A stretch of DNA of 64,000 nucleotides from Podarcis muralis. Its lineage: Eukaryota. Position 1 is the first letter of the stretch. Each line of letters starts with the position of its first letter. The DNA is taken from assembly GCF_964188315.1 (NCBI RefSeq), contig NC_135656.1, positions 120,962,001 through 121,026,000 on the forward strand. Reading direction: 5' to 3'. Positions 1 to 64,000 of this stretch are shown piece after piece. The notes beneath the pieces were generated by a model. That model worked only from the letters and a program-made list of their open reading frames with translations. It searched no databases and was not told where the DNA came from. Position numbers and translations under genes: made by a program.

Positions 1-155
1 AGCGACCAAGTGGAAATAATATTTTGCATTTGTTCTTACCCAGTAAGGTTTCAGCAACTGGCGGTGCGCCATTAAATGGTAACAGCCCAAGTCTGCTGCC
101 CATTGCAGCTCCCTCTCCCTCCGTGGCTCCTCCTGCTAACAGCTCCTGAATCCAA

Positions 156-200
<45 letters not shown>

Positions 201-683
201 TTAGTATTTATACCCCACCCATCTGGCTGGGTTTCCCCAGCCACGGCTTCCAACAAAATATTAAAATACAATAGTCCGTCAAACATTAAAAGCTTCCCTA
301 AACAGCTGCCTTCAGGTGAAACAACAAGAAGTAGCAAAGGAAGTAGAGGACAATGGAGCAGGGGAAAGGGGTGGAGTCCTAAAAATACAAGCGGCTGCTG
401 GATCAGGCCAGCCTCCTGGTCTCACAATGCACAGATGACCCAAGAGCAACAGCACTCTCTCTACTTGGGACTGGTCTTCCGAGATGTCCTTCCAGAGAAG
501 GCTGAATGAAGTATCTGGTCAGGGGTGCTTTATGTCCCCAGACCTAAATTCCCTTGCGTGGTGCCTTCTGAGGTAGAAATTCTGCTGGACCCACTATCAG
601 TAAGGCGAGTCTCACGTACGTAAGGGTACGGCTTGACTGCAAGGCTTGCAAGAACTAGTTTAAGAGGAACCTAACAATGTTAT

Positions 684-1020
684 GGACGTGGGTGGCGCTG
701 GTGGTCTAAACCACAGAGCCTAGAAGGTTGGCGGTTCGAATCCCCGCGATGGGGTGAGCTCCTGTTACTCGGTCCCTGCTCCTGCCAACCTAGCAGTTCG
801 AAAGCACGTCAAAGTGCAAGTAGATAAATAGGTACCGCTCTGGCGGGAAGGTAAAGGGTGTTTCCGTGCGCTGCTCTGGCTCGCCAGAAGCGGCTTAGTC
901 ATGCTGGCCACATGACCTGGAAGCTGTACACCGGCTCCCTCGGCCAATAAAGCGAGAGGAGCGCCGCAACCCCAGAGTCGGTCACGACTGGACCTAATGG
1001 TCAGGGGTCCCTTTACCTTT
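684..1020 (+). mobile_element. Sauria SINE
   Basis: tRNA-like head GGACGTGGGTGGCGCTG...GGTTCGAATCC; ACCTTT tail; TSD TAACAATGTTA. Confidence 0.9.
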
Positions 1021-1599
1021 AACAATGTTAAGAGTGAAAACCAATTCCAGATAAGGTGCAAGGAGGCCTCTGCACATATGGGAGGGGAACCCCCACTCAT
1101 GGTTTGAGTAAGAGTTTCTAAGGACTGTGGTTGGATGAGAGATGGTGGCACTGCAGAAGATGGTTGGGGAGAATGAACAGCTAAGACAACATATATTTCC
1201 TACACAGGGGTGAAAGCAAATGGCTATTCTCCCACAGACTCTGTCTGGTAAGGCACTGAAGTTTGAATAATTGGGAATCTGGTTTGAGCCTGCATACTGA
1301 ACCTCCAAAGGGAATTTTCTCCAATACTTCCCTCCCTCTATGCGAGTGAAATCCTTGCATTTCCACCCCCATCGTCCAGCCCTGTCACTGAGGTCCAGAT
1401 CCGAGGGTCTTCTGGTGGTTCCCTCACTGCGAAAAGTGAAATTACAGGGAACCAGGCAGAGGACCTTCTCGGTGGTGGTGCCTGCCCTATGGAACTTCCT
1501 CCTGTCAGATGTCAAGGAGATAAACAACTATATGACTTTTAGAAGACATCTGAAGGCAGCCGTGTTTTTTTATGTTTGGTGTTTTATTGTGTAGTAGTA

Positions 1600-2420
1600 G
1601 TAATAATAATAATTTATTTATACCCCGCCCATCTGGCTGGGCTTCCCCAGCCACTCTGGACGGCTTCCAACAAAATATTAAAATACTGTAATACATCAAA
1701 CATTAAAAGCTTCCCTAAACAGGGCTGCCTTCAGATGCCTTCTAAAAGTCTGGCAGTTCTTGTTCTCTTTGACATCTGGTGGGAGGGCGTTCCACAGGGC
1801 GGGCGTCACTACCGAGAAGGCCCTCTGCCTGGTTCCCAGGCCCTCGGCGCTGGACCTCAGCGTCCGGGCTGAACAATGGGGGTGGAGACGCTCCCTCAGG
1901 TATACTGGACTGAGGCCGTTTAGGGCTTTAAAGGTCAGCACCAACACTTTGAATTGTGCTCGGAAACGTACTGGGAGCCAATGTAGGTTTTTCAAGACTG
2001 GTGTTATGTGGTCTCGGCAGCCGCTCCCAGTCACCAGTCTAGCTGCCGCATTCTGGATTAGTTGTAGTTTATGGGTCACCTTCAAAGGAGCCCCACATAG
2101 AGCTCATTGCAGTAGTCCAAGCAAGAGGTAACCAGAGCATGCACCACTCTAGCAAGACAGTCCATGGGCAGGTAGGGTCTCAGCCTGTGTACCAGGTGGA
2201 ACTGGTAAACAGCTGCCCTCGACACAGAATTGACCTGCGCCTCCATGGACAGCTGAGAGTCCAAAATGACTCCCAGGCTGTGCGCCTGGTCCTTCAGGGG
2301 CACAGTTACCCCATTCAGGACCAGGGTGTCTTCCATACCTGCCTGCCTCCTGTCCCCCAAAACAGTACTTCTGTCTTGTCAGGATTCAACCTCAACCTGT
2401 TAGCCACCATCCATCCTCCA
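1600..2420 (-). mobile_element. L2 LINE 3' fragment (further L2 3' ends at about 157-320 -, 1350-1580 +, 4440-4850 +)
   Basis: RT C-terminal ORFs LQLIQNAAARLVTG...[25 protein letters not shown]; (ATT)n tail. Confidence 0.88.
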
Positions 2421-2515
2421 ACCGACATATATTTTGCCGGAAGCCGCCCAGAGTGACTGTGGCAACCCAGTCGGATGGGCAGCACCTAAATAATAAAATT
2501 GTTGCTGCGGCTCAC

Positions 2516-2914
2516 CCGTTGCTCTGCCTCCTGGCTCATGAGGAAACCTTCCGCCAGGGCCACCGCCTGGGAGCAGGTCTCCGCTCCACACTCCCTCACC
2601 CAGCTCTCCATCTCCGGGGGGAGGACAGCCAGGAACTTCTCCAGGACCACCAGCTCCAGCATCTGAGCTTTGGTGCGCTGTTCTGGCTTCAGCCACTGAT
2701 GGCAAAGATGGTGGAGTCGGCTGCAAACCTCCCGGGGGCCCTCAGCTTCCTGGTAGCAGAACTGGTGAAAGCGCCATTGCTGTTCGTCTGAGCTGCTGTA
2801 GGCCTCGCTCAGGAGCTTGCACACTGTTTTTACCCAGAAGGCTCCACTGCCTCTGGCCTGGGTGATCTGGAAGTGTCTTTGGGCTTTGGTCCCAGCTGAA
2901 TCATCCTCTTCCAT
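2516..2914 (-). CDS. SCAN-domain coding exon of a probable SCAN-(KRAB)-C2H2 zinc-finger gene; downstream exons not confidently located
   Basis: Translation MEEDDSAG...[77 protein letters not shown] is a recognisable SCAN domain. ATG at 2914, donor CGG|GTGAG at 2516/2515, upstream acceptor ccccacag| at about 3106. Confidence 0.85.
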
Positions 2915-3476
2915 CTCCAATTTGTAATCGGAGGAAGGGTCTCTTTGCTCCGAGTTGGTCCAAGGCCACTTTCGTCCACAGCTGCTCCTGAATTGAGTGA
3001 CGGCTGCCCTGCTTAGCCACCCAAAGGCTAACACGTCTTTCTTGTTTCAAGAAGAGGCTTTCGGAGCAAAAATCTGGCCGTTCCTTGCAATCTGCCAGAG
3101 CTTCTCCTGTGGGGAAAGGGGAAATGAGATGAGACCATAAGAATCAGAGACAGCCAAGAAAAGATGGCCATTCTGAGTTGTTTCAACCAAGTCCTACTCA
3201 AATCAGTCCTACTGAAATCAGTAAACAAAAGTTAGTCGTGTCCATTGACTTCAACAGGCCTACTATGAAAACTTGTCGTTCTAAAACAGCTTCTGACATG
3301 GATGGTAGCTGCAGCTAGGATTTGAACAGCCGAACAGTGGAAAACCCTGGAAAATCTACTTTTGTCTTTGTAGATGTCTCTGGACTTCAGGTACTGTAGA
3401 AAATGCTATACTTCTGGTTGACCTTTTCTGAACCTATTCAATACCCTTTTTTTTGCAGTGAGGAACATACACAGTA

Positions 3477-3718
3477 CAGTGGTACCTTGGGTTAAGAACT
3501 TAATTTGTTCCGGAGATCTGTTCTTAACCTGAAACTGTTCTTAACCTGAGGTACCACTTTAGCTAATGGGGCCTCCTGCTGCCGCTGCGCCACCACCGCA
3601 CGATTTCTGTTCTCATCCTGAAGCAAAGTTCTTAACCCGAGGTACTATTTCTGGGTTAGCAGAGTCTGTAACCTGAAGCGTCTGTAACCTGAAGCATCTG
3701 TAACCTGAGGTACCACTG
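3477..3718. mobile_element. Tigger/pogo-like (Tc1-mariner) MITE; copies at 24624-24865, 45345-45570, 49444-49669, 55145-55358
   Basis: TIR CAGTGGTACCT..., TA duplication at both ends. Confidence 0.88.
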
Positions 3719-4799
3719 TATTCCAAACATGGCCACACCATAGATTTGTATAATGGGCATTATGAGATGGGCAGTTTTATTTTCAATTTCTTTCCTAATG
3801 ATCCCCAGCACCAAATTCACCATTTTCAAAGCTGCTGCACACCTCCACGGGACCCCCTTAAAATGTCTGTTCACTTCGGTCAAGGATAGATCGTTACTGC
3901 TGCGTAAAATCCAGATATTTATATAAACTTCAAAGCCAGTACACTGCAGCCTGGAAGCCTACCCAACGACCAAATGCAATGGGGGAAATCTCAGAGTAGT
4001 TAAACTTAAACAACTATGTTAAAGAGGGAGCCAAAATATATAAAAAAAGAACTCAGTAAGAATTGATGTAAAAAAAAAAAAAGGAACTAGGAAGATCTGG
4101 GGACGTGCAAAAGATGTTACAGAGGTTTACTAAGAATACAGCCCTGTGGCTGCGTGACTATAGTTTATCCCTCACAGCACTACAATTCACGAACTACAGT
4201 TCCCAGTGTAAACGCAGATGAAGGTTGCACAGGCTGATGAAGTCTCTGCAAAGTGCTAGAGGCTTCAGGTCGCACACCTGGGGTTCTGGGGCAAAGAAGA
4301 AATGGCCTCTCCCGATACTGGAAAGCCATAAACCCCGGCTGATGCCCATCTCAAGCCTTAAGCCTGGAGGGCTCAATTTGTTAAAGCGTGGTGGTGAAAA
4401 TGCTCAGGCTGCAGGTTCGATCCCTATAGGATAGCTACAACTAATACAGAATGCGGCAGCTAGACTGGTGACTGGGAATGGTCGCTGAGACCATATCACA
4501 CCGATCCTGAAAGACCTACATTGGCTCCGAGGGCCTTCTGGCGGTTCCCTCTCTGCGAGAAGTGAGGTTACAGGGAACCAGGCAGAGGGCCTTCTCGGTG
4601 GTGGCACCCGCCCTGTGGAACGCCCTCCCACCAGATGTCAAAGAGAAAAACAACTACCAGACTTTTAGAAGACATCTGAAGGCAGCCCTGTTTATGGAAG
4701 TTTTTAATGTTTGATCTTTTATTGTGTTTTTAATCTTTTGTTGGGAGCCTCCCAGAGTGGCTGGGGAAACCCAGCCAGATGAGTGGGGTATAAATAATA

Positions 4800-4852
<53 letters not shown>

Positions 4853-5074
4853 CTGCATTGCAGGGTGTTGAACTAGACGATCCTCAGGGTGCCTTCAAAC
4901 TCTGATTGTATGGCGCAGGTTCCTCCTTGGCAGAAATAAAATATAAAGACGGCAAACCTAGGAACACCGGAAGTGACCTTATGCCAAGACAGATCATTGG
5001 TCCACCATATGACTTACTCTGACTTGCAGTAGCTCTGCAGAGTTTCAGACAGGTAGGGGACATTTGCAGACCTA

Positions 5075-5613
5075 CCGAAATTAAAAGACACCTGCTTCTT
5101 GGGAGAAAAGCGATGACAAACCTAGACAGCATCTTAAAAAGCAGAGACATCACCTTGCCAACAAAGGTCCGTATAGTTAAAGCCATGGTTTTCCCAGTAG
5201 TGATGTATGGAAGTGAGAGCTGGACCATAAAGAAGGCTGATCGCCAAAGAATGGATGCTTTTGAATTATGGTGCTGGAGGAGACTCTTGAGAGTCCCATG
5301 GACTGCAAAAAGATCAAATGCATCCATTCTTAAGGAAATCAGCCCTGAGTGCTCACTGGAAGGACAGATCGTGAAGCTGAGGCTCCAAGACTTTGGCCAC
5401 CTCATGAGAAGAGAAGACTCCCTGGAAAAGACCCTGATGTTGGGAAAGAGAAGGAGAAGGGGACGACAGAGGGCGAGATGGTTGGACAGTGTTCTCGAAG
5501 CTACAAACATGAGTCTGGCCAAACTGCGGGAGGCAGCGGAAGACAGGAATGCCTGGTGTGCTCTGGTCCAGGGGGTCACAAAGAGTCCGACGTGACTAAA
5601 CAACAACAACAAC
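5075..5613 (+). mobile_element. Bov-B (RTE) LINE 3' fragment
   Basis: ORF MTNLDSILKSRDITLPTKVRIVKAMVFPVVMYGSESWTIKKA...; (CAA)n tail. Confidence 0.92.
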
Positions 5614-6099
5614 TACTGGAGAAGTCGGGGATTGAACCAGGGACGTTGTGCATGCAAAACAAGATGCTCTGGCTCCGCAGATTAAACAGGGACATATTCC
5701 TTTTTCAAAGCAAACCACTGGCCTGTTTAGCTTAAGATTCAAGCTGGGCAAAATTATTCTGCATCCAACAGTACTAGCCACGACGACTATGCTCTGCCTG
5801 CACAGCTGGAAGCATCAATGCTTCTGAGTTGCAGGAACTGCAGGGGTCGGGCTGCTCTCTTGTGCTTGCATCCTGCTGGCGGGTTTCCCATCATAATGGT
5901 CAGCCGCTGTGAGAACAGGATGCGGGACTTAGACGGGCCATTGGTCCAGCAACCTCGTCTTACGTGGCTGGGAGGCAGGCAATGCAACCCAGCAGGATAG
6001 CCGTGGGGAAGGAATCGGGGGGTCTTTAGCAACCAAAGGAACCCCTCCCTGGCATTTCTCGACGTACCTAAAAGCAAAATTCGCTCTCTCTCTCTCCCC

Positions 6100-6620
6100 C
6101 CCCCCCCCGGATTCTGGTGCACCGCTGCCTCCCCCATGCGCCCACCCGAATCTCCGCAGCTTCTAATTTTTGCAAAAACTGAGATGCCTCCCCCTTCAGA
6201 CCCCGGCCTGGCTTGCAATTGCAAAGGGTGGTGCAATGCAAAGAATGCAACCCCGGGCGTAGTATTCTCGCCCCCCCCCACCCCCGTTCCCTATTCCATT
6301 TTTGCAAACCCGAATTCTCTCCAGCTCCTCACCTGGGCGGGGGGCGGGGGACTTACGAGAAGGCCGTTTTCCCACGTGCATTCGTTACGGGGTCGTAGAG
6401 ATAGGAAAGGGCAGCGAGGTACCGAGTTCACTTCCGGTTCCCATTCAAACGCCCGACCTCCACCGCCACCCCTCCAAGTGTGGGTGGCTGGGTGGGTGGG
6501 TGGGTGGGAGATCGGCTGTATTTGCAGCCTTAGCTCTATGGCCGCGTTCGAAAGGGAACCTGAAGTGTCGCTGCAGGTGGTTTGCATTTTGCAGCAATGC
6601 AAATAAGGAGCGCCGCTTAA
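6100..6620. promoter_or_regulatory. CpG-rich promoter / first-exon region, probably of the SCAN gene
   Basis: CpG-dense and outside any recognisable repeat. ETS-type CACTTCCGG at about 6429-6437. Minus-strand donor-like sites CAG|GTGAGG (about 6330) and GTAAGT (about 6355). Confidence 0.55.
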
Positions 6621-7088
6621 TTTAAGGCAATTTTGCAAGGGAAAGGGGGGCACTCGGTGGTCCTCCGGTGGACTTGAGCTCAGTTTCCTAGAGAGGAAGG
6701 ATATTCAAAAAGCTGTGGGAGGAGGCTGCGGGGGAAATCACAGAATAGATCATAGAATTGTAGTATTGGGGTGGGTGTGTGTGTGTGTGTCCTGAGGATC
6801 AACGCAGGACTATGCGGCTGTCCCATATGGGGATCGAACCTGCAACCTTGACATTATCAGCACCATAGTTCTCGGTCTCGTGGGATCGCCTGGCCAAAAA
6901 GGGTGGGCGGTTGAGGCTGGTGCAATATTGGGGAGGAGCAATATTGCAAGGAGGAGATAGGGATTTGCTTTTGGGGCATAGCTGTCAACTTTTTCCTTTT
7001 TTTTAAAGGGAAATTCCCTTATTCCGAATAGGATTCCTTGCAAGAAAAGGGAAAAGCTGACAGCTATGTTTTGGGGTAAAAAAAGAGT

Positions 7089-7124
<36 letters not shown>

Positions 7125-8053
7125 CGATTCCATGTCAGATATTTTGCAAATTACACACCCGCCCCCCCAAATAACCAGATGCAAGGTTTACATTGAACCA
7201 TGGGTGGAGTTCAAATGATCTGAGCTCGGGTTCTTAAGAGAGAGGGATGACATTTTTTAATAAAAAATGTGGGAAGGGGGATACTGTTTTAAACAAAATC
7301 TCCCCTTTCCCCCTAATGGGGTGTCCAAGAGCCCATATAGAGTCCTTACGTGGGTTCCCTATTGGTAGGAGAAAATAACAAGAGGCCAACCAGAGAATAT
7401 TGAGAAGCAAAGCAGCTAGTAAGCCTGATCTTTATTAAAGTTGTTGCAACAGGGTGCTCCCCTCACACGCAGGAAAGGAGGAGGACCTCAAACAATGGTG
7501 CGGAGGAGGACCCAGAACCAAGGCGTGCCCGCCCTTAGATAGACATTTGGAGCTCAAGACCACCCCTCCATACAACATACATACACCACAGAACGGGTGT
7601 AACCCAAGACCACCCCCCACAAACATCATACCTACATCACAGAAAAGGCGGTCTACAACAGAAATTTGAATGTTGTTGTTTTCCTGTCTGCCAGGTTATC
7701 TGATAATGCCTTATCTGATTGCCTTTCCTGGTAGTCTGGCCATTTCTTTGAGATGGTGATTTCCCAATTCCTGAGACAATGGGAAGGTTCCCTCACCCGC
7801 TCCCTCCTCGCAGAGAAAACATTTGGTCAGTTTGGGAGTCAACATGGTTTCAGGACTGTATTCCTGTGCTGCTCCAGACATGTGGTCCACATATCTATGT
7901 ACTTTTTGGTTGGTACATTTATGAACATCTATTATATATATAAGACCTTAATTTTTTTATTACAATACAAAATAGATAGACGAGCCTTCTCCTATATTCC
8001 TGCATTGCAGGGGGTTAGACTAGGTGACTCTCCCAACTCTACAATTTTACAAT

Positions 8054-8361
8054 AAAGGTAAAGGTAAAGGTACCCCTGCCCGTATGGGCCAGTCTTGCCA
8101 GACTCTAGGGTTGTGCGCCCATCTCACTCTATAGGCCGGGGGCCAGCGCTGTCCGGAGACACTTCCGGGTCACGTGGCCAGTGTGACGAAGCTACTCTGG
8201 TGAGCCAGAGCCGCACACGGAAACGCCGTTTACCTTCCCGCTAGTAAGCGGTCCCTATTTATTTACTTGCACCCAGGGGTGCTTTCGAACTGCTAGGTTG
8301 GCAGGCGCTGGGACCGAGCAGCGGGAGCGCACCCCGCAGCGGGGATTCGAACCGCCGACCA
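8054..8361 (-). mobile_element. Sauria SINE (5'-truncated)
   Basis: (AAAGGT)n tail; body matches the other copies. Confidence 0.85.
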
Positions 8362-8439
8362 TACTGTGATACAAATGTAACAAATAAATGCAAATACCTT
8401 TTGGGGTTTGGGTTTTTGGAAGACGCCTGTGCGTGAATT

Positions 8440-9340
8440 AGCTTTATGTGTGTAGATCAGTGCATGGTGACCAACGCACAGTCTTTGCAGTAAGGCTCTG
8501 TTCCGATTGCATGAGTAATCACGAGGACCAGTAGATTCTTATCTGCTGTAGACTTCATCCGCCTTCACAGCCGTTGTAACATGCCACTCTTCCGCCCGTT
8601 CTGCCATTGAGGACTTCTTGGATCATTCTTTGTCTAGCTTATGGTTACCAGATTTTTTCCAATGAATCCGGGGACACTTTTTTGTTTTAAGCTGAGTAGC
8701 AACACGGAGTCAGCAGTGGGGATGGTGAGGCAAAAGACCCTGGGCCCAAGCACACATGCATATTGTATAAAGGTGCAAAGCCCTTCTTTCGCACCCTGTG
8801 AAACATAAATGCGCGGAGGTTTTTTTAAAAAAATTGGCAATGTGCCTGTGACCCCCGAGCCTTCCCTGATCTCCTTCCCCCTTCACCCTTTGTTTTGACA
8901 GATTAGGGGAGGCTCGGGAGTCACGGGCGGGTGGCTGTTGCCCAGGAGGGGCCAGCCTGGTAGTGCAGTTGGCTCTGGCTGCCTTCAGGAGCTGCTCGCT
9001 GCTGTGGTGCAGGAAAAATGGTGGGTTCCATGGCAGCGAGCAACTCTTGAAGCCAGCCAGAGCCAATTGTGCTAACAGGCTGGCTCTGGGCCGCTGAAGC
9101 GGCTGCTGACATGTTTCCCAGGGACAGATCTGCAAATCTGGGGACATTCTGGGGACAGAATTTGTCCAGGGACAGATTTGCAAATCTGGGGACTGTCCCC
9201 GGGAACCGGGGATGTCTGGTAACCCTAGTCTAGCTCCTCCCCTTTGACCTTACTACCTTGGGTGACTCTGCTGGGAGTACAAGATTTCCAACACCTTTGC
9301 TCACAAGGGTCATAGGAACTTGCAAGCCCAATGAAGCTGA
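8440..9340 (-). mobile_element. Probable RTE-clade LINE 5' UTR remnant interrupted by the hAT MITE
   Basis: Removing the MITE gives ...AAGGTCAAAGGGAGGAGCTAGACAAAGAATGATCC..., which resembles RTE/Expander 5' leaders (recognised from memory, not aligned). Confidence 0.4.
8640..9227. mobile_element. hAT MITE
   Basis: TIR TA(T/G)GGTTACCAGA; 8-bp TSD GTCTAGCT. Confidence 0.85.
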
Positions 9341-9641
9341 TGATCCAGCGAGTGAGGCTTGATCCAATGACATGGTTCAGCTGCTTTAGGAAGGCAGCTA
9401 CACATTAGAGGAAATACAGAACTGTGGGAATCAGGCTATGATAAAGCAATATGTAAAAAACAAAACAAAACAAAACAAAACCAAACAAAGCAAAGTCATT
9501 ATGCTTTGATTTCCATCATTCATGATTTAGTGAAAGGAAGAGATTTAAATCTAAGAAGCTACATCATGAAAACAAATATATGGGTTTCATTACTGGTGTG
9601 CTGGGCATCTCTTGCCAAAACTGAAAATAATAGTTCAACGT

Positions 9642-10552
9642 TCAGGTACCATTTTTTGTTTTTGTTGTGAGGTGTTCCTTTGTGTTCAGATCAGGCCTCA
9701 GTACAATAATGTAGCACTTGGGGATGAAGATGCAGCCCAAAAGCCCAGCACTGGAGGCCAAGATGGAGAAGACCTGAATGGCTACCATGTACTTCCCCTT
9801 GGTGCTCAGGTAGGTGGGCACAAAGGAAACCCAAACACTGCAGAAGACCAGCATGCTGAAGGTGATCAGCTTGGCTTCATTGAAGGCCCCAGGCAGCTTC
9901 CTGGCTAGGAAAGCCACCACGAAGCAGATAGCAGCCAGGAAGCCCATGTAGCCAAGGGAACCATAAAATATGGCCACAGACCCTTCATTGCACTGCAGGA
10001 TGATCTCTCGGGGCTGGGAGTGCATGTCAGACTCCGGGAAAGGGGGAGACATGCCCAGCCAGATGGTACAGATGAGAACTTGGACACAGGAACAGGAAAT
10101 GACAATGGAGTTGGCCAGACTTTTCCCCAGCCATCTCCTCACCCTGTTTCCTGGCTTGGTGGCCAGGAAGGCCAGCACCACAGTGATGGTTTTGGCCAAC
10201 ACAGAAGACACAGCAACTGAGAAGATGATGCTGAAGGCCGTTTGTCGGAGAAGGCAGGTCAATTTCCTTGGCTGGCCAATGAAGAGGAAGGAGGACAAAA
10301 AGGAAAGCAGGAGAGAGATGAGGAGGATGAAGGAGAGGTCCCGGTTGTTGGCTTTGACTATGGGTGTTTCTTTGTATTTAATGAAGATTCCTAAGATGAT
10401 GCCTGTTGAGAAAGACAAGAAGAGGGAAATAGAAGCCAAGAGGATCCCCAAATAGTCTTCATAGGATAGGAAACTGGTAGCCTTGGGGATACATTTTTCT
10501 TGGTCCTTGTTTGGATGATGATCTCCTGGGCATTTTGGGCAGTGGTCTGCAT
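9642..10552 (-). CDS. V2R-A exon 6 (end of cysteine-rich domain + 7TM + C-tail)
   Basis: [11 protein letters not shown]...[14 protein letters not shown]...[20 protein letters not shown]...[10 protein letters not shown]; acceptor cttcag|AT. Confidence 0.95.
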
Positions 10553-10580
10553 CTGAAGGGAAGAGGAGATGCTTTGGTAG

Positions 10581-10581
10581 C

Positions 10582-10629
<48 letters not shown>

Positions 10630-11050
10630 TTATTTATTTATATCCCGCCCATCTGGCTGGGTTTCCCCAGCCACTCTGGGCGGCTTCCAACTGAATATTA
10701 AAAACAGTACAGCATCAGACATTAAAAACTTCCCTAAAGAGGGCTGCCTTCAGTTGTCTTTTAAAAGTAAAATAGTTGTTTATTGCCTTGACATCTGCTG
10801 GGAGGGCGTTCCACAGGGCAGGCGCCACTACCAAGAAGGCCCTCTGTCTGGTTCCCTGTAACCTTACTTCTCGCAATGAGGGAACCGCCAGAAGGCCCTC
10901 GGCACTGCACCCCAGTGTCCGGGCTGAACGATGGGGGTGGAGACGCTCCTTCAGGTATACAGGACCGAGGCCGTTTAGGGCTTTAAAGGTCAGCACCAAC
11001 ACTTTGAATTGTGCTCGGAAACGTACTGGGAGCCAATGCAGATCTCTAGC
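10581..11050 (-). mobile_element. L2 LINE 3' fragment
   Basis: [24 protein letters not shown]; (ATT)n tail. Confidence 0.88.
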
Positions 11051-11811
11051 TATCATAAAGCTTGTAATTATGGGTGCTAGTCTGGATTTTTTATATGGTT
11101 TATCTTCATGGATCAGCACAGCTGACAAAAGTTTAATTTTGCATCCCTCATGAGCTATGTTTAACCTCAGTGCATCTCCCATCCTATATGTGATCTGATG
11201 AAATAGGTAACATCCTGAACCTAACAGCTATAGAAGCTCTTATCCTTGTATTTGCTAGGAAGATCTGGTTATTAGCCCCTGTAAGCAGGAATCAGACATC
11301 AGATAGCCAGTGAAGGTCATTTATAAGACAAGTTTATGATTTAAGAACTTATATTCTTAACTTAGAACATTGGTGTTCTATGAACCAACCATAAACCATT
11401 GGGATAGGTGAGCTGATAAGCAGATACCGGGAATTCCTTAGGAGTTTGCACGGTGTCATTCCTTAATTTATTTTTATTTGTTTGTTTATTTATTTATTGA
11501 ATTTAAACCCCACATTTATCTCCATGTCACTCCACAACAACCCTGTGAGGTAGGGTTAGGCTAAGAGGCAGTGTTGGCCCAGGGTCACCCAATGAGTTTC
11601 ATTGTAGAGTGGGGATTTGAACCCCAGTTTCTCCCAGCTCCTAGTTCAATACTCTGACCACAACAACCAGCTTCCTTTCCCAAGGATACCTGTGCACCGT
11701 GAGTGCAGGGAGCTTCTGGTGCCTGGTGTTCGTTCATCTGATAGGCAAACGGAACATAGCCCACCGTTTGAGAGATGCTGAGTTAGGGGGCTTAACATTA
11801 CAGAAGCCAAT

Positions 11812-12470
11812 GCTGGTCTTGTAGTAAGGTGAAAGCTTACTGGGAAATGATACATAATGAAATGAAAAGGATGTTTAAAACAACCTTTGTAAAAAAAAAC
11901 CCAGAAGCTTTTCTTTTGCGAATTATAGGGACAGAACTACCTAAACTGTAAAGGTAAAAGGTAAAGGACCCCTAGACAGTTAAGTCCAGTCAAAGCCGAC
12001 TATGGGGTTGCGGTGCTCATCTCACTTAACTGTATAGAAACTTATTCATGTATGCTACTACAGCAGCCGAGAATGCTACTTGGCACTAAATGGAAAGAAG
12101 CAGAAGTCGCAGCAAAGGAAGAATGGAATACAAAAACGTATGGAATATGCAGAAATGGAGAAACTTACTGGAAGAATAAGAAATCAAGATAACAAACTTT
12201 TTTTATAAAAGAATGGAAATGGTTTACTGAATATTTACAGATAAGAACATTGGTAGGATTATTGTAACAGTCTGCAAATTCATAATAGTATTTATTTAAA
12301 GAAGATGCATAAATGAGCAAATTAAGTTAATTTGGAGATGCAGAAGATATTAAAAAATAAATTTAAGGAAACGCAGAAAGAGGGGGAAGGAAGTCAGGTT
12401 TTGAAATGTCAAAATGACTGTTAAATTAGTGAATTGTATACCTGCAAAGTATAAATATTTTTTTTAAAAA
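11812..12470 (+). mobile_element. L1-clade LINE 3' fragment with nested Sauria SINE tail fragment (about 11951-12028)
   Basis: 17-bp TSD AACATTACAGAAGCCAA; ORF2 C-terminal remnants (WSCSKVKAYWEMIHNEMKRMF, YATTAA). Confidence 0.8.
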
Positions 12471-12602
12471 AACATTACAGAAGCCAAGCAAGGGTCCATA
12501 TTCTGAAAAATGTCTTTAGTGTCTTCATAGTACGTGTCTGAGTGAAGCTTTGCCCTGTCTATGCTCTCCCAATGAGTTTCCTTTTCTCCTGAGATCACCC
12601 AC

Positions 12603-12729
12603 CTTCCGAAATGGAGACTGTCCCTTCTGCACACGGAACACAAGCATAGCAGCAAACCGGCTGTCCTTCTTGAGACACCTTGACGTATCCAGGGCGACAG
12701 CTGCTGGAACATCTGGAGCGAGGCACGGT
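12603..12729 (-). CDS. V2R-A exon 5 (cysteine-rich domain, 127 nt)
   Basis: [42 protein letters not shown]; ctag|ACC ... GAAG|gtggg. Confidence 0.9.
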
Positions 12730-12892
12730 CTAGCCATCCAGAGATGGTGCATCAAGAAAAAGTGTTAGGGGTCTGGGAGTGAATTGGGGCCCCAGGAAGA
12801 TAATTGCCCCCCACCCCACACCTGTATGCTGTTTGAGCTTCAGCTTTCAGGTGTTTGGTGTGAGCTTGCCCCTCCTTCCAAAGCAAATGGAT

Positions 12893-12894
<2 letters not shown>

Positions 12895-12936
<42 letters not shown>
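12895..12936. repeat. (AAT)n microsatellite in V2R-A intron 4. Others: (AAAG)n 25433-25483, (GT)n 28957-28985 and 50128-50173, (TA)n 57301-57342, plus (AAT)n L2 tails
   Basis: Direct reading. Confidence 0.95.
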
Positions 12937-12938
<2 letters not shown>

Positions 12939-12960
12939 CACAGATGATAATATGCTCTAC

Positions 12961-13188
12961 CTCATTAAACCATAAGGGCCACACAATGGCTTCTGGGTTA
13001 ATGATGAGCTTTAAATGTGAGGCTGCCTGTCTCTCTACACTCCCGACTTTCACTCTGCCGCGAGACTCGTTGGGAAACAGCACCCAGTTCACAATGTCAT
13101 AGTCGGCTGCCAGCTCCCCATTCTCATCCGAATACAATCCACCCCTGGAGGTGTTAAACGACTGGGCTTCTCTTAAGTAGGGGTGAAG
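12961..13188 (-). CDS. V2R-A exon 4 (228 nt)
   Basis: [40 protein letters not shown]...AIVWPLWFNE; GT-AG borders. Confidence 0.9.
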
Positions 13189-13209
13189 CTGGAATGATAG
13201 AGAAAACAT

Positions 13210-13506
13210 AGAAGAAGAAGAAGAAGAAGAAGAAGAAGAAGAAGAAGAAGAAGAAGAGGAGGAGGAGAAGTTTGGATATGATATCCCGCTTTATCACTCC
13301 GCGAAGGAGTCTCAAAGCGGCTAACATTCTCCTTTCCCTTCCTCCCCCACAACAAACACTCTGTGAGGTGAGTGGGGCTGAGAGACTTCAAAGAAGTGTG
13401 ACTAGCTCAAGGTCACCCAGCAGCTGCATGTGGAGGAGCGGAGAAGCGAACCCGGTTCACCAGATTACGAGTCTACCGCTCTTAACCACTACACCACACT
13501 GGCTCT
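13210..13506 (-). mobile_element. tRNA-derived MIR-like SINE (Squam3-like) with (TTC)n tail
   Basis: Head GAGCCAGTGTGGTGTAGTGGTTAAGAGC; second copy at about 17548-17795. Confidence 0.8.
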
Positions 13507-14332
13507 CGCCACACTGGAGGCTCATTGAATATCCCAGCCCTGCTCATTTTGCAGTCTAATCGCCTGTGAATTGGGCCACTGCACTTCTGGACTCAAAGGT
13601 GCTTAGATTTGCAGAACTGTCACATTGTGGTTTCGTGTGGGAGCCTTTCCTTTGGAACTCCCTGCTTGTTGATATTGGGTGGGTGCGTTCGCTGTATTCC
13701 CTTTTTGTTCTAGTTAGTAAGCAGTATATAAATTGTGTAAATTAATAAATATCTTATTAGAGAGAAGATATGTGAGAATTATGTGTAGATCCACCTTTCC
13801 GTCAATGCGGAAAGCCTATGGAGTGGGACCCAGGAGAGCCAGAGGGTGAACATTAATTTCACTTAAGAAATTTGGATCTCTTAGGACACCAGGGAAGACA
13901 ACTGAACAGAGAGGTGAGCATCTTCTGGTGTCACCAGTGCAAGCTAAATGCTTGACCTGCAACAGGAGACTTACAAACTGAATTTGCCTCAGCAACGAGC
14001 AAACATTTTGCTAGGGCTGCCATATCTCCAGGTTTTCCCTGACACGTCCGGGAATGACTCAGAAAAATGGCATTCAGGCGGATTTTTGCTGAATCAGCAA
14101 AATGTCTGGGAAAACCTGGACATATGGCAAGTTTATATATATAAAAAAAATTCTGAAAAAATCAAAGGAAACCCCCAAAATGATTTTTTTTGGGGGGAGG
14201 GGGAGATGTTCCTTCAAAAAGCCCAACTACTCTGTCCAGACTTTCACCTCTGGGAACATGGCAACCCTACATTTTGCATATGGGGCAACAGATTGCAATT
14301 TGCAGTGCTGTTGCAAAAGGAAAGGGGAATAC

Positions 14333-15123
14333 CTGCCATGGCTGCAGCTTTTGAAGTCCCAGACTGTTTGTCCTCCCCACCATCAACATCTGTTTGGATC
14401 TGGAGGAATATGCCGAGTTTAAGGAAAGTGCCACAGCCTGGACACCGTTGTAAGTAATGTAATTGTCTTGAGACACAACTCTTTCGATCTCCTCTTGGGG
14501 GAGAACCTCCAGGTTCTCCTTCTCTGTGCATCTTGTCCATACTTCAGTTGACAGCACATCCTCTGAACATGAACAACGGAAAGAATTATCCCAAAACTCG
14601 TTTGTTTCACTGGACCATACCTCATAGAAGTCATGCTTTGCCCCCTTTCTGGCCTTCCTTACTAAGGACAAAGAACCATGGATTTGCATGAAGGAATCGG
14701 TATCGTAAGAGAAAATGATGTTCGTGTTCCTAAAATCTGTAGTGATCCAAACTTTCCTCCTAGCTAGCTTCCGTTGCAACACAATGATTGGGCCAAATTC
14801 ATAATCAGAGCCCCCACAATAAACAAACACACTGACTTGTTGCCACATGGCAGGGAGCTCATGCCATAAGTACTTTTCCACTAGAGTCTTTTGTAGTATT
14901 CTTTCCACAAAGGCAACACAAATCCCACTGTGGATCATCGGAGGTGTGAAGGCATTCACGAAGCTTTCTCCAGCGTCGTTGTCCGGAGCAAATATTCCGA
15001 TCCACGTCCATCCAAACTGCAGGAGCAGCTTGATAATCCCCAGGTACTGGGTTACTTCCTTTGGGACCATCCGGGACCAAAGGGGAACTGGATTTGATCA
15101 TGAAGAGCAAAGCCATGACTTAT
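14333..15123 (-). CDS. V2R-A exon 3 (Venus flytrap), frameshifted near its 5' end
   Basis: ISHGFALHDQIQFPF, then frame change, then [25 protein letters not shown]...LQPWQ. Confidence 0.9.
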
Positions 15124-15914
15124 CTGGTTAGGTAAGGAAGTGAAAGTTTGTTTTCAGGGGAATTGTGGCACTTTTGTTAACCTAGAAGTATTAAGAGCCA
15201 GGAAGAAGCTGGAAGAGATTGATCTTTGTCAAGTCCTTGTCAATATGAGGGAGGGTGGAGAAAATCTCCAGAAGTGGACTGAGCCCCAAATTGACCCATA
15301 GTTTGCTTGTTTATGTGAAGTGGTCTTGCTTACAGCAAGTTTCTGTGGATCAGCCTATGATCTTAACAGCCTGCTAACTGGGCACTGCTAAAATGTGCAT
15401 TCACTCAGCTGTAGGTATTTCTACTAGGTCTTCCTATATGAGAGATGTGTTTGAATTACCTTAATACCTACCATAATAAGGAGAAAATCCAAAACTATGG
15501 TTATGAAGCAATGGGAGTTCTTAAATGATTATTTACAAAACCAGGGCTCGACTACAAAAATCTGGTTGTGTTTAGAATAATCTTGTGCGTAATATAAAAA
15601 ATACAAAGTGAGACATTAAGGAAATCCAAAGGGAAAATATGAAGAACAGAGGATCTGATGAACGGATTATTAAAAACGCGTGAGGTAAACGGTGGAAGTC
15701 TTTTTTTAAAAAACAACAACACTTTATTTAAGGACAAGATGAAATTATACAATTGAATATAAATATAGATGGGAAACGGCTATGTATTGTGAGTACTTAT
15801 CTACTTTTAAAAATTTTCACCTATGATCTTTTTCTTTTACTTCTTTATTTTTTCTTTGTTCTTTTTTCTGAAATCTTACCTTTCATTTCACTCCTTTATT
15901 GTGAATAGCATTTT

Positions 15915-16277
15915 AAGGTAAAGGTAAAGGTACCCCTGCCCATACGGGCCAGTCTTGACAGACTCTAGGGTTGTGCGCCCATCTCACTCTATAGGCCGGG
16001 GGCCAGCGCTGTCCGGAGACACTTCCGGGTCACGTGGCCAGCGTGACATCGCTGCTCTGGCGAGCCAGAGCCGCACACGGAAACGCCGTTTACCTTCCCG
16101 CTAGTAAGCGGTCCCTATTTATCTACTTGCACCCGGGGGTGCTTTCGAACTGCTAGGTTGGCAGGCGCTGGGACCGAACAACGGGAGCGCACCCCGCCAC
16201 GGGGATTCGAACCGCCGACCTTTCGATCGGCAAGCCCTAGGCGCTGAGGCTTTTACCCACAGCGCCACCCGCGTCCC
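15915..16277 (-). mobile_element. Sauria SINE (full length, young)
   Basis: TSD TGAATAGCATTTTA. Confidence 0.9.
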
Positions 16278-16302
16278 ATGAATAGCATTTTATAGAGGTA
16301 TA

Positions 16303-16659
16303 AAGGTAAAGGTACCCCTGCCCATACGGGCCAGTCTTGCCAGACTCTAGGGTTGTGCGCCCATCTCACTCAAGAGGCCGGGGGCCAGCGCTGTCCGGAG
16401 ACACTTCCGGGTCACGTGGCCAGCGTGACATCGCTGCTCTGGCGAGCCAGAGCCGCACACGGAAACGCCGTTTACCTTCCCGCTTGTAAGCGGTCCCTAT
16501 TTATCTACTTGCACCCGGGGGTGCTTTCGAACTGCTAGGTTGGCAGGCGCTGGGACCGAACAGCGGGAGCGCACCCCGCCGCAGGGATTCGAACCGCCGA
16601 CCTTTCGATCGGCAAGCCCTAGGCACTGAGGCTTTTACCCACAGCGCCACCTGCGTCCC
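16303..16659 (-). mobile_element. Sauria SINE (full length, young)
   Basis: TSD TTATAGAGGTATAA; near-identical to its neighbour. Confidence 0.9.
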
Positions 16660-17433
16660 TTATAGAGGTATAAATAATTGTAAATATGAATAGCATTTTA
16701 TAGAGGTATAAATAATTGTAACTATGAAAAGAGACAAAATATTCTCTAATTTTTTCCCCCTTGGTTATATGTATTTTCTTTTTCTTTTGTATTTTCTTTT
16801 GTTGTAAATATGTATGTTTTCTAATTTGTACTTAATAAAAATAAAAAAAAATTAAATAAAAAAATAAAAAAATGAATTACCTTAAAAGACTGAACAAAAT
16901 GAGGCCACATCAGGAGTCCTGTGTCCAGTTCTGGACTTTTTGCTGTGTCCAGAAACTGTCACCTTATGGAGCTGTGATACCACCATGTTTCATCTGAGCA
17001 ATCTTTGCTTCATAACAGACGAATGCTCCATGAAACCATCTTTTCTGCAATGGACTCTGCACATGTGCTGAAAACCAAGGCTCTGCTCAAGCATGTAAAA
17101 TTAAACCACTTTTTGATGTTTATTAAAGACTTGGATCTTTTGTCCTGCCCTTCTCTACCCCCCTACCCTGAAACTCAAAGTCTTTTTACTAAATAAACTC
17201 CCTTTACATAAAATTACAATAGACTTCATTCTTTTCAGAGAGGCATTTCTCTAGCATTTCTCCCCAGAATCCTTTAACATGTGCTGGATTGCCCCTTGCA
17301 ATCAATGAAGTATTGTTGTTCCGTATCCTCTGGGCTTTAGGAAAGTAAAACTGAATCTCCTTCTTACTAATTTTAGAGTAGTCCTAGAGAAAAGAAGTAG
17401 AACCTGCCCCTCCCCAGCAAATGCAACCTAGGT

Positions 17434-17826
17434 CAGGCATAGGCAAACATGGCCCTCCAGATGTTTTGAGACTACAATCCCCATCATCCCTGACCACTGG
17501 TCCTGTTAGCTAGGGATGATGGGAGTTGTAGTCCCAAAACATCTGGAAGAAGAGTAGAAGAGTTTGGATTTGATATCCCGCTTTATCACTACCCTAAGGA
17601 GTCTCAAAGCGGCTAACATTCTTTCCCTTCCTCCCCCACAACAAACACTCTGTGAGGTGAGTGGGGCTGAGAGACTTCAGAGAAGTGTGACTGGCCCAAG
17701 GTCACCCAGCAGCTGCATGTGGAGGAGGGGAGAAGCGAACCCAGTTCCCCAGATTGCAAGACTACCGCTCTTAACCACTGCACCACACTGGCTCTCACAC
17801 CGGAGGGCCGAGTTTGCCTATGCCTG
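17434..17826. mobile_element. Hairpin hAT MITE with nested SINE; related hairpin MITEs at 45740-45879 (TSD GTTTGGAG) and about 60434-60565
   Basis: TIR CAGGCATAGGCAAAC; 8-bp TSD ACCTAGG(T/G); long internal palindrome GACTACAA.TCCCATCATCCCT. Confidence 0.82.
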
Positions 17827-17987
17827 ACCTAGGGTGTCCCAAGACAGATTTAGCCTTTAAAAAAACATTTTCTGGGAAACTTTTCAAAGAGTTGGAAGGG
17901 AGCTCAAGATCATCTGTTCTAACCCTCTTCGAATGTATATAATCTACGACTGTAGCATCCTTCACAACTGGCGATCCTAGTTCCTAC

Positions 17988-18279
17988 CTGTGGGGTTTTG
18001 TAGATGTCTGACATGCTTGCAATCTGGATGAAGATATCCGATTCAGCCCCTTCAATAACAGCCAAGAGGTTCTTCTGTTGTCCACAGTTATAGTTTGGAA
18101 TATTCTTTACCCCTCCAGAATGGCCATCAAGGATGGCATCAGAAGTAAGTCTGCCATCATAGAAGCTGTCAAAGAGGTTGTATCCCAGGGTGATGTTGGG
18201 TAAAACTGTGGGATTTTGATTGATCTCCTGAACAGCTAGCAAGAAGGACAGGATATGCCAATATCTCGTAGAACCGAAC
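17988..18279 (-). CDS. V2R-A exon 2 (292 nt)
   Basis: [37 protein letters not shown]...SDIYKTPQ; gcag|G ... CAG|gtagg. Confidence 0.9.
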
Positions 18280-18898
18280 CTGCAAACAAAGAAACCAATA
18301 GTACTGATAGACTGCCGTTCTCCTTTCAGTGAACACAAAATATCACATTATTTCCCTTATCAATCTAAAGGCCTTTACACAAATCTTAAAATAGCTCATC
18401 CCCAAATATTGGTCTGTATTGTTTTTATGGGGCGTGTACTGTGGTTGCAAGTTAGATATTACTTTGCCATTTAAGAGAAAATGGAGAGTTTACTGTTTCT
18501 GATGGGAAGCCCATTGCCTTCAAAGATCAAAATCAAACGCAATTTAAAGAGATGTGAAATGTTAGGAAACTGCTCATCTCGGCTGCTTCCAAGCGGGAAA
18601 ATACCTAAACACCCCGCAAGCAAATCAGCATGAATATAGATATAATAAATGCTCATTGTTGTCCACCAACAAATTAGAAAGAATCCACAATGAAGACATA
18701 ATATAACAGGAAGCTAAGCTTTGTACAGGCAAATGAAGGCGAACGCTAAGTAACAAGGTTGCCTGAAGGAACTACTGGAATCAAAATAAGGACAGAATTT
18801 GACCAGATGGACCAGAAAATAGAGGTTGTCCCTTGTACTTGGGGACAGCCAGGATACAGATATGGCAGCATAAAATCCATCAATACATAGGTACCTAC

Positions 18899-19149
18899 AG
18901 AATAAACCTGGTTAAGGGGTGCCGGGAGAAGATGTATGGTTCAACTAAACCACCTTTTGATGAGATGATTCCACTAATGAGATGGTTTCCTGTCCTGTAA
19001 TAATTTGCAGGCTGATTTGGATAACGAGGCAGGAATACTTGGCAGTACTCTGTCCTGTGTCCGTGGACTGCCTGGGGCATTAGCAGCAACAGCAGCAACA
19101 GCAGCAGAGATACCATTCTAGCAGTGCCTGTGCCAGTCGCCTTCATCAT
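18899..19149 (-). CDS. V2R-A exon 1 (signal peptide); start at 19149 or 19116
   Basis: [30 protein letters not shown]...[14 protein letters not shown]; phase-2 donor CT|gtaggt. Confidence 0.85.
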
Positions 19150-19619
19150 GGCAGCAATGACGTCAAGGACACAGCTGGATTCCTGCCATGGATTCATATC
19201 TAAAGTCAGGAGGAGAAAGCTTCCCAATGGCCTTTCCTCGATCTCAGATCAGACTCCCACTGGCACAGGACTTAATCTTTTCCCCCAAGAAATTTGTTGG
19301 AGGAACTGAAGATGGAGGAAGGGGGTTAGCCAAGCAAGCCAGTTGCTAATGTCAGCTGATTAGTCAGTGAGGGAGTCTTGTGAAATGACTCAAAGTCTGG
19401 GCTATGTCATGCAATTGCTGGAGCAATAGAATTACTTTCTACTTGTATATATCTGTATCTGCAAACACCACAAGCTGTATGTATATATCAGTGTCTGCAA
19501 CTGCATTGCTGAAGCCTGATCTTCTGCAGCAATAAACTATTGAGAACCTACAGCTGCCTCTGTGTGGTGAATGGAGCTGGGGGCAACTTCCGCAGCATGG
19601 GTACCTCACCCTTAGAATC

Positions 19620-19930
19620 TCAACAGTATTTATGTCACAGTTCTTCTTTCTGGCTTGCTGCAGGAAGTCGCCACATGTTGTTCTGGATTCAGATGTTTGT
19701 ATTATTGGTCTCAGGGGAAATCCCCGGAGCTTTGGCGTGAGGGGAAGAATACACCATTATGATTTTCGTAATTATAGAGGGGAAGAAGGTCCACCTCTAC
19801 AACCTTCTGGCGCCTCTCCATGGCTCAAGGAAGAGGTGCAGAGCTGGAGGAAAAACATGTTTGTGAGATATCACTGATGGGTCTCCATAGCTGGAGATGG
19901 GCCAGCAGCTGAACTTGGCACACTTTGTAT
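19620..19930 (-). promoter_or_regulatory. Conserved V2R upstream module of V2R-A
   Basis: Plus-strand ATTTATG at 19628, TCTCAGGGGA at 19709, TAATTA at 19769; aligns with the other three genes. Confidence 0.7.
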
Positions 19931-20429
19931 TGACGAAATCATTTCATAGAGGCAGGATCCAAATTCTCATTCTCAGCAGCATAGCTAGCCCCTTGGGTGC
20001 ATGGGGGTGGCGCAAGGCCCCCGTGGGGTGGGGTAGGGCACGCCAGAACCCCAGTGCCTGAGCCCTCTTCTGCCCTGGCACCCTGCAGGCCTGCGTTGCT
20101 TTTTCGAGCTGTGAAGAGCCTGCAGGGAGACTGTCTGCTGTCTCCCCCTCAACTGTAGAGTGGCTCAGGGGGTGGCAGTGGGTAGATGCATGCCCCACAC
20201 TGCCCTTTTGGGCATTGCGGAGCCTGCAGGTGCCTGAGCCACCGCGTCACTCCCAGGAGAGACGCTTGGCTCGGGCACAAGAAGTGCTGTCCCCTGCGGT
20301 GTGGTGCCCAGTGGCTCACCTCCTAGCTACGGCTCTGCTCATTCTTTTAGGCTCCATTTGAACTACCACATACCTGCATTGTGCGGTGTGCCCATCCCTC
20401 TTCCCTCCCCAAGCAAGCAGTAATGCCTC

Positions 20430-21193
20430 CCTTCTTCTGAGGTCCAGCTCCGAGGGCCTTCTGGCGGTTCCCTCCCTGCAGTGGCGTAGCGTGGGGGGTG
20501 CAGGGGGGGCCGGCCGCACCGGCCGCACCGGGCGCAACATCTGGGGGGGGGGGCGCTCGCCGCCTCCGGAGTCGCCGAAGAGCCTCGGGCGCAGGCTGTA
20601 GCAGAGTCCCATGTCTCGCGGAACCGACGAGCTGGCAGCGTCTCTCAGTGCTCGCCGCGGTCCCCGCGCATCAGGGCCGCGGAGGGCGCGCCAGGCAGCC
20701 CCTCCTCACAGCCCCGCCGCTGCCGCTGCAGCAGCTGGGCCATGTTGCATTTTCCTCGCCTCTCTGCCCTCCTCCTCCGGGCAAGCGGCGTCATTTGGGC
20801 GGCAGCACCCACGGCAACTCGCCTCAGATCACCTGACACGGACCTGCCGCCGCCGCCTTGGCTACCTTACCGTAAATACCCCAGCCCAGGCAGCAGCAAG
20901 AAGAAGCTGGCAGCGGCGACAGGTCAGGGGTTAGGGGGCGCAAATTACTTGCCTTGCCCCGGGTGCTGACAACCCATGCTACGCCGCTGCCGCCCTGCGA
21001 GAAGTGGGGTTACTGGGAATCAGGCAGAGGGCCTTCTTGGTAGTGGCGCCTGCCCTGTGGAACGCCCTCCCAGCAGATGTCAAGGCAATAAACAACTATT
21101 TTACTTTTAAAAGACAACTGAAGGCGGCCCTGTTTAGGGAAGTTTTTAATGTCTGGTGCTGTGTTGTTTTTAATATTTGGTTGGAAGCCGCCC
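20430..21193 (+). mobile_element. L2 3' fragment interrupted by a hAT MITE; runs into the N gap
   Basis: Matches the L2 copies at 4550-4790 and 43230-43575 once 20479-20997 is removed. Confidence 0.8.
20479..20989. mobile_element. CpG-rich hAT MITE
   Basis: TIR CAG(T/C)GGCGTAGC; 8-bp TSD CC(T/G)CCCTG. Confidence 0.85.
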
Positions 21194-21360
21194 NNNNNNN
21201 NNNNNNNNNNNNNNNNNNNNNNNNNNNNNNNNNNNNNNNNNNNNNNNNNNNNNNNNNNNNNNNNNNNNNNNNNNNNNNNNNNNNNNNNNNNNNNNNNNNN
21301 NNNNNNNNNNNNNNNNNNNNNNNNNNNNNNNNNNNNNNNNNNNNNNNNNNNNNNNNNNNN
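21194..21360. other. Assembly gap (167 N)
   Basis: Run of N immediately after an L2 3' end. Confidence 1.
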
Positions 21361-22238
21361 CACTGTCCTATTGGTCAGAGTAAATCCACCATTTTTGTTG
21401 ATTATCTGGATTCAATCACACACCATGGATGTTCTGCAGGATATTATCCTGAATATTTTGCAGGTCTGAGGTTGCCTCCTTCTGAATCAGAATATTGCTC
21501 CGACTCACCCAGTATTCTTTACCCTAACAGGAAAAGAAATCAAACTTGTCCCTCAAAGCCATAGAACGCACAGTCTCTATGAACAGACGTTGCCTGACTG
21601 AAGGAGCAGAGTTAATTGCTGCTTTGTTGTGGATTTTAAGAAAAATTAATGTACAGCCAAATATTAGTAGATCTGCCTCATCTAAATGTATATCTCCCCA
21701 GACAATCAGTATGTCAGCATATTTCGCAGTGAATCTGCTGATATTTTAGTAGGCCTGAGAACACTGAAATAGGTTCAGGGTTTACCCTACCAAAGAGGGT
21801 CTAGGCTACGCCAGTTCTTCGAGCCAATGAGATCAACAGTGTGTGGAAAAAGCACAGGTTTATTCAAGCTGCAACTCAAATTGGCCCAGTGGAATTTCTC
21901 CAAAGAGTGAACAAAAAGCATACCTTTCAAGGCACTTTCATAGCATTATTTACATGATTACTTCATGCCTGATCCTTTCTACAGGGCTGCCGTCAGATGT
22001 CTTCTAAAAGTTGTATAGTTATTTATCTCCTTGACATCTGATGGGAGGGCGTTCCGCAGGATGGGTGCCACTACTGAGAAGGCATGTGGTATGGAAAAAG
22101 AACAGGGAACCTGAAAATCTTTTAGGAAGCAGGAGGTTCTGTATCTTTTTGAGAATTTTTTTTTTGCCTCCAATGGAAGCCAGGATTCTGGACCCTTTCC
22201 TTTCCTTAGAAAACGGTCCCTTTCTTTAGAACTAAGTA

Positions 22239-23149
22239 TCAGATGCCATCTTTTGTTTTTGTTGAGAGGTGCTCTTTTGTATTCAGATCAGGCCTCAGCA
22301 CAATAATGTAGCATTTGGGGATGAAGATGCAGCCCAGAAGCCCAGCACTGGAGGCCAAGATGGAGAAGACCTGAACAGCTACCATGTATTTCCCCTTGGT
22401 GCTCAGGTAGGTGGGCACAAAGGACACCCAAACACTGCAGAAGACCAGCATGCTGAAGGTGATCAGCTTGGCTTCATTGAAGGCCCCAGGCAGCTTCCTG
22501 GCCAGGAAAGCCACCGTGAAGCAGATGGCAGCCAGGAAGCCCATGTAGCCAAGGACAGTGTAAAACATCGCAGCTGATCCTTCGTTACATTGCAGGATGA
22601 TCTCCCCAGCCTGGGAGTGCTTATCAGAATCAGGGAAAGGAGGAGAGATCCCTAGCCAGATGGTGCAGATGAAAAGTTGGACACTGGAACAGGAAATGAC
22701 AATGGCGTTGGCAAAGGTCTTCCCCAGCCATCTCCTCACCCTGTTCCCTGGCTTAGTGGCCAGGAAGGCCAGCACTACGGTGATGGTTTTGGCCAAGAGA
22801 GAAGACACAGCAACTGAGAAGATGATGCTGAAGGCCGTTTGTCGGAGGAGGCAGGTTGTGTTCATTGGCTGACCAATGAACAGGAATGAAGATGAAAAAG
22901 AGAGTACGAGGAAGATGAGGAGGATGTAGGAGAGGTCCTGGTTGTTGGCTTTGACCATCGGAGTTTCCTTGTATTTAATGAAGATTCCTAAAACAAATAC
23001 TGTGGTTATGGACAAGAATAGGGCAAAGGAAGCTAGGATGAGGCCCAAAGGTTCGGTGTAGGCAAGGAAAGTGGTGACCTTGGGGACACACTGATCTTGG
23101 TCCTTGTTTGGATGCTGATCATCTGGACATTTGGTGCAACAGCCTGCAT
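22239..23149 (-). CDS. V2R-B exon 6 (7TM)
   Basis: [21 protein letters not shown]...[26 protein letters not shown]. Confidence 0.95.
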
Positions 23150-25434
23150 CTGAAAGGAAGAGGAGCAAATTTAGTAGCCGTAACATAAATAAGAGAATCA
23201 GGCCTGTATCGTTACAGATTAGCATGTCCAAATCCCATTTAAAACAGAGGGGGATTAGAATCACAAAAGGTTATATTTGCTGTGGGCAGCATCCCCCAAA
23301 CTATCTCTCCTGCAGTGTGCATTCCAAGGCAATTAAAAAGAAAAAAAACTAACATAATAATAATAATTCTATAATTCACACTTTCTTTAATTAAACATTA
23401 CACCATGGCATAAGACACCATGACACCAACATTTTCAAATTTGTACAGTTCTCACTTATATAAATCATAAATTTACTCCATTCTTTTTGGTACTTTGTCT
23501 CCTCCTGATTGCGAATTCTGTGTGTCAATTTAGCCATCTCAGCGTATTCAGCCAACTTTATCTGCCATTCTCCTATCGTCGGCATCTCCTATTGCTTCCA
23601 CTTTTGAGCTATCAAAACTCTAGCTGCTGTTGTTGCATACAGATATAGTCTTTGATCTATCTTCTTAATATCTTCTCCCACCGAACCTAGCAAGAATTCT
23701 CCCGGCTTTTTGGGAAAACTATACTTAAACCCTGGGACGCGAGTGGCGCTGTGGGTAAATGCCTCAGCGCCTAGGGCTTGCCGATCGAAAGGTCGGTGGT
23801 TTGAATCCCCGTGGCGGGGTGCGCTCCCGTTGCTCGGTCCCAGCGCCTGCCAACCTAGCAGTTCAAAAGCACTCCCGGGTGCAAGTAGATAAATAGGGAC
23901 CGCTTACTGGCGGGAAGGTAAACGGCGTTTCCGTGTGCGTCTCTGGCTCGCCAGAGCAGCGATGTCACGCTGGCCACGTGACCCGGAAGTGTCTTCGGAC
24001 AGCACTGGCCCCCGGCCTCTTGAGTGAGATGGGCGCACAACCCTAGAGTCTGGCAAGACTGGCCCGTACAGGCAGGGGTACCTTTACCTTTTACCTTTTA
24101 TACTTAAACCTATTTCTGTTCGCCCAAGGAATGCCCTCCCCCCTGGAGTCACCCACCTTCCTGGATGGAGATTGTCCCTTCCGTACATGAAGCACAAGCA
24201 TAGCAGCAAATGGGCTTTCCTTCTTGAACCACTTTGGCGTATCCAGGTCGACAGCTTTCGGTACACCTGGAGCGAGGCATTGTCTAACCGTAAAGTGAAG
24301 GAGCATTGAAGGGAAATTGTTAGGGTATGGAAGTGAGTCATAGGGTTTGGAATGACCCTAATGGATTCCCCTCCCTCCCCCTCCCTTCTATGTAAATATT
24401 GTTGATGCTCTAATGCATGGCTTAGAAAGTACTTTGGCGTACATAATTTTGCTGCTCCAATTATGGCAGAGCAGAGGGCCAAGGAAAGATCATGTGTCTG
24501 ATACTAAGCTAGGAGAGGAAATAGTTGTTAAGAAAAGGGAATATGTCCCCCCTCTAGGGCCCGGGGGGGGGGGGGGCTGGGTGGTTTCCAGGAAGGCTGA
24601 TCGATTGCCAAATGACTGATATACAGTGGTACCTCGGGTTAAGTACTTAATTCATTCTGGAGGTCCGTTCTTAACCTGAAACCTTTCTTAACCTGAGGTA
24701 CCACTTTAGCTAATGGGGCCTCCTGCTGCCGCCGCGCTGCCAGAGCACAATTTCTGTTCTCATCCTGAAGCAAAGTTCTTAACATGAGGTAATATTTCTG
24801 GGTTAGAGGAGTCTGTAACCTGAAGCGTATGTAACCTGAAGCGCATGTAACCCAGGGTACCACTGTACTGCAATACAGCAAACAGTCTGCTTAATAATTA
24901 TGAAGAACAGTTCAATAAGGTGGAAGCTACTGTATTTCTAAATCTTAAAAGGAAGGTTTGGACAACAACTTGGATGGGAAGGATTAACAATTTGGGAGTT
25001 GCCACGACATTAATTTTCAGAGAGTTGGATAACAGCCTGGACTGGAATGGAGCCAGATGAAGCTGCGCTAGTAAACAAACAAACAAACAAACAAACAAAA
25101 ACAGTTGAAAAAGTATATTACACAAACAAATCTGTATTTGACGGACGAAAGGTTATATGATTTCTGACATGATTGAGGATCACAGAGCCAGAGACAAGAA
25201 AGTTTGGAGAGTTGAAATCGAGATGTGGAAATATGGAAATATCGACGAGAGGCAGGACTGAGATTTGGACATGCTTGAAGGTTCAGACTATGAGAAGCCG
25301 TAAAATTAATAATTATAATTCGGAAGATAATTTGACGATTTTTATTTATTTTATTTAATTTTTTTTTTGATTATGATTTGATATGCTAGTTGGATGTCTT
25401 TTATTGGAAAATTAATAAAAACGATCTAACAAAA

Positions 25435-25482
<48 letters not shown>

Positions 25483-26460
25483 AAAGGGAATATGTGGCAG
25501 TTTTATTTGGAATCCAGTGTCCAGTTGCCACTCAGATCATGCACATATTACATTAAAAAACACAGCTCACACAACTCTGTATGCAATTATATAGAAATTT
25601 CCAAAGACAAAATGTAAAAATAAGTTTCCGTTTCTTTAAATATAGCTTTTACATAATGTATGCAATACCAAAATCAGGTTCAGGTACAATATGGGATGTC
25701 TTGAAAACCAAAGTTCCATCCAAATGTTCCTTTATTCAATAAAGAGAAAAGAATGTCTACAAGTGTACTTGTTGCTAAGGGATAACCCACGGACTGGGAA
25801 AAACTGCCCACATTACTGGGAGTGTTGTGGCATTGCTCTCAATCACTCAAACCACAGTGGCAGTGGTCCAGGCATGTGAAATCCCAAGTGGAACAATGAG
25901 ATCACTGGATGGAAATCCCTGTTTCGAATGTATTCGTCCAGTCGGTCCAGACATCAGAACACATGCTCAAGTAGATAACTCAGCTACATAAACTTGAAAA
26001 GGCTCTCTGCTCATTCTATAATCCCTGAGATCAGCCCTAGACTAGTGCGAAAATTAATCGGATAAGAATAAGTTCATTTTCTGGATCATACGGAACAAAC
26101 CCTGTAAGTTATTTGAGCTTAATAGATGCCACAAAGGGACAGGCACACAATTCATTCTGCCTACCTTGTTAAAATGTGAAGGCCAGACAATGGCTTCTGG
26201 GTTAATGGTGAGCTTTAAATGTGAGCCCGCCTGTCTCTCTACACTCCCGACTTTCACTCTGCCACGAGACTCGTTGGGAAACAGCACCCAGTTCACAATA
26301 TCATAGTCAGCTGCCAGCTCCCCATTTTCATCCGAATACAATCCACCTCTGGAGGAGTTAAACAACTGGACTTTCCTTAAGAAATGATGAAGCTGGGATG
26401 ACAGAGCAAACACGTGCATTAAGAAAGCACTGAAGCCAGTTGTATATTGCACTTCCCCCC

Positions 26461-26511
<51 letters not shown>

Positions 26512-28952
26512 TAATTTATTTATTTAACATAATTATTACAAAATATAAGCAAAATATTGCAAATACATACATACATACATACATATTTCAGATAAACACA
26601 CACATAAAAAAGAAAAGAGAAAAAAAGAAGAAAAGAAGAAAGAGGAAAAAATAGAGACAGAAAAGAAGGAAAGTTGGAAGAATTTCTTCCAAATTTATTC
26701 TACAAATATCTCAATATGAAAATATTAATAAAATTTCATTGATTGACTTCCATCACTTACACTGCACTTCCTATATACATTTTAAGCAAGATTGTATCTG
26801 TTATTCTGTATTTTTCCCATACAATCTCACACAAATATTCTAATCAATAAGTTTTCTAAATCTTTCATAAATCTAAACACAACCAATACTTTACATTTAA
26901 TCTTTGTCTACATAAATAATCATTTAAACATTTCCATTGTTTCTGGATTATATTTTTTGGTTTTTGCCTTATCAAATCAGTCAACTTTGCTAATTCCAAG
27001 TATTCTCATAATTTATTCAGCCATTCTTCTTTGGTTGGAAATAATTTCCTTTCCAATTATTGGCTATTAACATTCTTGCTGCTGCTGTCACGTACAAGAA
27101 AATATTAATTTTGTCATTCGGGATGTCTCCATTCAAAATTCCTAATAAATATGATTCTGCTCTTTTGTTATGTGATGTTTTGATTAGCTTTTTAATTTCT
27201 AATGTATCATATTCCAATATTTCTTAACTTCCAGACATGGCCACCACATATGGTATAAGGTTCCAATCATTCTGTTACACCTCCAACACTCTAATATCCT
27301 ATGAATTGGGACCTGTGTCACATTTGGACTCATAGTGATTGACTGCTGTTGACTTTCCACAGTCAAATCTGAGATTCATTCCCCCCACTTTCTCCTTCAA
27401 CATTTTGGAGATCAGCAGAGCCAGCTTCATCACGTATAAAAACTCAGTGTGAACCCTAAGGTCAAATTCTAATGTCAGGTAGGGTGAAGTCATCCACTTG
27501 AATCAACACATTTGGGGCACCATTTAAATGAAGGACAGTGATTCCAGAATTAGACAGTAGGTTGCAATTAACAAAAGGGAATACCTGCCATGGCTGCAGT
27601 CTTCCATGTCCCCAACTTTCTCCTCTACTCATCTGTTTGGATCTGGATGAATATGCCGAGTTTAAGGCAAGTGCCACAACTTGGATGCTGTGGTAAGTAA
27701 TGTAGCTGTCTTGAGACAGGGCCCTTTCAATCTCCTCCTGGGGGAGAATCTCCAGTTTCTCTTTCTCTGTGCATCTTGTCCAGCCTTTCATGGGCAGCAC
27801 ATTCTCTGGACATGAACAGTGAAATGACTTCTCCCAAAATTGTTGTATTTTGTCAGAGAATGGCTCATAGTGGTCACATTTTGTCCATTTTCTAGTCTTC
27901 ATGGTGAAGGACAAAGAACCATGGGTGTACATGAAGAAATCAATATCGTAACTCAAATTCATGTTGATGTCCGGAAAAGCTGTTGTGATCCAGACTTTAC
28001 CCCCAGCTTGTAAATTTTCAAATATTTCTTGTATGTGGAAAATTGGCACAAAATCATAAGACGAGTCCCCATAATAAACATATACATTGACTTGTCTCCA
28101 CCTGGCAGGTAGTTCATTCATGTGGTACGCTGTCTCGTGTTGTATTCTTTCTGAGAAGGCAAAACAAATTCTACTGCTAGTCATCAACGGTGTCAAGGCA
28201 TTCAAGAACCTTTCTCCATTGTCATTGTCTGGAGCAAAGATTCCAATCCACGTCCATCCAAACTGAAGGAGAAGTTGGATAATCCCCTTGTACTGGATTT
28301 CTTCCTTTGGGATCATCCGGTAGACAAAAGGGAACTGAGTTTTATCATCAAGAGCAAAGCCATAACTGACCTAGTGAGGAAATAAAGAATACCAGGTATT
28401 TGTTCATAAGAAACAAAAACCTGAAAGAGCTTGACCTATTAGCTGAGGATGAGTTATTGGTAACCTTTCACTTCAACAACAGATAAAGTGGAAGTATCTT
28501 TGAGGACACCACTATGAGGGCTGAACCTCCTCCTTACCTTCACTGAGCCCAGTGTAAATGGTGGTTTTAAGCCTATATATTGTTCTTCTTCAGAGACGTG
28601 GGTTAAACCACAGAGCCTAGGACTTGCTGATCAGAAGGTCAATGGTTCAAATCCCCGCTACGGGGTGAGCTCCCATTGCTCGGTCCCTGCTCCTGCCAAC
28701 CTAGCAGTTCGAAAGCACGTCAAAGTGCAAGTAGATAAGTAGGTACCGCTCCAGCGGGAAGGTAAACGGCATTTCCGTGCGCTGCTCTGGTTCGCCAGAA
28801 GCGGCTTAGTCCTGCTGGCCACATGACCCGGAAGCTGTACCCCGGCTCCCTTGGCCAATAAAGCGAGATGAGTGCCACAACCCCAGAGTCGGTCGCGACT
28901 GGACCTAATGGTCAGGGGTCCCTTTGCCTTTATTGTTCTTCTTCAGGACACT

Positions 28953-28987
<35 letters not shown>

Positions 28988-29485
28988 AGAGAGAAGGGGG
29001 GAAAGTGTCTTGAATACTTAGGAGAAACATCACTTTTATGAGATGGTATTGAATATAATTAAAAAATCTGCTAAACTAAGGCATAGGCTTGTGGATGGAT
29101 AGAGACTTTGCGCCGGTGTTTCAAGCGGTGTTGATTATCATTCAGAATCAAGTAGGAGTATTATAAAACATGTACCGGTAACTTTATTTATACAAGCTTT
29201 CTTTCAACTCCTAACTCTCTCTGACCCTCCTGGTCTGTCTATATATACTTTTTGTGTTGAGTAACTTCCTGGTTGTGCCTGGTTGTGCCAAGGCACAGTC
29301 TGACCCCCCCCCTCCTTCTGTAATCCTCATTGAACTCTAGCCCAATGGTTATGCCATTAATTTGATTCTGAATTGATTTTAGAATGTATTTTAATTAATT
29401 GACTGTGATTTGATGTAAATTGTGCTATTTTTACAGTTGTTAGCCGCTCTGAGCCCAGCTTTGGCTGGGGAGGGCGGGATAAAAA

Positions 29486-29545
<60 letters not shown>

Positions 29546-30647
29546 CTTGGGGCTTCTCTCTTCATCTGGTGTCCTCACCCTTTACTTAGTTCCACATATG
29601 TTTATGCAGGGTGGACAAGGTTTGTTTATTTAAAAATCTCTTTGGATGATCGTTCTGGTTTTTATTTATTAACATTCTTATTTTTGTGTCTGTGAAATAA
29701 CTTTTCATGACAAAAACAAAAAATATATAACACCATAAACTTATGAGTAACATTAAGAGCATTGATTAAATCTCTCCTGTGCTGTAAAACATTTGTTCTT
29801 CTTACAAATTACAGACCTCCAAGCCAGACTGAAGACTTGGGTGATGCCTTCCTAGAGCATTCAAAAAGGAGAGATACAGTAGTAATGGGAGACTTCAACT
29901 ATCCCAATATCTGTTGGAACTCAAACTCTGCCGAGAATGTAAGGTCCAACCAATGCTTCCATTGCCCCACTCACAATTTCCTTTCCAAGAAGGTGGAAGA
30001 AACAACAAGGGGATCATCTATCTTGGACTTGGCTCTCACTAGCAGGGAGGAACTGCTCCATGAATTGGCAAGTATTGAGAAGCTTGGGGGTTGTGGAATC
30101 ATCATGTTCCTGGGTTTCATTATACAGAGGAAAGGGATATGCACTCTTGACGAGGAAGGATGATTTCAAAAAGCTTATGGAACTACTGGGTGAAAGCCCA
30201 GAGAAGGGAGTCCAAGATGGATGGAAGCTTCTTACAGCTGAAATATTGAAGGCACAAATACAGACAATTCCATCAAGAAATAAAAGTGGGAGGCATTGAA
30301 AGAAACCATCCACTATTATGGAATCTCCAATAGGTGGTCATCCAAGTCCATACCTGTGGGATTTTGTAAATATCTGCCATGCTTGAAATCTGGATAGAGA
30401 TGTCAGATTCAGCCCTTTCAATGACAGTCAATGCATTCTTCCTTGTTCCACAGAAATAGTTTGGAATACTCTTTCCTCCAGTAGAACGCAGGTTTAGCAT
30501 GGCTGTGGAAACCAGTCTGCCATCAAAATAGGTGTCAAAGAGGTTGTATCCGAGGGTGATGTTGGGTAAGAGATTGGGCTCCTGATTGATTTCATGAATG
30601 GCAAATAAGAAGGACAGGACATGCCAGTATCTTGTAGGAGAAGTTCT

Positions 30648-30683
<36 letters not shown>

Positions 30684-32457
30684 ACAAACAAACAAACAAG
30701 CAGTTATGACAACCTCCCATTTTTCTCTCAGTGAAAACAAGATGCCACGTTCTTTCTTTAATAAAGGAAGAGTATAATGGAATATATGCTGTTTTGCTTT
30801 ATTAGAGAAGCGTAGAAAGCAAGTACAAGAATTACGACATGATAATAAGGAGGCTGACATTGCAGGACATTGTGGAAGGACGTGTGGATCCAGAATTGGC
30901 CCCCACAGTCACTTATGGACTCATTGTTAAAACTGTGTTTATGGAAGACAATCTTACTCGGCTACGAGTGATTGCCAAAGAATAATAATAATATAAAACC
31001 TTTCAAAATTAACCTTTATATCATTGCAATTTATACTTTATCCAGTTCTAATTACACTCATTACAAAATATCTCAAAAAATTAAATTAATATAGAAAGAT
31101 AGAAAATTTCTCATTACAAGCCTTCAGACCACCTTGCTAGTGATGTTAATTGCTTACAATGATCTTTCAGATATCGTATAAATTTGCTCTAGTCCTTTAG
31201 AAATACTTGATCGTGCTGGTTTCAGATTTTTCCTGTCAGCTTCACCAGTTCTGAAAAGTCCATCATCTTCATCTGCCACTCTTCATTCATTGGTACTTCT
31301 TGTTTCCATTTTTGGGATAAAAGAATTATTGCTGCAGTTGTTGCATACATAAATGGTATTTTATCTTCCCTTGGTATCTCGTCACCCACTATGCCCAATA
31401 GAAAGGCTTCTGTTTTTTTAACAAAAGTATTTTTAAACATTTTATATAACTCATTATATACCATTTCCCAGAAAGCCTTTACCTCTTTGCAAGTCCACAT
31501 GTGGTAGAAGATACCTTCCCTTTCTTTACATTCCCAACACTTATTGGTTCTTGTCTTGTACATTTTAGCAAGTTTAGCTGGTGTTAAATATCAACCTAGA
31601 GCCTGTTTCTAGCTTCTGGCTCACACACCTCAACCTGGGCTTTCATCTTTCTACCTACCAGCCAGTTGTTTTCTGGCATGAAGCCTCCTCCTTTGTTACC
31701 TGAATGAGCCATACTTAGTGGGTCATTATCAAGAAACTAGAGGGACGTGGTTGGTGCTGTGGGTTAAACCACAGAGCCTAGGACTTGCTGATCAGAAGGT
31801 TGATGGTTCAAATCCCCACGACGGGGTGAGCTCCCGTTGCTCGGTCCCTGCTCCTGCCAACCCAGCAGTTTGAAAGCACGTCACGTGCAAGTAGATAAAT
31901 AGGTACCGCTCCGGCGGGAAGGTAAACGGCCTTTTCCTTGTGCTGCTCTGGTTCGCCAGAAGCAGCTTAGTCATGCTGGCCACGTGACCCAGAAGCTGTA
32001 CGCCGGCTCCCTCGTCCCTCGGCCAATAAAGTGAGATGAGCACCGCAACCCCAGAGTCGGCCACGACTGGACCTAATGGTCAGGGATCCCTTTACCTATC
32101 AAGAAACTGGCCTGGCTGCCTAACACCTTTTCCCCAACTCACACCAATATAGTCTGTCACCCCCTGTTAGCTGAGGTCAGTCACAATGCAGGTGGGGCAG
32201 AATTAACTCCTTCAGCATGTAGTTACTTACTCAAGAATCCCAATGAAAGGTGGCTGGGAGAAGGCATAGGGTCCCAATACAGCAAGTTTTGGAGAGATGA
32301 CTCCACTCACAAGGTAGTCCCCTAACCTATAATAATTCACTGGTTCCTGTGAATACAAGGAGAGATTGAACGAGCATTTTGCCTTCTGCATCCCCCAGAC
32401 TGCCTGGCACAGGAGCAGTGATATCATTCTAGCAGCACCAGAGACAGTCACCGCCAT
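22239..32457 (-). CDS. V2R-B: intact vomeronasal type-2 receptor, about 856 aa
   Basis: Exons 32457-32231, 30645-30354, 28370-27585, 26392-26165, 24283-24157, 23149-22239; total 2571 nt, in frame, canonical splice sites. Confidence 0.92.
23734..24097 (+). mobile_element. Sauria SINE
   Basis: TSD TATACTTAAACC; ACCTTT tail. Confidence 0.9.
24157..24283 (-). CDS. V2R-B exon 5
   Basis: [42 protein letters not shown]; 127 nt. Confidence 0.9.
24547..25478 (+). mobile_element. L1-type retroposed insertion with (GAAA)n tail; Tigger-like MITE nested
   Basis: 17-bp TSD AAGAAAAGGGAATATGT at 24530 and 25479; absent at the homologous site in V2R-C and V2R-D. Confidence 0.7.
26165..26392 (-). CDS. V2R-B exon 4
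   Basis: [35 protein letters not shown]...WPSHFNK; 228 nt. Confidence 0.9.
26460..27290 (-). mobile_element. L1-clade 3' fragment (same 3' UTR recurs at 39120-39445; another L1 piece at about 23380-23720)
   Basis: YLLGILNG...[17 protein letters not shown]; near-identical 3' UTR at 39120-39445. Confidence 0.75.
27585..28370 (-). CDS. V2R-B exon 3
   Basis: [29 protein letters not shown]...LQPWQ; 786 nt. Confidence 0.9.
28594..28930 (+). mobile_element. Sauria SINE
   Basis: TSD TATTGTTCTTCTTCAG. Confidence 0.9.
29780..30300 (+). mobile_element. CR1 LINE endonuclease-region fragment
   Basis: YRPPSQ...[13 protein letters not shown]...SILDLALT. Confidence 0.8.
30354..30645 (-). CDS. V2R-B exon 2
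   Basis: [33 protein letters not shown]...YKIPQ; 292 nt. Confidence 0.9.
30648..30700. repeat. (GCAA)n(ACAA)n microsatellite at the V2R-B exon 2 acceptor
   Basis: Direct reading. Confidence 0.95.
31140..31600 (-). mobile_element. L1-clade ORF2 C-terminal fragment
   Basis: [25 protein letters not shown] (CCHC-like) ... [16 protein letters not shown]. Confidence 0.8.
31741..32096 (+). mobile_element. Sauria SINE
   Basis: TSD TATCAAGAAACT. Confidence 0.9.
32231..32457 (-). CDS. V2R-B exon 1
   Basis: [22 protein letters not shown]...[15 protein letters not shown]; donor GA|gtaagt. Confidence 0.85.
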
Positions 32458-32569
32458 TCGGACCAGCCATGAATTCAGATTTAAAGGCAGTGAAAGAAAC
32501 TGGCATAGACCCAGCCTGCCCCAAATCTCACCTCAGGCTTATTAATAAACAATATCTATTTATAATTTT

Positions 32570-32800
32570 GAGGAGGATTTATGTTACTTTGCTATCCATG
32601 TGATAAGCTGCATCATACGACCCTTGATGGTGATGTTTCGATTACTGAGCTCTGGAGAAATCCCTGGAGTTTTGGTTTCAGGAGAAGAATAAATCACTAT
32701 AATTTCCATAATTATATGAGAAATAAAGTTTACCACTGCAACTCCCAGGTCTGTCTGTGTGGTTCATTGAACAGGAAAAACATGTTTGCAAGAAATCGCT
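32570..32800 (-). promoter_or_regulatory. Conserved V2R upstream module of V2R-B
   Basis: ATTTATG at 32577, GCTCTGGAGAAATCCCTGGAG at 32649, TAATTA at 32709. Confidence 0.65.
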
Positions 32801-35800
32801 GACATCGTTTCAGAGTTTGGGCCAGCGACGGGTTGTGTGACTGAACTTTGCAAACTTTGAAATGAAGAAACAGTTGCAGAAGAGGCAAGATTGAAATGGT
32901 CTTACTTTTAGGCTATATATGAACGGGGAAGGGGGATTCATCCCTCTCCTGCTACCCTGCCCGGCCACTATGCAGAAACACTTATCGTGTCTGTTGGGTA
33001 GCCCCATTTCACTGTCCTGCCTGTCAGCAGAAGACCAGCTTTTTCTTGTGGGATGATGAGCGTATGGGTTGGAAGTCTGGCCAACTGTGTGCAGGCCTTA
33101 CCAGTGTTTATTGTAGCTACTTCTTCGGCAATCACTCATAGCCAAGTAAGATTGTCTTCTATATGTCCGTAAGTGACGGTGGAGGCCAATCAAGTTCCCC
33201 AATGAAACATACAGCTTCTCTAATTAAGTAACCCAAGAAAGAGAAACCTGAGGAACAAAGGCAAGGCTTGTACCAACTCACAAACGGTGTCTAAAAGGGG
33301 AAATTATCATGTATGGAGGAGGAAGATGATTTCCTTTGACTCAATACACAACATCTTTCTTGTGAGCTGGCTGACCTCACCCCATTCCTTTAATCAATGG
33401 CAGAGGCCCACATCCTGAGGGAGCAGCTAGCCAATACACCAGTCGAGAGTGGGGGGGATCCCCTCCCCCCCAAACTTGGAGGTCCAAGCGTGTCAGAGAA
33501 CAAAGGAGATGAGTGGGGTGGGGAGGGACTTCCCATTGGCGTGCTTCTTGCTGTGGAAGTGAGGCGGAGCCAGAGTAAGCAACTGATATCCTTACGGAGG
33601 GTTGCCTGTTTGTGCTTGCAACATAATGCTGTAATAAAAGGAATATAAATCTACCAAATGCTCATAAATTCTTATCGGTGAGCTACCAGAAGGAAGAGGG
33701 GAACTCCCGTACTTGACAACAGACCTCATTTCAGACCTCTTCCAACTGGATTCTCTTTATTTATTCCTCACTTCACCCCTACTTTTCTGGCTATATCCAT
33801 CCTCCCTCCCCTTTAATTTATCCTGTGTTGCGTTCCAAAAGCAAGGAAGGATTGCACCCTGATTAATAAAATACACATGAGGCTTGACCAGCAAGACTCT
33901 GGGAGGAGTGCCAATAATAATCTCTCCACCCCTTGGCCCAGGTCGTTTTATTCACAAAAGAACTTTTTACACAGTGTTCGTAAGAACCAACCAGATTTCC
34001 TTTGAACATTTCAAAAAAAAACCCACGTGGGACAAAGTCAGATCAGAAGAAATCCTTTTAACTACAAAGAAACTATTTCCTACTTGAGTATGCATACGTG
34101 GTTAAGCTAAATAAACAAGAACCAAGGAGGAATGCATTTACCATCTCCGTGTAAACTGTGTTTCTGGCCCTTAAGATCTATCTAAAGATTAACAAAACTA
34201 ACAAAAGCTAAATCAAAGCTACCTTCTATCTTTATGGCTCAGGATGCCTGGTGAACAACTGGCCTGTGTTTAGAATGCTTATACGTCCCTGTCAGGCGTA
34301 GAGAAAGAAAATGGCAGAGGTGCAGAGGCTTGTGGGATTCGGTCAGAAATGATTGTCAATGACTCAAACCCAGTTAAGCAATGCTTTCATCGTGACACAA
34401 TGGCTGGTTCCATTTTTTATAATCCCTCATAGCAATCCCACCTGACCCCCACAATCCTGGTCCTTTTCTCCTTGAGTCTTCCACCATGTTGCTGCCAGCA
34501 GAGCGTGACTGAGGCCCGGTCTGCAATGTGAGCCCTTCTCTCTGATTCTAATGCCTCCTCCTCACTCACAGTTGCAGAGGAAAATTGGCCCCTGGCGTTA
34601 CCATGGAGGCGACCTAAGCTAGAGCTGCAAGCTCTTCATTATGCCATAATGTATGATGTCACAAGCAGCATAAGCTCTGCTCATGTTCTCAGAAATAAAA
34701 GCTGCCACTTTTCTTGCTGGCAGAGCTCTTGTGCGGCTAGTGAGTGCCTCAGAGGCATCGTTACTCGCAGGCAATCATCATTAGATTTGCACGCTATGAA
34801 AAGGTTCCTCAGGAGAACTGCTCTCTGTCAGTCAGCCACTAAAACTACAGGAGGCTAACAAGAAAGAAAGAAAACGAAGGAGCATAGCAGACCACAGATT
34901 ATATATCCATTGACAGCCTTGTGGTCAGTTTGGCATTTCTGCGCCACCAGGTTGTATTTTGAACTTGGCAGAAAATGCAAAGAGCAAAACTGCACCCCAT
35001 TTGAAACTTGAGATAAGGGTCATGATTCCTGACTGGCTCTCTCCTCTCCTATTTCTATCCTATAGATCCTCTCCTGTGCCTGTCTGATTTGACCAGTTTG
35101 CCTGCCTTTTCACCATTATTAACTGTAATGCTACTGGATTATTAGGCAGGCAACAGGGTAGGGTTATGTGGGACTAAGTGGTTAGGGGACAATGAATGAG
35201 ACTAGTTTGTGATGAATGTTAATGTCCAGTTTTACTGTTTCCCCGTCATGACTCCCAGGCTAGCTGCTTGGAGAAATCAGAGACACAGAGAGCTTCTGCT
35301 AGCTCTTTTATTTAAATCAACAGGATACACATAGAGACTATGGATTATGCTCTCTTCAGTCTCGAGACATTGCTCAGAGTGCCTGCTCCACCCCCATTGT
35401 GGCACTTCCTAGCTTCCAAAACCCTCCTTACTGTCTACAGTGGCTAGCAATGGAATATTTCTGTCTCTGTTTAGCCTTCTGCTCTAAGATATGAAGGAAT
35501 CGCCTGGTCTGTGGAGAAGGAGGAGGTTCCACCAGGCTTTCAAGTGATGTAGTGTCCACTGTCTGAGTACTGTTTCTCTGACTTCTGAGTCCTGTCCCTG
35601 TTCAGAACTAGAGCATCTGCTGGTTCCTCATCTCCCATTATTTCTCAGCTCTTTGTTTCTTCTTCTGGGGGGTGTCCTGTTTGTCACCACCACCAATCTG
35701 GGTCCATTGTATCCCCATTTTCCTCCTGCTTGGAGGCTTCTTGAGGTGGAAGTCTCCACCACTACTCCTCACCTGCCCAGTCCCTGACACCCCTGAAATT

Positions 35801-36294
35801 CCCACAGAAACATGCAGAACTTTCCCCTCTGGCATTTAAGTCAATCCAGTTCAGTCAACTGAACCTCAGGATTTCCCCTCCAAAATGTATCCTCAGAGCA
35901 TGGGCATCCTACTTCTGGACTGGTTCTTTCTCCTCTCAGCTGCTCTCCATTCGGCTTATCTCACCCATTTGTTATTATTTTATTTAAAATATTTCTCACC
36001 CTCCATTTCCAGCGCCCGAGTCTTCAAAGAAAGAATTCTGCACTAACAAAACAGTGGAAGAAGGGAAGGCCATGTCCCCTGCAGAAGGTACTTTGACTGC
36101 AGGAATGTAGAAATGGAGCCCTCAGAAAAATTGAACGAAGGTGCTTCCTCCCCAGCAACTAGTCCAGGCAGAAGACATGAGAGGGATCCGGAGAGGGAAG
36201 AGAAAGCATTTAGAAATGTCAGTTGGCCTCTCTTGTCTTGGCACAGAAGACTAAGATAAATTTGCACAGGACCTAGAAAGTGGGGATAATTTTC

Positions 36295-36480
36295 TTAGGA
36301 ACATAGGAAGCTGCCGTGTACTGTTGAATCATTAGTCCATCTAGGTCTATTGTGTCTACACAGGTGGACAGGGGTTCTTTTCAGCCAGGGGACATTCACC
36401 CAGCCCAACCTGAAATGCCAAGGATTCAACCTGGACCCACTGTTCAACCACTGAGCTACAGCCCTTCCCTGTTGGAAGAG
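36295..36480 (-). mobile_element. tRNA-Ala-like SINE with TTCCTATGTTCCT end
   Basis: Head GGAAGGGCTGTAGCTCAGTGG; related head fragment at about 5616-5690. Confidence 0.6.
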
Positions 36481-37080
36481 ATTGCTGAGAATTCCATTCC
36501 TCCCATGCCTTAGATGTGTGGGATTGTTACATGTCACATGCCTGTTTACATTCCAGCACTGATTATTGGAGTCTCGTGAGCGGAAATTGAGATACGCTGT
36601 TCCGTTTTGTATTGCTATTGCTTTTGCAGTTCTTTCTCCGAGGAAGAAAGACAGAGAGAGAAGCCATGTTTTTCTTTGTTCTGTTACGTTTGATTTAATT
36701 TGCAATAAATTAGGCTTAGATGTTACTCCTCAAGGCTAAGCTTCTGTTTGAACTCTGCTTGTCGTGTGCTCATGTCCTTGGATATGGGCCACATTAGCGT
36801 GACAGGACACCGGAGTGATGAATCCTGGGCGACACTGCGTTGGGGGGGAGGCACCGGCCTCGGCATTATCACCCAACAGGGATATCAATATCCTCTCCTG
36901 AGCTGTCACAACTTTTTGGTTTATGTTTCAATTCTTTCCTCCATGTAGAAAAAGTAATATCAGTACCAATTCACAAACTATATCTGGTGGAGAAGAAGGG
37001 TGCATTCAGTAGCATTACACATAGTATTATCCTTAAAAGCTGTAACTCCTCCTTCCTAAATATTTTACGAATTAGATGCC

Positions 37081-37982
37081 TCATTTAATTTTCATTGTGA
37101 GATGCTCCTTTGTATTCAGATCAGGTCTCAGCACAATAATGTAGCACTTGGGAAGGAAGATGCAGCCCAGAAGCCCAGCACTGGAGGCCAAAATAGAGAA
37201 GATCTGCACGGCTACCATGTACTTCCCCTTGGTGCTCAGGTAGGTGGGAACAAAGGACACCCAAACACTGCAGAAGACCAGCATGCTGAAGGTGATCAGC
37301 TTGGCTTCATTGAAGGCCCCAGGCAGCTTCCTGGCTAGAAAAGCCACTGTGAAGCAGATGGCAGCCAGGAAGCCCATGTAGCTGAGGGCAGTGTAAAACA
37401 TGGCAACAAACCCTTCATTGCATTGCAGGATGATCTCTCCAGGCTGGGAGTGCATGTCAGAGTCAGGGAATGGAGGAGAGATGCCCAGCCAGATGGTGCA
37501 GATGAGAACTTGTACACTGGAACAGGATATGATAATGGAATTGGCCAGACTTTTCCCCAGCCATCTTCTCACCTTGTTCCCTGGCTTTGTAGCCAGGAAG
37601 GCCAGCACCACTGTGATGGTTTTTGCCAACACAGAAGAAACAGCAACTGAGAAGATGACGCTGAAGGCTGTTTGTCGGAGAAGACAGGTCACTTTCCTTG
37701 GGCGGCCGATGAAAAGGAAGGAGGACAAAAAAGAAAGCAAGAGAGATACAAGAAGTATGTAGGAGAGGTCTCGGTTATTGGCTTTGACTATGGAAGTGTC
37801 CATGTATTTAATAAAGATGGCAAAAACAAAACCCGTGGTTAAGGAGAGGAATAGGGCAAAAGATGCCAATGTGATCCCCAAAGAGTCTTCATAGGCAAGA
37901 AAGGTGATAACCTTGGAGACACATTGATTTTGGTGCTCATTTGGGTGCTGATCTTCTGGACATGTGGTGCAATAGTCTGCAT
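37081..37982 (-). CDS. V2R-C exon 6 (7TM)
   Basis: [15 protein letters not shown]...[23 protein letters not shown]. Confidence 0.95.
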
Positions 37983-40900
37983 CTGAAAGTAAAAGGAGAG
38001 CATTCAGTAGTCCTAACAGGAAGCTTAGAACAGTAATATTATTTATTCTGTTACATTCCGTAATATATATGTTTCAGCATGATAGTTTATACTCCAGAAT
38101 ATTCATCCGTCCCAATCATATATAAGGTAGGGTGGGAATGAAATCAGCAGCATCCATAAGACCAACTCTGTGCTTTCTGTCCTGAAGTTATTTCTTTCAT
38201 CTCACATTATCCAATTCATCGAGAAACAAGTTATCACACTTTCTTTCTGCAGGACCTATGTCAGGAGTCCAGGTTCCCAGCTTGATAACATAGTAAGCAT
38301 AGGTAATTAAAAAGCAGGATTTATTGCAAAAACAAACAGATAGCTCCGAGCAGCTCTAACGAAGCCACTGACATTACCATTCAAGATGACCCTTCTAAAG
38401 ACTCCTTCCTATGTCTACAGAAAATATTGAACCGTCGCCCCTTACATCTCTTGTTTTGCTTCCTGTCTAGCAGCCCTCCCATTCGCCGCAGACTTGGACT
38501 TATGGGATCAGCTCCAGCCTCTTCCTTTTCCAACAAACTATCTCTGTGTCTGTTCATGCTTGTTTGAGCTTCCTGGGAGCTTTGGCTGTGTTCCAGCCTG
38601 CTCTCAGTCGTTCCCTTGGCAACCGGCATTCCAATGTCCGAAGGAGGTGCACCGGGCACTGGCCGCTGTTCAGCCTGCATAAGATCTAACCCTCTCTGTT
38701 CTGCAGCCAGCTGTAAAGTTCCACTAGGAGCTGGCTCATTCCTGACAACCTATTTGAGATAGCTGGAAATGCCTGAGAACAACAATCACACACTCTTTCT
38801 AGGCATTGTGATTCAGACTTCCCATTTTGGGCAAAAGATACTGATCCAATTGTGACAGTCGCCTGCACTGAAGATGGGTACTGAGTAACATGACCAAATT
38901 TATTCATGTGTTAATAGATACACCTCTCACTGTTATTAAGACAGGAGAGTGCTAGAATTAACTCTTTGTGGTAGTGCTTATGATTAAGCAGCAGTAAAAT
39001 ATAGTACTTCTGTGAACACTGTCCAGTGTCCACTCATTCCCTACCCAGAGGTTCAACGTATGAGGAAGCACCTCTTAAATAAAACTAATTTGTTTATTTG
39101 TTTACACTCCATCATGGTTTATTTTTTATTTTTTTAAATTTAACATAATTGTTACAAAATATAAGCAAAACACAAGTACATACACACATATACACTTCAA
39201 ATAAGCACATATACATGAAAATAGGAACAAAAGAGAAAAAGAAGAAACGAAAAAAGAAGAAAAAATAAAGAAAAAAAGAAGAAGTAGAAAAGTTGGAAGA
39301 ATTTCTTCCAAATTTATTCTACAAATATCTCAATATGAAAATAATAAAATTTCATTGACTGACTTCCGTCGCTTACACTGCACTTCCTATATACATTTTA
39401 AGCAAGATTGTATCTGTTATTCCGTATTTTTCCCATACAATTTCGATCATGGTTTAAAGCACGATGGTTTCACAACTGAGGAACAAAATTTAGGACTCGC
39501 CCAGAATTCATGTTGTTCCACATTTCTACACTCCCCCCCCCCCCAATCCCTGTGCTTTCTGTGAGGAAACCTGCATTTTAGCATTGAATCAGAGCAAATG
39601 ACAATCGCCGACTGGGAAAGTGTGGACATGTGCCTAAGAAAGCATGGGGCAAAAAAGTAAATGTAGACGAGCCCTGAGTCACCCACCTTCCTGAGTGGAG
39701 ATTGTCCCTGCAGCACACGGATCACAAACATAACAGCAAACTGGTTGTCCTTCTTGAACCAACTTGGCATATCCAGGGCGACAGCTTTCAGTACACCTGG
39801 CGCGAGGCACGGTCTGCCAATTAAGTGAAGGAGCATCAAGGGGAAAGGGTTAGAGATGTGAAAGTGAGTCATAAGGTGTAGAAGGACCCTACTCCCTCCA
39901 TTACAGGTAAATACTGTTAGAATTCCTGCTCCATGATTGCAGTCACAGGATTTTTGTCTTTCACATGACGGTATGTTTTGACTCCACAGAGTGGGAAGTG
40001 ACGGAAACAGGATGTTTGTGTTACTGTGTTCTGTGATGTGGGACTATTGTCCTTTGTTCTTTTCCTCTTTGCTGTCTGATGCTAGAGAGAGAGGGAGCCA
40101 TGTTGCAGTGCTCCGTGTGTTTTTATATGTAAATAAAGTAGATTAGCCAAAATGCTGAGTTGCTGAGTTCTGTCACACATGATGCACAAACACTGCAGAT
40201 CCCTAAGTGTGCCAATGTCTGTTGGCATCGGTCGCTGTCATGTTCGGGCTGAAGAAAGCTTTTGAAGCTCCTGAACGATTGACCAGGAGGGAGGGAACAT
40301 GCCAGTCGGGCATGTGTCCCTGCCAGGGTCCTACTCGAGTGTAGGCTGAACTCCTGACAACTACTGTTGATGCACAAGTTTCTAGTTTGAAGCAACTCTG
40401 GTGTATATAATTTTGATGCTCCAACAATGGCAGAGCAGGGGAAAGATCACAGGCCTGATGATAAACTAGGAGAGGAAACAGCTGTTAAGAAAAGGAAATC
40501 TGCAAAGTTTTTATTGGCACTGGGTGAATGGCACAGAGCCAGAGGGTGATTGGTGACATTATGCAGATGAATGTCAGGATGTCAGTCAGATCATGGAAAC
40601 TTTCCATTAAAGATGTTAAACAAGGACGGTTGGATGGATGGACTGATATGTGTTATCATATTATTGTTGTTATATAAAGGTAAAGGTAAAGGACGCCTGG
40701 ATGGTTAAGACCAGTCAAAGGCGACTATGGGGTTGTGGTGCTCATCTCGCTTTCAGGCCAAGGGAGCCAGTGTTGGTCCTCAGACATTTTTCTGAATCAT
40801 GTGGCCAGCATGACTAAACCGCTTCTGGAGCAACGGGACACTGCGACGAGTGCCAGAGCGCACGGAAACACCATTTACCTTCCCGCCGCAAAGGTACCTA

Positions 40901-43522
40901 TTTATCTACTTGCACTGGCATGCTTTCAAACTGCTAGTTTGGCAGGAACTGGGACAGAGCAATGGGAGCTCACCCCATCGCGGGGATTCGAACCGCCAAC
41001 CTTCTGATCGGCAAGTCCAACGCCACCCGCGTTGTTATATATTCCAGCACCAATCAAGCCAGGATGCCATTGGGTTTTATGCAATTTTGCATTATATTAT
41101 ATATGTATAATATACTGCTCACTCACTTAAACATTATTCACATATTTAAAATGCATACTTTAAAAGGCTGGGTTTTCTTAAAAGTGACTAATGGGGGGGG
41201 GACTGTTGGGGACATTGTATAGGACCCCACTCCAGCATGCAGTTTCTGCTCTAATTTTAAGGGTGTGTGTGTGTAGGGAGTGATAGAAAATGACCACATT
41301 TTATATATTTATTTCATTAAGTATTTATTTATTTTGTAAAATGTGTACACCTCTTAAATGTAAAAAAACCCCACCGCCCTCAAAGTGGTTTTCCAATTCA
41401 AATTAATTTTCTGTTTATGCTGAGAATTGGGGAGGGAGGCCTTTGAAATCAGCCCTAGATTAGACTGCAAATGAATTGCGTAGCAATAATTTCCTGTATA
41501 ATATAAATTATCTGAGTTTAACAAATGTCACAGGGTAATAAAGCACACATAAATCTGTGCCCCTACCTCTTTAAACTGCAAGGGCCACACGATGGCTTCT
41601 GTGTTAATGGTGAGCTTTAAATCAGAGGCTGCCTGTCTCTCTACGCTCCCGACTTTCACTCTGCCTTGAGACTTATTGAGAAACAGCACCCAGTTCACAA
41701 TGTCATAGTCAGCTGCCAGCTCCCCATTCTCATCTGAATAGAGTCCACCCCTGGAGGTGTTAAACAACTGGACGTTTCTTAAGAAAGGGTGGAGCTGGAC
41801 TGACAGGAGAAAAAGAAGAATGAATAATACCCGGAAGCTTATGAAGAATTAATAATACCTGGAAGCTTATGAATTAGGTTCACAGAATCAAATAATCATA
41901 GAATTGTAAGGTTGGAAGGGACCCTAAGGGTCATTTGGAACGTGTCCAGAGGAGGGCAACCAAAATGGTCAAAGGCCTGGAAACGATGCCTTATGAGGAA
42001 CGGCTAAGGGAGCTGGGCATGTTTAGCCTGGAGAAGAGGAGGTTAAGGGGTGATATGATAGCCATGTTCAAATATATAAAAGGATGTCATATAGAGGAGG
42101 GAGAAAGGTTGTTTTCTGCTGCTCCAGAGAAGCGGACACAGAGCAATGGATCCAAACTACAAGAAAGAAGATTCCACCTAAACAGTTTTTTCCTGACAGT
42201 AAGAGCTGTTTGACAGTGGAATTTGCTGCCAAGGAGTGTGGTGGAGTCTCCGTCTTTGGAGATCTTTAAGCAGAGGCTTGACAACCATATGTCAGGAGTG
42301 CTCTGATGGTGTTTCCTGCTTGGCAGGGGGTTGGACTCGATGGCCCTTGTGGTCTCTTCCAACTCTATGATTCTATGATTCTATTCTATTATTTAGCCCA
42401 ACCCCCTGCAATGCAGGAATCTCAGCTAAAGCATCCGTGACAAATGGGCACCCAACCTCTGCTTAAAAACCTCCAAGGAACGTGAGTCCACAACCTCCTG
42501 GGGGAGACCACTCCACTGCCAAACAGCTCTTACTGTTAGAAAGTTTTTTCTTGATGTTTCCCTGGAATCTCCTTTCTTGTAGCTTGAAGCCATTGGTTCA
42601 AGTCCTACCCCACAGGAGAAAACAAGCCAGCTCCCTATTCCACGATGGGACAGCCCTTGAGATACTTGAAACTGGCTCTCGTATCTCCTCTCAGCCTCCT
42701 CTTTCCCAGGCTAAACAGACCCAGCTCCATCCATTGCTCCTTATAAGGCACGGTTTCCAAACCATTGGTCATCTTGGTTGTCCTCATCTTGGGTCAGTGC
42801 ACATCTGGACTCATAGGAATCAATTGCTGTTGGCTTTCCACAGTCATACATTCTTAAGTCCTCCCTTTCTCCTGCCAGACTTTGTAAATGAGCAGAGCTA
42901 GGATCATTACATGCACAAGCTCATTGTGCACCCTTCAGGGAATTATGCAAGCAGAGCCATACCTTACAGTTAGACAAAATGAGGTGGGCCATTTGAAGCA
43001 GAAGATTTGGGGCACAGCAACTTCACAGTACTCTTATTGATCCAGAAGGCCACTGGATCTTTAAGAATACTGTGAAGTTGCTGTGCCCCCAATCTTTTGC
43101 TTCAAGTGCTCCTCTCTTCCTTTGTCTGCTGCTTCTGCCTACTCTGTAAGAGCATAAGATAAGAAGAGCCTTGGCCTCTCTTGTAGGTGTTCCTTTGGGT
43201 AGGCTGGATCTGTTTTTGCTGCTGCTGTTGGTGACCATTCTGAGGTCCAGCGCCGAGGGCCTTCTGGCAGTTCCCTCACTGCGAGAAGCTAAGCTACAGG
43301 GAACCAGGCAGAGGGCCTTCTCGGTAGTGGCACCCGCCCTGTGGAACGCCCTCCCACCAGATGCCAAAGAGATAAACAACTACCTGACATTTAGAAGACA
43401 TCTGAAGGCAACCTTGTTCAGGGAAGTTTTTAATGTGTGACATTTTAATGTATTTTTAATCTTTGTTGGAAGCCGCCCAGAGAAGCTGGGGAGACCCAGC
43501 CAGATGGGCGGGGTACAAATAA

Positions 43523-43574
<52 letters not shown>

Positions 43575-46500
43575 GCTGAGCCCAACTCAGTCCCTCTGTC
43601 TCTCCTTCCGTCTTGGATTCAGCTGGCCCTGAAAATTGGCTGCCCACCTCCTCAGTCACCAAAGGAACTGCACACTCAGAAGATGGAATAGTGACTGATT
43701 CACATGATTCTCCCCTTCTGTGACATCTGGCAACAATGGGGGTTGGAACCTCTCATAATTCACTGCTTGGGCCCTCCTAATGACTCAGTTTCCTTTTTTC
43801 CCACCTTTGTTCTGAAATTCCTCTAATCTTGATTTCACCCTCTGAACTGCCCTTGAACCGTTCTCGTAATAAACGTTATTTTATACTTGCTTAGAATGAA
43901 TCGAATTTGCCATTTTTCTGCCCATTCATTTCATTTGGGGAAAAAACTTTTTGGAGAGCTCTTCACAATCCCTCTTACTTTTAACCACCCAGAACAATTG
44001 GGTATCCTCAGTACATTTAGTTTGCTCACTTTTCACGCACAACTCTAGATGATTTATGGACAAGTTAAAAAGAAGGGCACATAAAACTGATCTGTGAGGA
44101 GACACCACTTTCTACACTCATGTTGCAAAAGGAGAATACTGTACCTGCCAGGGCTGTAGTCTTCCATGTCCCCAACTGTCTCCTCTACTCATCATCAGCA
44201 TCTGTTTGGATCTGTACGAATAGGCAGAACTTAAGGCAAGTGCCACAGTTTGGATGCTGCTATAAGTAACGTAGCTGTCTTGAGACAGGGCCCTTTCAAT
44301 CTCCTCTTGGGGAAGAATCTCCAGTTTCTCTTTCTCTGTGCATCTTGTCCAGCCTTTCATGGGCAACACATTCTCTGGACATAAACAGTGAAATGATTTA
44401 TTCCAGAACCATAGTGTTCTGCCAGACCGTGGCTTATAGTAGTCATATTTTGTCCGTTTTCTAGTCTTCATTATGAAGGACAAAGAACCATGGGTGTACA
44501 TGAAAGTATCCATATCATGAGACAAGTTCATGTTTATGTCCGGAAAGGCTGTTGTGATCCAAACTTTTCCCCCAGGTTGTATCTTTTCAAATATGCTTTG
44601 GACCTTAATGATGATGCCAAATTTATTGGAAGAGTCTCCCTTGTAGACAAATACATTGACTTTTCTCCACATGATAGGTGGTTCATTCAGCATGGCGATT
44701 TGGTATAGATTCTGATAAACTATTTTTTCTGAGAAGGCAACACAAATTCCATTGGTGAGCATCAGAGGTGTTATGGAACTTATGAACCTTTCTCCATTAT
44801 AATTGTCTGGAGCAAAGATTCCAATCCACGTCCATCCAAAATGCAGGAGGAGTTGGACAATCCCCAGGTACTGGGTTTTCTCCTTTGGCATCATCCGATA
44901 GGCAAAAGGGAACTGAGTTTTATCATGAAGAGGAAAGCCATAACTCACCTAGTGAGAAAAAGGAAGAATATCAGATGTATGTTAATAACAAGCAAAAAGA
45001 GGCCATGTCAGTGAGAGGAATGCATCACACTCCATCAAAAGAATGAGGTTGATGGACTTCCATTTCATGCGGCTCAATGTGGTGCCTTCCATAGTTCCAG
45101 TTACAGATAGGTAGCCGTGTTGGTCTGCCATAGTCAAAACAAAAAAAATTCTTCCAGTAGCACCTTGGTATCTGAAGAAGTGTGCATGCACACGAAAGCT
45201 CATACCAAGAACTAACTTAGTTGGTCTTTAAGGTGCTACTGGAAGGAATTTTTTTGTTTCATCAAAAGAATGTTAAAGACAGTGCTTTACTTTCTCCTCA
45301 TAAATGAGGTGGTGTTGGGAAGCTCAATAAAAATATTCCCAGTACAGTGGTACCTCAGGTTACATACGCTTCAGGTTACAGACTCCGCTAACCCAGAAAT
45401 AGTACCTTGGGTTAAGAACTTTGCTACAGGATGGGAACAGAAATCGTGCTCTGGTGGCACAGTGGCAGCAGGAGGCCCCATTAGCTAAAGTGGTGTTTCA
45501 GGTTAAGAACAGTTTCAGGTTAAGTACGGACCTGTGGAATGAATTAAGTACTTAACCTGAGGTACCACTGTATGCAGCTGTTGTGCAAATGACCAACTCC
45601 ATGTTGGGCATTTTTATGGAAGGATTCAAAATGAAAACTGTCAACATCGTAACACATGTTATTACTGTACTTCAAGAAGGTTATTGTAGAATTAGGAAAA
45701 GCGCTAAAAAGGTTAACAAAAGTGATCTAAGGTTTGGAGCAGGGTTTCCCAAACTTGAGTCTCCAGCTGTTTTTGGACTACAATTTCCATTATCCCTAGC
45801 TAGCAGGACCAGTGGTCAGGGATGATGGGAACTGTAGTCCAAAAAAAAAAAGTTGGAGACCCAAGCTTGGGAAATCCTGGTTTGGAGCAACTCTCTTATG
45901 GGGAAAGGTTACAATTTTTTCAGATCTTTTTAGTTTAGCAGAGGAGACATGATAGAGTTGTAAAAGTATTCATGGTGTGGAGAAAGGATAAAAAGACCCT
46001 TTTCTCTGTATCCCATAAAACTAGGACTTAAGGCCATCCAATGAACCTGAATGTTGGAGGATTTAGAATGCTTCTTCACAGTGAATAGTCAAACTGTGGA
46101 CTTGCCCGCACAAGATGTAAATATGTCCACAAATTGGACATATTTCAGAGAGGAGTAGCTAGACTCAGGGGGTATAAGACTACCAATGATCCCTAGCCAG
46201 AGGGCAGTCTACCTCTGAATTCCAGTTGTTGGGAATCAAAAGTAGGAAGAGTGATGTTGCACTCTGGTCCAATTGCGGGCTTCCTGAAAGTGGCATCTGG
46301 TAGACTGCTCTGGAAGCAGGATGCTGGAATAGATGGACCTATAACCTGATGCAGATACTTATGCTCTTAAGGCATCTTCAGACAAGATTGCACCTATTGT
46401 AAATAGTTTTAAGGGAATCCTTCCAAAAACGGAGAATCCTAGAATAGGAAGGGAGCTCAGGGTTCACATAGTCTAATCGGTCCACTACTGTTGCATCCCT

Positions 46501-48428
46501 GACTGCTGGCCATCCCAGTCCCTACCTGTGGGATTTTGTAGATGCCCAACATGCTAGAAACATGGGTAGAAATGTCCGATTCAGCCCCTTCAATAACAGC
46601 CAAGAGGTTCTTGCGACTTCCACAGTTGTAGTTTGGGATATTCATTTCCCCACCAGAATGCCCGTCCAGCAGGGCACTGGAAACCACTCTGCCATCGAAA
46701 TAGGTTTCAAAGAGGTTGTAGCCCAAGGTGATGTTGGTTAAAATCAAGGGATCCTGATTAATCTCCTGAACAGCAAACAAGAAGGACAGAATGTGCCAGT
46801 ACTTCTCTTCAGAGATACTGCAAAGCATCAAATAAAACACTTGTGACAGGCTGCCATCATCCATTCAGTGAAAACAAAATGCCATATTCTTTCTAAAGGC
46901 CTTCTCAGGTACATACACCTCAAACCAGGGTAAGGTAAAGGTAAAGGGACCCCTGACCATTAGGTCCTGTCATGGCCGACTCTGGGGTTGCGGCGCTCAT
47001 CTCGCTTTATTGGCCGAGGGAGCCGGCGTACAGCTTCCGGGTCATGTGGCCAGCATGACTAAGCCGCTTCTGGCGAACCAGAGCAGCACACGGAAACACC
47101 ATTTACCTTTCCACCGGAGCGGTACCTATTTATCTAATTGCACTTTGACGTGCTTTCGAACTGCTAGGTTGGCAGGAGCAGGGACTGAGCAACGGGAGCT
47201 CACCCCGTCACGGGGATTCAAACCGCTGACCTTCTGATCGGCAAGCCCTAGGCTCTGTGGTTTAACACACAGTGCCACCCACATCCCCAAAACAGGGTAT
47301 CTCTGGGTAATTCTTTCTATGTTTTTGTTGGGGGAGAGATACAGTTCCTGGCTACAAGTTGGATAGTTATTTGCCGCTTTTGAAAAACAGCAGAGAGGTT
47401 ATTGTTCACAGCCTTTAAAGAACAAAATCAACTTTTTTTTAGAGGTTTGTGGTTTGGAAGCTGATCAAAGCATGTGTTAAGAAGATGTGGTTTTATACAT
47501 CTTCCTATGTTGAAAATGAATGTTCATCCTTTACACTGGGTAAGAGAAACAGGCACTTGTTAACTTGTTCATATACAATCTATAGATTTAGGACTGAGCA
47601 GTGAAGTGGCCAAGTTTGCTGATGATGGTAGATTCTTCAGGGTCAGTACCACAAAAAGAAATTGTGAAGATCTCCAAAGGACCTAACAAATCTGAAAGAA
47701 TGCTTGATAAAGCCCAGATATCGTCTGAGTGTTGCTTAAGCTTTGTACAAGCAAGCCACAATGAATGTCGGATAAACAACTCATCTGAAACGAGGAGCCA
47801 TCACACTCAATATCGGGAGATAACCTGGCTAGGAGTACCAGAAAACAAGAGCTGTCCTTGGTACCTGGGATCAGTCAAAGCACAGGTGGGGCGGTGTTCA
47901 ATCCTGGTACATTCTTAAGGAAATCAGCCCTGAGTGCTCACTGGAAGGACAGATCCTGAAGCTGAGGCTCCAAGACTTTGGCCACCTCACGAGAAGAGAA
48001 GACTCCCTGGAAAAGACCCTGACGTTGGGAAAGATGGAGGGCACAAGGAGAAGGGGACGACAGAGGACGAGATGGTTGGACAGTGTTCTCGAAGCTACGA
48101 ACATGAGTTTGACCAAGCTGCGGGGGGCAGTGGAAGACTGGCATGCTTTGGTCCATGGGGTCACGAAGAGTTGGACATGACTAAACGACTAAACAACAAA
48201 TACAACTTACTCACGAGGCCTGATTAATGGAGGTTGAGAGAAGATGTATTCATCAAACACAGCAGCTTTGGGTGAGATGATTCCGCTAATGAGATGGTCC
48301 CCTGCCCTGTAATAATTCACTGGTTCATTCTGAAGCCAGATCAGATCCACAGAGCATCTACCCCGCTGTGTCCCACAGGCAGCCTGTGGCATTAGCAGCA
48401 GCAGCTGCAGAAGCAGGAGTGATATCAT
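37081..48428 (-). CDS. V2R-C: intact vomeronasal type-2 receptor, about 856 aa
   Basis: Exons 48428-48211, 46817-46526, 44948-44145, 41794-41567, 39813-39687, 37982-37081; total 2571 nt, in frame. Confidence 0.92.
38259..38747 (-). mobile_element. Solo LTR
   Basis: TGTCAGGA...TCCTGACA; 5-bp TSD ACCTA; minus-strand AATAAA. Confidence 0.85.
39687..39813 (-). CDS. V2R-C exon 5
   Basis: [42 protein letters not shown]. Confidence 0.9.
39915..40359 (+). mobile_element. Solo LTR in V2R-C intron 4
   Basis: TG...CA; TSD AATAC/ACTAC; empty site AAATACTGCTGATG in V2R-D (about 55902). Confidence 0.82.
40676..41027 (-). mobile_element. Sauria SINE (diverged subfamily)
   Basis: (AAAGGT)n tail and body similarity. 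Confidence 0.8.
41567..41794 (-). CDS. V2R-C exon 4
   Basis: [35 protein letters not shown]...WPLQFKE; 228 nt. Confidence 0.9.
41935..42388 (+). mobile_element. CR1 3' fragment nested in an older, oppositely oriented CR1 (about 41887-42790 -)
   Basis: [39 protein letters not shown]; (ATTCTATG)n tail. Confidence 0.88.
43230..43575 (+). mobile_element. L2 3' fragment
   Basis: [16 protein letters not shown]; (TTA)n tail. Confidence 0.88.
44145..44948 (-). CDS. V2R-C exon 3
   Basis: [23 protein letters not shown]...LQPWQ; 804 nt. Confidence 0.9.
45095..45260. mobile_element. Penelope-like element terminal-repeat remnant
   Basis: Inverted repeat TTCCAGTAGCACCTT / AAGGTGCTACTGGAA encloses the hammerhead; GGTAGCCGTGTTGGTCTG end motif. 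Confidence 0.65.
45164..45209 (+). ncRNA. Minimal type I hammerhead ribozyme motif (Penelope-like element derived)
   Basis: CTTGGTAT-CTGAAGA-A-GTGTGCATGCACAC-GAAA-GC-TC-ATACCAAG: perfect 8-bp stem I, catalytic core, palindromic stem II, palindromic AGCT stem III. Confidence 0.75.
46526..46817 (-). CDS. V2R-C exon 2
   Basis: [23 protein letters not shown]...YKIPQ; 292 nt. Confidence 0.9.
46933..47287 (-). mobile_element. Sauria SINE
   Basis: TSD approximately AA(C/A)CAGGGTA. Confidence 0.9.
47910..48200 (+). mobile_element. Bov-B 3' fragment
   Basis: Starts CATTCTTAAGGAAATCAGCCC; ends GACTAAACAAC. Confidence 0.9.
48211..48428 (-). CDS. V2R-C exon 1
   Basis: [19 protein letters not shown]...[15 protein letters not shown]; in-frame upstream TAA; donor GA|gtaagt. 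Confidence 0.88.
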
Positions 48429-48604
48429 CCTAGCAATGTCAGTGGCAAGTGTCCTTCCTTATGACATCAGTGACACAACTCAATACATGGATTCAGACCT
48501 AAAGGTAGGGAGAGGAAATTTCCCATGTGCACAGTCTCTGTCTGCCCTCCATCCCAGGCTCTCAGTGGCACGAGATATACTTATTATCTTGAGAAGGGTA
48601 GGAC

Positions 48605-48920
48605 AGGAGGTATTTATGTCACAGTTATTCTCACAAGCTCGTTGCAAGAAGTTACATCACATTGCCCATGATTGTGATGCTTAGAATATAGGTCTCAGGG
48701 GAAATTCCTAGAGCTTTGGTGTGAAGAGAGGAATTAATCATTATGATTGTGATAATTATAAAGGGGAATAAGTTTCCCATTTGCTACCTCTTGGGCTCTC
48801 TGCATGGTGCAATGAGCAGGTGGAGAGCTAGAGAGAAAACGTGTTTCTGAGAAATCACCAATAGGGCTTCATTGTCTGCCATGGACCAGTGAGGGAGCAG
48901 GTGAACTTGGAAAACGTTGT
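48605..48920 (-). promoter_or_regulatory. Conserved V2R upstream module of V2R-C
   Basis: ATTTATG at 48612, TCTCAGGGGA at 48693, TAATTA at 48753. Confidence 0.7.
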
Positions 48921-49011
48921 GGCAATGAAACACTTTCACATTAGGCAGGATGAAAATGTTATTTGTTTTAGACTAGTGGTTCCCAACCTTTTTTTGGCCA
49001 TGCCCCACCTA

Positions 49012-49360
49012 AAGGTAAAAGGACCCCTGACCATTAGGTCCAGTCGTGGCCAACTCTGGGGTTGCGACACTCATCTCGCTTTATTGGCCGAGGGAGCCAG
49101 CGTACAGCTTCTGGGTCATGTGGCCAGCATGACTAAGCCGCTTCTGACGAACCAGAGCAGTGCACAGAAACACCGTTTACCTTCCCGCTGGAGCAGTACC
49201 TATTTATCTACTTGCACTTTGACATGCTTTCGGACTGCTAGGTTGGCAGGAGCAGGGACCGAGCAACGGGAGCTCACCCCGTCGCAGGGATTCGAACCGC
49301 CGACCTTATGATCAGCAAGTCCTAGGCTCTGTGGTTTAACCCACAGCGCCACCTGCGTCC
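49012..49360 (-). mobile_element. Sauria SINE
   Basis: TSD CCCACCTAA; inserted in a hAT-like end (TAGTGGTTCCCAACCTT). Confidence 0.9.
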
Positions 49361-50128
49361 CCACCTAAGCACTTCTAAAATCCTGATTCCCCACCTGAGC
49401 ACCTCTAAAATCCTGATTCCCAACCGATATGTATTTCTTATTACAGTGGTACCTTGGGTTAAGTACTTAATTCATTCTGGAGGTCCATTCTTAACCTGAA
49501 ACTGTTCTTAACCTGAGGTAAAACTTTAGATAATGGGGTCTCCCGATGCTGCTGCGCCACCGCCGCATGATTTCTGTTCTCATCCTGAAGCAAAGTTCTT
49601 AACCCAAGGTACTATTTCTGGGTTAGCGGAGTCTGTAACCTGAAGCGTATGTAACCCGAGGTACCACTGTATTCAAATGTGAACTTCTATTCGTGCAGAG
49701 GAAGCCTAAAAGGCCATTAACTTGGTGTAATTTATTCTCGAATTGCCCCCCTTAAAAATCAAATAGCCCCCCTGAACCATCACCCATATGCTTACCTGGG
49801 GGGCAGTCATCCCTCCCCACCATGCAAAAACTCTTTTGTTGTCTGCTGATAGCCCCATTTCCTACCAGTCATTATAAGACACCAAGTTTGTTAATAATCC
49901 TTCTCTTGTAAAGCACATATTGTGAATTGGTTAGTTGCTCCTCAATAATCTGCACCTCTGCAGTTGCCTTCTGCTTAATCATGCTGTTTTCTAATAGGGA
50001 AAAAATTCTGAAGAAATTTGCAGAGAATGATCACTGGGGCTGGCCGATAGATCATCCAATACCGGTTTGAAGTCCATGTCATGATATCAGTTTCATAATT
50101 TTTGACCTGGCAATATATCGCAAATCAT

Positions 50129-50175
<47 letters not shown>

Positions 50176-51237
50176 TGCAAAAATCACAATGTAGGAGAAA
50201 CTGTGAAGCTGGCAAATGCTTCTCTTGAGTTCTGCATCCCCTGTTAAGTCTGCCGGCTCATCTCTCATCTCTCCCCTGCCTTCTGCAGTGGGCAGCAATT
50301 TAAAAGAGCAGGCGCTGGGAAAAATCATGATGCGGAAAAAAACCATGAAGCCAACCAATGCCTCTGTATAGCTCCATCCTTATTTCAGACACCGTGATAT
50401 ATCGCAGTGTTAACTGGTGATATACTGCAATGTTGAAAACCAGATATTGTGCAGCCCCACTGTTTGCCTCTACATAGCTCCACCTTTATTTCAGACATTG
50501 TGATATATCACAATGTTAAGTTGTTGATATATTGCGATGTTGAAAACCAGATATCAACCAGCCCTAATGCTCACAGGCTCCTTATCGGTACATCTTGTCA
50601 AGGACACTGCAGCTGTTTATACATTTGTGTACCCTTCACATATAATGGGTTGTATCCAGTGCAAGTAGACTCAGTGAAAATTATCAACATGACAAAGCTA
50701 GGAAGTCATCATGATGTTCTGTAGGGTCCAAGTCGTTTAGGGCTCTGCTTGTTAAGATCAGAACTTCAATGGGAAAATTTAACTATGGGCAAACAATGGA
50801 CCCGGTAGAACATTTTGGGGCCATTTGCTCCAGAGGACACAAAACTGCCAGCAGATGCACCTCTACATGTTCTGGAAAACTTCTGAACACTTTTCAAGGA
50901 CATCCATTCCTATACAAAAGCCATTACAGCCATCAAGCTCTAAGGTTATGAAGACACGGCAGTGTCCTTGTAAAGGAGGAGGCAATATCAGATGAAACTT
51001 TATGGAGGTATTGGGAGATAGTTCTTAGAATATTAGAACTGTAGAGTTAAAAGGGTCCAGTGATTCCATTATGGCACCCTGAAAATAACCTACCTCCTCA
51101 GCTACTTCTATCCAGATGCTAACTCTTCTGACAGGGTCTTACCTGCCCTGCTTTCATCAATGATCAGGGGTTTTTTAAATGAAATTACCTAAATATACAT
51201 AAGTTTGCAGAACTGAGTATGTTAGGAATCAGATGCT

Positions 51238-51618
51238 TCACTTCATTTTCATCATGAGATTCTCCTTCGGATTCAGATCAGGCCTAAGCACAATAATGTA
51301 GCACTTGGGAAGGAAGATGCAGCCCAGAAGCCCAGCACTGGAGGCCAAGATAGAGAAGACCTGCACGGCTACCATGTATTTCCCCTTGGTGCTCAGGTAG
51401 GTGAGCACAAAGGAAGCCCAAACATTGCACCAAACCAGCATGCTGAAAGTGATAATCTTGGCTTCATTGAAGGCAGCTTCCTGGCCAGGAAAGCCATTCT
51501 GAAGCAGATGGCAACCAGGAGGCCCATGTAGCCGAGGGCACTGTAAAACATGGCAACAGCTCCTTCATTACATATCAGGATTAAATGGAGTTGGCCAGAC
51601 TCTCCCCCAGCCATTTCC
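51238..51618 (-). pseudogene. Orphan V2R exon-6 3' fragment with two internal deletions
   Basis: [19 protein letters not shown]...LARKLP, then frameshift, then ...[40 protein letters not shown]; no matching exons 1-5 found nearby. Confidence 0.85.
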
Positions 51619-52491
51619 TAGTGTTTCTAGTGCTTTGGCTTCTGTCACAGTGTTCCATGCGCTGCAAGCGATTTAGGCATGCTGGCCACATGACCTGGAA
51701 AGTGGTCTGCAGGCAAACGTCCAGGGGTCCTTTACCTACCAGACCACCTTAATAATCATTCTGGTGTCAATCACACACCTGTTACTGTGCTGCCATCCTT
51801 CAGACATCTCATGGAGGAGGCACACAAAGAAGGGCCTGCTGATAATAGCAAAATGTATCTCGTGAAGAAGTATTATTACGTGTTAAGGAGCAGGGCATGC
51901 TCAGTATGACTATGAAAACTGGATGCAATATTTTTATTTTTATGAGTATAACATCCTCCATCCGTAGATCTTAGGACAGTTCTAAAAAACACAAAATACA
52001 TAATAGAAATAGGAACGAAAACCAATAATCCCCCCTCCCACAACACATTCAAAAGGGCATGGGACATCAATCAGCCCTAGGCCTGGTTGAAGAGGAAGGT
52101 TTTTGCCTAGCACCTAAATTATAAATAATGAAGGCGCAAGGCGAACCTCCCTGGGGAGGGTATTCCTCAAATGAGGAGCCATCACAGAAAAGGCCCGTTC
52201 TCTTGTTGCCACCATCTGGACCTCTCCTGGAGGAGCCACATGAAGAAGGGCTTCAGATGATGAGAGATGGTCCATGAAGTATTGTGATCCTGAGCCTTTT
52301 AATGCTCAGTATCATCACTTAATGCTGTAAGTCCTCATCTCTCCTCTCCTCCTCTGATTAAGGGATTCCTTTTCAAATCCCCTGCCGAGCTACTTTTCTC
52401 CAGTTTCTCCCTCCTCTGCCAGGGAAAAAGGAGCATCTATCATCATCATCATCAAACCTTTTATTGGCATCACATACAAACAGGAGCATCT

Positions 52492-52933
52492 TGTCGGGAA
52501 TCAAGCCCTTCTTATGAGAAGCTGGCAGCAGTCCCAGGCACCCGGCTTGAGTTCCCTGTTGACCTTCCTGGCTGTATTCCCCAGCAGACGCAGGCAAGGT
52601 CTCGATCGGCGATTCTTCTCAAACGTGAGAAGAACACATCCCTCTTTCCTGCCTCCCCAGGCAGGGGAAAGAGATAGACAGAAACGTATTTACATGCTTT
52701 TATTTCTGTCTTTGCAGCGTTACAGAAAACATGACTGCACTCTTCAAAATCCAGCAGTCGACTCACAAACTCCTCCTGTACTTCCTGTACAGCTCATATT
52801 ACACTCAGAAGTAATTCCGGTGCTGCGCACTGTGAAATGACTGCCCCTCTGTTCCCACAGCAGTCCCAACATTCCCATCATGTTTACACTACAGGCTAGG
52901 ACTTTGCAGCTGCATTGCTTCATTATCGTAACA
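52492..52933 (-). mobile_element. Solo LTR (same family as 54597-55046)
   Basis: TG...CA; 5-bp TSD CATCT. Confidence 0.88.
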
Positions 52934-53211
52934 CATCTATCTTCTGACATGCTTGCATCGAGTAAATTGGACAGTGGCCTGACCCCACACATTTCATCAA
53001 CAGCCCATCAATTGAACAGGGTTTAAGAAAGAAATATTTTAAAGTCAAATCTATTCACAGAACTGAAAGTTTTGAGAATAAGAGGCTTCCTTTAGTTAAC
53101 ATCATAATTTAATGGTGAATAAAGGGCTTGGGTCCAGTTTGTGGCTTCTCAGCTTAACAGAACTGCTTACTAAAAATGGCTGCTAACATGAACATCAAAG
53201 AATAAGATGTC

Positions 53212-54113
53212 TCACTTCAATTTCATTGCGAGATGCTCCTTTGTATTCAGATCAGCTCTCAGCACAATAATGTAGCACTTGGGAATGAAGATGCAGCCCA
53301 GAAGCCCAGCACTGGAGGCCAACATAGAGAAGACCTGCACGGCTACCATGTATTTCCCCTTGGTGCTCAGGTAGGTGGGCACAAAGGACACCCAAACGCT
53401 GCAGAAGACCAGCATGCTGAAGGTGATCAGCTTGGCCTCATTGAAGGATCCTGGAAGCTTTCTGGCTAGGAAAGCCACCGTGAAGCAGATGGCAGCCAGG
53501 AAGCCCATGTAGTTGAGGGAACCATAAAACATGGGAACAGACCCTTCATTGCATTGCAGGATGATCTCTCCAGGCTGGGAGTGCATGTCAGACTCTGGGA
53601 ATGGGGGAGAGGTACTCAGCCAGATGGTGCAGATGACAACTTGGACACTGGAACAGGAAATGATAATAGAGTTGGCCAGACTCTTCCCCAGCCATCTTCT
53701 CACCTTGTTCCCTGGCTTTGTAGCCAGGAAGGCCAGCACCACCGTGATGGTTTTTGCCAACACAGAAGAAACAGCAACTGAGAAGATGACACTGAAGGCT
53801 GTTTGTCGGAGAAGGCAGGTCACTTTCCTTGGGCAGCCGATGAAAAGGAAGGAGGACAAGAAGGAAAGCAAGAGAGATACAAGAAGTATGTAGGAGAGGT
53901 CTCGGTTATTGGCTTTGACTATGGGAGTTTCCATGTATTTAATAAAGATGGCAAAAACAAAACCTGTAGTTAAGGAGAGGAATAGGGCAAAAGATGCCAA
54001 TGTGATCCCCAAAGAGTCTTCATAGGCAAGAAAGGTCATAACCTTGGGGACACATTGATTTCGGTGCTTGTTTGGGTGCTGATCGTCTGCACATGTGGTG
54101 CAATAGTCTGCAT
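53212..54113 (-). CDS. V2R-D exon 6 (7TM)
   Basis: [15 protein letters not shown]...[23 protein letters not shown]. Confidence 0.95.
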
Positions 54114-57100
54114 CTGAAAGGAAGATAAGAGAATTCAGTGGTCCTAATGTGTTCTGCCATTCTATCCATTCTTAAGGAAATCAGCCCTGAGTGCTCACTG
54201 GAAGGACAGATCTTGAAGCTGAGGCTCCAATACTTTGGTCACCTCATGAGAAGAGAAGACTCCCTGGAGAAGACCCTGATGTTGGGAAAGATGGAGGGCA
54301 CAAGGAGAAGGGGGCGACAGAGGACGAGATGGTTGGACAATGTTCTCGAAGCTACAAACATGAGTCTGGCCAAACTGCGGGAGGCAGTGGAAGACAGGAG
54401 TGCCTGGCGTGCTCTGGTCCATGGGGTCACGAAGAGTCGGACACGACCAAACGACTAAACAACAACAACAATGTCTTCTGCTACATTCGAAAACATCTAC
54501 GCTTGAAAATCCAGTTCAACTGTGGAACGAACTCCCCTTTTTTGGAGGTTTTCAAGCAGAGGTTGGATGGCCATCTTTCATGGATGCTTTAGTTGATGTT
54601 AGGAAATCAAGCCTTTATCAGGAGAAACTGGCCACTCTCCAGGCACCCGGCTTGATCTCCTGATGACCTCCCTGTCTGCATTCCCAAGCAGGATACAGGC
54701 TAGGTCGCGATCGGCGATCCTCCTCAACGTGAGAAGAACACACCACTCTTCCCTGCTCTCCCCAGGCAGGGGAAAGAGACAGAAAAGTATTTACATGCCT
54801 TTATTTCTGTCTTTGCAGCATTACAGAGAAACACGTCTGCTCTGTTCAAACTCCAACAGCAGAGAGACACAAACTCCACCTCCTGTACTTCCTGTACAGC
54901 TCATATTACACTCTGAGCTAAATCCGGTGCTTTGCACTGTGAATAGACTGTCCCTCTGTTTCCCACGGAACAGTCCCAACATTCCCATTATGTTTTGCCT
55001 TCATGCTAGCAGCTGCTCGCGGCCGCATTGCTTCTATATCGTAACAGTTGAGATTCCTTTATTTGCAGGTGGTTGGTTGGCATCCCTTCTAACCCTGATT
55101 CTATGATTCTCCTTGTGCCCTTTTACATTTACATTTTGTTTATACAGTGGTACCTCAGGTTACAGACGCTTCAGGTTACAGACTCCGCTAACCCAGAAAT
55201 AGTACCTCAGGTTAAGAACTTTACTTCAGGATGAGAACAGAAATTGTGCGGTGGCGGCGGGAGGCCCCATTAGCTAAAGGGGTTCCTCAGGTTAAGAACG
55301 GTTTCAGGTTAAGAACGGACCTCCAGAACGAATTAAATTCTTAGCCCGAGGTACCACCTTATAACACATTCCCTCTCTAACTACCCTTCTCTTTATTCCC
55401 TGTATTTTCTGATGGTTTTAACATGCTGGCCTCTTATATTTCTGAGTAAATCTCTATTCATATTCTCCCAAAGAATGCCTGTATATCACCCACTGGTGCC
55501 ACCACCAGGCCTGCAGTTTGAGAAATCCTGCTTTTTGGAACTTAACATCACAGTAGCCAAGAATGGTTTCACATTCCAAAGACGTATTTAGGATCTTCAC
55601 AGATAATCTCTGCTGAGCAAATCTTCAGCCTATCTTTGATTCCCCAAGGAATGCCTTCTCCCCTTGAGTCACGCACCTTCCTGAGTGGAGATTGTCCCTT
55701 CAGCACACAGAGCACAAGCATAGCAGCAAACCGGTTGTCCTTCTTGAACTACCTTGGCATATCCAGGGCGACAGCTTTCAGTACACCTGGCGCAAGGCAC
55801 AATCTGACAATAGAGTGAAGGAGCATCAAGGGGAAATGGTTAGAGATGTGGAATTGAGTCATGAGGTGTGGAAGGACCCTAACCCCGCCCCCTTTATAGG
55901 TAAATACTGCTGATGCATAAGTATCTAGTTTAGAAACAACTTTTGCTGTCCCAGCAATGGCAGAGCAGAGGAAATATCACAGGCCTGATGATAAACTAGG
56001 ACAGGAACAGGTGTTAAGAAAAGGGAATCTGTGCAGTTTTTATTGGCACTGGGTCTAGGGCACAGAGCCAGAGAGTGATTGATGACTTTTTTAAAAAAAG
56101 ATATTTATTAAAGTTTCAACATTTTACAAAAATAAGAAAAAAAGAAAAAAGAAAATACAAAGTAAAAACAGTTAAAAACAAATCAGTTTTTCCAAATCTT
56201 ATCTTTCATTTGCTTGTTTCCCTGACCTCCTCACACCTCCCTTTTTTGTATTCCAGTTCAATTAGTTAGTTCAGCAAATCCTTTCCCTTTTTGATTTTAT
56301 CTTAATCTTTTATCTTAATATATTATAGCTTTATATTATCACCTGTTAACAAACCATTTTATATATTCCTTTATAACATTGCTACTAAAAACCGCTTAAC
56401 TTCAATCCAACATCATTCTAACATTCATTAATTTTGGAGGGTGATTGATGACTTTATGCAGAGAAATGTCTGGATGTCGGAGCATGGAAACTTTTCATTA
56501 AAAATGTTAAACAAGGATGGTCAGGGATGCATGTTATTAGTTATTGTTGCAGCATTTTTCACCACCAATCAAATCAGGATGCCACTGGGATTTTGCAGAT
56601 TTATATCATACAGAATTATACTGCTCACTCACACACAAAAACACTATTTGCCCTAGTTTATTTTCACATATTTATAAAGCTTTTAAAAAGGGCTTTATTT
56701 TTATAAAGTGACTCATGGGGAAACTAAGTTGGGGAGAGTGTATGGGACCCCACCCCACTCCAGCATGCAGTTGGAGCTCCAACATGGCGGGAAATTACCA
56801 AATTTTCCATTTCAAATCAACTTTCCCAATAGAGTTTATGGTGCGAATTTGGGTGCGGCAGGTGAGGCCTAAATTATAGTCCGCATATGAATTAAATTAA
56901 ATAATTTCCAGGATCATATAGATAAACCCTGTATATAATTTGGGTTTAATAAATCTCAGAGGGAAAGAAGCACATAAAAAATTCCTTTACCTCTTGAAAC
57001 TGCAAGGGCCACACAATGGTTTCTGGGTTAATGGTGAGCTTTAAATGTGAGGCTGCCTGTCTCTCTACACTCCCGACTTTCACTCTGCCACGAGACCCAT

Positions 57101-57297
57101 TGGGAAACAGCACCCAGTTCACAATATCATAGTCCGCTGCCAGGTCTCCATTCTCATCCGAATACAATCCGCCCCTGGAGGTGTTAAACAACTGGACGTT
57201 TCTTAAGAAAGGGTGGAGCTGGACTGACAGGAGAAAAACAGAACTGAGAAAACATGGAAGTCTATTGATCTCTTTTCACTTTTCACTCTAGTCTCCT

Positions 57298-57345
<48 letters not shown>

Positions 57346-60300
57346 TTATTGGATTTTACATTTTTATCATATTACAACATATCAGATCATCAAAATCGTA
57401 CCTACGGGACCGCCTCTCCTGGCATGTCCCACAGAGGAACTTACAGTCTTCAAACAAAAACATCTTGAACGTCCCAGGCCGCAGAGAGGTTAGGCTGGCC
57501 TCAACCAGAGCCAGGGCTTTTTCAGCTGTGGCTCCGATCTGGTGGAACGCTCTGTCACAAGAGACTAGGGCCCTGCGGGACTTGACATCTTTCCTCAGGG
57601 CCTGCAAGACAGAGCTGTTCCACCAGGACGTTGGCCAGGGCACAGCCTGACTCCCTCCTTTGGCAATTCTCACAGAACTCTAGCCTAATTGGTTGCCATT
57701 AATCTGATTTGAATTAATTTTATAATGAAATGATTTTAGAATGTGTATCATTTTATTGTTGTTAGCCGCTCTGAGCCTGGCTTCGGCTGGGGAGGGCGGG
57801 ATATAAATAAAATATTATTATTATTATTAAAATCAACAAGATACACCCCCCCAAAAGAAAAATCAGAAGTTGAGGGAAGTCAGAGGGGGAGGGTGGAAAT
57901 TGGGGGAAAGCTGAGTTGCATTCTTAATTTATCACTAGAGAATGATGACTGGACCATGGAATGTCTTCTGATGCCACCAAAGCAAGCCAAATAGCATTGG
58001 AGAATCACACGTTAGATATGCCTTGGATATGCTATCACGGGTGAGGCAATTGGATTGGATTCTGGGTGCAGGACAAGGATTCAAGGGGGCGGGGAGGAAT
58101 ACCTGCCATGGCTGCAGACGTTCAAGTCCCCACCTGTCCTCTCTACCCATCATCAACACCTGCTTGAATCTGGAAGAATAGGCAGAATTTAAGGCAAGTG
58201 CCACGGCTTGGACACTGCTGTACGTAATGTAGCTGTCTTGGGACAGGGCCCTTTCAACCTCCTCTTGGGGAAGAACCTCCAGTTTCGCTTTCTCTGTGCA
58301 TCTTATCCAACCTTTCATGGGCAATACAGCCTCCGAACATAAACAATGAAATGATTCATCCCAAAATCGTAGTGTTGTGCCCGACCATGGCTTATAGTAT
58401 TCATATTTTGTCCATTTTCTGGTCTTCATTATGAAAGACAAAGAACCATGGATATACTTGAAGGTATTAATATCATAAGATAAGTTCATGTTGATGTCCT
58501 GAAAAGCTGTTGTGATCCAGACTTTCCCCCAAATTTGTACCCTTTTAAGTATCCTTTGTACCATGATGATTGGGTCAAATCGATTGGAAGCGTCCCCGTA
58601 GTAGACAGAGACATTGACTTTTCTCCACATAACAGGTGGCTTCCTCAGTATTAAAATCTGGTACAGAGTCCTTTGTTGTATTTTTTCTGAGAAGGCAACA
58701 CAGATTCCATTGCTGATCATCATAGGTGTTAAGGAACTTAAGAACCTTTCTCCACTGTCATTGTCTGGAGCAAAGAGGCCGATCCATGTCCATCCGAAAT
58801 GCAAGAGCAACTTGACAATCCCCCGGTACTGAATTTCTTCTTTGGGAACCATTTGGTAGGCAAAAGGGAACTGAGTTTTATCAGTAAGAGCAAAACCATA
58901 ACTGAGCTGCGAGGAAAGGAAGAATATCAGATATATGTTAATAACAAGCAAAAAAGGGACTGACTAGACAAGGAGGAGGCTATCAATGATTACTAGCCGC
59001 AAGGACCATGTTCTTCCTCCACTGTTGAAGGCACCATGGTCTTGAAAGCCAGTTGTTGGGAATCAAAAGTTGTAAGAGTGGCTTTTCACTCAGACTGCAC
59101 TTGCAGACTTCCCAGAAGTGGTTTCTGTTCGGCTGAAAATGGGATGCTAGACTAGACTGACTTATAGGCTGAAACAGCTTCAGGGTGTTTCTCATGTTCT
59201 TAGGACACCTCAGGCTATTATAAATAATTTTAAGAGATTCCTTCAAAAAATGGAGAGTACTAGTCATTCTTAAGGAAATAAGCCCTGAGGGCTCACTGGA
59301 AGGACAGATCCTGAAGCTCACTGGAAGGACAGATCCTCCAATACGTTGGCCACCTCATGAGAAGAGAAGACTCCCTGGAAAAGACCCTGATGTTGGGAAA
59401 GATGGAGGGCACAAGGAGAAGGGGATGATGGAGGGCACAAGGAGAAGGGGATGACAGTCGGATAGTGTTCTCGAAGCTACCAGCATGAGTTTGACTAAAC
59501 TGCGGGAGGCAGTGGAAGACAGAAGTGCCTGGCATGCTTTGGTCCATGGGATCACGAAGAGTCAGACACGACTAAACGACTAAACAACAACAACAGAGTC
59601 GAAGCGGAGCTCAGAGGTCCCTCTAATGCAGGAAATCCACCACTGTAGCTTCCCTGACTGGTGACTATCCCAGTCCCTACCTGTGGGATTTTGAAGATGC
59701 CCGACATGCAAGAAACATGGGTAGAAATGTCCGATTCAGCCCCTTCAATAACAGCCAAGAGGTTCTTGCGTCTTCCACAGTTGTAGTTTGGAATATTGCT
59801 TTCCCCACCAGAATGCCCATCCAGCATTGCATTCGAAACCACTCTGCCTTCGAAATAGGTTTCAAAGAGGTTGTAGCCCAAAGTGGTGTTGGGTAAAAGT
59901 GAAGGATCCAGATTAAACTCCTGAACAGCAAGCAAGAAAGACAGGATGTGCCAGTACTTCTGTTCTGAGATACTGCAAAACATTAAATACAGCAGTTGTG
60001 ACAGGCTGCTGTTCTCCAGTCATTGTGGGTGGGGGATGGGAGGGATGCCAAATTCTTTCTTTTTATAAATCGGAAGCCTTTCCAGGCACCATACGCTTCG
60101 AAACAGTGCATCCTCAAATAATTATTCCTATGTTTTTATTGGGGGACAGATACAGACCCTGGTTGCAAGTTGGATATTATTTTGCCACTTCCTTAAAACA
60201 TTGTAGAGTTTATAGTTTGGGATAGAAGGTCCGCAGCCTTCAAAGAACAGAACCAAATATATTTCAGAAGTTTGTGATTTGCTTGGAAGCTGATCAAAGG

Positions 60301-60887
60301 ATGTTATGGATTTGCCGGGTTCCACTTAACTGGGAGTGATCTCCATTTTGCTTATTGGGACTTACTTCTAAGTGGCTGACCACAGAGTAATGTAACTTTC
60401 ACCCTTAGTTATGGGCAATGGAGTCCTTAGCTCAGCCTTTCTCAACCTGTGGGTTCCCAGATGTTGTTGAACTACAACTCCCATCACCCCTAGCTAGCAA
60501 GGCCAGAGCTCAGGGATGATGGGAGTTGTAGTCCAACAACATCTGGGGACCTACAGGTTGAGACCGCCATGGAAACAGACCACCAGAAGGCCTTAAAGAC
60601 TTCTTGAGCCATTTCCCTGCATCTCCCTTCTGGCAGTGAAATTCGCTGACAGCCACAGCAGTGAGGGGGATGTCTTAAGGATGTGGTGGGTTTATGCTTG
60701 GCAACCAAAGAAGAAATCTTCAGTCTGCACTGCCTTTGCCTTAGCAGAGTATAGATTGCTAGGATCAAGGTTGCATATATCATTATAAAAAAGATCTCTT
60801 TGAGAGAACCACTGTCTCCTCACTCTCAATACACAAGCTGAGCCACATCTGGGAGACTAACTCATGAAAGTTATCAACAGCTAACTG

Positions 60888-60942
<55 letters not shown>

Positions 60943-61975
60943 TTATTTATACCCCAACTTCTCGGTTCAGAAAACTGGGCTCAGGGCAGCTAACAACAAA
61001 TTTAAAACACTTAATTGATACAACAACAAAAACAGCATAAAATGCAGTATAAAACGTGAATAACAATAAATTCAGAATTCAAAAATCAATTTAGGGGGAA
61101 ATCCATCCAATAAACATGAGATGATCACCAGGGCTAGCTGGCTAAATTAGTCCTATTTGGGCCAGTGAGGAGACCAGGGGAGAGTTAGCTGTGGGATCCC
61201 AGAGCGGGTAATCTTTATAAAAAGGTGAGGGGGAGAGAAGAAAAGGAAGGGGAATAAAAGATCAGGCTAAGTTCAGATTGAAAGCCATGCGGAATAGCTC
61301 TGTCTTACAGGCCCTGTGGAAGGAAGCTAAATCCTGCAGGGCCCTGGTCTCCACCAGGTTGGAGCCATCACTGAGAAGGCCCTGGCCCTGGTGGAAGATA
61401 ATCTGACTTCCTTAGGGCCCGGGACCTCTAAACTATGATTATTCATGGACCTTAAGGTCCTCTGCGGGACATACCAGGAGAGGCGGTCCCATAAATTCGA
61501 GGGCCCTAAGCCACAAAGAGCTTTAAAGGTCAAAACCAGCACCTTAAACCTGACCCAATACTTCACCGGGATCCAGTGCAACTGGTAAAGCACTGGGTGA
61601 ATATGCTGCCATGTCAGGGACCCTGTGAGGAGCCTCGCTGCAGTATTCTGCACCCACTGGTGTTTCTGGGACAGTTTCAAGGGCAGCCTCGCATAGAGCG
61701 AATTACAGTAGTTGATGTTTCTTTCCAGCAATCAAGTGGCTTATAGTTACTTACTCGGTAATCACGGTTAATGGGGGCCGAGAGAAGTTGTATGGTTTAA
61801 ATAAAGCAGTTTTTGGTGAGATGATCCCACAAATGAGATGGTCCCCTGCCCTGTAATAATTCACTGGCTCATTTTGAAGACGCATCAGATTCACAGAGCA
61901 TTTCCCTGCCTGAGTCCCACAGACAGCCTCAGGCATAAGCAGCAGCAGCAGTGATATCATCCTAGCAGTGACCAT
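53212..61975 (-). CDS. V2R-D: intact vomeronasal type-2 receptor, about 857 aa; closest paralogue of V2R-C
   Basis: Exons 61975-61755, 59972-59681, 58906-58103, 57218-56991, 55803-55677, 54113-53212; total 2574 nt, in frame. Shares intron-4 blocks with V2R-C. Confidence 0.92.
54158..54469 (+). mobile_element. Bov-B 3' fragment
   Basis: TSD AATGT(G/C)TTCTGC; (CAA)n tail. Confidence 0.9.
54597..55046 (-). mobile_element. Solo LTR nested in a CR1 3' end
   Basis: TG...CA; 5-bp TSD GTTGA; flanks rejoin to a CR1 tail ending ATTCTATGATTCT. Confidence 0.88.
55677..55803 (-). CDS. V2R-D exon 5
   Basis: [42 protein letters not shown]; donor G|gtgcgt. Confidence 0.9.
56090..56440 (-). mobile_element. 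L1-type 3' UTR fragment
   Basis: TSD GTGATTGATGACTTT; empty site in V2R-C at about 40545. Confidence 0.7.
56991..57218 (-). CDS. V2R-D exon 4
   Basis: [35 protein letters not shown]...WPLQFQE. Confidence 0.9.
57390..57830 (+). mobile_element. L2 3' fragment (second subfamily; related pieces at 29345-29545 - and 60890-61710 -)
   Basis: [15 protein letters not shown]; [12 protein letters not shown]...[22 protein letters not shown] in the 61327-61731 ORF. Confidence 0.8.
58103..58906 (-). CDS. V2R-D exon 3
   Basis: [23 protein letters not shown]...LQPWQ; 804 nt. Confidence 0.9.
59265..59596 (+). mobile_element. Bov-B 3' fragment with two small internal tandem duplications
   Basis: Starts CATTCTTAAGGAAAT; TCACTGGAAGGACAGATCCT and GATGGAGGGCACAAGGAGAAGGGGAT are each duplicated. 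Confidence 0.88.
59681..59972 (-). CDS. V2R-D exon 2
   Basis: [23 protein letters not shown]...FKIPQ; 292 nt. Confidence 0.9.
61755..61975 (-). CDS. V2R-D exon 1 (start at 61975 or 61960)
   Basis: [20 protein letters not shown]...[15 protein letters not shown]; donor GA|gtaagt. Confidence 0.85.
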
Positions 61976-62114
61976 GATAGGCAGTGACTTCAGTAGCACA
62001 CCTGGGCTCTAGCCATGGATTCAGAGCTAAAGCTAGCAATAAAAAGCTTCCCACCTTCACAGTCCCTGCCTGCCCTGAACCTCAGACCAGGCTCTTGGTG
62101 ATGCTTAACCTTTT

Positions 62115-62355
62115 TAGAAGCATTTATGGCATCAATCTTCCTTCAAGCTTCTTACAAGATGTGGACTCATTTTCTCCTTGATTCTGAAGTTTAGGTTATT
62201 GGTCTCAGGGGAAATCCTACAAGATTTGGTGCGAGTAGAGGAATACATCACTATGATTTTGATAATTATACAGGGGAAGAAGTTTCCTGTCTGCAACCTC
62301 GTGGACTCTCTGCTTGGCTCACTGGGCAGGTGCGGAGTTGGAGAGAAAACATGTT
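62115..62355 (-). promoter_or_regulatory. Conserved V2R upstream module of V2R-D (distal part displaced by an insertion)
   Basis: ATTTATG at 62122, TCTCAGGGGA at 62203, TAATTA at 62263. Confidence 0.7.
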
Positions 62356-63146
62356 TGTGATTCGAGGACCCGATCCCCGCTTGGGGAATAAAGACACGTG
62401 GACACAGTATGTAAGGTTAATGGGTAAGGAAAAGGCCACAACTTTATTGATTACAGCATGTGAGAAGGTATTGGCTTAGGCATTGGACCATGGAACATTA
62501 GACTCCACCCACTCAGAGAGGGGTGAGCCCAAAGGGGGTTTATTCACCAGAAGGTGGAGCCTGTTGCTGCTAATACAACTATAGGCTCTCTCCTGATGTC
62601 ACCGAGGGTCGTGCCATGGCCCCCCGCCACACGGGCATCGGACAGGATCCACGACCGCCAGATTCCTTTAGCGGAATACCCAAAATTGTCAGGGAAGGTG
62701 ATGGCCACACCTTGCCCCCCGAAACACCAACAACACATTCCAATGCCTAACCGCCAAATACCACGAAAGTTGTGACGGTTGCTACAATGTAGGCGGAAAA
62801 AAACCAAGAGGCCGGGCCAATTTAGCCAATTGGAAAAAACTCCTACCAGGCTCCCTGGTTAAACAGGGCGACCAACCAGAGGTCCATAGCAAAGTCTCAG
62901 GAAAAGCTAGTCTAAAGGGAGTGGAGGGTGGGTGACTCGAAGAAAATGTGTGTGCAATGGTGGGGATGGCTAGCGCGGCCACATTTGAACGGCAAGCCAC
63001 GCCCCCGCCGAGCTTCCCTATTGGGTGCCCAACCGGGGAGGGCGCGCCAGCCCTGGAGTTGAAGCAGGGGGCGGAGCGCCCCCTGCATGACGCAGGAATC
63101 GTCTCCCACTCACAACCCCTCCCCTCCGGGAGGAGGAGAGGCTTTT
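62356..63146 (-). mobile_element. LTR-like GC-rich insertion upstream of V2R-D
   Basis: Absent from the paralogous upstream block (ATGTTT.TGAGA.ATCAC). Starts TGTGA, TCACA at 63110-63114, minus-strand AATAAA near the gene-proximal end; no clean TSD. Confidence 0.55.
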
Positions 63147-63233
63147 TGAGAAATCACCAACAGGGTTTCATGGTCGAGATGGGCCAGTGGACCTGGCAAA
63201 TTTCGCAATGAAGGAAACACTTTCGAAAGCTTA

Positions 63234-63852
63234 CCGTATTTTTCGCCCCATAGGACGCACCACCCCATAGGACGCACCTAGTTTTTTTTTGGGGGGGGGG
63301 AAATAAAGAAAAAATAATAATTCCCCCCCCCCAGGCACGGGGCAGGCGCGGGGGAAGCCCAAGCTTCCCCCGACCCCAGCCCCCAGAACAGGCTGCTGCC
63401 CCAAGCTTTGCGTGCCCAGCGGGACCTCCCGCAGGGCGTGTGAGGCTTGCGGACATCTGCCCGAAGCGGGGGGGGGGGTGGTCCGCAGCTCGCCCCCTGC
63501 TTCGGGATGCAGGCTGCCGCCCCAAGCCTTGCGCGCCCGGTGGGGCCTCCCGCCGGGCGCGCAAGGCTTGCCGACATCTGCCCAAAGCAGGGGGCGGGCT
63601 CCGCAGCTCGCCCCATGCTTCGGGCTGCAGGCTGCCGCCCGCAAGCCTTGCCCGCAAGCCTTGGCCTCCCGCCAGACGCGTGAACTTGCGGATGGCTTCC
63701 TGAAGCCTGGAGAGCGAGAGGGGTCGGTGCGCACCGACGCCTCTCGCTCTCCAGGCTTCAGCGAAAGCCTGCATTCACCCCATAGGACGCACACACGTTT
63801 CCCCTTCATTTTTGGAGGGGAAAAAGTGCATCCTATAGGGCGAAAAATACAG
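63234..63852. mobile_element. Tc2/pogo-like MITE with GC-rich, internally repetitive core
   Basis: TIR CCGTATTTTTCGCCCCATAGGACGCAC / GTGCATCCTATAGGGCGAAAAATACAG; TA-flanked. Confidence 0.85.
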
Positions 63853-64000
63853 TACTTTGGCGATCAGGGGCATACTCTTAGTAACCAACTTTGGTTACTG
63901 TAATACAGCTATAGGAATACAGATACAGGAAAGTACAATAACAAATATCTCCTGGCAGAAATAGAACAATCCTTGTAAAACAACAAATATGTTTTTTTAT

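Follow-up and report, generated by a model that had tools for sequence, protein, structure and literature searches.

V2Rs are the dominant chemoreceptor family of snakes and lizards, and the choice and transcription of V2R genes are poorly understood, even in mouse. The closest described systems are those of other chemosensory receptors. Promoters of odorant receptor (OR) genes contain O/E, homeodomain (HD) and TBP motifs, all at most a few hundred bp from the transcription start site (TSS; PMC12547500, PMC3247239), and the published O/E core, TCCCyngrga, is that of MatBase V$NOLF (PMC3247239). Mouse V1R promoters are reported to be conserved among paralogs and to carry O/E-like motifs (PMC1955453, PMC3247230). 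In the mouse VNO, AP-2epsilon peaks are jointly enriched for Ebf, Dlx and Lhx motifs (PMC9525060), while Lhx2 and Emx2 are among the top transcription factors co-varying with V2R expression in the rattlesnake vomeronasal epithelium (PMC12400810). No description of a reptile V2R promoter motif was found in the literature searched, coverage of which was incomplete.

In the window, by which we mean the whole stretch of 64,000 nucleotides analysed here, motifs of these kinds fall in a block of ~240 bp that lies upstream of V2R exon 1 and ends with CATAAAT. As in mammalian OR promoters, an HD site of the TAATTA type and an O/E-like site of the TCCCyngrga type occur at most ~200 bp upstream of a TATA-like box, and the HD and O/E sites are separate rather than juxtaposed (PMC12547500, PMC3247239). 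The block also resembles OR promoters in being without a CpG island (CpG observed/expected 0.22-0.40). In contrast to OR promoters, it has a GC content of 38-46%, as against ~36%, and serves class C V2R genes of six exons, in another organ and another clade. Its HD site is invariant and its O/E-like site variable, whereas O/E is the most enriched motif of OR promoters, and it contains extra conserved islands, one forkhead-like and one reading AAACATGTTT. A second likeness is to the promoters of mouse V1R subfamilies (PMC1955453, PMC3247230), which are likewise reported to be duplicated with the gene and conserved among vomeronasal receptor paralogs. What we found matches this precedent, in that an upstream block is conserved among paralogs, co-duplicated with its gene and unseen elsewhere in the 544 kb scanned. 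However, V1Rs are unrelated genes with a single coding exon and 5' non-coding exons, and the V1R promoter conservation described is within mouse subfamilies, whereas the V2R block extends across several squamate families. Greek island enhancers of OR genes share HD and O/E-type motifs with the block, but in their composite, enhancer-specific Lhx2/Ebf motif the two sites are adjacent (PMC12547500). In the V2R block the sites stand apart, their starts being separated by 40-58 nt in every copy, and there is one block per gene, beside the gene 5' end. In its arrangement of motifs, the block resembles OR promoters rather than Greek-island enhancers.

A tblastn search with a full-length skink V2R query revealed four tandem V2R genes (A-D), of six exons each, on the minus strand of the window. 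Consistent with this layout, the long minus-strand ORFs include four 7tm_3 exons and four ANF_receptor exons, as identified by a Pfam scan. The signal peptide is encoded by exon 1 in all four genes. The V2R exons were analysed one by one. The window also contains a run of N at 21194-21360. The coordinates are:

~9.6-19.2 kb, minus strand: V2R gene A, ATG at 19116
~22.2-32.4 kb, minus strand: V2R gene B, ATG at 32427
~37.1-48.4 kb, minus strand: V2R gene C, ATG at 48428
~53.2-62.0 kb, minus strand: V2R gene D, ATG at 61960
61757..61960, minus strand: exon 1 of gene D, encoding the signal peptide and lying downstream of the block

An orphan V2R 7TM exon fragment is located between genes C and D (51247-51587, minus strand). 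It aligns to skink V2R residues 744-859 as two pieces, the overlapping ends of which suggest a frameshift, and it is probably a pseudogene remnant. Genes C and D are 93% identical in exon 6, 89% around exon 2 and 71% across the block and exon 1, with 4-fold divergence rising from 0.10 (exon 6) up to 0.30 (exon 1); this mosaic suggests gene conversion of the 3' parts. Dispersed repeats populate the V2R introns and intergenic DNA (59265-59595, 60428-60546, 60959-61763, 62408-62700, 49010-49363 and ~ten other places), and the element at 49010-49363 has at least 10 copies within the window, at 76-91% identity.

The initial annotation of this DNA had described a fixed-spacing module of HD, O/E-like and TATA-like motifs upstream of every V2R gene. 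A motif search of the window reproduced its positions for TAATTA (19769, 32709, 48753, 62263), for TCTCAGGGGA (19709, 48693 and 62203, with no other exact match in the window), for the gene B variant of the latter and for ATTTATG, which is CATAAAT in the sense orientation (19628, 32577, 48612, 62122). From these coordinates the spacings of 60 nt and of 81 nt (A, C, D) or 72 nt (B) are exact, and the blocks that contain the motifs are indeed located upstream of exon 1 in each of genes A-D. From the upstream edge of the block to the presumed 5' UTR, the features are:

19625..19866, minus strand: block of gene A, from blastn and MAFFT alignments and nhmmer (E 1e-58)
32577..32804, minus strand: block of gene B, in which two deletions, of 14 bp and 9 bp, set it apart from A, C and D (nhmmer)
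48612..48850, minus strand: block of gene C, from blastn/MAFFT alignments and nhmmer
62119..62360, minus strand: block of gene D, from blastn/MAFFT alignments and nhmmer
62347..62356, minus strand: gene D palindrome AAACATGTTT, an island bordering the block on its 5' side; found in all lizard copies, including Podarcis, Hemicordylus and Heteronotia
19853-19862 (A), 32778-32787 (B) and 48837-48846 (C, reading AAACACGTTT), minus strand: equivalents of the palindromic island
62250..62270, minus strand: gene D homeodomain-type core plus extension, TATAATTATCAAAATCATAGT; no other element of the block is as conserved
19756-19776 (A), 32696-32716 (B) and 48740-48760 (C), minus strand: equivalents of the homeodomain core, from a coordinate check
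62203..62212 (D), 19709-19718 (A) and 48693-48702 (C), minus strand: O/E-like site TCCCCTGAGA, an exact match to TCCCYNGRGA
32649-32658, minus strand: degenerate TCTCCAGAGC (sense) at the O/E position of gene B
32661-32670, minus strand: sense ACTCCAGGGA of gene B, under which lies an opposite-strand O/E site with one mismatch, 12 nt upstream of the degenerate site
under 19721-19730: second, opposite-strand O/E site of gene A, with one mismatch
62185..62192, minus strand: forkhead-like island, consensus (T)GTAAACATCA, reading AAACTTCA in gene D; the second most conserved non-coding island
32631-32640, minus strand: gene B copy of the forkhead-like island, CGAAACATCA
62122..62128 (D), 19628-19634 (A), 32577-32583 (B) and 48612-48618 (C), minus strand: TATA-like CATAAAT
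32557-32564, minus strand: second, canonical and better TATA box of gene B, TATAAATA
62026..62082, minus strand: downstream islands of gene D, presumed 5' UTR, consisting of GGTTCAGGGCAGGCAGGGACTGTG and then a pyrimidine-rich tract ending TTTAG

The A, C and D blocks align over 239 bp with zero gaps, and B differs from them by its two deletions. The fixed spacing put forward as a signal in its own right is therefore a matter of shared descent: it is constant within the window because A, C and D arose by tandem duplication free of indels, and one of the two deletions accounts for the 72 nt, in place of 81 nt, in B. Taken singly, TAATTA, TCTCAGGGGA and ATTTATG are no commoner in the window than in shuffles, and the signal is the co-occurrence of the motifs at four homologous places, not their frequency. 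The exact three-part pattern (TAATTA, 50-58 nt, TCYCNNGRG, 60-80 nt, CATAAAT) did not carry over to other loci, being present in none of the first eight fetched.

The distance from the end of the block to the ATG is 156-190 bp in B, C and D, and 518 bp in A. In gene A, a unique insert of ~350 bp (within 19226-19625) separates the block from the conserved 5' UTR and exon 1, and no other copies of this insert were found in the window or in the fetched loci. One Podarcis copy (fetched locus L009:18890-19629) has a SINE-like insertion at the same place as the gene A insert.

When D was compared with A and B by blastn, the block was the only collinear non-coding alignment besides intron stretches next to exons 4-5 and dispersed repeats, although the non-aligning flanks provide a weak test because they hold transposable elements. 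Pairwise divergence of the block (0.25-0.36) is similar to that at 4-fold sites of exon 6 (0.25-0.31). In exon 1, 4-fold divergence between A/B and C/D is 0.50-0.67, approximately twice that of the block (0.26-0.36 in this comparison; one-sided Fisher p 0.006-0.045, from small numbers), while between C and D the block shows no such advantage over exon 1 4-fold sites. The window alone suggests constraint on the block.

To obtain relatives, the gene A 7TM exon was searched against protein representatives, and related V2R loci were fetched with 10-kb flanks. With a profile built from the four window blocks, Tiliqua, Varanus and Pituophis gave matches 5' of V2R exon 1, as Thamnophis did weakly. 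A 13-sequence profile yielded four further copies outside its training set; a 17-sequence profile yielded three copies in Podarcis muralis and one in Hemicordylus capensis, again out of sample; and a 21-sequence profile yielded one out-of-sample copy in the gecko Heteronotia binoei (E 2e-30). In total, nine matches (4 + 4 + 1) thus came from sequences absent from the profile that found them. Across the 544 kb scanned, nhmmer gave 22 matches with E below 1e-5, all on the gene strand and at V2R 5' ends, and no copies away from V2R 5' ends. In 20 of the 22, the exon 1 match begins 96-516 bp downstream of the end of the profile match; one of the remaining two lies at a locus edge and the other (Podarcis, 2130-1874) has no detected exon 1. 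Beyond the four genes of the window, the block occurs at 18 further V2R '26-like' genes. The taxa besides the window are Podarcis, Hemicordylus, Tiliqua, Varanus, Pituophis, Thamnophis, Crotalus and Heteronotia, and the nine squamate species to which we refer are the window plus these eight, with Podarcis muralis counted among the eight.

Profile searches of upstream regions from more distant V2Rs, namely those of Eublepharis, of possum and of a second Tiliqua locus, gave no significant match, and resemblances noted there by eye were treated as chance. On the evidence of the profile matches, one large V2R clade has the block as its ancestral 5' flank, and the block is older than the split between geckos and other squamates. 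Purifying selection is the straightforward reading of this distribution, since neutral DNA would not stay alignable for that long. Judged by its conservation and position, the block is a real, ancient regulatory element that is linked to V2R exon 1 and under selection.

Mean column identity in the 21-sequence alignment (A2) is 47%. Against this background no column is invariant except the three of ATT in TAATTA and a single A in the neighbouring AATC; columns that are at least 90% conserved comprise the complete ATTAT as well as the AAA of TAAACA. In a weighted 17-sequence alignment, with mean information of 0.65 bits per column, the 8-mer TAATTATC is the best of all at 1.48 bits per column, compared with 1.20 for the stretch coding for the signal peptide. 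It is followed by the forkhead-like 8-mer AAACATCA (1.12; (T)GTAAACATCA in snakes), by TCATAGTG, located 5 nt past the homeodomain core (1.09), by a CAGGC..AGG island downstream of the TATA-like box (1.00) and by ATGCCA(T/C)A, which runs into CATAAAT (0.88). Both TAATTATC and the upstream palindrome AAACATGTTT are present in all four out-of-sample lizard copies and in the gecko. The homeodomain-type TAATTA of the initial annotation thus holds up well, occurring in all four genes and being the single most conserved feature of the block across species. The conserved extension beside this core is AAAATCATAGTGAT, also written AATCATAGTGAT.

Immediately past the homeodomain extension, several copies read TGATNNAT (62241-62249 in D, 32687-32695 in B and 48731-48739 in C). 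This element takes the forms TGATGTAT, TGATTTAT and TGATTAAT, with TGATTGAT in Tiliqua, and may resemble a Pbx-Hox-type site. Parts of the block were also read, by eye only, as AP-2, GATA, Pbx-Hox or Onecut sites; none of these readings is claimed.

Conservation of the O/E-like site is of a different kind. Its columns are less than 70% conserved in A2, and the site falls outside the top 14 8-mers of the 17-sequence alignment. In 12 of the 22 promoters, an O/E-like site with at most one mismatch was found in the 75 nt that follow the HD core, a tenfold excess over the 5.4% of random 75-mers drawn from the same loci, although 12 of 22 overstates independence because the promoters are related, with roughly four or five lineages contributing. 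The sites cluster at +40 to +44 or +54 to +58. Those with one mismatch include the gecko (TCCCCTGGGC), two Varanus (TCCCCTGGGG and TCCCCAGGGG), three snake and two Podarcis genes, while at the aligned O/E position the nearest relatives, from Podarcis and Hemicordylus, show at least two mismatches. A palindromic O/E site at 52148-52157 was dropped, as it is by eye apparently repeat sequence. The OR-like combination of HD and O/E sites proposed in the initial annotation therefore stands in part: the conserved HD site, the exact O/E core in A, C and D and the O/E enrichment speak for it, whereas the degenerate site of gene B and the unconserved O/E columns speak against it.

A similar picture emerges for the TATA-like box. 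In 14 of the 22 promoters, a box of the ATAAAT type is found at +109 to +165 relative to the HD core. The gecko shares CATAAAT with the window; Hemicordylus has CATAAAG and, at the aligned place, Tiliqua has TATAAAG and Crotalus GATAAAT. Of the proposal that CATAAAT is a TATA variant, the recurrence of a TATA-like box at about the same place survives; the CATAAAT columns themselves are unconserved in A2. In most lineages outside the window, a conserved CA-containing island (GGGACAGGCAGGGACTGTG) starts 30-44 nt after the TATA-like box, which is where a TATA-directed start would be expected from the sequence; in the window genes the corresponding distance is 58-76 nt. Further downstream, from gecko to snakes and in most lineages, there is a pyrimidine tract of ~10-20 nt ending CAG/TAG, ~40-110 nt upstream of the ATG (62026-62033 in D). 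This tract, 75-110 nt past the TATA-like box, is reminiscent of a 3' splice site; if it were used for splicing, the TSS could be elsewhere.

An upstream ATG in the context GAATCCATGG (62012-62023 in D, with equivalents) is conserved in A-D and opens uORFs of 2-13 codons. In Varanus, the equivalent upstream ATG is in frame and annotated as the start.

Four raw-read RNA runs of the species, from tissues that were probably not vomeronasal, gave zero depth on gene D exons 1-3 and the block. Reads on 57900-62700 occurred only at repeats (59.2-59.7, 60.3-60.6 and 61.0-61.8 kb, and above 62.4 kb). The reads on these repeats derive from other copies, with 97-98% continuing into unlike sequence. There were no transcript contigs among 44 matches to the N-terminal 250 residues of a Crotalus V2R, all being genome annotations or UniRef entries. 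Representative proteins with N-terminal extensions, considered as transcripts, turned out to be ab initio genome models.

We consider it likely that the block comprises the proximal promoter and the first part of the 5' UTR of the large squamate V2R clade annotated as 'vomeronasal type-2 receptor 26-like'. Each new V2R copy would have inherited the block with its gene, and purifying selection would have kept it since before geckos split from other squamates. The putative anchor is the homeodomain-type site TAATTATC with its conserved extension AAAATCATAGTGAT. Downstream of this anchor would follow the O/E (EBF/Olf-1)-like site at +40 to +58, the forkhead-like GTAAACATCA at about +64 to +91 and the TATA-like ATAAAT-type box at about +109 to +165, with transcription predicted to start some tens of bases past the latter. 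As in odorant-receptor promoters, an Lhx2/Emx2-class (LIM/Emx-type) homeodomain factor and EBF-type factors may drive expression, here specific to vomeronasal neurons, and the element may contribute to how often each V2R is chosen. Within this HD, O/E and TATA-like reading, the sequence evidence strongly supports the homeodomain site and moderately supports the O/E-like site and the TATA-like box.

Several results weigh against a promoter: the 58-76 nt between TATA-like box and island in the window genes, the second and better TATA box of gene B, the unconserved O/E-like and TATA-like columns, the C-D comparison and the lack of matches at more distant V2Rs. The insertions that gene A and one Podarcis gene carry between block and exon 1 are further points against a promoter, and such tolerance is more readily accommodated if the block were the 3' end of a 5'-UTR intron or part of a non-coding leader, with transcription starting further upstream and a non-coding first exon spliced to the pyrimidine tract and its YAG, and with the motifs acting as intronic regulatory or splicing elements. 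The conservation of that tract 5' of the ATG in most lineages would fit such an arrangement, as would the fact that 5' non-coding exons are common in OR and V1R genes (PMC4154679), although mouse V2R transcripts, as reconstructed, exceed their coding sequence by only ~350 nt (PMC4154679). We nevertheless regard an intron as unlikely. In alignments inspected by eye there is no conserved splice donor at a workable distance, the donor-like GTs past the TATA-like box being only 40-60 nt from the putative acceptor, and the AG of that acceptor is missing in B and in one Varanus copy. Moreover, the anatomy is promoter-like: the HD site is invariant, and a TATA-like box and a CA-containing island come after it at a constant distance. 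It is far less probable still that the block has no function, being a dispersed repeat or a remnant passively left by recent tandem duplication or gene conversion. The gap-free A, C and D copies, a block divergence near that of exon 6 4-fold sites (and, for C-D, of exon 1 4-fold sites) and the transposable elements that weaken the test by non-alignment would all be compatible with a remnant. However, the same block is found in the same order and at approximately the same distance from exon 1 in nine species that span the gecko-snake split, its invariant columns persist against a mean identity of 47%, and no copy lies off V2R 5' ends in 544 kb.

A further alternative concerns the identity of the factor at one site and is compatible with the promoter reading: the O/E element might be a Rel/NF-kB- or NFAT-type site, or functionless, in which case only the homeodomain and forkhead-like sites would matter and the HD plus O/E grammar would be coincidental. 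On the sense strand, the gene A sequence GGGGATTTCC would fit the consensus GGGRNWYYCC and the gene C sequence AGGAATTTCC the consensus HGGARNYYCC, both of the Rel/NF-kB or NFAT type; gene D, however, falls outside the kB consensus. The low conservation of the O/E columns, the mismatches of the Podarcis and Hemicordylus copies at the aligned position and the degenerate site of gene B would be explained in this way. The exact match of A, C and D to the published O/E core (PMC3247239) and the recurrence of one-mismatch O/E-like sites in the same 20-nt zone, tenfold over background, argue against it, and we therefore hold this alternative to be possible but doubtful.

As a probable conserved chemoreceptor-family promoter, the block is a kind of element to be expected for such a family. 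A bolder proposal, which we put forward only tentatively and which draws on analogy with ORs, is that one ancestral V2R promoter has been kept for approximately the whole of squamate history, and that its invariant Lhx2/Emx2-type site, with the bipartite extension and the EBF-type site, might mediate singular receptor choice. If true, the OR-style Lhx2/Ebf choice machinery would act on an unrelated class C receptor family. Being short, sharply bounded, found from gecko to snake and equipped with one invariant homeodomain core, the block offers a handle for the prediction of V2R start sites and for first-exon annotation. It also allows the Lhx2/EBF logic of odorant receptors to be probed in vomeronasal class C receptors, and could serve to separate intact from promoter-dead copies in the very large V2R repertoires of squamates.
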